Below, piece after piece: positions 1 through 40,279 of a stretch of 40,279 nt of DNA (its first letter is position 1; the number at the start of each line of letters is the position of its first letter). This stretch comes from a virus. Below the pieces are notes generated by a model. That model worked only from the letters and a program-made list of their open reading frames with translations, made no database searches and was not told where the DNA came from. The stretch is from positions 1 to 40,279 of the IMG/VR virus record IMGVR_UViG_3300044564_000013; one strand, given 5' to 3'. The translations under genes were made by a program, and so were the position numbers.

Positions 1-127
1 CGGCTTTGTAAGCTGCGCACAACAAAACCGCAGGTAGGAGGCTTGCATAGGCAAGTCGCGTCCTTATACGTCCTTAGGCGTCTAAAAATCAGCGGCGCTC
101 CCAGCCATCGAACGCGCACGCTATCGC
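1..127. repeat. Terminal direct overlap; nt 1-127 are identical to nt 40153-40279 (circular-assembly overlap or terminal redundancy)
   Basis: Both copies read cggctttgtaagctgcgcac...cgcacgctatcgc with no mismatch. The unique length is therefore 40152 nt. Confidence 0.95.
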
Positions 128-1234
128 CTCGGCGAACACGTCAACGTCCGGGCGGAAGTAGTTGACCTCTCCCACGCCCTTCCCGGCGTGGCCCATCATC
201 TTCTCCAAGAGGTCGCGGTCCATGTGCATCTCCGAGCGCATGTTGGTGCGCCACGACGCCCGGAGGTTGCGCATGGGCGCCTCCTCGTGCCCAGCGAGCG
301 CGCCGCCCCTTGCGAACGCCCTGCGCCACGCGGAGTCGATTGCGTTGCGCCCGACGATGCCGCCAAGCCCGTCATCGCACAGCCACTCGCTGCCGCTCGC
401 CTCGGCCTCCGACACGCGCTCCCTGAGCCACAGCGACCACGGCTCTGGCACCACCACCCAGCGCGTCGAGGCCTTGGTCTTCGGAGGGCCTATGCGCCTG
501 CCGCGACCACCGAGGAGCTGCCTCGTCACGTGGGCGCACGCAACCGTCATGCCGTTCACGTCGCGGAACTCGAAGTCACCGGGCTTGAGGCCGCACGCCT
601 CGCCGACGCGGCACGAGCCGAACGCCTGCATCACGAACGGCACCTCAAGCACGCTGCCCCTCAGCGCGTCTGCCATGTCCGCGCACTCAGAGAGCGGCCA
701 TATCTCCTTCGAGCGCTCGTCCACCCTCTCGCTCGTGCGGAACTTTGAGGCGGCAACGTTCTCCTCGACCAGCCCGTACAGCCTCGCGAGCCTCAGAATC
801 TCGCGCATCACAATCTGGACGCGGACGCCCATGGCCTTCGACTTGGTGAGAATCCACTCCTGGTATTCGAGCGGGGTTATCCCCGTCACGGCAACGTTCC
901 ACCAGCGCGGCTCGACGTGGGTGCGGTAGACGCCCATGTAGTGCTCGTAGGACTTGGGCTTGAGCGAGCCGTCGCGCAGCCTGCCCTCAAGCTCGGGGAC
1001 CCAGAACCTCTCCGCGACCTCGGATACCGTCATCGTGGGCGTGTCATCCCAGTGCGCGACCTGCCTCTCTGAGAGGAACCTCGCAGCCTCCCTGCGGGTC
1101 CACGGGCGCGTCATCGAGTGCCTCGCGTACCCGCGACCGTCGCGCTCGTCCGCCATCCACCGCACGCGGTAGACCCCATGGCGCACGCACTCAATCGAGC
1201 CGAACGAGCGCCGCTGGCCTTGTGCCATAATCAT
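89..1234 (-). CDS. int: Tyrosine recombinase / phage integrase
   Basis: Box I Arg is in GSCRVGEACGLKPGDF and the Lys is in PPKTKASTRWVVVP. Box II reads RNLR...MGHAGKGVGEVNYF, giving the His and Tyr nucleophile. The ORF is open to 1300, but the region upstream of 1234 overlaps a strong hairpin, so the start is taken at the MIMAQ... cluster (1234 or 1228). The 3' end lies inside the terminal overlap. Confidence 0.9.
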   Translation of the reverse strand: MIMAQGQRRSFGSIECVRHGVYRVRWMADERDGRGYARHSMTRPWTRREAARFLSERQVAHWDDTPTMTVSEVAERFWVPELEGRLRDGSLKPKSYEHYMGVYRTHVEPRWWNVAVTGITPLEYQEWILTKSKAMGVRVQIVMREILRLARLYGLVEENVAASKFRTSERVDERSKEIWPLSECADMADALRGSVLEVPFVMQAFGSCRVGEACGLKPGDFEFRDVNGMTVACAHVTRQLLGGRGRRIGPPKTKASTRWVVVPEPWSLWLRERVSEAEASGSEWLCDDGLGGIVGRNAIDSAWRRAFARGGALAGHEEAPMRNLRASWRTNMRSEMHMDRDLLEKMMGHAGKGVGEVNYFRPDVDVFAEAIACAFDGWERR

Positions 1235-1268
1235 CACCGTCCGTCCCCGTCTAAGGGGATAGGTCGCA

Positions 1269-1304
1269 GCCCGTGGGTATTGACTTCGCCGGTCACCCAC
1301 GGGC
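1269..1304 (-). terminator. 10-bp GC-rich hairpin between the lipoprotein gene and int; possible terminator or insulator
   Basis: gcccgtgggt (1269-1278) pairs with acccacgggc (1295-1304). A second 7-bp hairpin ctcatta/taatgag lies at 1315-1334. Neither has a clean U-tract. Confidence 0.35.
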
Positions 1305-1341
1305 GTCTCTGTCTCTCATTACGTTTTTAATGAGATTGACC

Positions 1342-2061
1342 CTATCTTGGGACGCGTGGGTTCGCGTAGCCCTCGATGCTCGCGTGCTCGGGAGCGACGT
1401 AGAACACCTCGGCCTCGAATGCCGTGTCATCCTGCGGCGTGGCATCCTCTGCGTACCCATACATCCCGTCAATGAGCTTTCCCTCTGAGTCGCGCAGTGC
1501 AATCACCACCCAGATATCGGTCTTCTGTGTGAAGTCGTTGTGCACCGTGCCGGTGACCTTGGTGTGCCTCCCGTCGTTTATCTCATTCAGATTTGCCACC
1601 TCGAACTTCGGGTCACCGTCAGTATCCAAGTCCCATGGAGCAAACTCGTTGTCATTGAGCGTGGCAACCTCAACCTCGATGCTCGCCGGTACGTACCTGC
1701 CGAGCTGCTGGTTGAACGCCACTTTGTGCTGGGGCAGCAGAAGCTGGGTCGAGCTATCGCTAGTCCCGAGAATCGCGCCGTTCTCGTCGTACGCGGTGGC
1801 ACGGACGCTCATGTACGTAGCCGCATATGATGTGTTCGGGTTCTCGACAATCGCCGTCCAATAGCTGTATTCGTTATCATCGTCGGTCGAGAAGCAGTAC
1901 TCGGTGACCCTCGGCTGTGCTGGCTTCTCCGATGGAGTCTGCTCTACATCTGTGGCTTGCGGGCTGTCCGTGGTCTGTGTGACCGCGTTGCCCGTCCCGC
2001 ATCCCGTGAGCGACAGGCCGACCATTCCCGCAAGCCCGATGAACGTCCTTCTGTCTATCAT
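1342..2061 (-). CDS. Secreted lipoprotein with a Tat-like signal; function unknown, candidate lysogenic-conversion or superinfection-exclusion protein
   Basis: N-terminus is MIDRRTFIGLAGMVGLSLTGC, giving a twin-arginine RRxFI motif, a hydrophobic core and an L-T-G-C lipobox. The GGAGGAGAG RBS sits just upstream of the ATG at 2061. The gene starts 14 nt after the repressor stop, so the two are likely co-transcribed. Confidence 0.75.
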   Translation of the reverse strand: MIDRRTFIGLAGMVGLSLTGCGTGNAVTQTTDSPQATDVEQTPSEKPAQPRVTEYCFSTDDDNEYSYWTAIVENPNTSYAATYMSVRATAYDENGAILGTSDSSTQLLLPQHKVAFNQQLGRYVPASIEVEVATLNDNEFAPWDLDTDGDPKFEVANLNEINDGRHTKVTGTVHNDFTQKTDIWVVIALRDSEGKLIDGMYGYAEDATPQDDTAFEAEVFYVAPEHASIEGYANPRVPR

Positions 2062-2075
2062 CTCTCCTCCTAGCC

Positions 2076-2717
2076 CTATTCGTACTCTCTGCTTGCCTGC
2101 CACCACACCACGGTTCCGTGGTATTCGATGGTGTGGTCATTGCCGGTTATCACGATGTCCTCGTAGCCGTCCCGCGCGGAGTCTGGCGAGAGGACAACCG
2201 TTGTCGCTCCCCTGTACAGCCTGCGCATGACGTAATCAGCACCGTCTATCGACACGACTGCGATTGAGCCGTTCTGTGGTGCAACGTCAGGGTCTATGAG
2301 GATGAAGCAGCCTGCTGGGTAGACGTTGCTCATGCAGTCGCCCTCTACCTCTAGGAAGTAGGCGTTCGGGTGGTGCTCGAATACCTCAGCTGGCAGAGAC
2401 ACGCGCTCTTCGAGGATGTCTGGCTCCTGCGCGTCTCCCGCGTGCACGCGCCCAAGCAACGGTGCGTAGGCTGGCTTGGACGGTTCTGGGATTATCGCGC
2501 CATCGGGAAGTCCGTCTACCATCTTGTCGGTGACTATCGCAGTCGTTGGCACGCCGAACGTGGCTGCGAGCTTCTGAACCATTCCCATACGTGGGTTCGA
2601 CCAGCCGTTCTCCCACTGAGTGACCGTCGAGCGAGAGACGCCTATCTTGTCGGCAAGCTCCTCCTGCGTGAGGTGGTTCTGTTTGCGGAGTGAACGTATG
2701 TTTGTTCCGACAGACAT
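2076..2717 (-). CDS. CI/LexA-type repressor: XRE HTH plus S24 peptidase-like C-terminal domain
   Basis: HTH is IRSLRKQNHLTQEELADKIGVSRSTVTQWENG. A LexA-like linker GRVHAGD carries the Ala-Gly site. The S24 fold motifs are VEGDCMS...YVMRRL. The GGAG RBS lies 8 nt before the ATG at 2717. The gene is divergent from a Cro-like gene. Confidence 0.9.
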   Translation of the reverse strand: MSVGTNIRSLRKQNHLTQEELADKIGVSRSTVTQWENGWSNPRMGMVQKLAATFGVPTTAIVTDKMVDGLPDGAIIPEPSKPAYAPLLGRVHAGDAQEPDILEERVSLPAEVFEHHPNAYFLEVEGDCMSNVYPAGCFILIDPDVAPQNGSIAVVSIDGADYVMRRLYRGATTVVLSPDSARDGYEDIVITGNDHTIEYHGTVVWWQASREYE

Positions 2718-2833
2718 TCTCACCACTCCAAACCGACGTTGGACAACTTTTTAGAACATTTTAGTGAATCGATATTGACTACGGAATGTTTGTTTAACTA
2801 TCATCGCATCAGCAACGGGGAGAGGAGGGGTGT
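2718..2833. promoter_or_regulatory. Immunity switch region with back-to-back divergent promoters
   Basis: Rightward candidate promoter is TTGACT (2775-2780), an 18-nt spacer, then TATCAT (2799-2804), followed by the RBS GGAGAGGAGGGG. Leftward candidate -10 is TAAAAT (complement of 2758-2763) with a weak -35. This is a low-GC stretch with short AACATT/AATGTT inverted words that may be operators. Confidence 0.5.
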
Positions 2834-3031
2834 ATGCAGACTCTCAAGGAAGTCAGGAAGCAGCGCGGGGTTCTCCAAAAGGCAGTTGCCGAGCATCTTG
2901 GCATCTCAAGGCAGACGTACAGCAAGTACGAGAACAACCAGGAGCGCATGACTATCAGTCAGGCAAAGGCTGTCTGCGAGTTCCTGCACTGCGACATCGA
3001 TGATGTTTTTTTGCCTGTTGAGGGCAACTAA
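2834..3031 (+). CDS. Cro-like XRE-family HTH regulator
   Basis: 65 aa. The HTH is QKAVAEHLGISRQTYSKYENNQ. The gene is divergent from the repressor and has a strong RBS. Confidence 0.85.
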   Translation: MQTLKEVRKQRGVLQKAVAEHLGISRQTYSKYENNQERMTISQAKAVCEFLHCDIDDVFLPVEGN

Positions 3032-3032
3032 A

Positions 3033-3050
3033 CAAACCTATTGAGGTTTG
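3033..3050 (+). terminator. Small hairpin immediately after cro; possible attenuator, tR1-like
   Basis: caaacct attg aggtttg forms a 7-bp stem, followed by tctggttg. It is a weak intrinsic terminator at best. Confidence 0.3.
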
Positions 3051-3243
3051 TCTGGTTGCCGCTTACCTGGCTGCACTACAGCACCACCCGCACCCTGACA
3101 ACCGAAAGCACCGCACGGAGACGTGCCCTAGCAGCGAGCCTAGAGAGCGCGATGACCTGCGAACACGGGTTGTGGATGCGTCCACGGGCGTCCGAGGAGC
3201 GGTGCGGAGTCGGCAACTGGCCAAGAAGTCCAGACCGGCGAAA

Positions 3244-3269
3244 TGGTAATCGGTCACGCATGTCGGGCG
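3244..3269. repeat. Left arm of a 26-nt imperfect inverted repeat; partner at 3427-3452
   Basis: tggtaatcggtcacgcatgtcgggcg compared with the reverse complement of cgcccgacctgcatggccgattacca gives 23/26 matches. One of the three mismatches would be a G-U pair in RNA. Confidence 0.85.
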
Positions 3270-3326
3270 TGGCCTACACGATAGACGCAGGATGGGGGCG
3301 CTGGTGAAACCCCATTTCCAAGAGAC

Positions 3327-3353
3327 GCGGGTTCGACTCCCGCACCGACTGCA
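3327..3353 (+). other. tRNA/tmRNA-like T-arm plus 3' acceptor-strand-like segment; not a complete tRNA
   Basis: gcggg-ttcgact-cccgc is a perfect 5-bp T-stem with a canonical 7-nt TTCGANT loop. It is followed by accgact, g, ca. The flank agagacgcgggttcgactcccgc resembles tmRNA and tRNA 3' regions. The only 5' partner found is agtcggc at 3208-3214 (6/7 pairs), about 145 nt upstream. No cloverleaf could be built. Confidence 0.4.
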
Positions 3354-3426
3354 TGGCAGAGCGCGGAGTCACGCCAGCAATTCCGCAAAGCTCCTCCCGC
3401 AAGCCGGTTAGCACTGTCGGAATGTG

Positions 3427-3452
3427 CGCCCGACCTGCATGGCCGATTACCA
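3427..3452. repeat. Right arm of the 26-nt inverted repeat; partner at 3244-3269
   Basis: See the left arm. The two arms enclose 157 nt, which contain the T-arm/acceptor-like element. Confidence 0.85.
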
Positions 3453-3678
3453 GCACCAAGAACTACCCGTGCCACCCGCGCGTGCGACGCGGATTCGCCC
3501 TGTGGGCCTACTCCGTCCCACCGATGGGCGTCTCAAGGACGGCACGAGGCGCTGCCCAAAATTCTCAGCGCCGCCGCCCTGGCCCGCGCCGCATGCGCGG
3601 ATGGCACGGAAGGAAGCAAAAAGGAAAGCCCGTCACCTGATAGCGCAGGGACGGGCGCGACACATGGAAGGAGCCAAA

Positions 3679-4497
3679 GTGTCAGAAGAGATTCTACCCC
3701 AAGTGTTCGACAACCCGGAGTTCGGTACCATCCGGGTCGTTAAGAGCGAGTCCGGTGAACCACTGTTCCTTGTTAAAGACATATGCGACTTCTTTGGGGT
3801 CACTAACAGGAACAGAGTTTTGCAACAGCTCGATGATGACGAAAAGGGGGGTACGCAAATCGACACCCCCGGTGGGAAGCAGACGATGACCTACCTAACC
3901 GAGGCTGGTCTGTACCACTTCCTGTTCATCATCCAGCCATCAAAAGCACGAGGAGTCCCGCAAGAAGCGATTGATGCCAAGTGCAAGCTGGTTAACCGCT
4001 ACAAGCGCTGGGTGACCCACGACGTGCTCCCGTCCATCCGCAAGCGTGGCGGCTACATGGTCGCACGGCCAGACGAGACCCCGGAGCAGCTGCTGGCACG
4101 CGCCCTCAAGCTCGCGGACGCCACGCTGCGGGAGAGGGACGCGCGCATCGCCGAGCTTGAGCCGAAGGCGCTGTTCGCTGACGCGGTTGCCGCGTCTGAC
4201 GGCACGTGCCTCGTGGGCGAGCTGGCGAAGATGATGCGCCAGAACGGCCTCGACATCGGCCAGAACCGCATGTTCGAGCTGCTGCGCAACGACGGGTACC
4301 TCGGCAAGTCCGGCAGCAACCGCAACGTTCCGACGCAGATGGCAATGGACCTCGGCCTCTTCCGTATCAAGGAGACGGCCATAACGCACAGCGACGGCCA
4401 CGTGACCATCAACCGCACGCCAAAGGTGACCGGCAAGGGCCAGAGGTACTTCGTTGACCGCTACTGCATCAAGAGGAGGCTCCCGGATGCTGGATAG
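3679..4497 (+). CDS. Phage antirepressor: Bro-N domain plus KilA-C/ANT C-terminal domain
   Basis: Bro-N-like N-terminus is FDNPEFGTIRVVKSESGEPLFLVKDICDFFGV...LTEAGLYHFL. KilAC-like C-terminus is LFADAVAASDGTCLVGELAKMMRQNGLDIGQNRMFELLRNDGYL. An AAGGAG RBS lies 5 nt before the GTG at 3679. The upstream part of the track ORF (from 3424) is judged non-coding. Confidence 0.85.
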   Translation: MSEEILPQVFDNPEFGTIRVVKSESGEPLFLVKDICDFFGVTNRNRVLQQLDDDEKGGTQIDTPGGKQTMTYLTEAGLYHFLFIIQPSKARGVPQEAIDAKCKLVNRYKRWVTHDVLPSIRKRGGYMVARPDETPEQLLARALKLADATLRERDARIAELEPKALFADAVAASDGTCLVGELAKMMRQNGLDIGQNRMFELLRNDGYLGKSGSNRNVPTQMAMDLGLFRIKETAITHSDGHVTINRTPKVTGKGQRYFVDRYCIKRRLPDAG

Positions 4498-4651
4498 GGC
4501 AATCGACTGGGCCGTGGAGCACGACATTCTCTGCTACGGCCCATACAACCAGTTATTCATCGCAGACCGCGTGTGGCCGCTCTGCGTGGCCGTCATGGCC
4601 GCGCTCGTGCTGCTCGCGGCCTACATCGAGCACGGTACCGTAATCGTCTAG
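4487..4651 (+). CDS. Small membrane protein, hypothetical
   Basis: AGGAGG RBS. The ATG overlaps the antirepressor stop. A C-terminal hydrophobic helix reads VWPLCVAVMAALVLLAAYI. Confidence 0.55.
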   Translation: MLDRAIDWAVEHDILCYGPYNQLFIADRVWPLCVAVMAALVLLAAYIEHGTVIV

Positions 4652-4665
4652 GTTATGGAGGTTAC

Positions 4666-5064
4666 GTGAAGGACAGAAACGGCGGAAACAGGTTTGTTTC
4701 ACGCGCAGCTCAGACGGCCTACCCGAACGAGAACAAGCCGTGGTCGAACTCTGAGAAGAGGACGCTCTCACGCAACCGCAACGAGGGCGCCGACGCCATA
4801 GCCGAGATTCTGGGGCGCTCGCCGAGGGCGGTGCGCGTGATGGCCTCCAAGATGCACGTCTCGCTCAGGGTCTCGCCCGGTGACGTGTGCCCGGTGTGCG
4901 GTGTACACGAGATTCGCCCGCACACCGCCGCAGCGCGCCACGGGATGTGCCCCACCTGCTGGACCAGGAAGCTCACGAGCCTCCGCGAGGAGGAGGCCAG
5001 CATCAGACAGGCTGAGCGCGACTACCAGGCGGCGAAGAAGCGCGCGCAGAGGAGCGGCAGATGA
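4666..5064 (+). CDS. Hypothetical DNA-binding protein: Myb/SANT-like HTH plus CxxC...CxxC zinc ribbon
   Basis: GGAGG RBS before the GTG at 4666. Motifs are PWSNSEKRTLSRNRNEGADAIAEILGRSPRAVRVMASKM and CPVCG...CPTCW. Confidence 0.6.
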   Translation: MKDRNGGNRFVSRAAQTAYPNENKPWSNSEKRTLSRNRNEGADAIAEILGRSPRAVRVMASKMHVSLRVSPGDVCPVCGVHEIRPHTAAARHGMCPTCWTRKLTSLREEEASIRQAERDYQAAKKRAQRSGR

Positions 5065-5450
5065 GGACAAGGATGTGTCCGCACTGCGGGAAGCCGGTCC
5101 CAATCGGCCAGCCTTGCCCGCGCTGCGGGGGAGCAAGCAGGAGGCACGGCACGCGCAGCCGCGAGCAGGAGGGCCGCAGGGCCGACGAGAACCCCTGGCG
5201 CGCGGAGTATTCCAGCGCCGAGTACCGGCGCGCCCGCCAGGAGGTAATCGAGAGGCAGCAGGGCCGCTGCGCGGCGTGCGGGCGCGTGGTGGCCGTGCGC
5301 ATGGGAAGGCAGTGGCACACGCGGGGAGGCGGGGTGCACCACGTGAGGGCGCTCTCCGAGGGCGGGACCAACTCCCCGGAGAACCTGGTGCTGCTCTGCA
5401 CCAGGTGCCACAACCGCATAGACGCCGAGAGGAGGAGGAATGGCAGCTGA
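5061..5450 (+). CDS. HNH endonuclease
   Basis: N-terminal CPHCG...CPRCG zinc ribbon. The HNH core is VHHVRALSEGGTNSPENLVLLCTRCHNRID. Confidence 0.85.
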   Translation: MRTRMCPHCGKPVPIGQPCPRCGGASRRHGTRSREQEGRRADENPWRAEYSSAEYRRARQEVIERQQGRCAACGRVVAVRMGRQWHTRGGGVHHVRALSEGGTNSPENLVLLCTRCHNRIDAERRRNGS

Positions 5451-5751
5451 CCCGATTGACGTGTATCTGAGGCAGGTAGACGAGCTTGGCAGGGAGCTTC
5501 GCAGGCGTCTGAGCGAGGCTCCCCTTCCATGCGGCAGCAGGTCGCTGAGCTTCGCCGTCGAGGCCGGGTTGCCTCCCGCGAGGGCGTACACGGTTGCAGA
5601 GACCGCGCGCTACTCGGGCATCGACGAGAGGACGCTGCGCAACGAGCACGAGGCCGGGAGGCTGCGCTTCGTGATGCCGAACGGCACGGCCAGGGGCTAT
5701 CGGATATCGGTCGACGAGATGGACCGGTGGATGGAGGAGAGCCAGAGATGA
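5440..5751 (+). CDS. Excisionase-family / MerR-like HTH DNA-binding protein; candidate Xis
   Basis: YTVAETARYSGIDERTLRNEHEAGRLRFVMPNGTARGYRISVDEMDRWM matches the excisionase-type winged helix pattern. Confidence 0.6.
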   Translation: MAADPIDVYLRQVDELGRELRRRLSEAPLPCGSRSLSFAVEAGLPPARAYTVAETARYSGIDERTLRNEHEAGRLRFVMPNGTARGYRISVDEMDRWMEESQR

Positions 5752-6059
5752 GCGGGATATCGCGCCTCGGGGGCTACATGGAGCGCGACGCGAGCTATTA
5801 CGGCCACGTCGCGGGAGGCCCAGGCGAGGTAGACAGGTTCGGAACGTCGCGCGACGCCACGCCGCGCAGGCCAGCGGGCAGGACCGAGAGGACCATTGGC
5901 GAGTCCCACGGCCACCGCTGCGTCATAGGCCGCGACATGGAGGTGTTCGACATCGCGCCCCCACCGCACGGGCGCTGGTACGTCGGCAAGGCACAGTCGG
6001 ACTCCGACGCGCTGAGCAAGTGGAGGGGCTGGCTTCGCTCCCAGGGGGTGGTCGCGTGA
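5748..6059 (+). CDS. Hypothetical protein
   Basis: ATGA overlap with the preceding stop suggests translational coupling. No recognisable motif. Confidence 0.5.
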   Translation: MSGISRLGGYMERDASYYGHVAGGPGEVDRFGTSRDATPRRPAGRTERTIGESHGHRCVIGRDMEVFDIAPPPHGRWYVGKAQSDSDALSKWRGWLRSQGVVA

Positions 6060-6520
6060 ACAGGTCGAAAAAGAGAGGAACCGCCTTCGAGACGGCGCTC
6101 GTACATTGGCTGCGCGAGCGCCTCGGGGACGAGCGCATAGAGCGCCGCGCCCTGCACGGCAGCAAGGACATGGGTGACATCTACGGCCTTGTCTGCCACG
6201 GCAACGCCGAGGGCATCGTCGAGGCCAAGGCGCACGCCACCGTCACTCCATCGCTCGTCGCGGAGTGGCAGCGCCAGACGGAGGACGAGCAGGAGAACGC
6301 GGGCGCGGACTTCGCGCTCCTCGCGATAAAGACGCCGAACGTCGGCCAGAAGTCGCTCGGGCGTACGCGGGTGAGGATGACAACGGCATCTCTCCTCGCA
6401 ATATCCGGCGTCGCATGGCTGCACGGGGCACACGACTCTGCGCTCTCGCGCTGGGTGGAGACGGACCTTGAGACCGTCTGCTCGCTGATGGGAGGGGATT
6501 CTGATGGGTGCCCCGCGTGA
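6056..6520 (+). CDS. PD-(D/E)xK nuclease, archaeal Hjc-like Holliday-junction resolvase type
   Basis: KRGTAFETALVHWLRE...GSKDMGDIYGLV...GIVEAKA gives the D...E-x-K signature. GTGA overlap with the upstream stop. Confidence 0.6.
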   Translation: MNRSKKRGTAFETALVHWLRERLGDERIERRALHGSKDMGDIYGLVCHGNAEGIVEAKAHATVTPSLVAEWQRQTEDEQENAGADFALLAIKTPNVGQKSLGRTRVRMTTASLLAISGVAWLHGAHDSALSRWVETDLETVCSLMGGDSDGCPA

Positions 6521-7304
6521 CCTAACCAGCAAGAGATTTGGAAGGCTGTTGGTCGTTGAGCCTGCTGGCAGCAAGAACGGGGCGCGCATGTGGAAGTGCG
6601 CGTGCGATTGCGGAAGCATTGTCTTCAAGAGCACGGAATCGCTTTGTACAAGACACGTCAAGAGCTGCGGTTGCCTTAGAAGAGACGTTATGTCAAAGCT
6701 GCTAACCAAAGACTTGGCTGGCAGGCGCTTCGGGAGACTTACGGTAATCAAGCGAAGCGGAACCTCGAAGTCACACTCAGCTGTCTGGCTGTGCAGATGC
6801 GATTGCGGAAGCACGTGCGAGATTTCGAGCACCTGCCTCATCCATGGACACACGCGGAGTTGCGGTTGCTATGGCATTGAGCGAAGGACAGCCGCATCCG
6901 TTGCCGCGAACAAGACCCACGGCATGTCGAAAGACAGGCTGTACACGGTGTGGTCGAGCATGAAGCAGAGGTGCGGAAACCCCAACGCTCACGAGTACGA
7001 GAACTACGGTGGCCGCGGCATCTCCGTGTGCGACGAATGGAGCAGCAGCTTCGAGGCATTCTGCGAGTGGGCCTACTCGCATGGTTACGACCCGAACGCA
7101 CCAAGGGGCAAATGCACTATCGACCGAATAGACGTTAACGGCAACTACGAGCCGTCGAACTGCCGATTCGTTGACATGAAGGTGCAGTGCCGGAACAGGA
7201 GAGCAAAGTGTACGGAGAGGGAAGGTACTTCAACCTCGTCAGGTGCAAGAGCAACGAAGAGTGGCTTGAGCAAAGGAAGCACGGCATCGGTGGTTCAGAC
7301 GTAG
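6504..7304 (+). CDS. Phage zinc-ribbon-repeat / AP2-like DNA-binding protein; homing-endonuclease-associated family
   Basis: Two copies of the RFGRL-x-V...W-x-C-x-CDCG...SCGC module are followed by YTVWSSMKQRCGNPN...YGGRGISVCDEW...IDRIDVNGNYEPSNCRFV. GC is lower than in the neighbouring genes. The last ~100 nt overlap the exonuclease gene out of frame and encode a low-complexity tail, so the true 3' end is uncertain. Confidence 0.6.
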   Translation: MGAPRDLTSKRFGRLLVVEPAGSKNGARMWKCACDCGSIVFKSTESLCTRHVKSCGCLRRDVMSKLLTKDLAGRRFGRLTVIKRSGTSKSHSAVWLCRCDCGSTCEISSTCLIHGHTRSCGCYGIERRTAASVAANKTHGMSKDRLYTVWSSMKQRCGNPNAHEYENYGGRGISVCDEWSSSFEAFCEWAYSHGYDPNAPRGKCTIDRIDVNGNYEPSNCRFVDMKVQCRNRRAKCTEREGTSTSSGARATKSGLSKGSTASVVQT

Positions 7305-8158
7305 GCGCGGTTATGGGACTCTCGCCATGGAAGACACCGCTTGACGTGTGGCTAGAGAAGACCGGCAGGAGTGAGCCGGAGGACATTTCCAGCAAGCCAT
7401 ACGTCGCGTTCGGCAACGTTATGGAGCCGATGGTGGGTGAATGGTTCAAGTCGCAGCATCCAGACAGAATCGTTCGGAGGGTTAACGCCATTTGCCAGAG
7501 CATCGAGCACCCGTGGATGCAAGCCAGTCTCGATTACGAGCAGAAGTCCGACGCCGGTTGGGGAGTCCTTGAAATCAAGACAGCGAGAAGCAAGAGTGAC
7601 TGGGAGCTTGGGATACCGGTTACGTATCTCTGCCAAGTCAACTTCTATCTTCTCGTGACGCACAGAAGCTACGCGGACGTTGCCGTGTTCTTCCGCGACT
7701 CGTGCGAATACGCAGAGTACCACGTCGAGCGCGACGAGGATGACATCAGGGCGGTGACCGAGGCCGCGACCGACTTCTGGGAGAACTACGTGGTGAGGGA
7801 CGTGATGCCGCAGGTCGTTGGCGCAGACGCCCCGACGCTCGCTGGCCTCATCCCGCAGGACGCGGACGAGCTTGCGACCCCGGCTGACATGGAGGAGGCG
7901 GACCGCCTCATCGCCGCGTACCAGCAGGCCAGGGAGCGCGAGCGAGTGTCCAAGGCCCAGGCCGAGGACGCCCAGGCCAAGCTCTGCGCAATCATCGGCG
8001 GGGCCAAGGGCATCGAGACCGACACGGCCAGGGTCACGTGGACCAGGGGCGAGCGCAGGCGCTTCGACTCAAAGCGGTTCCGCGCGGAGAACGCCGAGCT
8101 ATATGACCAGTACCAGACAACGGGAACCTACCAGCAGTTCAAGGTGAAGGAGATTTAG
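7208..8158 (+). CDS. YqaJ-like (lambda Exo-type) recombination exonuclease
   Basis: GIGGSDVGAVMGLSPWKTPLDVWLEKTG...VLEIKTA...IPVTYLCQVNFYLLVT. An AGGAGAG RBS precedes the GTG at 7208; an alternative GTG lies at 7187. Confidence 0.85.
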   Translation: MYGEGRYFNLVRCKSNEEWLEQRKHGIGGSDVGAVMGLSPWKTPLDVWLEKTGRSEPEDISSKPYVAFGNVMEPMVGEWFKSQHPDRIVRRVNAICQSIEHPWMQASLDYEQKSDAGWGVLEIKTARSKSDWELGIPVTYLCQVNFYLLVTHRSYADVAVFFRDSCEYAEYHVERDEDDIRAVTEAATDFWENYVVRDVMPQVVGADAPTLAGLIPQDADELATPADMEEADRLIAAYQQARERERVSKAQAEDAQAKLCAIIGGAKGIETDTARVTWTRGERRRFDSKRFRAENAELYDQYQTTGTYQQFKVKEI

Positions 8159-8160
8159 AC

Positions 8161-9048
8161 ATGGGACAGCTCGCACAGGCGGCGCAGGGGACCCAGATTC
8201 AGCAGGCAAAGCCGAACGAAATCCTCGCTGCATACGTCACGAGGCCGGACGTGCAGAAGGCCATGAGGGCAGTCATACCGAAGAGCCTCACCCCCGAGCG
8301 CCTGACGCAGATTTGCATCAGCGCGATAAACCAGACGCCGAAGCTCGCGGAGTGCACACCGGCTAGCGTGCTCTCGTGCGTCATGAAGTGCTCGCAGATT
8401 GGGCTTGAGCCGTCGAACGTGGACGGCCTGGGGATGTGCTACATCCTGCCGTACCGCAACAACAAGACCCACGTCATGCAGGCCCAGTTCATCATGGGAT
8501 ACCGTGGCTACATCGAGCTTGCGCGGCGCTCCGGCCAGCTCAAGAGCATCCACGCCCAGGCCGTCTACGAGGGTGACGAGTACGACACGTGGGAGGACGA
8601 GACCGGCCAGCACTTCCGCTTCAAGTCGAACCCCGACGCCAAGCACGAGGACTCGAAGCTCAGGTTCGTCTTCTGCACCGCTCACCTCAACGACGGCGGG
8701 TTCGTGTTCGAGCAGATGAGCAAGCGCGAGGTGGATGACGTGCGCAGGCGCTCCAAGGCGTCACCGAACGGCCCGTGGGTGACCGACTACGAGATGATGG
8801 CGCGCAAGACCGTCATCCGCCGCGCCTCGCGCTACCTGCCGATGAGCACCGAACTTCAGCAGGCCGCAGGCTCTGACGGCACGACGCCGGACTACGGCGC
8901 GGTGCTCAACCCCGTGGTCTCAATCCCAGAGAACGTGGACGCCGAGACCGGCGAGGTCATCGAGCCTGAGCCGGAGGCAGCGCAGGAGGGGGCACCTGAG
9001 ACGGCGCACGTGGAGTTCAACGAGGCACTTGGACTTGAGGAGGACTAG
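8161..9048 (+). CDS. recT: RecT-family single-strand annealing protein
   Basis: CTPASVLSCVMKCSQIGLEPS...CYILPY...AQFIMGYRGYIELARRSG. The gene is adjacent to the YqaJ exonuclease. Confidence 0.85.
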   Translation: MGQLAQAAQGTQIQQAKPNEILAAYVTRPDVQKAMRAVIPKSLTPERLTQICISAINQTPKLAECTPASVLSCVMKCSQIGLEPSNVDGLGMCYILPYRNNKTHVMQAQFIMGYRGYIELARRSGQLKSIHAQAVYEGDEYDTWEDETGQHFRFKSNPDAKHEDSKLRFVFCTAHLNDGGFVFEQMSKREVDDVRRRSKASPNGPWVTDYEMMARKTVIRRASRYLPMSTELQQAAGSDGTTPDYGAVLNPVVSIPENVDAETGEVIEPEPEAAQEGAPETAHVEFNEALGLEED

Positions 9049-9050
9049 CG

Positions 9051-9359
9051 ATGGCAATCCCGGAACTCACGGACGAGCAGCGCAGGGAGAACCTGCGGAG
9101 GGCAGCAGAGGCAAGGCGCGAGAAGGCGGGCTTGCTGCACGCGCTCAAGGACGGCAAGGTGACGCTCGCCGAGGTGCTCGATGACCCGAGGGCGGAGCGC
9201 ATCCGCGTCGATGCACTCATAAGGGCGCTCCCAGGCTACGGGCGCTCACGCTCGGAGAGTCTGATGGCAAAGCTCGGAATCGCCCGCAGCCGCCGCGTAA
9301 GGGGACTCGGCGTGAGGCAGCGCAGGGCGCTCTTGGAGGCGGTTGGCGATGGCAAGTAG
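9051..9359 (+). CDS. mihF: Actinobacterial integration host factor (mIHF) homologue
   Basis: LTDEQRRENLRRAAEARREKA...LKDGKVTLAEVLDD...ALIRALPGYG...RRVRGLGVRQRRALLEAV follows the mIHF pattern along its full length. Confidence 0.8.
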   Translation: MAIPELTDEQRRENLRRAAEARREKAGLLHALKDGKVTLAEVLDDPRAERIRVDALIRALPGYGRSRSESLMAKLGIARSRRVRGLGVRQRRALLEAVGDGK

Positions 9360-9843
9360 CATCAACGTCGTTGCCATATCGGGCAATATCACCCGCGACT
9401 CGGAGCTTAGGCACACGACATCCGGCTCTGCCGTGCTCAACTTTTCGGTTGCCGTGAACTCGCGCCACAAGAACAAGGACGGCGAGTGGGTCGACCGCGC
9501 CAGCTTCATAGACTGCGTGATGTTCGGCCCGCGCGCGGAGGCCCTGGTGCAGTGGCTCACGCGCGGCACGCACGTCGTGGTGGCTGGCGAGCTGCGGCAG
9601 ACGTCCTGGGAGGACGAGAAGGGCAACAAGCACTCACGAACCGAGGTGTCCGTCACCAACGTCGAGTTCCAGAGCAAGTCACGCAACGAGCAGCAGCCAG
9701 CCCAGCCGACGCAAACGGCGCCGCAGTACACGCAACAGCCGGTCGCGTCGGTGCCGCAGCCAGCGGCACCGCAGCAGGCGCTGTACGACGAAGATATCCC
9801 TTTTGATTGGGGCCACACTTATGGAGTACAAGACGTGCAGTAA
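9349..9843 (+). CDS. ssb: Single-stranded DNA-binding protein
   Basis: OB-fold N-terminus is INVVAISGNITRDSELRHTTSGSAVLNFSVAVN...FIDCVMFG. A Q/P-rich linker follows, then the acidic tip DEDIPF plus 12 extra residues. GGAGG RBS before the ATG at 9349. Confidence 0.9.
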   Translation: MASSINVVAISGNITRDSELRHTTSGSAVLNFSVAVNSRHKNKDGEWVDRASFIDCVMFGPRAEALVQWLTRGTHVVVAGELRQTSWEDEKGNKHSRTEVSVTNVEFQSKSRNEQQPAQPTQTAPQYTQQPVASVPQPAAPQQALYDEDIPFDWGHTYGVQDVQ

Positions 9844-10273
9844 GTGTGGCCGAAAACTTCCGGTTACTTCATTCAATTGGAGCAACAGGGCAGAGGGTGA
9901 GAGGCAGGACACATGCAGAGAGTGCTTCTCAAGGTACAACCACGAGAGGTACTTAAGGAAGAGGGCTGAGATTAAGGCAGCTGTTCGCAAGTACAAGGCA
10001 GAGAACCCAGAAACCGTGCTCAAAACGAGGCTTGCGACAAACGCCAAACACCCAACAAAGGTCAACGCAAGGAAGTGTGTCGAGGCCGCAATCAACGCTG
10101 GCGCGTTGAAACGGTCAGACCATTGCTCTGGGTGTGGGTGCAGCAATTCCGAACATCGGATAGAGGCGCACCACAACGATTACTCAAAGCCACTCGATGT
10201 CATCTGGCTGTGCACGCCATGTCACAGGGAAATGGATGCACGGAGGAGAAGGCAGGAAGAAAAAAGCATCTGA
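9821..10273 (+). CDS. HNH endonuclease; free-standing, homing-type
   Basis: CSKCG...CRECF zinc ribbon. The HNH core is EAHHNDYSKPLDVIWLCTPCHREMD. GC is visibly lower than in the flanks. The 5' end overlaps the extended ssb tail. Confidence 0.8.
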   Translation: MEYKTCSKCGRKLPVTSFNWSNRAEGERQDTCRECFSRYNHERYLRKRAEIKAAVRKYKAENPETVLKTRLATNAKHPTKVNARKCVEAAINAGALKRSDHCSGCGCSNSEHRIEAHHNDYSKPLDVIWLCTPCHREMDARRRRQEEKSI

Positions 10274-10346
10274 CCTGCGCAAACACACCGATTCGAAGGT
10301 GGCCGTGCCCGTCATGGGTGCGGCCACCGCTATCAAGGAGGAGCAA

Positions 10347-10778
10347 ATGAGAGTCACGTACACCGGTCGCGAGCCTCGCAAGGCGCACGATGAGGATGCC
10401 GCCTACGACCTCACCGCGTCAATCAACATGCCGAGGGTCATCAACCCATCGCGCTCCGAGACCATCCCGCTGGGGGTGCGCATTATGGTCCCAGAGGGCC
10501 ACGTGGCGCTGGTCGTGCCGCGCTCTGGGCTTGCCTTCAAGCACGGCATCACGCTTCTCAACTCGCCGGGAGTCATCGACCCCGGATACACCGGCGAGGT
10601 CATGGCGAGGCTCGTGAACCTCGGTGACAAGCCATACACAGTCGCGCCAGGTGACCGCGTGGCCCAGCTGCTGCTCGTCAAGTGCAAGCGGGCCGAGTGG
10701 GAGTGGCGAGAGGACGAGTACTTCGACGCCGCAGGGTCGGCTCGTGGCGATGGTGGCTTCGGGTCCACGGGGCGCTAG
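10347..10778 (+). CDS. dut: dUTP diphosphatase (trimeric dUTPase)
   Basis: AAYDL, PRSGLAFKHGI, GVIDPGYTGEV, GDRVAQLLL and the C-terminal RGDGGFGSTG motif. AAGGAGGAG RBS. Confidence 0.9.
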   Translation: MRVTYTGREPRKAHDEDAAYDLTASINMPRVINPSRSETIPLGVRIMVPEGHVALVVPRSGLAFKHGITLLNSPGVIDPGYTGEVMARLVNLGDKPYTVAPGDRVAQLLLVKCKRAEWEWREDEYFDAAGSARGDGGFGSTGR

Positions 10779-10780
10779 GC

Positions 10781-11275
10781 ATGGGCAGAAAGACCTGGAC
10801 CACGTTTGCCGAGGGGCACCTGCGCCACTGGTACGGGGTCAAGCCCACGAGCGAGCTTGCTGCGGAGCTTGGGGTCTCAGAGACCGCGCTGTGGGCCAAG
10901 GCCAGGCGAATGGGCCTCACTGCCGCATCGTACGGAACGAGCGGTGACTGGTTCCCGGACGAGCTTGAGGCCATGCGCGACCTCTACCCGCTCATCGGCA
11001 ACGCGTGCGCACCGCTCTGCGGGCACTCGCCCAGGCAGGTGTCATCGCGCGCCAACTTCGAGAGGGTGCGCCGCGTGAGCGCGAGGCGCTACAAGCCCCC
11101 ACGGAACGACTCACGCAGGAAGGCGGTGACCATGGTCGCGCACTGGTGCGTGGCGCAAGGGGTTCCCGCGAACAGGGCGTTGGAGGCGTGCGCCGAGGCC
11201 GCTGGCTGCACGCCGCAGATGATGAGGCTCGTGCTGCCGCAGCTGGTGGCGGACGAGCGGAGGAGGAAGAGATGA
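10781..11275 (+). CDS. Hypothetical protein with two Myb/SANT-like HTH repeats
   Basis: WTTFAEGHLRHWYGVKPTSELAAELGVSETALWAKARRMGL and WFPDELEAMRDLYP.... The gene starts 2 nt after the dut stop. Confidence 0.6.
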   Translation: MGRKTWTTFAEGHLRHWYGVKPTSELAAELGVSETALWAKARRMGLTAASYGTSGDWFPDELEAMRDLYPLIGNACAPLCGHSPRQVSSRANFERVRRVSARRYKPPRNDSRRKAVTMVAHWCVAQGVPANRALEACAEAAGCTPQMMRLVLPQLVADERRRKR

Positions 11276-11748
11276 GCGAAATCGTAGACATGCTGAGGCT
11301 ATCTGCAGATGACATGGAAAGGAACCCAGGTGTTGCCCAGCGTTTCAGCCCGCAATTTCTGCGAGGACTCGCATGCCGCATAGACGCGGAAATGGCCGAG
11401 CTGCCGCGCGGCAAGGACGGCAAGCCAATCCGCGTGGGGGAGACGGTGTACGGCGAGGACGGCAAGGCGTGGTGCGTGCGCGGCGTCACCATCGGCGAAA
11501 TAACGTGGACCAGCCGATACAGCCGATACGTCATCCGCGTGACGAACGACACGAACGAGTGGCGCCAATTAAAGCCTGAATGGCTGACCCACGAGCGCAC
11601 CGACAGCTTGGAGCGCATCTCGCAGGAGCTGGAAGACATGTCCGAGAACTTCCGCATGACGGACAAAGAGTCGTTCTCTGCGTTGCTTGACTTTGCCGAC
11701 CGTATCCGCAGGCTGGCGAGCAAGGAGGCGTCTGATGGCACCGACTAG
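11272..11748 (+). CDS. Hypothetical protein
   Basis: ATGA overlap with the upstream stop. Composition is phage-like. No motif recognised. Confidence 0.6.
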   Translation: MSEIVDMLRLSADDMERNPGVAQRFSPQFLRGLACRIDAEMAELPRGKDGKPIRVGETVYGEDGKAWCVRGVTIGEITWTSRYSRYVIRVTNDTNEWRQLKPEWLTHERTDSLERISQELEDMSENFRMTDKESFSALLDFADRIRRLASKEASDGTD

Positions 11749-12055
11749 CGACGAGCGCCGCGAGGTGGCGGCGAGGCTGAGGAGGGCGTCTGCCTGCGGA
11801 GAGGGCATCAGCTGCTGCGTCGTCGACAGGGCTCTGGGGCTCAGGTACGACGACGACTACTTCGGGGACGTCTTCGTGTGCGAGAGCGTGCGCGACCTCG
11901 CGGACCTCATAGACCCGACGTGCGAAGCGGCATATGACAATCCGTTCGCGAGCGACTTCAACTACAGGTGCATGGCGTGTGGGGAGCATTTCAGCACGTG
12001 CGGCGAGCCTAAATACTGCCCGGGTTGTGGAGGGAGAATAGAGCATGTCAAATAG
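11735..12055 (+). CDS. Small zinc-ribbon protein, paralogue family 1, copy A
   Basis: AAGGAGG RBS. SDERREVAARLR...LADLIDPTCE...CMACGEHFSTCGEPKYCPGCGG. Confidence 0.7.
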   Translation: MAPTSDERREVAARLRRASACGEGISCCVVDRALGLRYDDDYFGDVFVCESVRDLADLIDPTCEAAYDNPFASDFNYRCMACGEHFSTCGEPKYCPGCGGRIEHVK

Positions 12056-12374
12056 CGACGAGCGGCGCGAGGTGGCGGCGAGGCTGCGCAATGATGGACG
12101 TGCTCTAGATGCGATTGACGCACCGCTCGAGCTTGCGTCACTCACCCTGGATGACGCGCTGGGCATCGACCACATGCGCAGCTGGTGCGATGTGTTCGAG
12201 CGCCTCGCTGACCTCATAGACCCGACGTGCGAGGTAAAGGACGATAACCGCTGGACGAGCGACTTCGCTTACGTTTGCTGCGCTTGCGGAGAGCATTTCA
12301 GCACATGCAACAAGCCCAATTACTGCCCCAACTGCGGAGCCCGCGTGGTCGAGAGGGGCGAGGCTGATGGCTGA
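12045..12374 (+). CDS. Small zinc-ribbon protein, paralogue family 1, copy B
   Basis: SDERREVAARLR...LADLIDPTCE...CCACGEHFSTCNKPNYCPNCGA. The conserved blocks are near-identical to copy A at the DNA level. Confidence 0.7.
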   Translation: MSNSDERREVAARLRNDGRALDAIDAPLELASLTLDDALGIDHMRSWCDVFERLADLIDPTCEVKDDNRWTSDFAYVCCACGEHFSTCNKPNYCPNCGARVVERGEADG

Positions 12375-12561
12375 GTACATCGTGGACACGACGGACGGCA
12401 TCCTGGACGCAAAGACCACGGGCAAGATTGTCCGTTGCAGGGACTGTGTCTATGGCAGGGCAGTCGAGCAGGTTGGCTGCGTGCGCCTCGTGGACAGGGC
12501 AAACCCTGACGGGCTAACTGACCCGGACGGCTACTGCGCCTGGGGCGAGAGAAGGGGATAG
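12367..12561 (+). CDS. Small Cys-rich protein, paralogue family 2, copy A
   Basis: VRCRDCVY...C...DPDGYCAWGERR. It overlaps the upstream stop. Confidence 0.6.
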   Translation: MAEYIVDTTDGILDAKTTGKIVRCRDCVYGRAVEQVGCVRLVDRANPDGLTDPDGYCAWGERRG

Positions 12562-12563
12562 CC

Positions 12564-12719
12564 ATGGACTACAAGGCAATCGCGGACGGCGTCAGCTTCG
12601 CGCTCTCGTACGTCCTGGTGTTCCTGCTTGGCGGGTTCATCGGGTTCCGTGGGGGAGTCAAGACGTTCGAGAAGGCGGTAACGCGCCTCATTGACGAGCT
12701 GGGTGATTCGGATGACTGA
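12564..12719 (+). CDS. 51-aa membrane peptide; below the ORF-track length cutoff
   Basis: Manual translation gives MDYKAIADGVSFALSYVLVFLLGGFIGFRGGVKTFEKAVTRLIDELGDSDD. It has one TM helix. It fills an otherwise empty gap, and its stop overlaps the next ATG (gATGACTGA). Confidence 0.5.
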   Translation: MDYKAIADGVSFALSYVLVFLLGGFIGFRGGVKTFEKAVTRLIDELGDSDD

Positions 12720-12912
12720 TGACGAGAATGCCAGCACTGCCTGGAAGCCATGGAGGCCGGTCAGATGCCGCCATTGCGTGTACTCCACGGGTCCTTACAG
12801 GAACGGAGAGCGCGAGTACATGCTCTGCCACCTTCATGAGTACTTCCGTGGATATGCGTCAAGCATTGAGCCTGATGCCTGGTGCACGCTTGCGGAGAGG
12901 AGGCACGCATGA
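12712..12912 (+). CDS. Small Cys-rich protein, paralogue family 2, copy B
   Basis: VRCRHCVYS...C...EPDAWCTLAERR. Confidence 0.6.
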   Translation: MTDDENASTAWKPWRPVRCRHCVYSTGPYRNGEREYMLCHLHEYFRGYASSIEPDAWCTLAERRHA

Positions 12913-13079
12913 GCGACGATGAAGAGCCTCGCGGACGCTCCTGCGGTGACTGCGACAACCTGCAGTGCTTCGCTGGCACGCCGATATGCGTCTGCACCGG
13001 GAGAGAGACGAGCTTCTTCCACGACGCCACGTACTGCGGCGCATTCGTGAATGAGTGGAGCGACGATGAGGACGATTAG
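12909..13079 (+). CDS. Small Cys-rich acidic protein, paralogue family 2, copy C (divergent)
   Basis: SCGDCDNLQC...CVC...DATYCGAFVNEW. ATGA overlap with the upstream stop. Confidence 0.55.
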   Translation: MSDDEEPRGRSCGDCDNLQCFAGTPICVCTGRETSFFHDATYCGAFVNEWSDDEDD

Positions 13080-13248
13080 GCCACCGAAGGAGATTGACAG
13101 CCTGAGCGACGGCAGGGCGCTGGTGGTGTACGCCAGGAACATCGCTGAGATTGTCTCTAGGTACACCTCCCACACAGAGCAGCACGTGCTTGAGTCAGTC
13201 ATGCGCGTCGTGGGCCACCTGTGCTCGACGGGAGGGGCGAAGAGATGA
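13066..13248 (+). CDS. Hypothetical protein
   Basis: Coupled start and stop codons on both sides. No motif recognised. Confidence 0.5.
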   Translation: MRTIRPPKEIDSLSDGRALVVYARNIAEIVSRYTSHTEQHVLESVMRVVGHLCSTGGAKR

Positions 13249-13955
13249 AAGTCGCGTGGTTCAGTGCGGGCTGCTCTTCTCTTGTTGCCGCGATGCTCTC
13301 GGACCCAGACGAGTGCATCTACATTCACGTCGCCGACCAGCATCCAGACACGTTGCGTTTCGTCAGGGACGCAAGCCGGGTTCTGGGGAAAATTAAGGTG
13401 TTGCGCTCGAATGAGTTCAGCGACGTTCACGACGTGTTGACGCACGTCAGATACATCAACGGCCCTAGTGGCGCCGCATGCACTCTCCGCCTCAAGAAGT
13501 GGGTGAGGCAGGAGTGGGAGAAGGAGCACTGGGGACGCCACACGTACGTGTGGGGGTACGACGTTGAGGAACGGGCGCGTGCCGAGAGGACCATTGCGTC
13601 GATGCCGGAGTTCGACCACGAGTTTCCGCTTATCGAGCGCGGGCTTACCAAGTCAGATTGTCACGCCATGTGCGATGACCTCGGCATACGACGCCCAGCC
13701 ATGTACGACCTCGGATACACGAACAACAACTGCATCGGGTGCGTAAAGGGCGGCATGGGCTATTGGAACAAGATTCGCGAGGACTTCCCTGAAGTGTTCG
13801 CGCAAAGGGCGAAGGACGAGCGCGAGGTTGGACACAGCTGCATCAAGGGGGTCTTCCTCGACGAGCTTGAACCTGGGCGCGGGGTGAACAACCCAGTCGT
13901 ACCAGACTGTTCCCTTGCATGCGCACTCGCAGAATCGCAGATGCACGACGCATAG
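13245..13955 (+). CDS. PP-loop / PAPS-reductase-like protein (adenine nucleotide alpha-hydrolase superfamily)
   Basis: The N-terminal VAWFSAGCSS sits at the position of the SGGxDS PP-loop. The C-terminal Cys cluster is NNCIGCVKGGMGYW. Overall size and layout resemble phage PAPS-reductase-like proteins, but the P-loop is divergent. Confidence 0.5.
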   Translation: MKVAWFSAGCSSLVAAMLSDPDECIYIHVADQHPDTLRFVRDASRVLGKIKVLRSNEFSDVHDVLTHVRYINGPSGAACTLRLKKWVRQEWEKEHWGRHTYVWGYDVEERARAERTIASMPEFDHEFPLIERGLTKSDCHAMCDDLGIRRPAMYDLGYTNNNCIGCVKGGMGYWNKIREDFPEVFAQRAKDEREVGHSCIKGVFLDELEPGRGVNNPVVPDCSLACALAESQMHDA

Positions 13956-13998
13956 CGACCGACATTTTATCCAATTTCATTCGAAGGAGGTGAGTTGT

Positions 13999-14427
13999 TT
14001 GGACCCGCTGGACTCCCCGGAGGTGCAGGACGCATCCATGGCGCCGATGCTCTACTTTCCCCACGATGCCGACAGCGCCACGGACGTGAAGTGCAGGCGC
14101 CTCATCCTGCGGCTCGGCTACGAGGGATACGGCAGGTGGTGGCGCCTCTGCGAGATGATGGCCTCGACCCCCGGCCACGCGGTGCCCTGCGCCACCGAGG
14201 AGGACCGCATGCTACTCTGCGACGAGCTTCGGTGCGACGATGACGAGCTGTCGGCGCTCCTGGACGCGCTCGCGGACTTCGGACTGGTCCCGGCAGACGT
14301 CCTCGCCGAGGGCCGCATAGCCTCGGAGCGTATGACCAAGAACGCGCTCTACTTCGGGAGGCGCAGGGTGAACGGGAAGAAGGGCGGGAACGCGAAGGCG
14401 GAGAGGAACAGGAGGAGAACTGCCTAG
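13999..14427 (+). CDS. Replication-associated protein with a Lin1244/DUF4373-like N-terminal domain
   Basis: MLYFPHDADSATDVKCRRLILRLGYEGYGRWWRLCEMM matches the DUF4373 pattern. An AAGGAGG RBS precedes the TTG at 13999; an alternative ATG lies at 14038. The gene is followed directly by iterons. Confidence 0.65.
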   Translation: MDPLDSPEVQDASMAPMLYFPHDADSATDVKCRRLILRLGYEGYGRWWRLCEMMASTPGHAVPCATEEDRMLLCDELRCDDDELSALLDALADFGLVPADVLAEGRIASERMTKNALYFGRRRVNGKKGGNAKAERNRRRTA

Positions 14428-14440
14428 CCTACCTGCGCGT

Positions 14441-14495
14441 TCTAGCAACGCTTTAGCAACGCCATAGCATCGCTTTAGCGTCGCTCTAGCAACGC
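14441..14495. repeat. Five tandem 11-bp iterons; candidate origin of replication
   Basis: tctagcaacgc, tttagcaacgc, catagcatcgc, tttagcgtcgc and tctagcaacgc run head to tail, followed by an AT-rich stretch at 14496-14560. Confidence 0.8.
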
Positions 14496-14609
14496 CCTAT
14501 CAAGTAATACTGAAACAGATACATAAACAGAAACTAATCCCTTGAAGATAGGTACACGTTGAAGCAACCGTTACCGTGGAAGAGGGGTGTGGGGGGAAAC
14601 CCAAAACGC

Positions 14610-14661
14610 GAATGTTGAAAACTTTTTGGCATTGTTGAAAACTCGCGCGAATGTTGAAAAC
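14610..14661. repeat. Three phased 12-13-bp direct repeats (A)ATGTTGAAAAC, spaced 19-20 bp
   Basis: gaatgttgaaaac (14610), gcattgttgaaaac (14629) and gaatgttgaaaac (14649). In addition the 13-bp repeat ggcctcccattcg occurs at 14672 and 14764. Confidence 0.8.
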
Positions 14662-14954
14662 CCGAAAGGCGGGCCTCCCATTCGCGGACCACTGCGGCCA
14701 AAGGAAGTCCTTGCGTTCACTCGCGCCAAGTGGAGGGGACGAGGCAATGAGGCTTGGTGGCGTGGCCTCCCATTCGTCACAGATTCACACATCAAGCAGC
14801 TCGTTTCGTTCCTAGCCTATCCGAGACCGATTCTCAGGCGCGCAATCGCCAAAGTGGACTAGTTATCCACCAACCACGTTCGAGCGTCGGAAACAAGGAC
14901 CACAGCGTCACAGACGGGCGTTTCCGGTTGGTCTGGTGGGCGCGAATCTCGGCA

Positions 14955-14990
14955 CAAAAAAGCGCCCCGTGGCCGACTTGACCACGGGGC
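14955..14990 (-). terminator. Rho-independent terminator of the minus-strand operon
   Basis: gccccgtgg (14964-14972) pairs with ccacggggc (14982-14990). On the minus strand it is followed by TTTTTT (14956-14961). It lies 14 nt after the stop at 15004. Confidence 0.8.
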
Positions 14991-15003
14991 TGCTTGCGTT
15001 TCC

Positions 15004-15537
15004 CTACCTGTCACCGCCGAACGTGAGGAACAGCCCGCCGAACGGGCCGCGCCTCCTCGCCTGGCGCTCGTGCGGCTGCGCCGCCTGCTTGCTGGGCCTG
15101 ACGCCCCTCGCCTCGGCAAGCTCGCGGATGACCTCCTCGTGAATCTGCCTGCCGCGCTCCTCGTTTTTGGCTTTGGCGTCCGGTGACTCGAAGTGCACGT
15201 AGAGGTCCATCGCCCGGAACGCCTCGCGCCAACCCTCGTCATCACCGTGGAGCTGCCTCAGCCCGCGCACCCTGGCCAGCTGGCGCTCAAGCTCCGACTG
15301 GTCCTCCCATGGTTCCAGCGGGTAGTCGTGCTCCTCGACGGAGAGCACGTGCCATGACCCGTCATCGCGCTGCCCTATGTGGTAGAACACCGGGAACTCG
15401 TACGGGTCCGTGATGGCCAGAAGCTCGTGGCCGTCCGTGAATGCGTCCCACGTGGTGTCGCGGTTCCCGAAGAGCGGCATGCTGCCCTTCTTCGGCTTGG
15501 CCTGCTGGTAGCTCGCCCTCATGCTCCTGCTCGCCAT
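15004..15537 (-). CDS. Hypothetical protein; orphan operon gene 5
   Basis: GGAGG RBS before the ATG at 15537 (MASRSMRASYQQ...). Composition is phage-like. No motif recognised. Confidence 0.65.
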   Translation of the reverse strand: MASRSMRASYQQAKPKKGSMPLFGNRDTTWDAFTDGHELLAITDPYEFPVFYHIGQRDDGSWHVLSVEEHDYPLEPWEDQSELERQLARVRGLRQLHGDDEGWREAFRAMDLYVHFESPDAKAKNEERGRQIHEEVIRELAEARGVRPSKQAAQPHERQARRRGPFGGLFLTFGGDR

Positions 15538-15611
15538 GGTTGCCTCCGTTCCGTGTGGCCTGGGGCGGCAGAAGCCGTTGCCCAGGCCGTCGTTTGCCCA
15601 GATTGTACCCG

Positions 15612-15965
15612 CTACTCGCACCCGTGAGCGTACGCCTTGAGGATGGCCTGCATGACCGACTGCGGGTTGGCCTTGCAGGCCCATGCCTCCGCCTTGCACC
15701 ACGGCCAGTCGGCGCCGCGCGTCATCTCGCAGAGAAGGCGGTAGAGGCGCCTGCGGAAGGCCGGGTTGAGGTCCCCGCCCACCTGGTACATGGGCACCAT
15801 GTGGCCCTCCTGCACGTCCGAGTCACCCTCGATGAGGATGCACACGCCCTCGGCCATGCTGCCCTCGTAGTCTTCCAGCCAGTCGAGCATGGCGTCGAAG
15901 TCATCGCCGGTCGTGCGCTCCATCGCGTCGCAAATCTCGATTGCAAGCCCCTTGAAACCACTCAT
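15612..15965 (-). CDS. Acidic hypothetical protein; orphan operon gene 4
   Basis: GGAGG RBS before the ATG at 15965 (MSGFKGLAIEICDAMER...). The protein is rich in D/E. No motif recognised. Confidence 0.65.
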   Translation of the reverse strand: MSGFKGLAIEICDAMERTTGDDFDAMLDWLEDYEGSMAEGVCILIEGDSDVQEGHMVPMYQVGGDLNPAFRRRLYRLLCEMTRGADWPWCKAEAWACKANPQSVMQAILKAYAHGCE

Positions 15966-16002
15966 GATGAAACCTCCAAAATATCCGATAAACTGAAACT
16001 GC

Positions 16003-16083
16003 CTATGCAAGGTGACGCAGCGCCCACGCCAGGAGCGCAGCGCCCATGACCCAAAGCGGGAGAATCTCGGTAACGAAGTACAT
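16003..16083 (-). CDS. 26-aa hydrophobic micro-ORF; orphan operon gene 3, tentative
   Basis: MYFVTEILPLWVMGAALLAWALRHLA. Its ATG overlaps the upstream stop (TGATG), consistent with translational coupling. It is a single TM-length helix. Confidence 0.35.
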   Translation of the reverse strand: MYFVTEILPLWVMGAALLAWALRHLA

Positions 16084-16553
16084 CACGCGGCCCTCCTCGC
16101 CCTCGGCTGGCGGTCGAGCCTGAGCCACCCGGACATCGCGGCCTCGAAGGTGGACCCGCAGCCATCGAACCACGTGACATCCCCGGAGACGGCAACCGGC
16201 CTCCCGCCCTCGCAGGAGACGCGAACGACTGGCACGCCCTCCGCCGCGCTCTGCAGCGGGTAGGCGTCCCACACGGGGCCGTCTATGGGCAGCAGGCGGT
16301 TCTTCCAGCCGCTCTCGGTTGGCACGTTCGCCATGCGCCAGAAGCGCCCTCCCGCCCAGTAGGCCGTGCGGTAGAACGTCTGGTAGGCCCTGCCGCCCCT
16401 CGGACCCTCGCATGGCCTTCTCGCGCTCGCCCAGGTGTAGCGGGTCTCCAACGCGCGGCCCTGGGTGCCGTCCTGGAAAACCACCTTGCGGTAGCGGAAG
16501 TACTTCTTGCCGCCCTTAGCGGCAGGCTCGGTGAATGGCCTGATGGTGCACAT
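16083..16553 (-). CDS. Hypothetical protein rich in aromatic and basic residues; orphan operon gene 2
   Basis: An AGAGG RBS lies 6 nt before the ATG at 16553. The other two overlapping frames are Arg/Leu-rich junk. No motif recognised. Confidence 0.6.
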   Translation of the reverse strand: MCTIRPFTEPAAKGGKKYFRYRKVVFQDGTQGRALETRYTWASARRPCEGPRGGRAYQTFYRTAYWAGGRFWRMANVPTESGWKNRLLPIDGPVWDAYPLQSAAEGVPVVRVSCEGGRPVAVSGDVTWFDGCGSTFEAAMSGWLRLDRQPRARRAA

Positions 16554-16662
16554 GTCGTGCCTCTCTCTCGTACTTGCCTATACTTGGAACCACAGGCGGG
16601 GCGGAACTGGCCTCTTACTCCGTCCGTCCCGCCTGGGGGTCTTGCCTGGGTTGTCGCTAGAT

Positions 16663-17112
16663 TTAGGCGTTCGCCCAGAACGACTGGTACGTGCACCTGC
16701 TGAGTCCGTAGCGCTTCACGTACTTGTCGAGCCGCGCCTCGAACTTCCTCAGCTCAACCTCGCACGCCTCGCGCAGCGCCTCCCTGCCTTCATCCGTAAG
16801 CGGGGCCGCTCCTGCGAAGCTGGGGCCGTCGTACTTGCGCTCGACGTCTACGAAGTCCCTGCCGTCCACGGTGTACAGCTCGTAGCGGGAATCCTGCAGC
16901 ACGTCGAGCAGGCGCGCCGCCTTGCAGTTGCAGGGCTTCATGTTCTCTGCCTTGAAGTACTCCACCGACTTGCTGCACTCGTCCACGTGGTTCTGCACCG
17001 CGTGCCACTCCTCGGTGGTCCGTGCGTCCTCGGGGAAATAGAAATCCTTCTTGATGACTGGGGCCATGAATGCGATCTGCTGGCCGTCGATGGTGTAGGT
17101 AGTCTCCTTCAT
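16663..17112 (-). CDS. Hypothetical protein; orphan operon gene 1
   Basis: GAGAGGAGAG RBS before the ATG at 17112 (MKETTYTIDGQQIAF...). No motif recognised. Confidence 0.65.
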   Translation of the reverse strand: MKETTYTIDGQQIAFMAPVIKKDFYFPEDARTTEEWHAVQNHVDECSKSVEYFKAENMKPCNCKAARLLDVLQDSRYELYTVDGRDFVDVERKYDGPSFAGAAPLTDEGREALREACEVELRKFEARLDKYVKRYGLSRCTYQSFWANA

Positions 17113-17311
17113 GGTGCTCTCCTCTCGTTGCGTTCCTCGTAGGCTGATGCCTACCGATTGACGCGCTCTCTCAAGTGCGCCAGTCGGTGGGTATCCCTTG
17201 CCTTGCCTCTCCACGTCCGGGGTTCGTACCGGCCAGCCCTCATCTGGATTGCTTCTTTGGGCCTTCGTGGTGTCCTATGTAGTGCCCCCGGGACCTCGGG
17301 TGGTGCTTGGT

Positions 17312-17428
17312 GACACTTGTTTGTGTGTCGCTTGTTGGCATGTACTATGACACACGTTTGTGTGTATAGCTAGCGACTAAATCATCTTCACAATCTGTAC
17401 ACAATTGAGTGTCACACCTGAACGTGTG
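17312..17428. promoter_or_regulatory. Divergent control region with three ACAC-N4-8-GTGT palindromic operator-like sites
   Basis: Sites are gacacttgtttgtgtgtc (17312-17329), gacacacgtttgtgtgt (17349-17365) and cacacctgaacgtgtg (17413-17428). Sites 1 and 2 are 14/16 identical. Site 3 sits between a possible TTGAGT (17405) and TACACT (17430) promoter for the XRE gene. Confidence 0.6.
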
Positions 17429-17466
17429 TTACACTAAATACGCAGGTAGACGGCATAAAAGGAGGA

Positions 17467-17718
17467 ATGATGGATAGCAGGGAGGCACTGCGGCACATCG
17501 TGGACAAGAGCGGCAAGAGCCAGCGCCTTATATCTAAGGAGCTGGGACACAATGACCGATACATAGCCACGACCCTATCAGGTGGTAGGGCACCTGGCAC
17601 GGATGTACTAGCGACGATAGCCAAGGCATGCGGCTATGCCTTGCAGCTAGTGGGCCATGGCGAGACGATTACGCTTGACGGCACGCAGCGAGAGACCGAG
17701 GGCAAGCCCGAGGACTAA
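17467..17718 (+). CDS. XRE-family HTH regulator, divergent from the orphan operon
   Basis: AAAAGGAGG RBS. The HTH is GKSQRLISKELGHNDRYIATTLSGGRAP. 83 aa. Confidence 0.75.
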   Translation: MMDSREALRHIVDKSGKSQRLISKELGHNDRYIATTLSGGRAPGTDVLATIAKACGYALQLVGHGETITLDGTQRETEGKPED

Positions 17719-17744
17719 GCACACAAAGCATTACTAGCGACAAA

Positions 17745-17780
17745 GGCCGCGCTCTGCTCCTGGGACGCGGCCCTATTTGT
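17745..17780 (+). terminator. Intrinsic terminator after the XRE gene
   Basis: ggccgcg (17745-17751) pairs with cgcggcc (17766-17772), followed by ctatttgtg. Confidence 0.55.
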
Positions 17781-17790
17781 GCCTATCAAC

Positions 17791-17904
17791 ATAACAGCGT
17801 GATATAGTGCGGCCACACCCTGCACAACCTGCGATAACAGCGAAAACAGCGGAGCTATGCAACAGAGAGAACAGAACAGCGCTATCAACAAAACAGCAGG
17901 TAGA
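17791..17904. repeat. Cluster of five (A)AACAGCG direct repeats upstream of the packaging genes; candidate terS recognition (pac/cos-proximal) sites
   Basis: ataacagcg at 17791, ataacagcg at 17834, aaaacagcg at 17843, aacagcg at 17875 and aaaacagca at 17890. The region is non-coding and of lower GC. Confidence 0.6.
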
Positions 17905-18069
17905 TAGGGCAGTGGGGAGGGGGTTAAATCACGAAACACAAAACGGCCCTACCCAGCGGCCACCCTCATTTTTACACGCGACCGAAATTGGCGAACCGGG
18001 CGTAACAGATACCCGGTTACGGGGGACGCGGGCCTGAAAATCCCAAAAAAGGACGTGGAAGGTCAGAAA

Positions 18070-18438
18070 ATGCGTCAGTTCACCTGCAAATACTGCGGAA
18101 AGACGTTCTTCGCCAAGAACTCAACCGCAAAGTATTGCTCTGCCAAGTGCCGCGTGTACGCAAAGCGTGCCAGGGACGGGAGGCCGGACTGCGGGCGTCC
18201 AGCTGGCGTGCAACGCCCCGAGGATGGCGGATTTGGGGTCGCGGTTGCGGCCAACTACGCGGTGCAGGCCAACAGGAAGACGTTCTCGGAGGCTTCGATA
18301 GCAAGAGAGGTCGCGAGCGCGCATGGAATGGTGTCGTTCTTCGACGCCGCGTCGCAGAAAGGCCCGGAGGGCACGCGTGAGGCGTGCGGCCACATCGCGC
18401 GCGGGTTTCAGTCGACGCTTGAGGAGATTGGCCTATGA
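18070..18438 (+). CDS. Zinc-ribbon protein, hypothetical
   Basis: MRQFTCKYCGKTFFAKNSTAKYCSAKCR. The stop overlaps the terS ATG. Confidence 0.65.
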   Translation: MRQFTCKYCGKTFFAKNSTAKYCSAKCRVYAKRARDGRPDCGRPAGVQRPEDGGFGVAVAANYAVQANRKTFSEASIAREVASAHGMVSFFDAASQKGPEGTREACGHIARGFQSTLEEIGL

Positions 18439-18932
18439 GCAGGGGGAGGAAGCAGAACGCGCTCGCACAGCGCAGGGAGCGAGACCACGTCGACGTGACC
18501 GCCACGGTCCTCGAAGGCGCTGGGCACTTGGATAAGCCCGTCTCCGTTGCCTCCGTGCCGAGGCTCAGCCGCATATGGGACGAGACCCTAGGCACAGGCA
18601 TGGCGTTCAGGCCGGAGGACGCGCCGCTCTTGGAGCAGCTCGTGTTCGACCTCGCGCTCGCCGAGGAGTGCCGCGCCAACATGATTGACGAGGACGGCAA
18701 CCCCTCCCCGCTGCTCAAGGCGAAGGACGAGTGCGGCAACGTCCACATGGTGGACAACCCTTACTTCAAGAAGATGCGCGAGGTGTCCAACGACACGCTC
18801 AAGCTGGCAAACGACCTCGGCCTCACCCCCGTGGCGAGGGCGCGCCTCGGCCTCACCCAGGCGAGCGCCAACGCGGTGAACCTGTCAATCCAGGAGACCA
18901 TCCTGCGTGCGATGGAGAAGAACGGTGTATAG
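18435..18932 (+). CDS. terS: Terminase small subunit, P27 family
   Basis: LVFDLALAEECRANM...NPYFKKMREVSNDTLKLANDLGLTPVARARLGL fits the P27-family pattern. The gene is immediately upstream of terL. Confidence 0.75.
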   Translation: MSRGRKQNALAQRRERDHVDVTATVLEGAGHLDKPVSVASVPRLSRIWDETLGTGMAFRPEDAPLLEQLVFDLALAEECRANMIDEDGNPSPLLKAKDECGNVHMVDNPYFKKMREVSNDTLKLANDLGLTPVARARLGLTQASANAVNLSIQETILRAMEKNGV

Positions 18933-20400
18933 GACGCCGATACGCCGCTACTCCAAGTACGGCCTGCGCGAGGCGAGGGCGCGGCAGATATTCTGCGAGG
19001 CGTTCCTCACCCACGCTGGCAACGACGAGTACGCTGGCACGCCGATTCGCATAGACCCGTGGAAGAAGAGGAACATCTGGGACCCGCTGTTCGCCACGGG
19101 CACGTGGGACAGGCGGAGCGGCAGGTTCAAGAGGAAGTACCGCCGCGCCCTCATCGGCGTCCACCGCACCTATGGCAAGTCCGAGCTTGCGGCCTCGATA
19201 GTCCTCACCGAGGCAACAATGAACCCCGTGCCGAACGGCGAGTACGGCATCGTGGCCGACACGAAGGAGAACACCAAGAAGGTCCGTGACTACATCTCAA
19301 TCATGATTCGCAACAACCCGCAGCTCTCGCGTGCGTGGCGCGTGAACCGCGACTCGATAGTGAACAAGGACACGGGCCAGCAGATTTGGGTCTACCCGTA
19401 CAAGGAGGCCGCGCTGCAGGGCAAGCACTTCAACGTGCTGGTATGCGACGAGATTCACGTGTGGCGCGACGATGCAATCTGGAAGGCAGGCGTCTCTGGC
19501 CAGGGCAAGATTTGGAACGCCCTCACAATCGGAATCACCACCGCTGGCGCGTCGCGTGACGGGTTCCTGTTCAAGCTGTACAAGAAGCTCAAGAAGGACC
19601 CGCACGCGTTCGTGTGCTGGCTGGGAATCAACGACTCCCAGGACGTGGCCGACCGCAGCGCGTGGCGCGACATCGTCAAGGCTGGCCGCGTGACCATGGA
19701 CGAGCTTGAGGAGCAGTACGAGGCCCTCGGCTCAAAGTCGTTCGAGCGCTACTGGCTCAACAGGACCCCCATGGACGAGCAGGCGGAGCCGTTCATGCAC
19801 CGAGAGGACGTGGAGGCGTGCCAGAGGAAGTCCCTCACCATCGACCGCAGCAGGTGGTTCACGTTCGCGCTTGACGGTGCCGTGAGGGGAGACACGCTCG
19901 CCCTCGTGGCGGCGCAGCGCCAGGGCGATGAGTGGGCGCTTGAGGAGTGGTGCTGGGAGAAGCCCGGTCCCATGGGCACCTACGACCTCATGGAGGTCGC
20001 AGACGTGATACGGCAGCTCTCCGCATGCCCCGGAAACCCGTTCGGCGGATGCGACCCGGCCAGGATGCAGTTCCTAACCAACTGGCTCGACCGCGAGTGC
20101 GGCATCGACGTGTCCGACATCTCGCAGACGCCCGCTATCATGTGCCCTGCCTCCGAGCTGCTGGCGAGGAGCGTTGAGACACACGCCGCCGCCCTCTCTG
20201 GCACGCCAGTCCTCGCGCAGCACTGCATCAACGCCGTAGCTGCGGAGTCAAAGGCGTACGGCAGGCGCCTCGCGTCGGAGAAGGGGAGGCACGGACAGGG
20301 CACCAAGAGAATCGACGCCGCCGTTGCCGCCGCCATGGCGATGTGGGCCTACGACAACAACGAGGCTGACACGCCTAGCGTCTGGACAATCGACCTCTGA
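18907..20400 (+). CDS. terL: Terminase large subunit
   Basis: GTPIRIDPWKKRNIWDPLF. Walker-A-like GKSELAA. VLVCDEIHVW (Walker B). A C-terminal nuclease region is present. GTG start at 18907 or 18925. Confidence 0.9.
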   Translation: MRWRRTVYRTPIRRYSKYGLREARARQIFCEAFLTHAGNDEYAGTPIRIDPWKKRNIWDPLFATGTWDRRSGRFKRKYRRALIGVHRTYGKSELAASIVLTEATMNPVPNGEYGIVADTKENTKKVRDYISIMIRNNPQLSRAWRVNRDSIVNKDTGQQIWVYPYKEAALQGKHFNVLVCDEIHVWRDDAIWKAGVSGQGKIWNALTIGITTAGASRDGFLFKLYKKLKKDPHAFVCWLGINDSQDVADRSAWRDIVKAGRVTMDELEEQYEALGSKSFERYWLNRTPMDEQAEPFMHREDVEACQRKSLTIDRSRWFTFALDGAVRGDTLALVAAQRQGDEWALEEWCWEKPGPMGTYDLMEVADVIRQLSACPGNPFGGCDPARMQFLTNWLDRECGIDVSDISQTPAIMCPASELLARSVETHAAALSGTPVLAQHCINAVAAESKAYGRRLASEKGRHGQGTKRIDAAVAAAMAMWAYDNNEADTPSVWTIDL

Positions 20401-20547
20401 CGGGGGACCGCGAACGGATGATTCAGGCGGCTTGGTAACCCCTCCGCCAAGCCACGGGGCCTGCTCCCCCGCCGCTCGCCATGGGGTGGCGGGGGACACC
20501 GGCGTGACCATCCAATCGGTGGTTTCTCCGATTCGAGGAGTGTGCCG

Positions 20548-22098
20548 ATGGGGCGTTTCTCCAATTCCGTAGGGCGCGTGTTCGCCCGCATAGCAAACGT
20601 GCTCGTGCCCGGTTCATGGGACTTCTACATGATGACCAACCCAGACGGCACCACGGATACCGTGGAGCGCGAGCCAGCCGCGAACGCCTACTACTCGAAC
20701 GCGTTCAGGGCGTGCCTGCTCGCGAAGGCAAGGCCGCTTGCGTCCCTCCCGGTCCACGTCTACGAGCGCAAGGGCGGGCTTAGGGTAGAGACAACGCACA
20801 GGTTCTCAAAGAGGCTCGCGACCATCCTGCGCACGCGCTGGAACCCGTTCATGACAGCGTCCGAGGGCATCCGCTGGACGATGATGACCAAGGACGTTCG
20901 CGGCGAGGCGTTTCTCAGGGTCGAGTTCGACGATGACAGCATGCCGGTTGCCATCTGGCCGCTCGCAGGCAAGCCCACAGTTGAGGTGGCGAACGGAAAG
21001 GCCGTGTTCCGCTACCAGGGTGACAAGTTCACCAAGGCAGGCGTCTACCTGCAGGACGAGATTGTGTGGGTCAAGTCTCCCGTTCTCGACTCCGACTGCC
21101 TGCACGGGGTCTCGCTCGCGCTCCTGGCGGCTAACGAGCTTAACCTGTCAATCGACCTTGAGGACTTCTACCAGAACGTAATAAACGGTGACGCGACGTT
21201 CGCCGGGTGGCTTGAGACGGACCAGAAGCTGCAGCAGCAGGACGTTGACCAGGTCAAGCAGCAGCTGAGCGACGGCGGCGGTGTCGTGAACGCTGGCAAG
21301 GTGCGCGTCTTCGACAAGGGCCTCTCATACAAGACGAACGGCCAGTCCATGGTGGACATGAGCCTCGTAGAGCAGGAGCGCTGGATTCTGCAGCAGACGT
21401 GCCGCACGCTCTCCGTTCCCCCGCAGGAGGTGTTCGACCTCTCCAACGCGACCTACTCGAACATCGAGCAGGGCGCAATCAACTTCGCGAACAAGACTCT
21501 CGTGCCCGAGTGCAAGGCGCTTGAGGAGGCGTTCTCAAGCATCCTCTGGGCCGCTGGGCTTGGTAGCGACTACGTGCAGTTCGACATGAACGGCCTCCTG
21601 CGCGGCTCCTACAAGGAGCGCATGGACGGCTACCGCATCGCAATCTACGCGGGCATCTACTGCCCGAACGACGTGCTGGCAAAGGAGGACATGCCCCCGT
21701 ACGAGGGAGGCCAGTACCACCTCCGCTCCACCGCGTACCTCGCGATAGACCCCGAGACGGGGGAGGCCGTTGAGCATGAGTCAAAGGCGCAGCAGAGCGA
21801 CCCGCAGCAGCAGGGGAAGGCGGAGCACGCCGATGGCAACCCCGGAGGCTCAGGAGAGGGCGAGAGGGATGACGGGCACGGCGATGGCGCCGAGGACCCG
21901 GACGCCAGGGGAACCGCGCTCGCCGTAATTCACGCAGACATGGCCCAGAGAATCCGCGACCGCTACGAGAGCGCCGGTGACACCGAGCGCTTCCGCGAGT
22001 TCGCCAGGAAGGTGCTCACGCCGCTATCCGCAGCGTACGAGGTAGACGGCATCGAGTACGACATGGCATCCGACATCGAGGAGATTATAAATGGTTGA
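20548..22098 (+). CDS. Portal protein, HK97 family
   Basis: Supported by size, position, and motifs such as VRVFDKGLSYKTNGQSMVDMSLVEQERWILQQTCRTLSVPPQ and NIEQGAINFANKTLVP. A GAGGAG RBS lies 7 nt before the ATG at 20548. Confidence 0.9.
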   Translation: MGRFSNSVGRVFARIANVLVPGSWDFYMMTNPDGTTDTVEREPAANAYYSNAFRACLLAKARPLASLPVHVYERKGGLRVETTHRFSKRLATILRTRWNPFMTASEGIRWTMMTKDVRGEAFLRVEFDDDSMPVAIWPLAGKPTVEVANGKAVFRYQGDKFTKAGVYLQDEIVWVKSPVLDSDCLHGVSLALLAANELNLSIDLEDFYQNVINGDATFAGWLETDQKLQQQDVDQVKQQLSDGGGVVNAGKVRVFDKGLSYKTNGQSMVDMSLVEQERWILQQTCRTLSVPPQEVFDLSNATYSNIEQGAINFANKTLVPECKALEEAFSSILWAAGLGSDYVQFDMNGLLRGSYKERMDGYRIAIYAGIYCPNDVLAKEDMPPYEGGQYHLRSTAYLAIDPETGEAVEHESKAQQSDPQQQGKAEHADGNPGGSGEGERDDGHGDGAEDPDARGTALAVIHADMAQRIRDRYESAGDTERFREFARKVLTPLSAAYEVDGIEYDMASDIEEIING

Positions 22099-22801
22099 CA
22101 TCTACGTGTATGGTGACATCGGCGAGTCGCTCTGGGGAGACGATTCGAGCGTGAGCGCCGCAGGGTTCGCCAAGCAGCTCAGGGACGCGGATGGGGATGA
22201 CGTTACCATCCACGTCAACAGCGTCGGCGGGAACGTCTTCGACGCCAACACCATGAGCGAGCTTGTGCGTGCGTACAAGGGGAGGACCACCACATCAATC
22301 GAGGGCATCGCGGCCAGCGCGGCCAGCTTCTTCGCCCTCACCGCAGACAGCGTCGTGATGAACCCGTCCGCGCTGCTCATGATTCACAACCCGTACACCA
22401 GCTGCTACGGCAACGCGGACGAGATGCGCAAGACCGCAGACATGCTCGACAAGGTGCGCTCCACCATCTCGGGGCAGTACGTGCGCAAGACCGGCATGGA
22501 CGAGTCCGAGGTCGAGAAGATGATGGACGCCGAGACGTGGCTTGACGCCACCGAGGCGCTCGACCTCGGGTTCGTGGACTCGATATCCGACGCGGCACCA
22601 ATCGCCGCGCGCCTCACCAAGGAGGCGATTGACCGCTTCAAGTCCGCACCTGACTCGCTCAGGGCGCAGCTCCTGGGCGCGGGGGACACCGGCGAGAGCA
22701 TCGACCCAAGCGAACCCAAGGCCAAGGCGCAGGGCACCAAGGCCGGGGCGGAGGCCGCTCCGAGGGTCGTGTGCATCAACGGTACGTTCCTCAAACTCTA
22801 A
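22091..22801 (+). CDS. Prohead maturation protease, ClpP/S14 family
   Basis: IHVNSVGGNVFDANTM...GIAASAASFFALTADSVVMNPSALLMIHNP. Confidence 0.9.
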   Translation: MVDIYVYGDIGESLWGDDSSVSAAGFAKQLRDADGDDVTIHVNSVGGNVFDANTMSELVRAYKGRTTTSIEGIAASAASFFALTADSVVMNPSALLMIHNPYTSCYGNADEMRKTADMLDKVRSTISGQYVRKTGMDESEVEKMMDAETWLDATEALDLGFVDSISDAAPIAARLTKEAIDRFKSAPDSLRAQLLGAGDTGESIDPSEPKAKAQGTKAGAEAAPRVVCINGTFLKL

Positions 22802-22812
22802 GGAGAACGGCA

Positions 22813-24018
22813 ATGAAGTCTTCCATCCAAATCAGGAACGAGGTCAGGGACCTGGACGAGCGAATCGCCAAGGCCAGCGCCGAGTTCGCCAGCGCCGAGG
22901 GTGACGCGAAGGACGCCCTGCGCGACCAAATCAACGACTACAAGGGCCAGCAGCGCGCGCTTAACGACATGCTGGACGATGTCCTCGCCGACGAGGACAA
23001 GGTACGTCGAGGCGGCGGCGTGCCCCTCGCGGCCCCCGCGACCGAACCCAAGGCAAAGGCACCCAAGTCCGTCGTTGACTGCCTCATGGGCGCGCGCGAC
23101 GAGTTCAAGGGCCTCGGGTTCCACGACACCCTGACGTTCAACGTCAAGGACGCCTACACCAACTTCGGCCTCCCCGGCGTCCAGCAGATTGACTACAGCC
23201 TGCCCCGCCAGACCAGCGACGCCCTGCCCAACTTCGGGTTCCTCGACTCGCTGCCCACCGGCACCACGCAGGCCGACATCCTTACCTACTTCGAGAAGGA
23301 CGAGGCGAAGTACAAGAACGCAGCCGCCGTCTGGACCCCCGGTAGCCAGAAGCCGTCCTCGGCCATGGGCTGGAAGCAGACCAGCGCCTACATCGAGACC
23401 ATCGCCCACCTCATGCCCGTGCTTGAGCCGCAGCTCCGCGACTACGGCCAGCTGCAGTCGCTCATCGGAACCGAGCTTCTGTTCGGCCTGCGCATGGCCC
23501 TCGCTGACAAGGTCCTCACCGGCAAAGACCCCAACGGCATCGAGGGCGTGCTCAAGAACGAGGGCATCCAGGCGTACACCGCCAAGGCCGGTGACACCAT
23601 CGCCGACTCCGTGTACCGCATGGGCACCGACGTGTTCATTGGTTCCGGCTACCAGCCCACGCACGTCGCGATGCACCCGTACGTGGCCGAGAGCCTCGCC
23701 CTTGAGAAGGACAAGCAGGGCCGCTACATGAACGTCATGGTCAACGGGAGCCTCTGGGCGCTCAAGGTTGTCGAGGACCTGCACCTCACCGCGACCACCG
23801 GCGCAGACTCCACCGAGAAGACCACCTACGGCGTCCTTACCTACTGGAACCAGGCCGCTACCGTCTTCACAAAGGAGACCGACTCCATCACCATCGGCCT
23901 CGTCGGTGACCAGTTCGCCTACAACGAGGCAACCATCCGCGCCGAGGGGCGCCACGGCCTCAAGGTCACCTACCCCAAGGCGTTCGCGTACCTCGCCGAC
24001 TCCGGCATCACGAGGTAG
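22813..24018 (+). CDS. Major capsid protein, HK97 fold, with an N-terminal coiled-coil delta/scaffold domain
   Basis: AAGGAGAA RBS. The N-terminal ~100 aa are charged coiled coil, followed by a capsid-like body. The gene lies directly after the protease. Confidence 0.85.
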   Translation: MKSSIQIRNEVRDLDERIAKASAEFASAEGDAKDALRDQINDYKGQQRALNDMLDDVLADEDKVRRGGGVPLAAPATEPKAKAPKSVVDCLMGARDEFKGLGFHDTLTFNVKDAYTNFGLPGVQQIDYSLPRQTSDALPNFGFLDSLPTGTTQADILTYFEKDEAKYKNAAAVWTPGSQKPSSAMGWKQTSAYIETIAHLMPVLEPQLRDYGQLQSLIGTELLFGLRMALADKVLTGKDPNGIEGVLKNEGIQAYTAKAGDTIADSVYRMGTDVFIGSGYQPTHVAMHPYVAESLALEKDKQGRYMNVMVNGSLWALKVVEDLHLTATTGADSTEKTTYGVLTYWNQAATVFTKETDSITIGLVGDQFAYNEATIRAEGRHGLKVTYPKAFAYLADSGITR

Positions 24019-24023
24019 CCGCC

Positions 24024-24821
24024 ATGCCGACGCTCGCACCCAACACTCGCACGAGGGCCTCTCTCTCAGAGCTTGGCGCGCTCTCGCTTGAGGGCGCGCC
24101 GGGTGCGGCCACCGTCACGCTCCTGTCCGATGGGACATCCGAGGCGTGGGAACCGGGAACGGCACCCGCGCTCAGGACGTGCCCCGAACTCCTCACAGTC
24201 GAGTGGACGATGTCCGGCGTGCCCGTGAGCGCCGAGGTCGACGTTGTTGCATCGCGCTACTGCACGCTGGACGAGATTCGCGGGTACCGCGCCGAGCAGT
24301 ACGGCCTGTCGAACCGGACAGACGCCGAGGTGTGGGTGGCGCGCCAGCACGCCGAGGAGGTAATCGAGCGCGCCGCGAACCGGTTCTTCCAGCCCGTCAT
24401 GCGCAAGGGATTCGTCGACCGCCCCAACTGCACGTCCGCGTCTCAGCCCATGGTGCCCGGCGCGTGCACGCGCGACATCACCAGCGTAGCCCGCGCCTGG
24501 GACGCGGACGGCAACCACGTCGGCGTGGGCGTGGCGGGCCAGACCGCCCTCGACGTGTCCGGAATCCGCCCGCACGGCGCGGCCAACGTCGCGCTCGTGA
24601 TGGGCATGGGCCAGACCCCCGTGGAGATGCACGACGCCGTCGTTGCGCTCGCCGCGTGGTACCTGGTGCCCAAGGCCGGTCCCGACAACGCAACGTCAGA
24701 GTCCACCGACTCCGGCGTGCTCCGCTACGTCATCGGCGGCGTCGACGGCGCCCCCACGTCACTCCCGGAGGTAAACGCGCTCGTGCAGCGCTACGGCTTC
24801 CGGAACCTGGTAGTGGGGTGA
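24024..24821 (+). CDS. Virion structural protein (head-tail joining region by position)
   Basis: Tightly packed after the capsid gene. Composition is phage-like. No motif recognised. Confidence 0.6.
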   Translation: MPTLAPNTRTRASLSELGALSLEGAPGAATVTLLSDGTSEAWEPGTAPALRTCPELLTVEWTMSGVPVSAEVDVVASRYCTLDEIRGYRAEQYGLSNRTDAEVWVARQHAEEVIERAANRFFQPVMRKGFVDRPNCTSASQPMVPGACTRDITSVARAWDADGNHVGVGVAGQTALDVSGIRPHGAANVALVMGMGQTPVEMHDAVVALAAWYLVPKAGPDNATSESTDSGVLRYVIGGVDGAPTSLPEVNALVQRYGFRNLVVG

Positions 24822-24825
24822 CGCC

Positions 24826-25293
24826 ATGGGTGCCGAGAACCTGTTCTGGCAGTGCATCGAGCACGTCAAGGCGCTCTCGGACGAGGCGCTCGCGGACGAG
24901 CCGGTGTTCGTCTCGATTGGAGGCTCGACCGTCCAGAAGCCTGCCGAGTTCCTGGTGCGAGAGGTGGTCGAGAACGTCTCGTTCTCCGACACCGTGACCT
25001 CCACGCTCGGGGGCGTGCGCGCGTCAGGCCACTACCGCGTGGAGTTCTCCGTGGCATGCCAGGCGTGGGCGCAGAGGCCCTCGCTCATGGAGGCTTCAGA
25101 GCTTGTCCAGTCGTGGGTGCTCGCGCTCTTCCGCCAGGTTGCAACAGACAAGACGCTCGGCGGGCTGTGCGTCCACGCCGAGCCGTACGTGGAGGGCGCG
25201 GGGACCGCGCTCGACAAGGGAACCAAGCTGTACACCGCCGCGTTCGACTTCGGCGTCCGCGTGAAGGCCGAGGTAGGACCGGCAACCGACTAA
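24826..25293 (+). CDS. Virion structural protein (head-tail joining or tail terminator by position)
   Basis: Lies between the capsid-proximal gene and the major tail gene. No motif recognised. Confidence 0.6.
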   Translation: MGAENLFWQCIEHVKALSDEALADEPVFVSIGGSTVQKPAEFLVREVVENVSFSDTVTSTLGGVRASGHYRVEFSVACQAWAQRPSLMEASELVQSWVLALFRQVATDKTLGGLCVHAEPYVEGAGTALDKGTKLYTAAFDFGVRVKAEVGPATD

Positions 25294-25303
25294 GGAGAAA
25301 GCA

Positions 25304-26308
25304 ATGTCTCTCAACCCATCCATCGGCCTCGTTGGCATCGCCGTCCAGGCCGACAAGGACACGCCCGCATCCGCGCCGACGTTCATGCACGGCCTCACCG
25401 GAGGCTCGCCGTTCGGCGTGTCCCGCTCCATCGCGAACACCTCCGTATCCTGCGGAAACCGCGCCCCGTCCGACGCGCGCGTGGACTCCATCGAGGTGTC
25501 CCCGTCTGTCCAGTCGCTCTGCTACCCTGACGTGTTCGGCCTCTACCTGTACGCCGCCCTCGGTGCCGTCGACACTACCGCTGCCACCGGCAAGGAGGGC
25601 TACTACAAGCACGTCTTCACCATGGGCGATGACCTGCCCTATTGCACCATCTGGTCGCAGATTGGCAAGAACAACTTCACCCGCGCGGACGGCTGCAGGC
25701 TCGGCACCCTCGCAATCAGCGCGACCGGCAACGAGCACCTTTCCATGCAGGCAGACTTCAAGGGCATCGACGGCCAGGTCGGCATCGACTCCATACCCGG
25801 CAGCGTCCAGGCGTCCTGCTTCGGCGGCAAGTACACCACCACCGACTGCACGTTCAAGATTGACGCAGCCGGTGACACGCCCGCTGACGCGCTCGTCTCC
25901 GAGGCGAGCTTCACGGTCGAGAACAACGTGTCCGGCCTCACCTCCATCGGTCGCGTCACGCCGCGCGACATCGCCGTGGGCAAGCTCTCCATGGGATGCT
26001 CCGTCACCACCATCCCGGATGACATCACCGAGTACAGGAAGCTCGTGACCGGATCAAATACCGCCACGAAGCTTTCGGGAAGCGTGGTACTCGGCAGCGT
26101 ATACGCCAAGTTCTTCCACACCGATGACCCGAACATGACGCTTGAGGTCTCCATCAACCACTGCCCGTTCACGGCTGACTTCCCAGAGGTCGACCCCGAG
26201 GGTTCCGAGGCAACCATCCAGTTCTCGACCGACGCCGCAATCATCACCAGCGCCGGGGAGTCCCCCGTGACCATCACCCTCGTCAACAAGACCGCGAGCT
26301 ACAAGTAG
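25304..26308 (+). CDS. Major tail (tube) protein
   Basis: AAGGAG RBS. The protein is Thr/Ser/Gly-rich and predicted beta-rich. The gene is followed by a strong hairpin. Position within the morphogenesis module also supports the call. Confidence 0.65.
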   Translation: MSLNPSIGLVGIAVQADKDTPASAPTFMHGLTGGSPFGVSRSIANTSVSCGNRAPSDARVDSIEVSPSVQSLCYPDVFGLYLYAALGAVDTTAATGKEGYYKHVFTMGDDLPYCTIWSQIGKNNFTRADGCRLGTLAISATGNEHLSMQADFKGIDGQVGIDSIPGSVQASCFGGKYTTTDCTFKIDAAGDTPADALVSEASFTVENNVSGLTSIGRVTPRDIAVGKLSMGCSVTTIPDDITEYRKLVTGSNTATKLSGSVVLGSVYAKFFHTDDPNMTLEVSINHCPFTADFPEVDPEGSEATIQFSTDAAIITSAGESPVTITLVNKTASYK

Positions 26309-26314
26309 CGACTC

Positions 26315-26336
26315 GGGGCCTGCGCGAGCAGGCCCC
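26315..26336 (+). terminator. Strong GC hairpin after the major tail gene; no U-tract
   Basis: ggggcctgc gcga gcaggcccc is a 9-bp perfect stem with a tetraloop. Confidence 0.5.
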
Positions 26337-26354
26337 ATCCGCATTGGAGACAAA

Positions 26355-26789
26355 TTGGACACCACCAGGAAGCTGCTCTACTGGCTCGGCACCGCCTGCA
26401 TCACCGCGATAGTGAGCGCCATACAGATTGGCGTGGACCCGCGCACGGACAAGGCCGTGATGACGTGGGTCTGCATGGTCGCGGTCGCGAGCGTAGTGTA
26501 CGCGGTCATGCAGACGTACTCGGCAGTCAGAAGGCGCGACGAGGTCTCAGCCAAGCATGACGCGCTGGTGGACACGGCGCTCAAGGTGCTCCTGCGCCAG
26601 AAGCTCGTGAGCGAGCATGACCGGCTAATGGGCATCGGCTCCGCCAACGACACGCAGCGCCGCTCGTGGCAGGCGTCGTACGAGACGTACGAGGCGCTGT
26701 GCGACGTGACGGGGGACAGCAATGGCGTAATCGACGTGTACAGGGCGCACGTGATGGCCCTACCCAGCGACAAAGGAGACTTGCGATGA
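26355..26789 (+). CDS. Membrane protein with 2 TM helices and a cytoplasmic domain; possible lysis-associated protein
   Basis: TTG start with a GGAGA RBS. TM helices are LLYWLGTACITAIVSAIQIG and VMTWVCMVAVASVVYAVM. The gene lies immediately upstream of the holin. Confidence 0.55.
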   Translation: MDTTRKLLYWLGTACITAIVSAIQIGVDPRTDKAVMTWVCMVAVASVVYAVMQTYSAVRRRDEVSAKHDALVDTALKVLLRQKLVSEHDRLMGIGSANDTQRRSWQASYETYEALCDVTGDSNGVIDVYRAHVMALPSDKGDLR

Positions 26790-27007
26790 ACTACATCGTT
26801 CCCGACAAGGCATACAAGGCGCTCAAGTGGGCTGGACTCATCGCGTGCCCCGCCATGGCAGTGTTCGTCGGCACCGTAGGCCCCGTGTGGGGCTGGCCGA
26901 ACGTCGACGCGTGGGTGACCACAATCAACGCCGCAGGCGTGCTCGTCGGCGCCCTCCTCGGCATCTCCGCAGTCACTGCGAGGCCCTCAGACGATGGCGG
27001 CGAGTAG
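26786..27007 (+). CDS. Holin, Dp-1/LL-H-like, 2 TM helices
   Basis: MNYIVPDKAYKALKWAGLIACPAMAVFVGTVGPVW...VTTINAAGVLVGALLGISAV with a charged C-terminus. ATGA overlap with the upstream stop. Confidence 0.7.
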   Translation: MNYIVPDKAYKALKWAGLIACPAMAVFVGTVGPVWGWPNVDAWVTTINAAGVLVGALLGISAVTARPSDDGGE

Positions 27008-27197
27008 GGAAGAGAGGCCCCGCTGCATCCTCTGCGGCACGGAGATGCGCGAGGAGCTTGGCATGGAGCGCAGCCACGAGGACATCACGCAGCGCTGGTG
27101 GACGTGCCCGAACTGCCTGCACAGGCAGACAACCATCGACGGCGATGGCGGCAATCGCCGCCCCGGGGAAGGAAGGCAGCAATGCACCTCTATGTGA
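26994..27197 (+). CDS. Small zinc-ribbon protein, hypothetical
   Basis: CILCG...CPNC. It overlaps both the holin end and the endolysin start. Confidence 0.45.
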   Translation: MAASREERPRCILCGTEMREELGMERSHEDITQRWWTCPNCLHRQTTIDGDGGNRRPGEGRQQCTSM

Positions 27198-28117
27198 TAT
27201 GCGGACACGGAGCCGGTGACCCCGGTGCCTGCGGAAACGGCTACAGCGAGGCAGAGCGCGTGCGCGCGCTGGGGGCCAGGATTGCCGAGCTTGGCGGCTC
27301 GTCCGTCACACTCCTCGACACGAGCAGGAACTGGTACGCGGACCGTGGCATCAAGACGCTCTCCATCCCGAGCGGTGACGCGCTCGTCGAGCTGCACATG
27401 GACTCCGCGTCACCGGACGCGCACGGAGGCCATGTCATCATCAAGGAGGGAATCGGAGGCCCGGACTCGTACGACCGGGCGCTTGCCGACTCCATCTCCA
27501 CCATCTTCCCCGGGCGCTCCCAGAGCATCGTGGAGCACTCCGAGCTTGCCAACCCGAACAGGGCGGCAGCACGCGGCATCAACTATAGGCTCGTGGAGAA
27601 CGGCTTCGTCACCAACGCCGGTGACGTCGACATCTTCAACTCGAGGCTCGATGACATCGCGAGGGCGTACCTCGCCGCATTCGGCATCGAGGGCGGTGCC
27701 ACCCCGGAGGCGTCTGCCGAGCCGTCCGCGCCCGCGTCCTCCGGCTCCTCCGGGATGCCTGACGGTGCCCTCGACTTCCCCGAGGACCCGCTACTCTACG
27801 ATGGCTGGTTCGGCCCCGAGACGGCAAAGCAGGTGCAGCTGTGCCTCCGAGTCCACGGTCTGTACAGTGGTTACATTGATGGGGACTTCGGCCCGATGAC
27901 CAAGAAGGCGTTCCAGCGCTACCTCGCAAACCTCGGGTACTACTCCGGCCTCATCGACGGGGACTTCGGCCCGATGAGCACCAAGGCGCTGCAGAGCTAC
28001 CTCATCGACCGTGGCACCTACTGGAAGGCTGGCTACGGCTGGTGCGACGTGGATGGTGACTGGGGTTCCCTCACCACCATCGCCCTGCAGCGTGCCATCA
28101 ACGGCAACAGGCTGTAG
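27182..28117 (+). CDS. Endolysin: N-acetylmuramoyl-L-alanine amidase (Amidase_3-like) plus peptidoglycan-binding repeats
   Basis: VICGHGAGDPGA...ELHMDSA...NYRLVENGFVTN. After a Ser/Pro linker come three G-x-YSG-x-IDGDFGP-x-T/S-K-x-A-x-Q repeats. Confidence 0.9.
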   Translation: MHLYVICGHGAGDPGACGNGYSEAERVRALGARIAELGGSSVTLLDTSRNWYADRGIKTLSIPSGDALVELHMDSASPDAHGGHVIIKEGIGGPDSYDRALADSISTIFPGRSQSIVEHSELANPNRAAARGINYRLVENGFVTNAGDVDIFNSRLDDIARAYLAAFGIEGGATPEASAEPSAPASSGSSGMPDGALDFPEDPLLYDGWFGPETAKQVQLCLRVHGLYSGYIDGDFGPMTKKAFQRYLANLGYYSGLIDGDFGPMSTKALQSYLIDRGTYWKAGYGWCDVDGDWGSLTTIALQRAINGNRL

Positions 28118-28147
28118 GCAGAACCTTCCCATACCACCTTGGGACAT

Positions 28148-28180
28148 GCGCCCCCGCTTGTGCGGGGGCGCTCTATGTTT
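28148..28180 (+). terminator. Rho-independent terminator after the lysis cassette
   Basis: gcgcccccgc ttgt gcgggggcgc is a 10-bp perfect stem with a tetraloop, followed by tctatgttt. Confidence 0.85.
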
Positions 28181-28337
28181 ACGCAGGTACACGGCTTGCA
28201 GAGAGCCTTTCTGAGGCCCAATAAACAAGGCTGTGGACTGACGCACGCGGGAATCCGGCCTCAATCGCGAAGCGCTGGGCGCGGGGGACACCGCACGGAA
28301 CATGTTGCCATGGCAAGTCGAAGACCGAGGAGGGTCC

Positions 28338-28721
28338 ATGGCAACCAGGCAGTGGTTCGAATACGTAAACCCAAAGACCGGCGTCAAGGAGTTCGAGTGC
28401 ACGGCCTACCCAGGCCAGAACGTCCTTGCCGGGATGATTGTCGACGCGTCCGGGATTACAGACGCCGAAGTCAAGAGCATCGCAAGGGGGACCGTGTGGG
28501 CCGTGCTCAGCGCGGATGCGGAAGGCCACAAGGTGCTCCCAAGGGGCGTCAAGCGCACGACTGACTATGACGCGTTCGTCCAGTCTATGGCAAAGGCCGT
28601 AGACGCCGGGTTTTTCATCGAATTCCTTGACGCTTACTCCACGTCCATCGAAACGGAGAACGTGGATGACAAGGCAGACGTGGACGAAAACCCTACGGGT
28701 ACGAGTCACGAATCCTTGTAA
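28338..28721 (+). CDS. Tail assembly chaperone (gpG-like)
   Basis: GAGGAGGG RBS. Acidic C-terminus. It lies directly upstream of a -1-frame ORF and the tape measure gene. Confidence 0.65.
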   Translation: MATRQWFEYVNPKTGVKEFECTAYPGQNVLAGMIVDASGITDAEVKSIARGTVWAVLSADAEGHKVLPRGVKRTTDYDAFVQSMAKAVDAGFFIEFLDAYSTSIETENVDDKADVDENPTGTSHESL

Positions 28722-28750
28722 ACCTCTCACGCTACACGGGTTCCGGCGTC

Positions 28751-28945
28751 ATGGAGCTGCTGGGACTCGCGTGCGGGTTCCCGATGCTGTTCGAGCAGAT
28801 GTACTTCGACCTAGATGCGCTGCTTGAGGAGCGGGAGAGCCAGAAGGCCCCCACATGGAGGAGGAAGGGCGAGAAGGCGGTTGACGCCCGCGACCGGCTG
28901 AGGGCCGAGCGCGAAGCCGCCAAGGCGCGTCTGGGGGTCTCTTAG
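28751..28945 (+). CDS. gpT-like extension: -1-frame ORF probably expressed as a G-T fusion by programmed frameshift
   Basis: It is in the -1 frame relative to 28338-28721. That frame is open from 28670. An X_XXY_YYZ heptamer A_AAC_CCT lies at 28688-28694. Confidence 0.5.
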   Translation: MELLGLACGFPMLFEQMYFDLDALLEERESQKAPTWRRKGEKAVDARDRLRAEREAAKARLGVS

Positions 28946-29383
28946 GTGTACACGATTGAGGTTCAGGGTCTCGACGAGACAATCACCCAGCTCAACGAGC
29001 TTGACCGCAGGCTCGGCACCGAGCTTAAGCGCGAGATTAGGGGAATCGCGCAGCCGACGCTCTCTAAGGCGAAGGGGTTCGCCGGGGGCGTCGGCTCGTT
29101 CCCGACCGGCCACTACGCAGCCTCGCTGAGGCTAAAGACGTACGCGAACGGGGTCAAGTTCGTATCCACCGACCCAGGAGGAGGCGTCATCGAGTTCGCG
29201 AACCCGGGGGCGCTCATCCTCACCGGCGAGCGTGCTGGCAGGCGTGCCGGAGTCCCTGTGGGAAGCACGCCTCCACGCGCCCTCCTAAAGGCAATCCTCG
29301 CTGACGAGGAGCACATCGTTGAGAAGGTCAACGAGAAGGTAGTCGAGTACTGCGACTGGAACGTGGGGGCCGTCAATGGGTAA
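28946..29383 (+). CDS. HK97 gp10-like tail-component protein
   Basis: 145 aa with a GTG start. The segment ANGVKFVSTDPGGGVIEFANPGA loosely fits the gp10 family. Confidence 0.45.
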   Translation: MYTIEVQGLDETITQLNELDRRLGTELKREIRGIAQPTLSKAKGFAGGVGSFPTGHYAASLRLKTYANGVKFVSTDPGGGVIEFANPGALILTGERAGRRAGVPVGSTPPRALLKAILADEEHIVEKVNEKVVEYCDWNVGAVNG

Positions 29384-32300
29384 GGCATCCATCACAATCG
29401 CCATCGGCGCTCTCTGGAACGGCCAGACGCAGCTCGACGCCGTAAGCAACAGCATCTCCCGCATGGCGCTGAACGCCGCAAAGTCCAGCGAGTCAACGAC
29501 GCGCTCCCTCGCGCTGCAGGGAGAGAGCTGGGCTGGCCTCGGCAACCAGATTTACGACGCCGGGACCAAGGTTGCGGAAGTTGGCGACACCCTCACCACG
29601 GCCATAACCGTGCCGATGACCAAGGTCGGCGGATACTGCGTGGACCAGGCCGTGAGCTTCGACACCGCCATAGCGAACCTGCGAAAGACTTCAGACCTCA
29701 CGGCTGACCAGCTAGACGCCCTCGGAGACTCGGCGCTTGAGGCGTCGCAGAAGCAGCCTGTCGACGCAGCGACGATAGTCAACATCGAGGCGCTTGGCGC
29801 TCAGCTCGGCGTGGCCGATGACGAGCTTGAGTCGTTCTCCAAGACTGTCTCCGGGCTGGACATAGCGACGAACATGGACGCGGACACCGCAGCCACCGAG
29901 ATGGCCCGATTCGCGAACATCACCGGCATGGCCGAGGACGAGTTCTCGAACTACGGCTCGACCATCGTCGCAATCGGCAACAACATGGCAACGACCGAGT
30001 CTGATGTCTCGAACCTTGCGCAGCGGTTCGCCTCGGCTGGCACCGCAGCTGGCATGTCGCAGGCGGACATCCTCGGCATGTCCGGCGCGCTCTCGTCGCT
30101 CGGCGTCAAGGCCGAGATGGGCGGCTCCGCGCTCTCCCAGACCGTCAACGCAATCGGCGTTGCCGTCTCCAACGGCGGTGACGATTTGCAGGCGTTCGCT
30201 GACAAGGCTGGGATGAGCGCTGACGAGTTCGCCGCTGCGTGGCGCGACGATGCCGCAGGCACGTTCAACACGCTCGTCGAGAGCATGGGCAAGTCCGTCG
30301 CGTCTGGCGAGGACGTCAACACGATGCTCTCCGACCTCGGCATCACCGGCATCCGCCAGTCCGACGTGATGCGCCGCCTGATTGACTCCACCGAGGCGGT
30401 CACGGGCAAGCAGTCAGTCCTCGCAAGTGCGCTCGACCTGTCGCGCAACGCCTGGGAGGAGAACACCGCGCTGCAGACCGAGGTGGACCAGCGCAACGAG
30501 TCCATGCAGTCTCGCCTCGACGTTCTAAAGAACAAGGTCAACGCCGTGGCGATAACGGTGGGCACCCCGCTCACCGAGGCCCTCATCGACGCCATGGACG
30601 CCCTGCAGCCGCTCTTCCAGGGCGTGGCCGACGCCGCACAGGCGTTCGCAGACATGGACGAGCAGGACCAGCGCACCGTGCTGTCGCTCGCAGGCGTGAC
30701 CACCGCTGCAGGCCCCGTGCTCTCGGTCGCGGGAAGGCTCGTCCAGGGCATCGGAAACGTCAACACGATGTTCGGGCAGTCGCAGGAGAAGGCGGCGATT
30801 TTCGGGGACGCGCTCAACACCGTCGACGGCTCGCAGATGCGCGTGTACGCAAGCTCCGGTGACATGGCGTCCAGGCTCGGCGTCGCGCAGAACGCGGCGG
30901 CGAAGGCGGCGGGTGGCGCGGACAAGTACGTGCACGCATGGGAGGGGATGACCGACAGCGCGAAGGTCGTGCGCGACAGCACCGAGAAGATTCAGGACCT
31001 GAGCATGCAGCTCAACCTCCTTGGCGATGGCTCCGACAAGGCCAGTGCCAAGCTTAAGGGCCAGATTTCCGCGCTTGAGGGCCAGCGGGACGCCGCCAAG
31101 GACGCATACGAGAAGAACGCATCTCTCGTCACCGCGTGGTCCAAGTCAACCACCGAGGCGGAGAAGGCCGCAGACGGCATCGATGGCCTGACGGAGAGCC
31201 TGGACAGGGTCAAGTCCGGCTCCACCAGCACGGCCAGGGAGATTGAGTCCGTGTCCAAGAGCGCGGGCGGCATCAAGGGCGCGGCGTCCAAGGCGGGTGA
31301 CGCACTGGCAAACATGGAGTCGAAGGCCGGGCAGGCGGCATCCAACATCGGCTCCGGCCTGGCGAACGGGATGAAGCTGGCCGCAAGCTCGGCGCTGGAC
31401 ATGGCCAAGAACTTCGCAGTGGGCGCGCTTCAGGCCGGGGCGGTGAGCCTCGCAATCGCCGGTGTGACGTTTGTCGTTGGCAAGCTTGTCGACTACTACC
31501 AGAAGCAGAAGGAGCGCTCTGACAACCTCGCCAAGGCCACAGACGGCCTTACCGAGGCTACGAACAAGAGCATCAAGGCCGCGCAGGACCAGGGCGTCGC
31601 GTACGAGGGCACCAAGGTATCCATCAGCGAAGCCAGAGACGCCGTAGACAAGGCGATAGAGTCTCAGGCCAAGCTCGCCGACAGCATAAACGACGGCAAC
31701 GCATCGGCATCCGCGCAGATGGGCCAGCTGCAGGCAGCGTACGAGGTCATCAAGGAGTACGCCAACCAGACCGGACTCTCCACGCAGGAGCAGGGCAAGC
31801 TCAAGGCCGCAGTCGACACGTTCAATGGCATAGCCGGGACGTCAATCGACGTGATAGACGCCGAGAACGGCAAGCTCGCGGAGAACGGCGATGCAATCGA
31901 AAACGTGTCCTCCAAGCTCGGCGAGTACGTGCAGCAGAAGCTTGAGCAGATTCGCCTTGAGGCATACCAGGACCGCCTCAAGACCATGTACGAGCAGCAG
32001 GCTGAGGACATACAGGCGCTCGCCACCGCCCAGAAGGCGTACAACGACGAGATGGACGCCCTTGGCAGCAAGGAGGATTACGTCTCCCGCTACATCGACA
32101 ACTACAAGGGACTCCACACTCAGGTCAAGCTCACGGATGACGAGCTTCGTGACATTGCCGAGAGCACCTACGACAACGCCGAGGCGGCTGCGTACGCCAA
32201 CTCCGGGCTTGAGGACGCCAAGAGCAACCTGGACTCCATCAACGGCTCGATAAGCATCACCGAGGCCGCGATGGGCGCTGCTGCGGCTGCGACTGACGGG

Positions 32301-33935
32301 CTGTCTGACAGCGTCCAGACGTGGGCGCAGTCGAACGAGGCAATCAGCAATGCGTGCATCGGTGCTGGCCAGGACCTGCAGCAGTTCTCGCAGGACCTCG
32401 CGGACACGGGACTCTCCACAAGCCAGCTCAAGGACATCACAAACGACGAGTGGGCGCAGATAGTGGCCGCCTACGACAGAAACAGCACCTCGATAATCGA
32501 GGCGCTGGACGGGCTTGGCATCAACATGGGTGACTCCGGAGACCGCGCCGTGCAGGCGCTCGCAGACGCGCTGCTCAGCGGACGCGATGGCGTCTCCGGT
32601 GCCGAGGCGGAGCTGATACAGGCCGCTAAGAGCGGTGACTGGGCTGGACTAGCAGCCGACATGCAGGAGAAGGGCATACACATCCCGGAGGACCTGGCGG
32701 ATGGCCTCTCCTCCAACAGCGGCGCACCTAGCGAGGCCGCGAACCAGATGCTGTCCATGGTCGCGCTGAAGCTCGCGAACGGAGACGTTGACAAGGCCGC
32801 TGAGATTCTGGGCGGTGACATCGACGCGGGCCTCGCTGAGGGCATCCAGAACGGCACGCTCTCGGAGGAGCAGGCGAGCATCCTGGGGCAGGATGTCATC
32901 GACAAGGCAAAGGAGTCACTGGACTCGCACTCGCCGTCCGTGAAGTTCGAGGAGATTGGCGCGGACGTGGACGCGGGCCTCGCCAACGGCATCGACGGCA
33001 ACTCGGAAGGCCCCGCAACCAGCGCCGCGAACCTCGGGCAGGCCGTGGTAGACGGCATCGGCGACATCGTGACAAGCCTCACCGACATCGGCTCGCAGTC
33101 CGGCTCCGGGTTCGCCAACGGCATCCTCGGCTGGTCCGGCTCGGCGCAGGAGTCAGGCGCGGCGCTCAGGCAGGGTGCCGAGGGCGGCGTGGACGGAACG
33201 GCTGGGACGCTCTCCTACGAGGGCACGAGCGCCGGTAGCCTCTTCTCCTCTGGCCTCTCCTCGTTCGTGGGGAGCGCCGCGTCCGCTGCCGGAAGGCTCT
33301 ATTCCGGCGTCGTTGGGGCAACGTCTGGCACCCCAGGCATGCTCGGCGGGTTCGGTAGCAGCGCGTCGGGGAACTTCGCGTCAGGCCTCGGGGCGAACGC
33401 GTACGCGGTCACGCAGCAGGCGAACGCAATCGCGAACAATGCGATGAGGGCAGGGAACTACGGCAACTCGTACGAGTGGGGCACGCACCTCGCTGGGAAC
33501 TTCGCCTCCGGCATCAGGGCCGGTCTCGGCTGGGTGGGAGAGGCGGCAAGCGCAATTGCGCAGAAGGCCGCGAGCATCCTTCACTTCTCGGTGCCAGACC
33601 AAGGCCCGTGGTCCGGCAGCGAGCGCGGCGGCATGACCTCCGGCCTGCACCTCGCGCAGAACATCGCCTCCGGCATGATGGCGGGCATCCCCGGCGTGGA
33701 GCGCGCGGCGCTCTCAGTCGCAGGCGCGGCCACCGTCCCGGTTCCCACGCTCGGGATGCGCGCCGTGGGGGCGTACGGCTCGAAGTACGGGGACTCCGGG
33801 CGCACCATGGGCACGGTCAACAACTGGAACCTGACCATCAACGGTGCCCAGCTCGGCAGCGCCTCACCGAGGGCGCAGCAGCTCATCGGCGAGCTGTTCG
33901 GCGAGTTCGGCCTGTCTGCTGACATGGGGGTGTAG
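29376..33935 (+). CDS. Tail tape measure protein
   Basis: 1519 aa. A TP901-type core reads IANLRKTSDL...MARFANITGM...TIVAIGNNMATTESDVSNLAQRFASAG. It also has long Ala/Gly-rich helical repeats and central TM-like segments. Confidence 0.95.
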   Translation: MGKASITIAIGALWNGQTQLDAVSNSISRMALNAAKSSESTTRSLALQGESWAGLGNQIYDAGTKVAEVGDTLTTAITVPMTKVGGYCVDQAVSFDTAIANLRKTSDLTADQLDALGDSALEASQKQPVDAATIVNIEALGAQLGVADDELESFSKTVSGLDIATNMDADTAATEMARFANITGMAEDEFSNYGSTIVAIGNNMATTESDVSNLAQRFASAGTAAGMSQADILGMSGALSSLGVKAEMGGSALSQTVNAIGVAVSNGGDDLQAFADKAGMSADEFAAAWRDDAAGTFNTLVESMGKSVASGEDVNTMLSDLGITGIRQSDVMRRLIDSTEAVTGKQSVLASALDLSRNAWEENTALQTEVDQRNESMQSRLDVLKNKVNAVAITVGTPLTEALIDAMDALQPLFQGVADAAQAFADMDEQDQRTVLSLAGVTTAAGPVLSVAGRLVQGIGNVNTMFGQSQEKAAIFGDALNTVDGSQMRVYASSGDMASRLGVAQNAAAKAAGGADKYVHAWEGMTDSAKVVRDSTEKIQDLSMQLNLLGDGSDKASAKLKGQISALEGQRDAAKDAYEKNASLVTAWSKSTTEAEKAADGIDGLTESLDRVKSGSTSTAREIESVSKSAGGIKGAASKAGDALANMESKAGQAASNIGSGLANGMKLAASSALDMAKNFAVGALQAGAVSLAIAGVTFVVGKLVDYYQKQKERSDNLAKATDGLTEATNKSIKAAQDQGVAYEGTKVSISEARDAVDKAIESQAKLADSINDGNASASAQMGQLQAAYEVIKEYANQTGLSTQEQGKLKAAVDTFNGIAGTSIDVIDAENGKLAENGDAIENVSSKLGEYVQQKLEQIRLEAYQDRLKTMYEQQAEDIQALATAQKAYNDEMDALGSKEDYVSRYIDNYKGLHTQVKLTDDELRDIAESTYDNAEAAAYANSGLEDAKSNLDSINGSISITEAAMGAAAAATDGLSDSVQTWAQSNEAISNACIGAGQDLQQFSQDLADTGLSTSQLKDITNDEWAQIVAAYDRNSTSIIEALDGLGINMGDSGDRAVQALADALLSGRDGVSGAEAELIQAAKSGDWAGLAADMQEKGIHIPEDLADGLSSNSGAPSEAANQMLSMVALKLANGDVDKAAEILGGDIDAGLAEGIQNGTLSEEQASILGQDVIDKAKESLDSHSPSVKFEEIGADVDAGLANGIDGNSEGPATSAANLGQAVVDGIGDIVTSLTDIGSQSGSGFANGILGWSGSAQESGAALRQGAEGGVDGTAGTLSYEGTSAGSLFSSGLSSFVGSAASAAGRLYSGVVGATSGTPGMLGGFGSSASGNFASGLGANAYAVTQQANAIANNAMRAGNYGNSYEWGTHLAGNFASGIRAGLGWVGEAASAIAQKAASILHFSVPDQGPWSGSERGGMTSGLHLAQNIASGMMAGIPGVERAALSVAGAATVPVPTLGMRAVGAYGSKYGDSGRTMGTVNNWNLTINGAQLGSASPRAQQLIGELFGEFGLSADMGV

Positions 33936-33938
33936 CGC

Positions 33939-36140
33939 GTGGCTGAGTCATGGGGCAACCAGATATGGACCGCGTCTGGCAACTACTGGCAGTGCGGAGT
34001 AAACGCCTGGGTCACCGCGACCGATGACGAGTACGTGTACGTGCACGTCGAGGCCAAGGTGTACTCGCGCGGACGCTTCGACGTGTACGCCAACGGCTCC
34101 GTAGGCTCCACGAACGATGACACACGCTACTGGTCAGGCTCACTCGACCAGGGCGCCGGTGCGTCCACCGTCTTCATCTCGTACGACACCTGGTATACCC
34201 GCTACTACGGCCAGGACAGGACCGTCCAGGCATGGGCCAAGTACAACGTGACAGGTGGCTACGGCAACGGCACGTCCAGCGCGAGCGTCAGCATCACCAT
34301 CCCGGCACGCCCGTATGGCACCCCGCACCCGCCAAAGGGCCTCAAGGCGGCATATGCCAGCGACACGAGGGTCGACGTTACGTGGGAGGCCGACTACACC
34401 GACTCCCAGAACGCCTATCCGTGGTCAGGCGTCATCGTCGCGCGCTCCGTCGACGGGGGCGCCTACTCCGACATCGCAACGCTCGGCTGGGACGCCCTGA
34501 ACTACGCGGACACATCCACGAGCGCGGGCCACTCATACGCCTACCAGGTGCGCTCGTACAACCCCACGGGAAGCGCCACGGCCCAGTCCGAAACCGTGTA
34601 CACCACGCCGACCGCCCCGTCGAGGGTGACTGCCAGCGCGACGGGAGCGACCAGCGTCAACGTCTCTGCGTCAGGCCAGTCGGCGTACGTCGACGGGTAC
34701 GAGGCGCAGCACCGCGTGGGTGCCTCGGGCGCGTGGGGGGACACCAAGGCCCAGGCCACGCTCCCGGTGCCTATGCCATCCTCCGCTGGTGACAACTGGT
34801 ATCGCGTCAGGGCGTACAAGGGCACCCTCTACTCCGCCTACACCGAGACGCAGAGCGCCGTCACGACCATAGCGCAGCCGCTCGCGCCGTCCGTCTCTGC
34901 GCCGACCGTCCTCCCCACCGGAGGCAGCGCTACCGTCACGTGGACCCCCAACCACCCGGACCACTCGGACCTCAAGGCGTCTCAGGTGGAGGTCACCAAG
35001 CCGGACGGGACCACGAGCACCGTCAGCGTCACCGGAAGCGCTGCCACCACAACCATCTCTTCGCTGGCCAAGGGCACGTACAGGTTCCGCGTGCGCACCA
35101 AGGGACTCTGGGCGGAGTCCAACGACGGCTACGGGGCATGGTCCGACTACTCGGTCCTCAACGTCTACGACCTTCCATCTGTCTCGCTCTCGGCACCGTC
35201 CGCGACGGTTGACAAGATGCCGATTCAGGTCGCGTGGTCCGCGTCAGACTCGACCGGGATTACCCGCCAGGTGGTGACCATCGCCGACTCCTCCGGGAAG
35301 GCGGTGCTCACCAGGGTAGTGCCGGTGGGGACAACGTCTGCCTCCATCACGCAGGACCAGTTCACGCCGACGAACGGCGCGAGCTACACCGTGACGGTTG
35401 CCGTCACCGCAGGCTCGTCGCTGTCGAAGTCGGCCAGCGCCACGTTCAGGGTCTCCTGGGCGCAGCCGAACGCGCCGGTAACGACCGTCACCGTCGACCG
35501 GAACCTGTTCGCCGTCGTGAGGGTGACTGCCGGTGACACGGGTTCGAGCGTCGCGACCACGTCAATCTCCGTAGAGCGCGTCAACGCGGACGGCAGCTCC
35601 ACGTACCTCGGCGGAGGGCTGCTGGACGGCCAGTCCATCATCGACTACCTTGCGCCGCTTAACGTCGACTACTCGTACCGCGTCACGGCGCACGCCGAGT
35701 CTGGAACCTCGGCGAGCGTGCTCGTGCGTGCCCGCGTCGAGTCGTTCGGTGACGAGGCGTACAACTTCGGCACGAACGCGAGCACGTGCGTGAGGCTCGG
35801 GTTCGACGCGAGCGTGTCAGAGGCCGTCCAGCACGGCGGCGAGACGTTCCACTTCGCCCTCGGCCCGGACACGCCGAACCTGCCGACGTTCTACCCGGAC
35901 GGCAACACAGACGTGACCGGAAGCCGCTCGTACGTGGCGTGCGGTCAGGCTGCTTACCGCAGGGTGTCCGGAATCGTGCGCGACCCGTCGGCGAGCGTCT
36001 GCTGGCTGCGCGACTTCTACGGCGGGGTGCACCGCGTCTACGCCAAGTTCACGCTCGGGTACGCGGCAGGGACGTACAACCAGTTCTCGGTGTCCGCAGA
36101 CGTGACCGAGACCGTGTGGGAGGAGCCTGTTCGTGGATAG
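33939..36140 (+). CDS. Distal tail protein (Dit-like) decorated with fibronectin-type-III repeats
   Basis: Position is directly after the tape measure gene. Repeated ~90-aa units carry FN3 hallmarks, for example VDVTWEA...YAYQVRSYNPTG and TVTWTP...YRFRVRTKG. Confidence 0.7.
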   Translation: MAESWGNQIWTASGNYWQCGVNAWVTATDDEYVYVHVEAKVYSRGRFDVYANGSVGSTNDDTRYWSGSLDQGAGASTVFISYDTWYTRYYGQDRTVQAWAKYNVTGGYGNGTSSASVSITIPARPYGTPHPPKGLKAAYASDTRVDVTWEADYTDSQNAYPWSGVIVARSVDGGAYSDIATLGWDALNYADTSTSAGHSYAYQVRSYNPTGSATAQSETVYTTPTAPSRVTASATGATSVNVSASGQSAYVDGYEAQHRVGASGAWGDTKAQATLPVPMPSSAGDNWYRVRAYKGTLYSAYTETQSAVTTIAQPLAPSVSAPTVLPTGGSATVTWTPNHPDHSDLKASQVEVTKPDGTTSTVSVTGSAATTTISSLAKGTYRFRVRTKGLWAESNDGYGAWSDYSVLNVYDLPSVSLSAPSATVDKMPIQVAWSASDSTGITRQVVTIADSSGKAVLTRVVPVGTTSASITQDQFTPTNGASYTVTVAVTAGSSLSKSASATFRVSWAQPNAPVTTVTVDRNLFAVVRVTAGDTGSSVATTSISVERVNADGSSTYLGGGLLDGQSIIDYLAPLNVDYSYRVTAHAESGTSASVLVRARVESFGDEAYNFGTNASTCVRLGFDASVSEAVQHGGETFHFALGPDTPNLPTFYPDGNTDVTGSRSYVACGQAAYRRVSGIVRDPSASVCWLRDFYGGVHRVYAKFTLGYAAGTYNQFSVSADVTETVWEEPVRG

Positions 36141-36185
36141 ACGTGTCGCGGCGGGGACCGCCGTCGAGTGCAGGGTGGAGGCGTG

Positions 36186-36700
36186 ATGGGACAGACATTC
36201 GAATTTCCCAACCTGGTCGCGGGGACGGACGCGTGGAGCGACTGGTGGGAGCCACCTAAAAAGGTCAATGCAGGCGTCTCTCTGTACACCGTCACATTCC
36301 CACGAGAGCTAGCTGCCGGAGATGTCGTGTCCGCGTCGATGGAGATGCAGTTCGACGGGCTGGTACTCGGCACCGCAGACACCGGCGAAGACTACAACCT
36401 CAGGCTGCAAGGCCGTGTAAATCGGAGCTACAAGAGTGGACTGAGAAACATAGTCCAAGGTGCGTTGCAGCCATGGAATGATGTTTTTGCTGACGGTACC
36501 TATAGCGGGACGAAATTCTTTAGTGGCACGAAAGCTGTCGAGGCCGGAGACAAGTACGTTGGAACAACCGAAGATGAGGTAGGCGTCCGCATAGACAACT
36601 GCGGTGGGGGCGCCTCCGCGTGCGTCGGCTCATGGTCACGCTCAACGGGGACGGCGTGCCGCGCGCGTGGGCGCCTGCGGAGGGGGAGGTGTGGCCGTAG
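36186..36700 (+). CDS. Tail-fibre/CBM-like protein, frame-disrupted; needs a -1 shift between 36578 and 36617
   Basis: The frame-0 tail (GASACVGSWSRSTGTACRARGRLRRGRCGRR) is not protein-like. The -1 frame reads LRVRRLMVTLNGDGVPRAWAPAEGEVWP*. This matches the C-terminus of the next gene (LYVRDLMLVEGTTPAAWAPAEGE) and stops exactly at the next ATG. Confidence 0.6.
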
Positions 36701-37189
36701 ATGAGTAGCGAGACGCAAGTGTACAACCTCGTAAGCGGCAGCGCGACAGGCACGGGATGGGCTGCGTACGGCGACGCGACGCTCCAGACGGGGGACGTCA
36801 TCTCGGTCACGACGAGCGACACGGACACTAATGACATCAACGCCATCCTGACGGCACCATTCCCGGTGACCTCGGGCAAGTCGTATACGCTTACAGCAGA
36901 CGTCAAGGCAACCGCGAATTTTGGCGCGAATGCCACCGGGATGGTCTCGCTGTCGGTTGGGATAATCTCGGTTACCGGAATCAAGCTAGCGACAGATTGG
37001 TCGCACGTCTCGGTCGAGCTGACCCCGAGCAAGGACGCAAGCGACGCGAGGGTGGCCTTCCTCGCGGCGTCGTCCGATGGCTCACCCGCATCGCTCTACG
37101 TGCGCGACTTGATGCTCGTCGAGGGCACCACGCCCGCAGCCTGGGCGCCCGCCGAGGGCGAATCGCTTGCCGGGGGGGTGCTCTCATGA
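36701..37189 (+). CDS. Tail-fibre accessory / CBM-like jelly-roll protein
   Basis: GKSYTLTADVKA...WSHVSVELTP...LYVRDLMLVEGTTPAAWAPAEGE is a C-terminal motif typical of phage fibre modules. Confidence 0.65.
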   Translation: MSSETQVYNLVSGSATGTGWAAYGDATLQTGDVISVTTSDTDTNDINAILTAPFPVTSGKSYTLTADVKATANFGANATGMVSLSVGIISVTGIKLATDWSHVSVELTPSKDASDARVAFLAASSDGSPASLYVRDLMLVEGTTPAAWAPAEGESLAGGVLS

Positions 37190-39144
37190 GCGCTAACCTC
37201 CTGGATGGCGTCACGCCAAAGCTCATGAGCGGCACGACCAAGGAAGGCGGCGTTTGGCACCACGCGGCGCGCCCCAGCGCGGACAGCCACGATGACTGGC
37301 TGGGATTCGGCATCGGAGACCAGCCTGCCCTCTCGGAGAACCAGCTGTTTCATGTCGGCATATCGGCAAGGGCCGCAAGCGCGAGCGCCGCTGCCCTGAG
37401 ACTGGCAGTCTCGTACGTGGACGCAGCAGGCAACTCCAACCGTGCCGTAAGCGACCCCATTGAGGTCGGGGCCTCGTGGGCACGCACTGACTCGGTCGTG
37501 GTTGTCCCGTCCGGCATGACGCCAACCGGACTCTACGTCGAGGCGTGGGGAGCGCTCCCCGAGACGTGGATGGCCTCGCCAACGCTCTCCTACACGACAC
37601 AGCCAGGCACGAACGTCATAGGCAACATGGGGAGCGGCGATGGGTTCGAGGTCGGAGACGGAGGAGAGGTAAGCATCCCGTCCCGCGTGTCATACTGGCC
37701 ATACTGCCAGAGGGCGCTCTCCGCAGACCGCACCATGTACGTGAGCGGCCTCGTCTCGACCGAGGGAGCTGGCGGCGGCAAGGTGACGCTGGGCGTCTCG
37801 TACAGGGACTCGGCGGGAAACACAAAGTACGCCATCGAAGAGTTCGGAGTGTCCGGGCAGTTCGCACAGGTCGGGGGCAAGGTTGTAGTGCCGTCCGGCG
37901 CGATACTCGTCGGCGCCGTTGTGATGGCGGTCGACGGCTCGCCCGTGGTGCATGTCACGAGCCTCGCGCTCTATGACGGTGACCGCACGCCCGCCGCCAA
38001 GCCGTCCCCGACGTTCGGCCCCTCTTACTGGAACCAGAGGATTGCACTCACGCGCTACCGGTTCGCGGTTGTCTCGCGTGCCTCCGGAATGGAGATTGAC
38101 CCCGACCTGCCGGTCGTGCACGGCGGCACGATAACCAGGAACGATGACACGCGAATCAAGGAGAGCGCGGAGGTCGAGCTTATGGACTCGTACGACTTCG
38201 GCCCCAACCTCGTCCGCGTGTTCCTTGACGCAGAGTGGGATGACGGCGCGACTGTGGAGGTTCCGTTGGGGACGTTCATCCCGGTGGTTCCGTCGCGCAG
38301 CGTGAGCAACGGCAGGTCGAAGCACTCGGTGAAGATGTACGGGCGCCTGCAGGAGCTGCTTGACGATAGCTTCTCTAGCCCGGTCACCGTGCCGAGCGGG
38401 ACAAACGCGGTCGCGTACGCAGCCAGCGTGTGCCGTGGCGTCGGCCTTGAGGTGATTGCGGACGCCTCGGACTACGTCACGACAAACGTGCGCATGTACG
38501 GCGTGGGCGCGGACCAGAACAACTCAGAGGTCGGCACCACGAAGCTCGACTGCGTCAACGACCTCCTCTCGCTCGCCGGGTTCCGCGCCGCGATGACGGA
38601 CGAGATGGGGCGCGTTCTCCTCAGGCGCTACCGCGACCCAGCGGACATGCCCATCGCGTGGTCGTTCGTAGAGGGGCCGAGCGCAAAGTTCGTCGGCGAG
38701 TTCGACGAGGAGCGCGACTACACGAGCGCCGCCAACCACGTGGTGGTGCGCTATGGATCACTCAAGGACGGCACCGGGAAGGTGGTTGTCGGCGAGGCGT
38801 GGGACACCGACCCCGCAAGCGACCTGTCGACGGTGAGACGCGGCAGGACAATCACGTCCGCGTACACCTACCAGGACCTGCCGGAGGGCAAGACCGACGC
38901 CGAGATGACCGCGTACGCCAACGCGAGGGCAAAGACGCTCCTCGCGACCGCACAGTCGATAATCAGGCGCGAGACGTTCACGCACGCGTACGCCCCGGTT
39001 TGCATCAACCAGGCGATAAGCATCGACTTCCCCACGGGAGGGGTCTCCGGCAGGTTCCAGGTGAGGACGCAGACGATAAGACTCGTGGGAGGGTGCCCCA
39101 TCCAGTGCGAGGCGCGCATCTTCAGGAGGAGGGTAAATGGGTGA
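37186..39144 (+). CDS. Tail-associated (Tal-like) minor structural protein with two N-terminal CBM-like repeats
   Basis: Internal duplication: LAVSYVDAAGNSNRAVSDPIEVGASWARTDSVVVVPSG compared with LGVSYRDSAGNTKYAIEEFGVSGQFAQVGGKVVVPSG. The C-terminal ~400 aa resemble siphovirus prophage-tail proteins. Confidence 0.65.
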   Translation: MSANLLDGVTPKLMSGTTKEGGVWHHAARPSADSHDDWLGFGIGDQPALSENQLFHVGISARAASASAAALRLAVSYVDAAGNSNRAVSDPIEVGASWARTDSVVVVPSGMTPTGLYVEAWGALPETWMASPTLSYTTQPGTNVIGNMGSGDGFEVGDGGEVSIPSRVSYWPYCQRALSADRTMYVSGLVSTEGAGGGKVTLGVSYRDSAGNTKYAIEEFGVSGQFAQVGGKVVVPSGAILVGAVVMAVDGSPVVHVTSLALYDGDRTPAAKPSPTFGPSYWNQRIALTRYRFAVVSRASGMEIDPDLPVVHGGTITRNDDTRIKESAEVELMDSYDFGPNLVRVFLDAEWDDGATVEVPLGTFIPVVPSRSVSNGRSKHSVKMYGRLQELLDDSFSSPVTVPSGTNAVAYAASVCRGVGLEVIADASDYVTTNVRMYGVGADQNNSEVGTTKLDCVNDLLSLAGFRAAMTDEMGRVLLRRYRDPADMPIAWSFVEGPSAKFVGEFDEERDYTSAANHVVVRYGSLKDGTGKVVVGEAWDTDPASDLSTVRRGRTITSAYTYQDLPEGKTDAEMTAYANARAKTLLATAQSIIRRETFTHAYAPVCINQAISIDFPTGGVSGRFQVRTQTIRLVGGCPIQCEARIFRRRVNG

Positions 39145-39733
39145 GTTGTCGATGGCTGAGTCCAACCAGATGCGCTCCCTTGGCCGCGACACGGCGCGCA
39201 AGGTAGCTGCGATTGCGCGCGAGGCGGCGATGGAGGTGGGGATGTCGCGCGACTTCGCCACGGTCACCAAGGTAAACCAGGACGGCACGGTGGAGGTCAA
39301 CTTCGGAAGCCCCTCGCACGAGATGTCAGTGGGCGCGGTCAGGACCACCGTGGACTGCGCCAGCGCGAACGTGGGAGACGTGGTTGTCGTGGACACGTAC
39401 GCCCACGTCCCTCTCGTGACTGGCATCGTGAGCAGCGGCGCGAACAGCCCGTGGAACTGGATTTCGGGGAAGATAGACCATTCGGTGAGCCAGTCGCTGA
39501 GGGACCCGACCAACGCCATCGCAGATGACCTGAACACCTGCGGCCCTGGCGTGTTCCAGTACAACATCGACACCGCAAACCGCCCAAACGACTACGGCAT
39601 GTGCGTCTCGTTCGTGGTGCAGGAGGGGAACTGGGTTTTCCAGCTCGCCCTGCCCACCGCTGGTGACCCTCACTGGCGGCGCAACATCAACAACGCTGGC
39701 TGGGAGGGCTGGTGGACCGCGACAACCGCGTAG
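39137..39733 (+). CDS. Tail spike/fibre tip protein: OB-like N-terminus plus a knob-like C-terminal domain
   Basis: ATVTKVNQDGTVEVNFGS...VGDVVVVDTYAHVPLVTGIV forms a gp138-like N-terminal barrel. The C-terminus is Trp-rich. The gene overlaps the upstream stop. Confidence 0.5.
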   Translation: MGELSMAESNQMRSLGRDTARKVAAIAREAAMEVGMSRDFATVTKVNQDGTVEVNFGSPSHEMSVGAVRTTVDCASANVGDVVVVDTYAHVPLVTGIVSSGANSPWNWISGKIDHSVSQSLRDPTNAIADDLNTCGPGVFQYNIDTANRPNDYGMCVSFVVQEGNWVFQLALPTAGDPHWRRNINNAGWEGWWTATTA

Positions 39734-39748
39734 GAAGGAAGCCAAACC

Positions 39749-40009
39749 ATGTACGTTCTCATCATCATCCAGACGGCCAAGGACGGCACCGTCACTCCGG
39801 CTGCGTACACGTACAAGACACTGGACGAGGCCAAGGCGGCGTACTACTCGGAGCTTGCCGCAGGGGCGTCAAGCGATGCGCTCGCGAGCGACGCGTGCCT
39901 CGTGGTCAACCAGACCGGGGGCATGGTCAAGTGCGAGTGCATCGAGCGCAAGGCCGCAGGCGCGCCTGATTCGGGTGCAGCAAGCGCGACGGAGACGGAC
40001 AGAAATTAG
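39749..40009 (+). CDS. Hypothetical protein; last rightward gene
   Basis: GGAAGGAAG RBS. 86 aa. No motif recognised. Confidence 0.55.
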   Translation: MYVLIIIQTAKDGTVTPAAYTYKTLDEAKAAYYSELAAGASSDALASDACLVVNQTGGMVKCECIERKAAGAPDSGAASATETDRN

Positions 40010-40152
40010 ATAGCTGATATCCCAAAATAGAATATCGTCGCGTCCTTATCGCGGCCATAACTCGTTGCAACACAGGTACCCACAGGTGCCCACAGACTGA
40101 ATAGTTGCACTACAGATGCCTACACTTATCCACACGCACGTACGCCGATTAT
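40010..40152. promoter_or_regulatory. Candidate attP region; continues into nt 1-88 across the circular junction
   Basis: Non-coding and downstream of int. Six phased 10-bp units lie at 40071-40140 (cacaggtacc, cacaggtgcc, cacagactga, ..., tacagatgcc, tacacttatc, cacacgcacg). The 13-bp direct repeat gtcgcgtccttat occurs at 40037-40049 and 56-68, with a third cgtcctta at 69-76. Confidence 0.45.
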
Positions 40153-40279
40153 CGGCTTTGTAAGCTGCGCACAACAAAACCGCAGGTAGGAGGCTTGCAT
40201 AGGCAAGTCGCGTCCTTATACGTCCTTAGGCGTCTAAAAATCAGCGGCGCTCCCAGCCATCGAACGCGCACGCTATCGC
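40153..40279. repeat. Second copy of the 127-nt terminal overlap; includes the 3' end of int again
   Basis: Identical to nt 1-127. Confidence 0.95.

Follow-up and report, generated by a model that had tools for sequence, protein, structure and literature searches.

The interval of about 650 nt between the cro-like gene and the antirepressor gene of this phage (3032-3678 of the window, that is, of the whole 40,279-nt stretch of IMG/VR record IMGVR_UViG_3300044564_000013 analyzed here) is a non-coding stretch of stacked hairpin-closed modules. It is tentatively interpreted, with a likelihood that we place a little short of even, as a structured, modular leader RNA of the early operon, the long stems of which are probably RNase III processing stalks. 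The region is modular, one of its modules (E) being optional and another (C) being conserved, with covarying stems and a fixed orientation.

A reading of the letters and open reading frames that preceded this analysis, here termed the sequence-only reading, had described the interval as a non-coding island, and protein families, codon-position GC and the comparison with relatives all agree with it, no credible ORF being found in 3032-3678. The ORFs of the gap have no Pfam or PHROG match on either strand, they do not show the GC3>>GC2 signature that marks the real genes of this phage, and their frame is not kept in relatives, in which indels are not multiples of three. A conserved ORF across the interval, which the same reading had named among the observations to set against it, was looked for in homologous phages and none was seen. 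Upstream, the gap is bounded by the cro-like HTH gene (2834-3031, + strand; Pfam HTH_3), near which TTGACT-18-TATCAT (2775-2804) is the sole promoter-like site and is predicted to transcribe that gene. Downstream, it is bounded by the antirepressor gene (3679-4497, + strand; Bro-N and KilAC/ANT), the start of which had been placed at the GTG at 3679. This assignment is upheld by its alignment with the ATG of the antirepressors of relatives and by its location 5 nt past GGAAGGAG, the Shine-Dalgarno sequence (3666-3681 on the + strand, start codon included). The 40-kb window is a circular genome with an overlap of 127 nt at its termini. Its terminase has, among actinophages, distant relatives only (<31% identity), and a blastn search with the gap against 50,697 phage records gave no match. 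The assembly collection has 259 blocks indexed for the exact cro protein, and the phage family appears to be abundant in human gut metagenomes. The gap as a whole folds with a stability of z = -5.0.

The module that best supports a structured RNA is C (3467-3609, + strand), a three-way junction of 143 nt in which about 25 bp of closing stem lead into two hairpins; its fold reaches z = -5.7. It is delimited by a second 26-nt inverted repeat (3467-3492 and 3584-3609) that had gone unnoticed in the sequence-only reading, and the stem measures 24-26 bp. Five sequence types of C share one common three-way-junction fold, in which 20 of the 46 pairs have changed on both sides with pairing kept and 94.8% of cells are paired, in an alignment that was fitted to the model and in which the types stand for no more than about five independent lineages. 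When the partner was slid by 1-3 columns as a control, 1-4 pairs had changed on both sides and 30-53% of cells were paired, and the covariation score of the true alignment was reached by none of 500 shuffles. The short internal helices also covary, and the copy in the window scores 157.9 bits against covariance model R1, the alignment of which includes this copy. In the junction, GGATTCGC, GCGTCTCAAGG and CCTG.CCCGCGCC show little or no variation, and the outer stem is rewritten. All 19 aligned copies are intergenic, lie on the early-gene strand and have the same orientation, being located 5' of the antirepressor gene, of a C5 methylase gene, of a small membrane-protein gene or of accessory genes. 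No Rfam family matches C. Module C hence presents a conserved secondary structure together with compensatory changes across diverged homologues, as is required of a structured motif, and it is a better structured-RNA candidate than the tRNA-like module that had been proposed in the gap. An element of locus L081 (4192-4331; 47 bits, E = 3e-5) was considered as a fourth type of C; its architecture is the same but the conserved cores are missing, and for this reason it was not counted.

Mismatches within C were also compared between strands. On the + strand, G-U accounts for 29 cells in 10 pairs and A-C for 34 cells in 12 pairs, and since G-U is no commoner than A-C the wobble test picks no strand. 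Such symmetric mismatches are compatible with a palindrome at the DNA level, which is thus a possible state of C. Compensatory changes in long quasi-palindromes can come from template switching without selection.

Module E (3244-3452, + strand) is a 209-nt cassette with a 26-nt inverted repeat at its ends and a T-arm-like hairpin inside. The repeat was part of the sequence-only reading and is present as claimed (3244-3269 and 3427-3452; 23 of 26 positions, or 88%, complementary). It ranks top among the inverted repeats of the window, forms a stem of 26 bp with 2-3 mismatches, and encloses a sequence that folds with z = -5.1. Fifteen fetched related loci carry E, in six sequence variants, and six lack it; the breakpoints between presence and absence fall exactly at the base of the inverted-repeat stem, not at 3327-3353. 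Of the carrier strains, the isolate of assembly GCA_000752675.2 is without E. The variants of E are about 94-98% identical, save for one with an internal duplication of 27 nt. Because they are six close variants, no pair has changed on both sides. In the minimum-energy + strand fold of the window's own copy, variable positions number 6 of 140 among paired and 11 of 69 among unpaired nucleotides (Fisher p = 0.006), and in four of the six varied paired positions a G-U pair is kept on the + strand. The minus-strand fold, on the other hand, has no bias between paired and unpaired positions (p = 0.27), and the variants break six of its pairs. The substitution pattern of E thus favours the + strand. 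Module E is an optional add-on and is neither a tRNA-derived gene nor a recombination or attachment site. By eye, it could plausibly be taken for an inverted or diverged copy of C (GCGCCCCCATCCTGCG versus GCGCCCCCATATCCTGCG); this relationship was rejected by nhmmer, by the covariance model with filters off and by Smith-Waterman comparison with shuffles (best case 7 of 300 shuffles, in six tests).

The T-arm-like hairpin GCGGG/TTCGACT/CCCGC (3327-3343, + strand), located inside E, had been the starting point for a tRNA- or tmRNA-like module. The perfect hairpin is indeed there. It is invariant among E variants except at loop position 6 (C to T), and the window has a single T-loop core GGTTCRANYCC, against 0.25 expected by chance. 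The module built around it did not withstand scrutiny: ARAGORN predicts 0 tRNA or tmRNA genes over the window, and none of the Rfam 15 families, tRNA and tmRNA included (GOLLD, ROOL, raiA, HEARO, OLE, C4 antisense RNA and others), reaches its gathering score anywhere in the window. Under permissive settings, no relevant match to the other families was obtained in 2900-3800 at E <= 10, and the tRNA model RF00005 aligned as a 21-nt fragment (model positions 43-63; 14.3 bits, E = 9.5) against a cutoff of 29 bits. The supposed 5' partner, AGTCGGC with the D-arm-like CTGG-N9-CCAG, belongs instead to a self-contained local hairpin (3209-3239) that covaries in relatives and is present also in phages lacking E. 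Of the acceptor-like strand, CCGAC pairs downstream with GTCGG (3415-3419) in the fold of minimum energy, where a C-to-T change leaves a G-U pair. The suggestion that the 3' end of a host tRNA or tmRNA gene gave rise to a second attachment site here likewise found no support. The 24-mer GCGGGTTCGACTCCCGCACCGACT, which spans T-arm and acceptor, has 0 exact matches in one genome each of 185,579 species, and prophage host junctions lie about 60-220 nt past the integrase gene. Host genes adjoin the integrase side in L082, L083, L086, L087, L096 and L097, and in integrated copies the gap is uninterrupted and lies within the prophage.

It is accordingly very improbable, and largely refuted already, that the T-arm and acceptor stretch is the relic of a tRNA or tmRNA gene, whether as a second attachment site or as a phage tRNA that has decayed. 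A relic would account for the presence of the same 21 nt of T-arm and acceptor at the 3' terminus of a 91-nt tRNA encoded by two unrelated IMG/VR phage contigs, for a weak nhmmer extension of that match (E = 2e-4, at loci pre-selected by the 21-mer), and for the 14-bit Rfam score, which by our own arithmetic would correspond to an E of about 0.002 were tRNA the sole family tested. The similarity to these tRNAs beyond the T-arm is nevertheless unconvincing, and the relic is at odds with the ARAGORN and Rfam results, with the lack of a D or anticodon arm, with the absence of the 24-mer from the species genomes and with an acceptor-like strand that pairs downstream, as backed by the G-U-preserving change. 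It also has to face a 5' partner committed to a hairpin that E-less phages share, junctions that adjoin the integrase and the circularity of the genome. A perfect T-arm with an acceptor-like 7-mer in a GC-rich forest of hairpins is no evidence of a tRNA-derived element, and the most conspicuous module of the gap, E, is the dispensable one. The broader options of the sequence-only reading, a structured RNA or an elaborate leader, are both compatible with the data, although in another form than had been suggested: the tRNA-like module is absent in six relatives, and C is the better candidate.

The remaining modules complete the organization of the gap. Hairpin A (3023-3060, + strand) is formed by a 17-nt inverted repeat across the cro stop codon, and its variation in relatives is confined to the loop. 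It is followed by a C-rich, G-poor stretch (about 3060-3120, + strand; C/G up to 2.2), predicted to be unstructured and partly conserved (CACCACCCGCACCCTGA.AACCGAAAGCA), which by its composition might be a candidate Rho loading site. Module B (3080-3243, + strand) comprises a conserved block (3132-3159) and two hairpins (3172-3185 and 3209-3239), and its overall stability is ordinary (z = -0.7). In the first of these hairpins, which has a UGCG loop, type-2 relatives carry a different complementary stem pair, and the terminal one shows a T-A to G-C covariation in relatives. Between E and C, a purine-rich spacer (3453-3466, + strand) co-occurs with E, and E-less relatives have a different spacer, of 7-15 nt, at this position. 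An A-rich linker (3610-3627, + strand), at which accessory genes are inserted in relatives, separates C from hairpin D (3628-3656, + strand; GCCCGTCACCTG...CAGGGACGGGC). This last hairpin presents a single T-A to C-G compensation and is found in relatives directly 5' of the ribosome-binding sites of several different early genes. No extra copies of D or E beyond chance were detected in the window. The early genes show the same A>T skew as the linkers.

In the leader interpretation, the gap would be an untranslated leader or intercistronic RNA of an early rightward operon running from the promoter at 2775-2804 through cro and the antirepressor gene to later early genes. It would consist of a chain of independently exchangeable modules, namely the hairpin over the cro stop codon, B, the optional E as an accessory domain, the conserved C and D, in which E and C would each be a branched core with a near-perfect clamping stem of about 26 bp. 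The stem-swapped hairpins of module B also count for such a leader. The stems could act as double-stranded RNA processing stalks to be cut by host RNase III, and the cuts would separate the cro message from the downstream messages, the cores possibly being freed as small RNAs. Processing would in turn determine how stable the messages of the antirepressor and other early genes are and how well they are translated. We infer that the modules act as RNA, that RNase III is involved and that the outcome is regulatory. An RNase III stalk, in itself, leaves the strong conservation of the C core unexplained. It might be postulated that C, and optionally E, represent an undescribed class of phage non-coding RNA in temperate phages of high-GC gut bacteria, the branched core (in E bearing a T-loop module) being cut out of the early polycistronic transcript through a stalk of about 25 bp that covaries. 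Once freed, the core would be more than punctuation, with RNA polymerase, a host RNase or defence protein, or the lysis-lysogeny circuit as its target; we regard this stronger claim as unlikely.

Three other explanations start from the same hairpins. E and/or C might be genes for trans-acting small RNAs, with cores freed from their stalks to work, for instance, as regulators or as T-loop anti-defence decoys. The combination in C of a conserved core and a freely varying stalk is what RNAs cut out of precursors show, the T-loop hairpin of E is nearly invariant over six variants, and DicF, c4 and sar provide precedents. Against this stand the failure to find a promoter or terminator proper to either module, the lack of an Rfam family match, the dispensability of E and the absence of any convincing complementarity of at least 12 nt between E or C and the rest of the genome, so that small RNAs of this kind seem a doubtful proposition. 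The hairpins could also be transcription punctuation, that is, terminators or insulators (U-tract-less ones included) or minus-strand terminators for reverse accessory genes, with a Rho site after cro like lambda tR1. The C-rich, G-poor stretch at 3060-3120 would suit such a site. In several relatives, moreover, C begins 12-25 nt past the stop codon of the upstream gene, and in those that have a minus-strand accessory gene the stop of that gene abuts C. The linkers, being A-rich on the + strand, provide T-rich tails on the minus strand, as seen after D (where the minus strand reads TTTCCTTTTTGC) and after type-1 C. Poly-U-less terminators are, to judge from the title of Ingham et al. 1995 as cited in PMC3993855, a feature of the early region of actinophage phiC31. 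PMC3993855 itself reports that mycobacterial RNA polymerase requires a U-tract at intrinsic terminators. In the gap, no + strand hairpin precedes a T-run, there being none on this strand downstream of A, E, C and D, and a scan of 3032-3678 for intrinsic terminators found none. A simple terminator would furthermore have no need of a conserved three-way-junction core, and type-2 and type-3 copies of C lack T-rich minus-strand tails. Punctuation is thus given a low probability. Minus-strand terminators, which are inconsistent for C across types and would draw on an A>T skew common to early genes, are kept as a minor rival.

Lastly, E and perhaps C could be elements at the level of DNA, either of the foldback or MITE-like kind or palindromes prone to recombination, that entered or left a hot spot of the early region and are carried as passengers without RNA function. 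This would agree with breakpoints of E at the exact base of its 26-nt terminal inverted repeat, with mosaic breakpoints of neighbouring segments that also fall at hairpin bases, with the strand-symmetric mismatches of the long stem of C and with a 27-nt tandem duplication within E in two relatives. Comparison of the filled site (GGCGAAA-E-GCACC) with the empty site (GGCGAAAGCAAG) reveals, however, no target-site duplication, and neither the window nor any fetched locus has more than one copy of E. Its terminal-repeat pattern had five matches in IMG/VR, all of them chance matches to non-homologous sequences by alignment. A stricter version of the pattern had 0 matches in the genomes of 185,579 species, and an internal 22-mer of E had 0 matches in IMG/VR. 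The varying termini and conserved core of C are the opposite of what transposase-bound terminal repeats would present, its short internal helices covary, the orientation is constant, and substitutions in E respect the + strand fold. We therefore consider mobile or palindromic DNA an improbable explanation of these modules.

In lambdoid phages, the region after cro holds the nut, put and tR1 signals that decide whether early transcription continues, and to our knowledge almost nothing is known about this decision in temperate phages of high-GC gut bacteria. A conserved three-way junction with covarying stems ahead of antirepressor, methylase and accessory genes would offer an entry point to the timing of prophage early genes, and C could become a new Rfam family.

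Several known systems resemble parts of this arrangement. With tRNA, tmRNA and Y RNA (YrlA), E shares a perfect hairpin of T-arm type, its loop being TTCGACT, and, in the case of Y RNA, a long stem formed by its two ends, but it has no cloverleaf, D arm or anticodon arm, and its acceptor-like strand pairs the wrong way. Correia elements of Neisseria have 26-bp terminal inverted repeats, are transcribed and are cut by RNase III. E is similar to them, and to MITEs, in its size of about 200 bp, its 26-nt terminal inverted repeats, its presence/absence polymorphism and its location in a presumably transcribed intergenic region, and it differs in lacking a target-site duplication, in being single-copy and in occupying one genomic context. 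The non-coding RNAs sar of P22 and c4 of P1/P7 lie beside an antirepressor gene and limit antirepressor translation (PMC12197685), and the candidate RNA described here also neighbours an antirepressor gene. Those RNAs, however, are 68-77 nt long and work in antisense, by pairing to the ant ribosome-binding site, whereas no such complementarity was found here, the gap has no Rfam match and C also lies upstream of genes other than the antirepressor. The nutR-tR1 region of lambda and putR of HK022 occupy the same place directly after cro. Here this place is filled by a conserved linear block followed by a small hairpin, the UGCG loop of which is conserved and the stem of which covaries (3132-3185), and by a C-rich, rut-like stretch, and by analogy an RNA folded here might work in cis on RNA polymerase. 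The sequences are not similar, and a search for N-like or Q-like proteins in this phage identified none. Compared with the RNase III sites of T7 and lambda, the present modules stand out by their large branched cores (91 and 157 nt) and by the conserved junction of C, and they have no sequence or Rfam similarity to those sites or to DicF, the cleavage proposed here being predicted from the length of the stems. Stems of 24-26 bp suffice in length for RNase III. Long double-stranded stems are found between early cistrons, as in the RNase III stalks of the early intercistronic sites of T7, in the hairpin of the lambda N leader and in DicF of the dicB operon of prophage Qin; here they stand either right behind the cro-like gene or ahead of the first early gene.

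The best-supported reading of the gap between the cro-like gene and the antirepressor gene (3032-3678) is that of an untranslated portion of the early rightward transcript, structured and built of modules. That the gap is non-coding, as the sequence-only reading had held, is borne out in four ways: neither Pfam nor PHROG matches its ORFs on either strand, these ORFs lack the GC3 >> GC2 signature found in all real genes here, no ORF is kept across it (frames and lengths differ among the relatives examined), and indels in alignments with relatives have lengths that are not multiples of three. The GTG at 3679, proposed earlier as the antirepressor start, lines up with the ATG at which the antirepressors of relatives begin. 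The whole gap folds far better than its shuffles on either strand (z ~ -5), and the 26-nt inverted repeat first noticed in it is real and the strongest of the whole genome; a second one (3467-3492 / 3584-3609) had been overlooked. In relatives, whose loci were obtained via antirepressor homologues, DNA patterns, the exact cro protein or cro cluster mates, the gap proves to be made up of consecutive modules, each recombining independently of the others. As an observation on sequence, the earlier reading was largely right, and its structured leader or new RNA is plausible.

The window represents the complete genome of a temperate phage, circularly permuted. The initial 127 nt recur at 40153-40279 as a direct terminal repeat, which implies a circularly closed genome of ~40,152 bp, in which attP has to be situated between the integrase (89-1300, minus strand) and the last late gene. 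The left end further encodes a LexA-like repressor with HTH_3 and Peptidase_S24 domains (2076-2726, minus strand), the cro-like HTH gene (2834-3031, plus strand) and, 3' of the gap, the Bro-N/KilAC antirepressor (3679-4497), with HNH, HTH_17 and YqaJ genes downstream; the sole promoter-like site that a promoter scan detects nearby, TTGACT-18-TATCAT (2775-2804), lies 5' of cro. For the large terminase, the only relatives are distant ones among actinophages (<31% identity), and human gut assemblies are the source of near-identical copies; together, these suggest that the host is probably a high-GC Gram-positive gut bacterium. Closely related prophages adjoin either an mnmA-like tRNA methyltransferase host gene (L096, 1-199) or an efflux-pump adaptor host gene (L082, L083, L086, L087 and L097, 1-41), and these two different neighbors suggest two integration sites. 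Elsewhere in the window, 5' of the packaging genes, a non-coding, AT-rich and imperfect 26-nt inverted repeat (17340-17439, 73% complementary) may be a late promoter or packaging signal.

A covarying part of the gap is module C (143 nt, 3467-3609), for which a closing stem of ~25 bp and two hairpins are predicted (z = -5.7). Relatives carry five sequence types of C, taken as about five lineages, each predicted as the same three-way junction; between types the outer stem is wholly rewritten and GGATTCGC, GCGTCTCAAGG and CCTG.CCCGCGCC are constant or nearly so. In a 12-sequence MAFFT alignment 95.6% of cells are paired and 16 of the 46 pairs have changed on both sides, against 1-2 when partners are slid by 1-3 columns. 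An alignment of 19 matches fitted to R1, the covariance model built for C, gives 94.8% and 20/46, against 1-4, and in neither alignment does any of 500 shuffles reach the covariation score. Within type 1, a C·A mismatch is repaired to T-A or C-G, and a G·T mismatch to G-C or A-T, in different phages. Since G-U (29 cells) and A-C (34 cells) are equally common among the mismatches, the data do not indicate the folding strand of C or its RNA nature. All 19 aligned copies are intergenic and on the early-gene strand, 5' of an antirepressor, a C5 methylase, a small membrane-protein gene or inserted accessory genes. Module C has no match in Rfam 15 and can reasonably be put forward as a candidate new RNA motif, a stronger one than module E, which was rejected as a member of the C family by nhmmer, the covariance model and Smith-Waterman comparison against shuffles. 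A separate ~140-nt, stem-closed three-way-junction element 3' of a relative's antirepressor (L081, 4192-4331) lacks the conserved core of C and scores 47 bits against its model (z = -3.4); it may be a distant fourth type of C.

Module E (3244-3452) coincides exactly with the unit enclosed by the first inverted repeat. This bounded unit, as originally described, is real; it is also dispensable and, as discussed below, not tRNA-like. Of the fetched loci, 15 carry it, in six sequence variants that are ~94-98% identical save for one exception with a 27-nt internal tandem duplication (ATAGACGCAGGATGGGGGCGCTGGTGA; L097 and L101, about 3403-3639). It is cleanly absent from six distinct loci (L003, L002, L076, L096, L086 and L087), in which just a short spacer separates GGCGAA(A) from CCGTGCC. 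Comparison of E-carrying and E-less loci reveals no target-site duplication, and there is no second copy in the window or the fetched loci. Given this clean absence, single copy and lack of duplication, E is an optional single-locus cassette, and neither a typical MITE nor a core part of the leader. Its terminal pattern has no match in genome_contigs (one genome per species) and an internal 22-mer none in IMG/VR, where matches to the bare termini proved to be unrelated sequences. When variable sites are placed on the minimum-energy fold computed from the copy in the window alone, a fold blind to variation, 6 of 140 paired and 11 of 69 unpaired positions vary on the plus strand (p = 0.006), and four of the six paired-site changes retain pairing as G-U, the other two falling in a weak 4-bp helix; the minus-strand fold has no such bias (p = 0.27) and the variants break six of its pairs. 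The mapping was also run on a consensus fold. These few events provide modest evidence that E may be an RNA read in the early-gene direction.

The tRNA and tmRNA interpretations of the T-arm hairpin inside E (3327-3343) were rejected. ARAGORN finds none in the window, no Rfam model matches at gathering score, and permissive mode returns the T-arm alone, scoring 14.3 bits where the cutoff is 29 bits; a single T-loop core is present in the 40 kb, where chance predicts 0.25. The supposed 5' acceptor and 'D-arm' (3208-3233) fall instead in a separate hairpin (3209-3239), in which a T-A pair becomes G-C in relatives and which is present with or without the T-arm module. The acceptor-like CCGAC is predicted to pair with a GTCGG 3' of it, and one lineage has a C-to-T change that leaves a G-U pair. 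Nor is a second attachment site, derived from the 3' end of a host tRNA or tmRNA, supported: host junctions of integrated copies adjoin the integrase, and none of 185,579 genomes, each from a different species, contains the exact 24-mer that spans T-arm and acceptor. A 21-mer of the same region recurs at the 3' end of a tRNA of 91 nt that has a long extra arm (Gln-CTG according to ARAGORN) in two unrelated viral contigs (L094, 8237-8327; L095, 1186-1276). With nhmmer this match extended only weakly beyond the 21 nt in common with E and, the T-arm sequence being so common, six additional identical bases give no ground for inferring descent. Among E variants the hairpin is constant but for one loop position, which would fit a structural T-loop module and no more.

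The remaining modules are smaller. Hairpin A lies over the cro stop codon and varies in its loop only; 3' of it, a stretch rich in C and poor in G, with no structure predicted (3060-3120; 26 C versus 12 G in 60 nt), could be a Rho loading site. Module B includes, at 3132-3185, a conserved block (CAGCGAGCCTAG..AGCGCGATGACCTG), after which comes a hairpin with a UGCG loop. The two types differ in the stem of this hairpin (GTGGA/TCCAC versus CCAGTG/CACTGG), and the layout, directly 3' of cro, is reminiscent of boxA-boxB. Hairpin D (3628-3656), with its upstream A-rich linker, recurs just 5' of the RBS of various early genes, with two copies in L001, and D shows one T-A to C-G compensation. On the minus strand, D and the A-rich tract (3610-3627) have the predicted form of a textbook intrinsic terminator, a hairpin followed by TTTCCTTTTTGC, an arrangement kept before several different early genes in relatives. 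The C-D linker (3610-3627) is also an insertion hot spot for accessory genes in relatives (L002, 4106-4938; L082, 3776-4371; L087, 3611-4442; L098, 3770-4363), which are either minus-strand ORFs of 156-192 aa or a pair formed by a plus-strand ORF of ~95 aa and a minus-strand ORF of ~160 aa, none with a Pfam match on record. In L001, as in L077 and L091, a B-like leader lies 5' of the antirepressor (500-740) and a C-D unit 3' of it, before a C5 DNA methylase (1596-1800), and hence the two halves of the gap are separate intergenic units elsewhere.

E and C each have a branched core clamped by a near-perfect ~26-bp stem, and a freely covarying stem around a conserved core is the pattern of a processing stalk, from which we infer cleavage by RNase III. 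Such cleavage would break the coupling between cro and the genes downstream of it, perhaps also releasing the E and C cores; the steps leading from conserved fold to RNA, to RNase III and to regulation are all ones that we infer. Rival explanations would make the gap elements DNA-level palindromic cassettes, trans-acting small RNAs or transcription punctuation. For the latter, terminators lacking a U-tract have been reported in the early region of phiC31, according to a title cited in PMC3993855, but the title and abstract of PMC3993855 itself state that the mycobacterial polymerase requires a U-tract. A precedent is the control of antirepressors by sar and c4 RNAs (PMC12197685), and we assign the gap to the structured intercistronic elements of phage early operons, a kind already known.

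Follow-up and report, generated by a model that had tools for sequence, protein, structure and literature searches.

What does a block of small genes, oriented against the rest of its genome and carrying its own regulator, do for a phage, and do these genes form one system? The question is raised by the window (the whole 40,279-nucleotide stretch of viral DNA analyzed here), which belongs to a temperate siphophage of gut Atopobiaceae (Coriobacteriia). Coriobacteriia are common Actinomycetota of the human gut; to our knowledge, their phages are almost unstudied, and we know of no defense or anti-defense proteins from them. A search of the literature on Atopobiaceae or Olsenella prophages found nothing relevant.

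Anatomy and setting of the inverted cassette

The features of the locus are as follows:

14964-14990, minus strand: intrinsic terminator of the A-E operon, an 11-bp stem with nine GC pairs followed by a U-run (UUUUUUGU)
15004-15537, minus strand: gene E, 177 aa, pI 5.9, hypervariable last gene (GC3 0.90, RBS)
15612-15965, minus strand: gene D, 117 aa, pI 4.5, acidic orphan (GC3 0.91, RBS)
16003-16083, minus strand: gene C, 26 aa, single-helix hydrophobic micro-protein whose start overlaps the B stop codon (UGAUG)
16083-16553, minus strand: gene B, 156 aa, pI 10.1, constant protein of the cassette, all-beta, with AA at the end of a basic C-terminal tail
16587-16641, minus strand: intercistronic hairpin between A and B (inverted repeat I3, 19-bp arms, 84% complementary)
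16663-17112, minus strand: gene A, 149 aa, pI 5.2, promoter-proximal orphan (GC3 0.89, RBS)
17197-17307, minus strand: conserved non-coding 5' leader element of the operon, delineated by conservation across differing loci
17313-17326, 17350-17365, 17399-17412, and 17414-17427, no strand: four non-overlapping ACAC-N6-GTGT palindromes, presumed X operators
17386-17404, minus strand: tandem TTGTGTA-N4-TTGTGAA, likely core promoter of the operon (-35 and spacer), from motif search and by-eye reading
17427-17435, plus strand: candidate extended -10 (TGtTACACT) of the X promoter
17467-17718, plus strand: gene X, 83 aa, XRE-type HTH regulator (HTH_3 match) with a conserved C-terminal ACGYxLxLVGxGETI segment
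17745-17781, plus strand: hairpin after X (hairpin proper 17745-17772), a possible terminator with a weak U-tract

The five minus-strand ORFs, A-E (15004-17112), each combine a high GC3 (0.74-0.91, as against a GC2 of 0.39-0.61) with a Shine-Dalgarno GGAG/GGAGG sequence 6-10 nt 5' of the ATG, and A, B, D, and E have dN/dS values below 1. The block is bounded by a strong terminator on one side and the divergent 83-aa XRE gene X on the other; these are genuine, selected genes within an insulated unit, whose products span 26-177 aa, three of the five being acidic. Strand assignment by GC3 places essentially all credible genes from position 2834 onward on the plus strand, the A-E block excepted. 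One flank of the cassette shows a Lin1244_N-type gene and then 11-bp tandem repeats, which may constitute the replication origin, and the other a Zn-ribbon gene, terS, and terL, placing it where the replication module meets the packaging module. An unrelated phage backbone, with a PrimPol-type replication module and a different TerL, portal, and capsid, has a block of this inverted architecture in the same place. The content is hypervariable and the genomic position a fixed hotspot.

The first-pass annotation had described five minus-strand genes with good ribosome-binding sites, running opposite to the genes after cro and forming an autonomous, terminator-bounded unit, inserted at the replication-packaging boundary, whose control region, rich in palindromes, also serves a divergent XRE gene. 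All of this is upheld by the GC3 values, Shine-Dalgarno sites, flanking genes, and coordinates, the ORFs lying exactly where it had placed them. The clean terminator it noted at 14955-14990 is likewise real, at 14964-14990, where the stem and U-run fold strongly (-31.1 kcal/mol, z = -4.06). Its further claim that the XRE gene has its own terminator stands only in part: a hairpin does follow X, but it is weaker than the operon terminator (-23.9 kcal/mol, z = -2.44), has a poor U-tract, and drew no call in the terminator scan.

Regulator X and the control region

The X protein very likely belongs, on sequence, to the XRE/HTH_3 fold class, with formal membership just under threshold: it matches HTH_3 (PF01381) over 50 of the 55 profile positions with E = 1.6e-4 and 22.1 bits against a Pfam cut-off of 23. 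It scores more weakly against HTH_31, HTH_19, and PHROG transcriptional regulators, and its one PADLOC match is to a generic HTH model (E = 0.016). A sequence search of the PDB, which includes Aca structures, recovered no relative of X, Aca or other, at E <= 10. Homologs of X with 41-49% identity adjoin B-family genes in other phages.

The ACAC-N6-GTGT motif matches five times in the 40-kb window, always within 17313-17427, as against a mean of 0.56 and a maximum of 2 in shuffled sequences. The palindromes noticed in the first pass are therefore clustered far above chance, but there are four non-overlapping sites rather than the three reported. Palindrome type co-varies with the X allele: loci with a 98-100% identical X retain these palindromes, those with 41-49% alleles have different ones, and in one relative (L002) the stretch that was swapped (window 17309-17604) comprises only the operators plus X's N-terminal HTH, while A-D are still 99-100% identical. 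A near match to the Cheo/LexA box (GAAC-N4-GTTA) inside the palindrome at 17414-17427 was dismissed as a chance overlap with the palindrome.

The tandem TTGTGTA-N4-TTGTGAA occurs exactly once, in operon orientation, in the X-operon intergenic region of every locus whose X-adjacent region was recovered, and nowhere else in the 448 kb of the window plus loci. Read by eye, it probably comprises the -35 and spacer, and a degenerate -10 would follow some 16 nt downstream; TGtTACACT, which abuts the palindrome at 17414-17427, would be the extended -10 of the X promoter. A scan for consensus promoters called none. We infer that X is a repressor, whose dimer would bind the allele-specific palindromes, four in the window: one abuts the putative -10 of its own promoter, one would overlap the -35 of the divergent cassette promoter, and two would fall within the first ~55 nt of the cassette transcript. 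This placement suggests that X autoregulates and holds A-B-C-D-E tightly repressed whenever it is present.

The leader is kept among loci that vary in X allele, operators, and first gene, and the sole ORF within it is broken by an indel. RNAalifold folds it into a hairpin and a three-way junction with two compensatory pairs; its single-sequence MFE is no better than that of shuffles (z = +1.5). Rfam covariance models gave no gathering-threshold match anywhere in the window and, for 14400-18100, no match even at E <= 5, and scans of sequence collections with the leader matched only close relatives. Given the negative Rfam result and a fold no more stable than shuffles, we rejected its identification as a hammerhead-like ribozyme or riboswitch, and for the same reasons the leader remains an unproven RNA candidate. 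The segment bearing the A-B intercistronic hairpin (window 16560-16661) precedes a different gene in two other loci (L024 and L030).

Gene B and the exchangeable cargo

The five genes had been read tentatively as the effector, inhibitor, and sensor of a single system. Examination of gene neighborhoods in Atopobiaceae and related phages, a check that the first-pass annotation had itself set, contradicts this: the five are not co-conserved as a unit, and across lineages X and B alone persist together, sometimes joined by an unrelated small membrane peptide after B or by an E-like gene. A-D co-travel in near-identical phages only; A, D, and E are swapped for other small genes of a shared pool that is shuffled between loci, such that 113-aa, 114-aa, and 75/80-aa families are found with A, D, and E in varied combinations beside X and B. 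The cassette is a mosaic of mix-and-match accessory genes around X and B, and most likely not a five-part machine. The remark that none of the five products could be assigned to a known family proved correct: A-E have no match in Pfam, PHROGs, PADLOC, NCBIfam, or PDB sequences, the PADLOC-DB v2 defense-system HMMs included (zero matches), and the HMM libraries returned nothing useful for 51 B-family members, 25 E-family members, and ten accessory proteins of related loci. The PDB sequence searches, by single sequence or profile, covered A, B, D, and E as well as X.

Gene B, the constant element, evolves under strong constraint (dN/dS 0.18-0.26) and is linked to an X homolog in every locus with at least 34% B identity, the latter lying divergently upstream of B in most loci and downstream and convergent in three (L021-L023). 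A word-seeded search found six clusters of the family and a profile search 63 representative clusters (E < 1e-10 for 44). The AF2 model built from a 51-sequence alignment reaches a pLDDT of 95.4 and a pTM of 0.87 (pLDDT 41 with just five sequences), and Foldseek searches with it against PDB and BFVD gave best values of E >= 0.09 and TM <= 0.23. Because the high-confidence model has no structural relative in PDB or BFVD, B is a candidate new fold. Its profile matches nothing in Pfam, PHROG, PADLOC, or PDB, none of 51 family members matches PADLOC, and blastn/tblastn searches with the B-family proteins and the region against GenBank phages and PLSDB plasmids gave no match. An apparent match of B to a 5365-aa protein (P0085) is an artifact of summed weak matches to adhesin repeats. 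In many B-family proteins the C-terminus is a basic tail whose last residues are AA; by analogy to ssrA-type tags, it could be a ClpXP degron. B itself is basic, with an SPKK-like tail.

The 26-aa hydrophobic micro-ORF noted in the first pass, gene C, is a real gene: its length is constant in relatives at 81-100% identity, and synonymous exceed non-synonymous codon changes (8:5, 7:2, and 7:5). In two loci (L009 and L013), an unrelated 65-aa membrane peptide occupies the coupled slot after B; UGAUG/UAAUG coupling of B to a membrane peptide is common to window-type and L009-type loci in spite of the unrelated peptide sequences. No membrane peptide follows B in L021, L027, L037, and L039. Further small hydrophobic peptides with basic tails are encoded in the leaders of L021, L024, and L030.

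Gene A has homologs in just seven clusters, all at least 77% identical, and is missing from L024, L029, and L030, whose corresponding slot holds other genes. It has no family match, and its best PDB sequence matches have E >= 0.3; the only match to an anti-defense protein, AcrIC5 (E = 0.83), was discarded as noise. Gene D, present in the same three loci as alleles of 56% identity, has a dN/dS of 0.67, only sub-threshold noise in Pfam, and an empty PDB sequence search. A Barstar-like assignment (PF01337) was rejected: the score of 12.7 bits falls short of the cut-off, 23.4 (E = 0.13, 34 residues only), and there is no barnase-like neighbor.

Gene E displays an N-terminal beta-rich part with an FPVFYH motif, a helical middle, a basic linker, and a conserved C-terminal GGLFLTFGGDR. 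Its homologs form 32 clusters. Inside otherwise identical cassettes its identity is 59-100%, with the drop from 100% to 65-92% falling exactly at its boundaries, and its dN/dS is raised (0.43-0.59). In seven clusters (P0027, P0033-P0038), E is fused C-terminally to an X-like HTH. E is also found alone in non-phage settings; homologs and fusions alike turn up there next to ordinary chromosomal genes, and a Tractidigestivibacter island has E homologs amid ParE and HicA toxin-antitoxin genes. No family or PDB match was obtained for E (Pfam, PHROGs, PADLOC, NCBIfam, PDB). The C-terminal LFLTF does not qualify as a beta-clamp-binding motif, the consensus Gln being missing.

Possible functions of the cassette

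The cassette most likely serves phage-host conflict. Tentatively, we favor a burst-then-repress accessory operon that acts like Aca-controlled anti-defense loci. Upon genome entry into an X-free cell, the sigma-70-like promoter would fire a burst of cassette expression that would then be shut off. The cargo would be small, domain-less, mostly acidic, fast-evolving proteins from a shared pool rather than one machine, most likely stoichiometric binders or inhibitors of host factors acting in anti-defense or host takeover. E would be an arms-race component, possibly also deployed as a self-regulating HTH-E fusion, and B, as a basic, all-beta, potentially new fold, the constant partner of X. The operator layout and small domain-less cargo fit such a program at least as well as a lysogen-expressed defense.

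Aca regulators recognize inverted repeats within acr promoters and are capable of bidirectional regulation and of controlling neighboring operons, and their own operons have conserved 5'-UTR and intercistronic RNA motifs (PMC13551039, PMC12282945); HTH-Acr fusions include AcrIIA15 and AcrIF24 (PMC10901769, PMC9638941). The cassette resembles these loci in its small HTH regulator kept beside variable, small, orphan, often acidic genes, in its conserved leader and portable intercistronic hairpin, and in its inverted repeats over the presumed promoter, which are enriched and co-vary with the X allele. The X-E fusions parallel AcrIIA15 and AcrIF24, an effector domain being fusible to a regulator HTH in AcrIIA1, AcrIIA13-15, and AcrIF24 as well. 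However, X is divergent, whereas an aca gene is canonically placed downstream within its operon; there is no sequence relation to solved Aca or Acr proteins; and the cassette also includes B, itself strongly conserved, and a membrane micro-peptide. No validated acr or anti-defense gene was recognized beside X, its cassette neighbors matching nothing in Pfam, PHROGs, NCBIfam, PADLOC, or PDB sequences. Several observations count against the anti-defense reading: no product resembles a known anti-defense protein; no HTH protein of solved structure is detectably related to X; the conservation of B equals that of X (dN/dS about 0.2), whereas Acr cargo typically varies; a membrane micro-peptide coupled to B would be more at home in an exclusion, abortive-infection, or toxin module; the inverted unit with terminators on both sides has the classic look of a lysogen-expressed moron; and the promoters were assigned by eye, the consensus scan being empty.

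A possible, if less probable, alternative, in line with the first-pass annotation, is a prophage defense, superinfection-exclusion, or abortive-infection locus, on or de-repressible in the lysogen, in which B and C, and perhaps E, would block or abort infection by other phages, with X keeping expression of a potentially toxic system low. Like the moron and defense hotspots of prophages (e.g., those of P2 and P4, and lysogen-expressed exclusion genes), the cassette has a fixed position between modules, variable cargo, a promoter and terminator of its own, and an orientation opposite to that of the lytic genes. An inverted, terminator-insulated unit with a dedicated regulator, hypervariable content at a fixed hotspot, the membrane peptide coupled to B in two lineages, and the E homologs among ParE and HicA genes are all consistent with this, and many defense systems are repressed by XRE or WYL regulators. 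Yet neither the products nor the 51 B-family members yield a PADLOC match, the tiny domain-less proteins (all <180 aa) include no enzymatic or NTPase domain by Pfam and NCBIfam, and the components are not co-conserved as one system. Moreover, with three operators spread across its promoter and leader, the cassette appears to be held off by a dedicated repressor whenever that is present, and a typical exclusion-type lipoprotein gene already lies beside cI in the same phage. A toxin-antitoxin-like core, with C (or the 65-aa peptide) as a membrane toxin and B as its labile neutralizer, or the reverse, under control of X and with the rest as hitch-hikers, appears improbable. The coupling of B to unrelated peptides in both locus types, the AA-ending basic tails as a possible degron, the basic-tailed hydrophobic peptides in related leaders, and the likeness of single-helix C to type I toxin- or holin-like peptides would fit such a core, but the membrane peptide is not conserved across the B family, and neither an antisense RNA nor a known peptide family was identified for C. 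X is also monocistronic and divergent, neither adjacent to nor co-oriented with a toxin as type II XRE antitoxins (HigA, MqsA, HipB type) are, and Pfam, PHROGs, PADLOC, and NCBIfam show no toxin or antitoxin family.

It is quite unlikely that the locus is a secondary regulatory or immunity region comparable to P22 immI, in which X, E (possibly halves of a split two-domain repressor), and B tune lysis-lysogeny or late transcription rather than targeting host defenses. The X-E fusions do resemble classical two-domain repressors, the HTH and operator swaps are heteroimmune in style, the cassette is immediately upstream of the packaging and late genes, and the basic B with its SPKK-like tail could bind nucleic acid. 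Nevertheless, a complete module is already present in the phage, comprising cI (with S24 peptidase), cro, and a KilAC-type antirepressor; ordinary chromosomal genes outside phages likewise have E and its fusions as neighbors; and such variable cargo would be unusual for core regulatory circuitry. A different regulatory parallel is offered by C-protein restriction-modification units, which share with the cassette a ~80-aa XRE-type protein, tandem palindromic boxes, the swapping of HTH and boxes together into distinct specificity groups, and, as proposed for X, autoregulation that times neighboring genes once a new cell is entered. The two differ, however, in the sequence and arrangement of their palindromes, and no methyltransferase or endonuclease domain is found in A-E or the flanking genes.

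Beyond the burst-then-repress reading, it is conceivable, though we consider it speculative, that X and B are the invariant core of an undescribed class of conflict loci in gut Actinomycetota. B could then be a new fold with a new activity (e.g., broad-spectrum inhibition of host immunity or proteolysis, or co-regulation through RNA/DNA binding), E a new, rapidly diversifying inhibitor domain that is HTH-fusible as in AcrIIA1 and AcrIIA13-15, and the leader a new regulatory RNA bound by X or B. The aca genes opened the anti-CRISPR field by guilt-by-association, and the X-type HTH, the unique promoter motif, and the B family offer such markers for a hotspot of small, fast-evolving conflict genes; were the cassette to hold merely ordinary morons, their value would be limited to annotation. 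The X-E fusions lead to the direct hypothesis of a partnership between the X and E proteins, and the swaps of X alleles with their operators provide a natural specificity series for repressor-operator recognition.

Architecture and coding content of the inverted block

The window carries a temperate siphophage genome (62% G+C) with a lysogeny module at its left end, followed by RecT/YqaJ/SSB-type early genes and a Lin1244_N gene. The block spans 14964-17781, and past it lie a Zn-ribbon gene, terS, terL, and genes for a portal, a ClpP-type protease and a capsid protein, as annotated in near-identical contigs.

Features of the lysogeny module and the inverted block
89-1300: integrase
1342-2106, minus strand: predicted lipoprotein, 254 aa (signal ...LSLTGCG), between integrase and cI (S24) repressor
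2076-2726: cI-type repressor with S24 peptidase domain
2834-3031: cro
3424-4497: KilAC-type antirepressor
14964-14990: strong intrinsic terminator closing the operon
15004-15537, minus strand: E, 177 aa, pI 5.9
15612-15965, minus strand: D, 117 aa, pI 4.5
16003-16083, minus strand: C, 26 aa, hydrophobic
16083-16553, minus strand: B, 156 aa, pI 10.1
16587-16641, minus strand: intercistronic hairpin between A and B, 19-bp arms
16663-17112, minus strand: A, 149 aa, pI 5.2
17467-17718, plus strand: X, HTH_3-type, scoring slightly below the Pfam threshold

The inverted five-ORF block described in the first-pass annotation is confirmed, with its ORFs, ribosome-binding sites and strong operon terminator all present. 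Each of the genes A-E has a Shine-Dalgarno site and a third-codon-position G+C content (GC3) of 0.74-0.91. The start of C overlaps the stop codon of B (UGAUG), and its length is unchanged in relatives, with synonymous changes exceeding non-synonymous ones; dN/dS is lowest for B (0.18-0.26), intermediate for A (0.43) and E (0.43-0.59), and highest for D (0.67). A-E are all selected protein-coding genes. The divergent gene X does code for an HTH_3-type protein, albeit sub-threshold, but the terminator attributed to it is a moderate hairpin with a poor U-tract.

That none of the five products could be assigned to a known family by eye was borne out by the searches: A-E had no match in Pfam, PHROGs, PADLOC or NCBIfam and nothing significant among PDB sequences, and nothing similar was recovered from 50,697 GenBank phages and 72,556 plasmids. 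A is confined to 7 clusters in a set of 5.8 billion proteins, none of them below 77% identity. A word-seeded search with B retrieved 6 clusters, and a profile search against 1.84 billion representatives 63 (44 at E < 1e-10), mostly 140-170 aa in length. The AlphaFold2 model of B from a 51-sequence alignment (pLDDT 95.4, pTM 0.87) is an all-beta structure with long hairpins, for which Foldseek found no match in the PDB and BFVD (best E 0.09-0.27, TM ≤0.23); B thus apparently adopts a new fold, as judged from the model. Many members of the B family share a basic C-terminal tail (...KPRKSPxRAA). In its longer form, ...LDKKPRKSPxRAA, seen in proteins P0039-P0053 and at 4995-5495 of the related locus L027, the last residues are AA, as they also are in longer fusion members; this ending may be an ssrA-like ClpXP degron or part of a nucleic-acid-binding tail.

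The control region and candidate RNA elements

The palindromes of the form ACAC-N6-GTGT are indeed clustered in the control region shared by X and the operon, but they number four rather than three: the 40 kb contain 5 matches (0.56 expected), all within 17313-17427, amounting to four non-overlapping sites. X occurs as at least three allele types (at about 100% identity, at about 45%, and a third in L033), each accompanied by its own palindromes. In the related locus L002, the segment equivalent to 17309-17604 of the window, i.e., the operators together with X's N-terminal HTH, has been replaced, and the C-terminus of X and A-D are still 99-100% identical. Since the operators and the HTH of X are co-inherited, there is strong indirect evidence, from comparison of loci, that X binds the palindromes. 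The element CTAGCGAC is present in three copies within 370 bp around X (17370-17377, 17608-17615 and 17734-17741), and the L002 recombination breakpoint (about 17605) falls at the middle copy; the related intergenic regions all contain copies of GTCGCTAG or CTAGCGA, some as inverted pairs.

A tandem motif, TTGTGTA-N4-TTGTG(T/A)A, with 11-bp periodicity lies at 17386-17404 on the minus strand in the operon orientation. It occurs once in the X-operon intergenic region of every locus in which the region beside an X homologue was recovered, and nowhere else in 448 kb. Together with the leader and the intercistronic hairpin, it is constant across X alleles. By its position, the motif would fit a -35 element and spacer, followed after about 16 nt by a degenerate -10, and it is likely to be either the core promoter or a site recognised by a conserved factor; a consensus scan called no promoter. 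Given these assignments, the predicted extended -10 of X (TGtTACACT, 17427-17435) would abut one palindrome, one would overlap the putative -35 of the operon, and two would fall at about +5 and +45 of its transcript, a layout from which X is expected to autoregulate and to repress the cassette tightly.

The operon has a 5' leader (17197-17307, minus strand; about 110 nt, non-coding) that is conserved whatever the X allele, operator type or first gene, including in L002, L014, L021, L024, L030, L033 and L035. For this leader, of which only about 7 variants exist, RNAalifold predicts a hairpin and a three-way junction supported by two compensatory pairs; its fold is not more stable than those of shuffled sequences, and it has no match in Rfam. 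We consider it a candidate structured RNA element. The segment with the intercistronic hairpin is also found ahead of other genes in L024 and L030, and looks like a portable junction or RNA element. As a separate observation, a short ORF comes after the leader in L021 (2660-2770), L024 (3668-3800) and L030 (4895-4998); absent from the window, it encodes a hydrophobic peptide with a basic tail (e.g., MKELNAVLQTLILATQLALSILRLYEEWRKTKPPRK), and a terminator-like hairpin comes next. The arrangement is reminiscent of type I toxins or leader peptides.

Mosaic gene content and the mobility of E

The exact B protein is encoded in 41 collection blocks, all of one phage type from gut metagenomes, whose hosts, going by record names, are Atopobiaceae/Coriobacteriia (strain OL-1 'Jeddahella massiliensis' and two MAGs, one of Atopobiaceae and one of Coriobacteriaceae). 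OL-1 (LM994627.1) has the cassette at 98% identity. A B protein at 59% identity belongs to another phage backbone, one that has replication of the PrimPol type and a different TerL, portal and capsid. There too the cassette is inverted, has a divergent X homologue (48% identity), and sits between the replication genes and HNH-terS-terL; B is followed, with a stop/start overlap, by a small membrane peptide, which is 65 aa long and unrelated to C, and none of its other companions (113, 114 and 71 aa) is related to A, D or E. Hence, the inverted unit noted at a module boundary recurs in an unrelated backbone, but comparison of loci changes its interpretation: the companions of B differ between them. 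A tblastn matrix over 30 loci and pairwise BLAST comparisons revealed small genes of a shared pool combined differently from locus to locus.

Gene orders in the window and related loci (numbers are product lengths in aa; D', Dlike, Elike and Alike are relatives of D, E and A)
Window: A-B-C-D-E
L024: 113-75-122-B-C-D'-E
L030: peptide-126-114-B-C-D'-E
L009: 113-114-B-TM65-71
L021: 113-Dlike-B-Elike, then X, then peptide-Alike
L027: B, then other small genes

The linkage of X and B is kept in every locus down to 34% B identity, with X usually divergent and upstream of the B operon, or downstream and convergent in L021-L023; more distant B-family members occur in same-strand arrays of small genes without X.

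E, with 32 clusters, moves independently of the rest of the cassette. A Tractidigestivibacter island carries it by itself amid ParE and HicA genes, elsewhere it lies beside ordinary chromosomal genes, and in seven clusters it forms the C-terminal part of a fusion with an X-type HTH (identity 40-41% over the X part, E-value about 1e-15, and 53-66% over the E part, E-value 1e-59 to 1e-80). Some cassettes match at 100% all the way from 18000 to 15540; their identity then drops to 65-92% exactly across E and returns to 95-100% just past it. E is thus a sharply bounded, frequently replaced allele. At 4300-9300 of L015 (Tractidigestivibacter sp. JAQYQA010000015.1), where an E homologue lies amid ParE, HicA/HicB-like and VG15 genes, copies of a short DNA repeat, which recurs in translation as LTSQIGTAPK / CLPVRLALLQN, border every small gene, and the arrangement looks like an array of cassettes. 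In L017 (2000-2350, minus strand), a degraded, oppositely oriented E-like pseudogene fragment directly upstream of an X-E fusion gene hints that such fusions arose through cassette rearrangement.

A putative repressor-gated accessory operon and its phage surroundings

The cassette is not a known defence system, type II toxin-antitoxin, RM control unit or known RNA family. We regard it as a regulator-gated phage accessory or conflict unit, with all protein families undescribed and one apparently new fold. The best-supported model, a tentative one, is an anti-defence-like, repressor-gated accessory operon that would be switched on when X is absent, as upon entry into a naive cell, or inactivated, and would then be shut down. 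The same on-then-off logic is seen in Aca-controlled anti-CRISPR/anti-defence operons and C-protein units. Aca proteins bind inverted repeats of promoters, can act bidirectionally and on neighbouring operons, and the operons that they control have 5'-UTR and intercistronic RNA motifs (PMC13551039, PMC12282945); certain Acrs have their own HTH repressor as a fusion partner (PMC10901769, PMC9638941). By analogy, the locus would work most like an acr-aca locus, although its products are not homologous to any solved Aca or Acr protein and none of its neighbours is a validated anti-defence gene.

An inhibitor-type cargo, rather than a multi-component defence machine, is favored by the small products without any domain, the acidic nature of A, D and E, the shuffling of the genes out of a common pool, the hypervariability of E and the negative PADLOC result. 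However, the unit is inverted and insulated, with the look of lysogen-expressed morons, and a lysogen defence or exclusion locus, though somewhat unlikely, has to be weighed beside it. X is moreover divergent rather than operon-terminal, B is highly conserved, and a membrane peptide is coupled to B, all of which sit poorly with anti-defence; a toxin-antitoxin-like core of B and C is improbable, and a secondary regulatory module slightly more so. Because these inhibitor-type features are set against contrary ones, the anti-defence-like reading is kept as a tentative preference. With its function at the level of a proposal, the cassette is a good handle for discovering conflict genes in the unstudied phages of gut Actinomycetota.

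Elsewhere in the genome, the lipoprotein gene (1342-2106) occupies the classic position of a lysogen-expressed superinfection-exclusion moron. Just 3' of the Lin1244_N gene (14438-14502 and 14607-14661) lie repeats that look like origin-type iterons, about six of them 11-bp units in tandem (CGCTTTAGCAA-like) and three of 16 nt (CGCGAATGTTGAAAAC); identity in this stretch is just 43-68% between phages otherwise near-identical. Three to four copies of AACAnAACAGCG at 17788-17947, between the post-X hairpin and the Zn-ribbon/terS genes, may mark a cos/pac or terminase-binding region, or a late promoter region.
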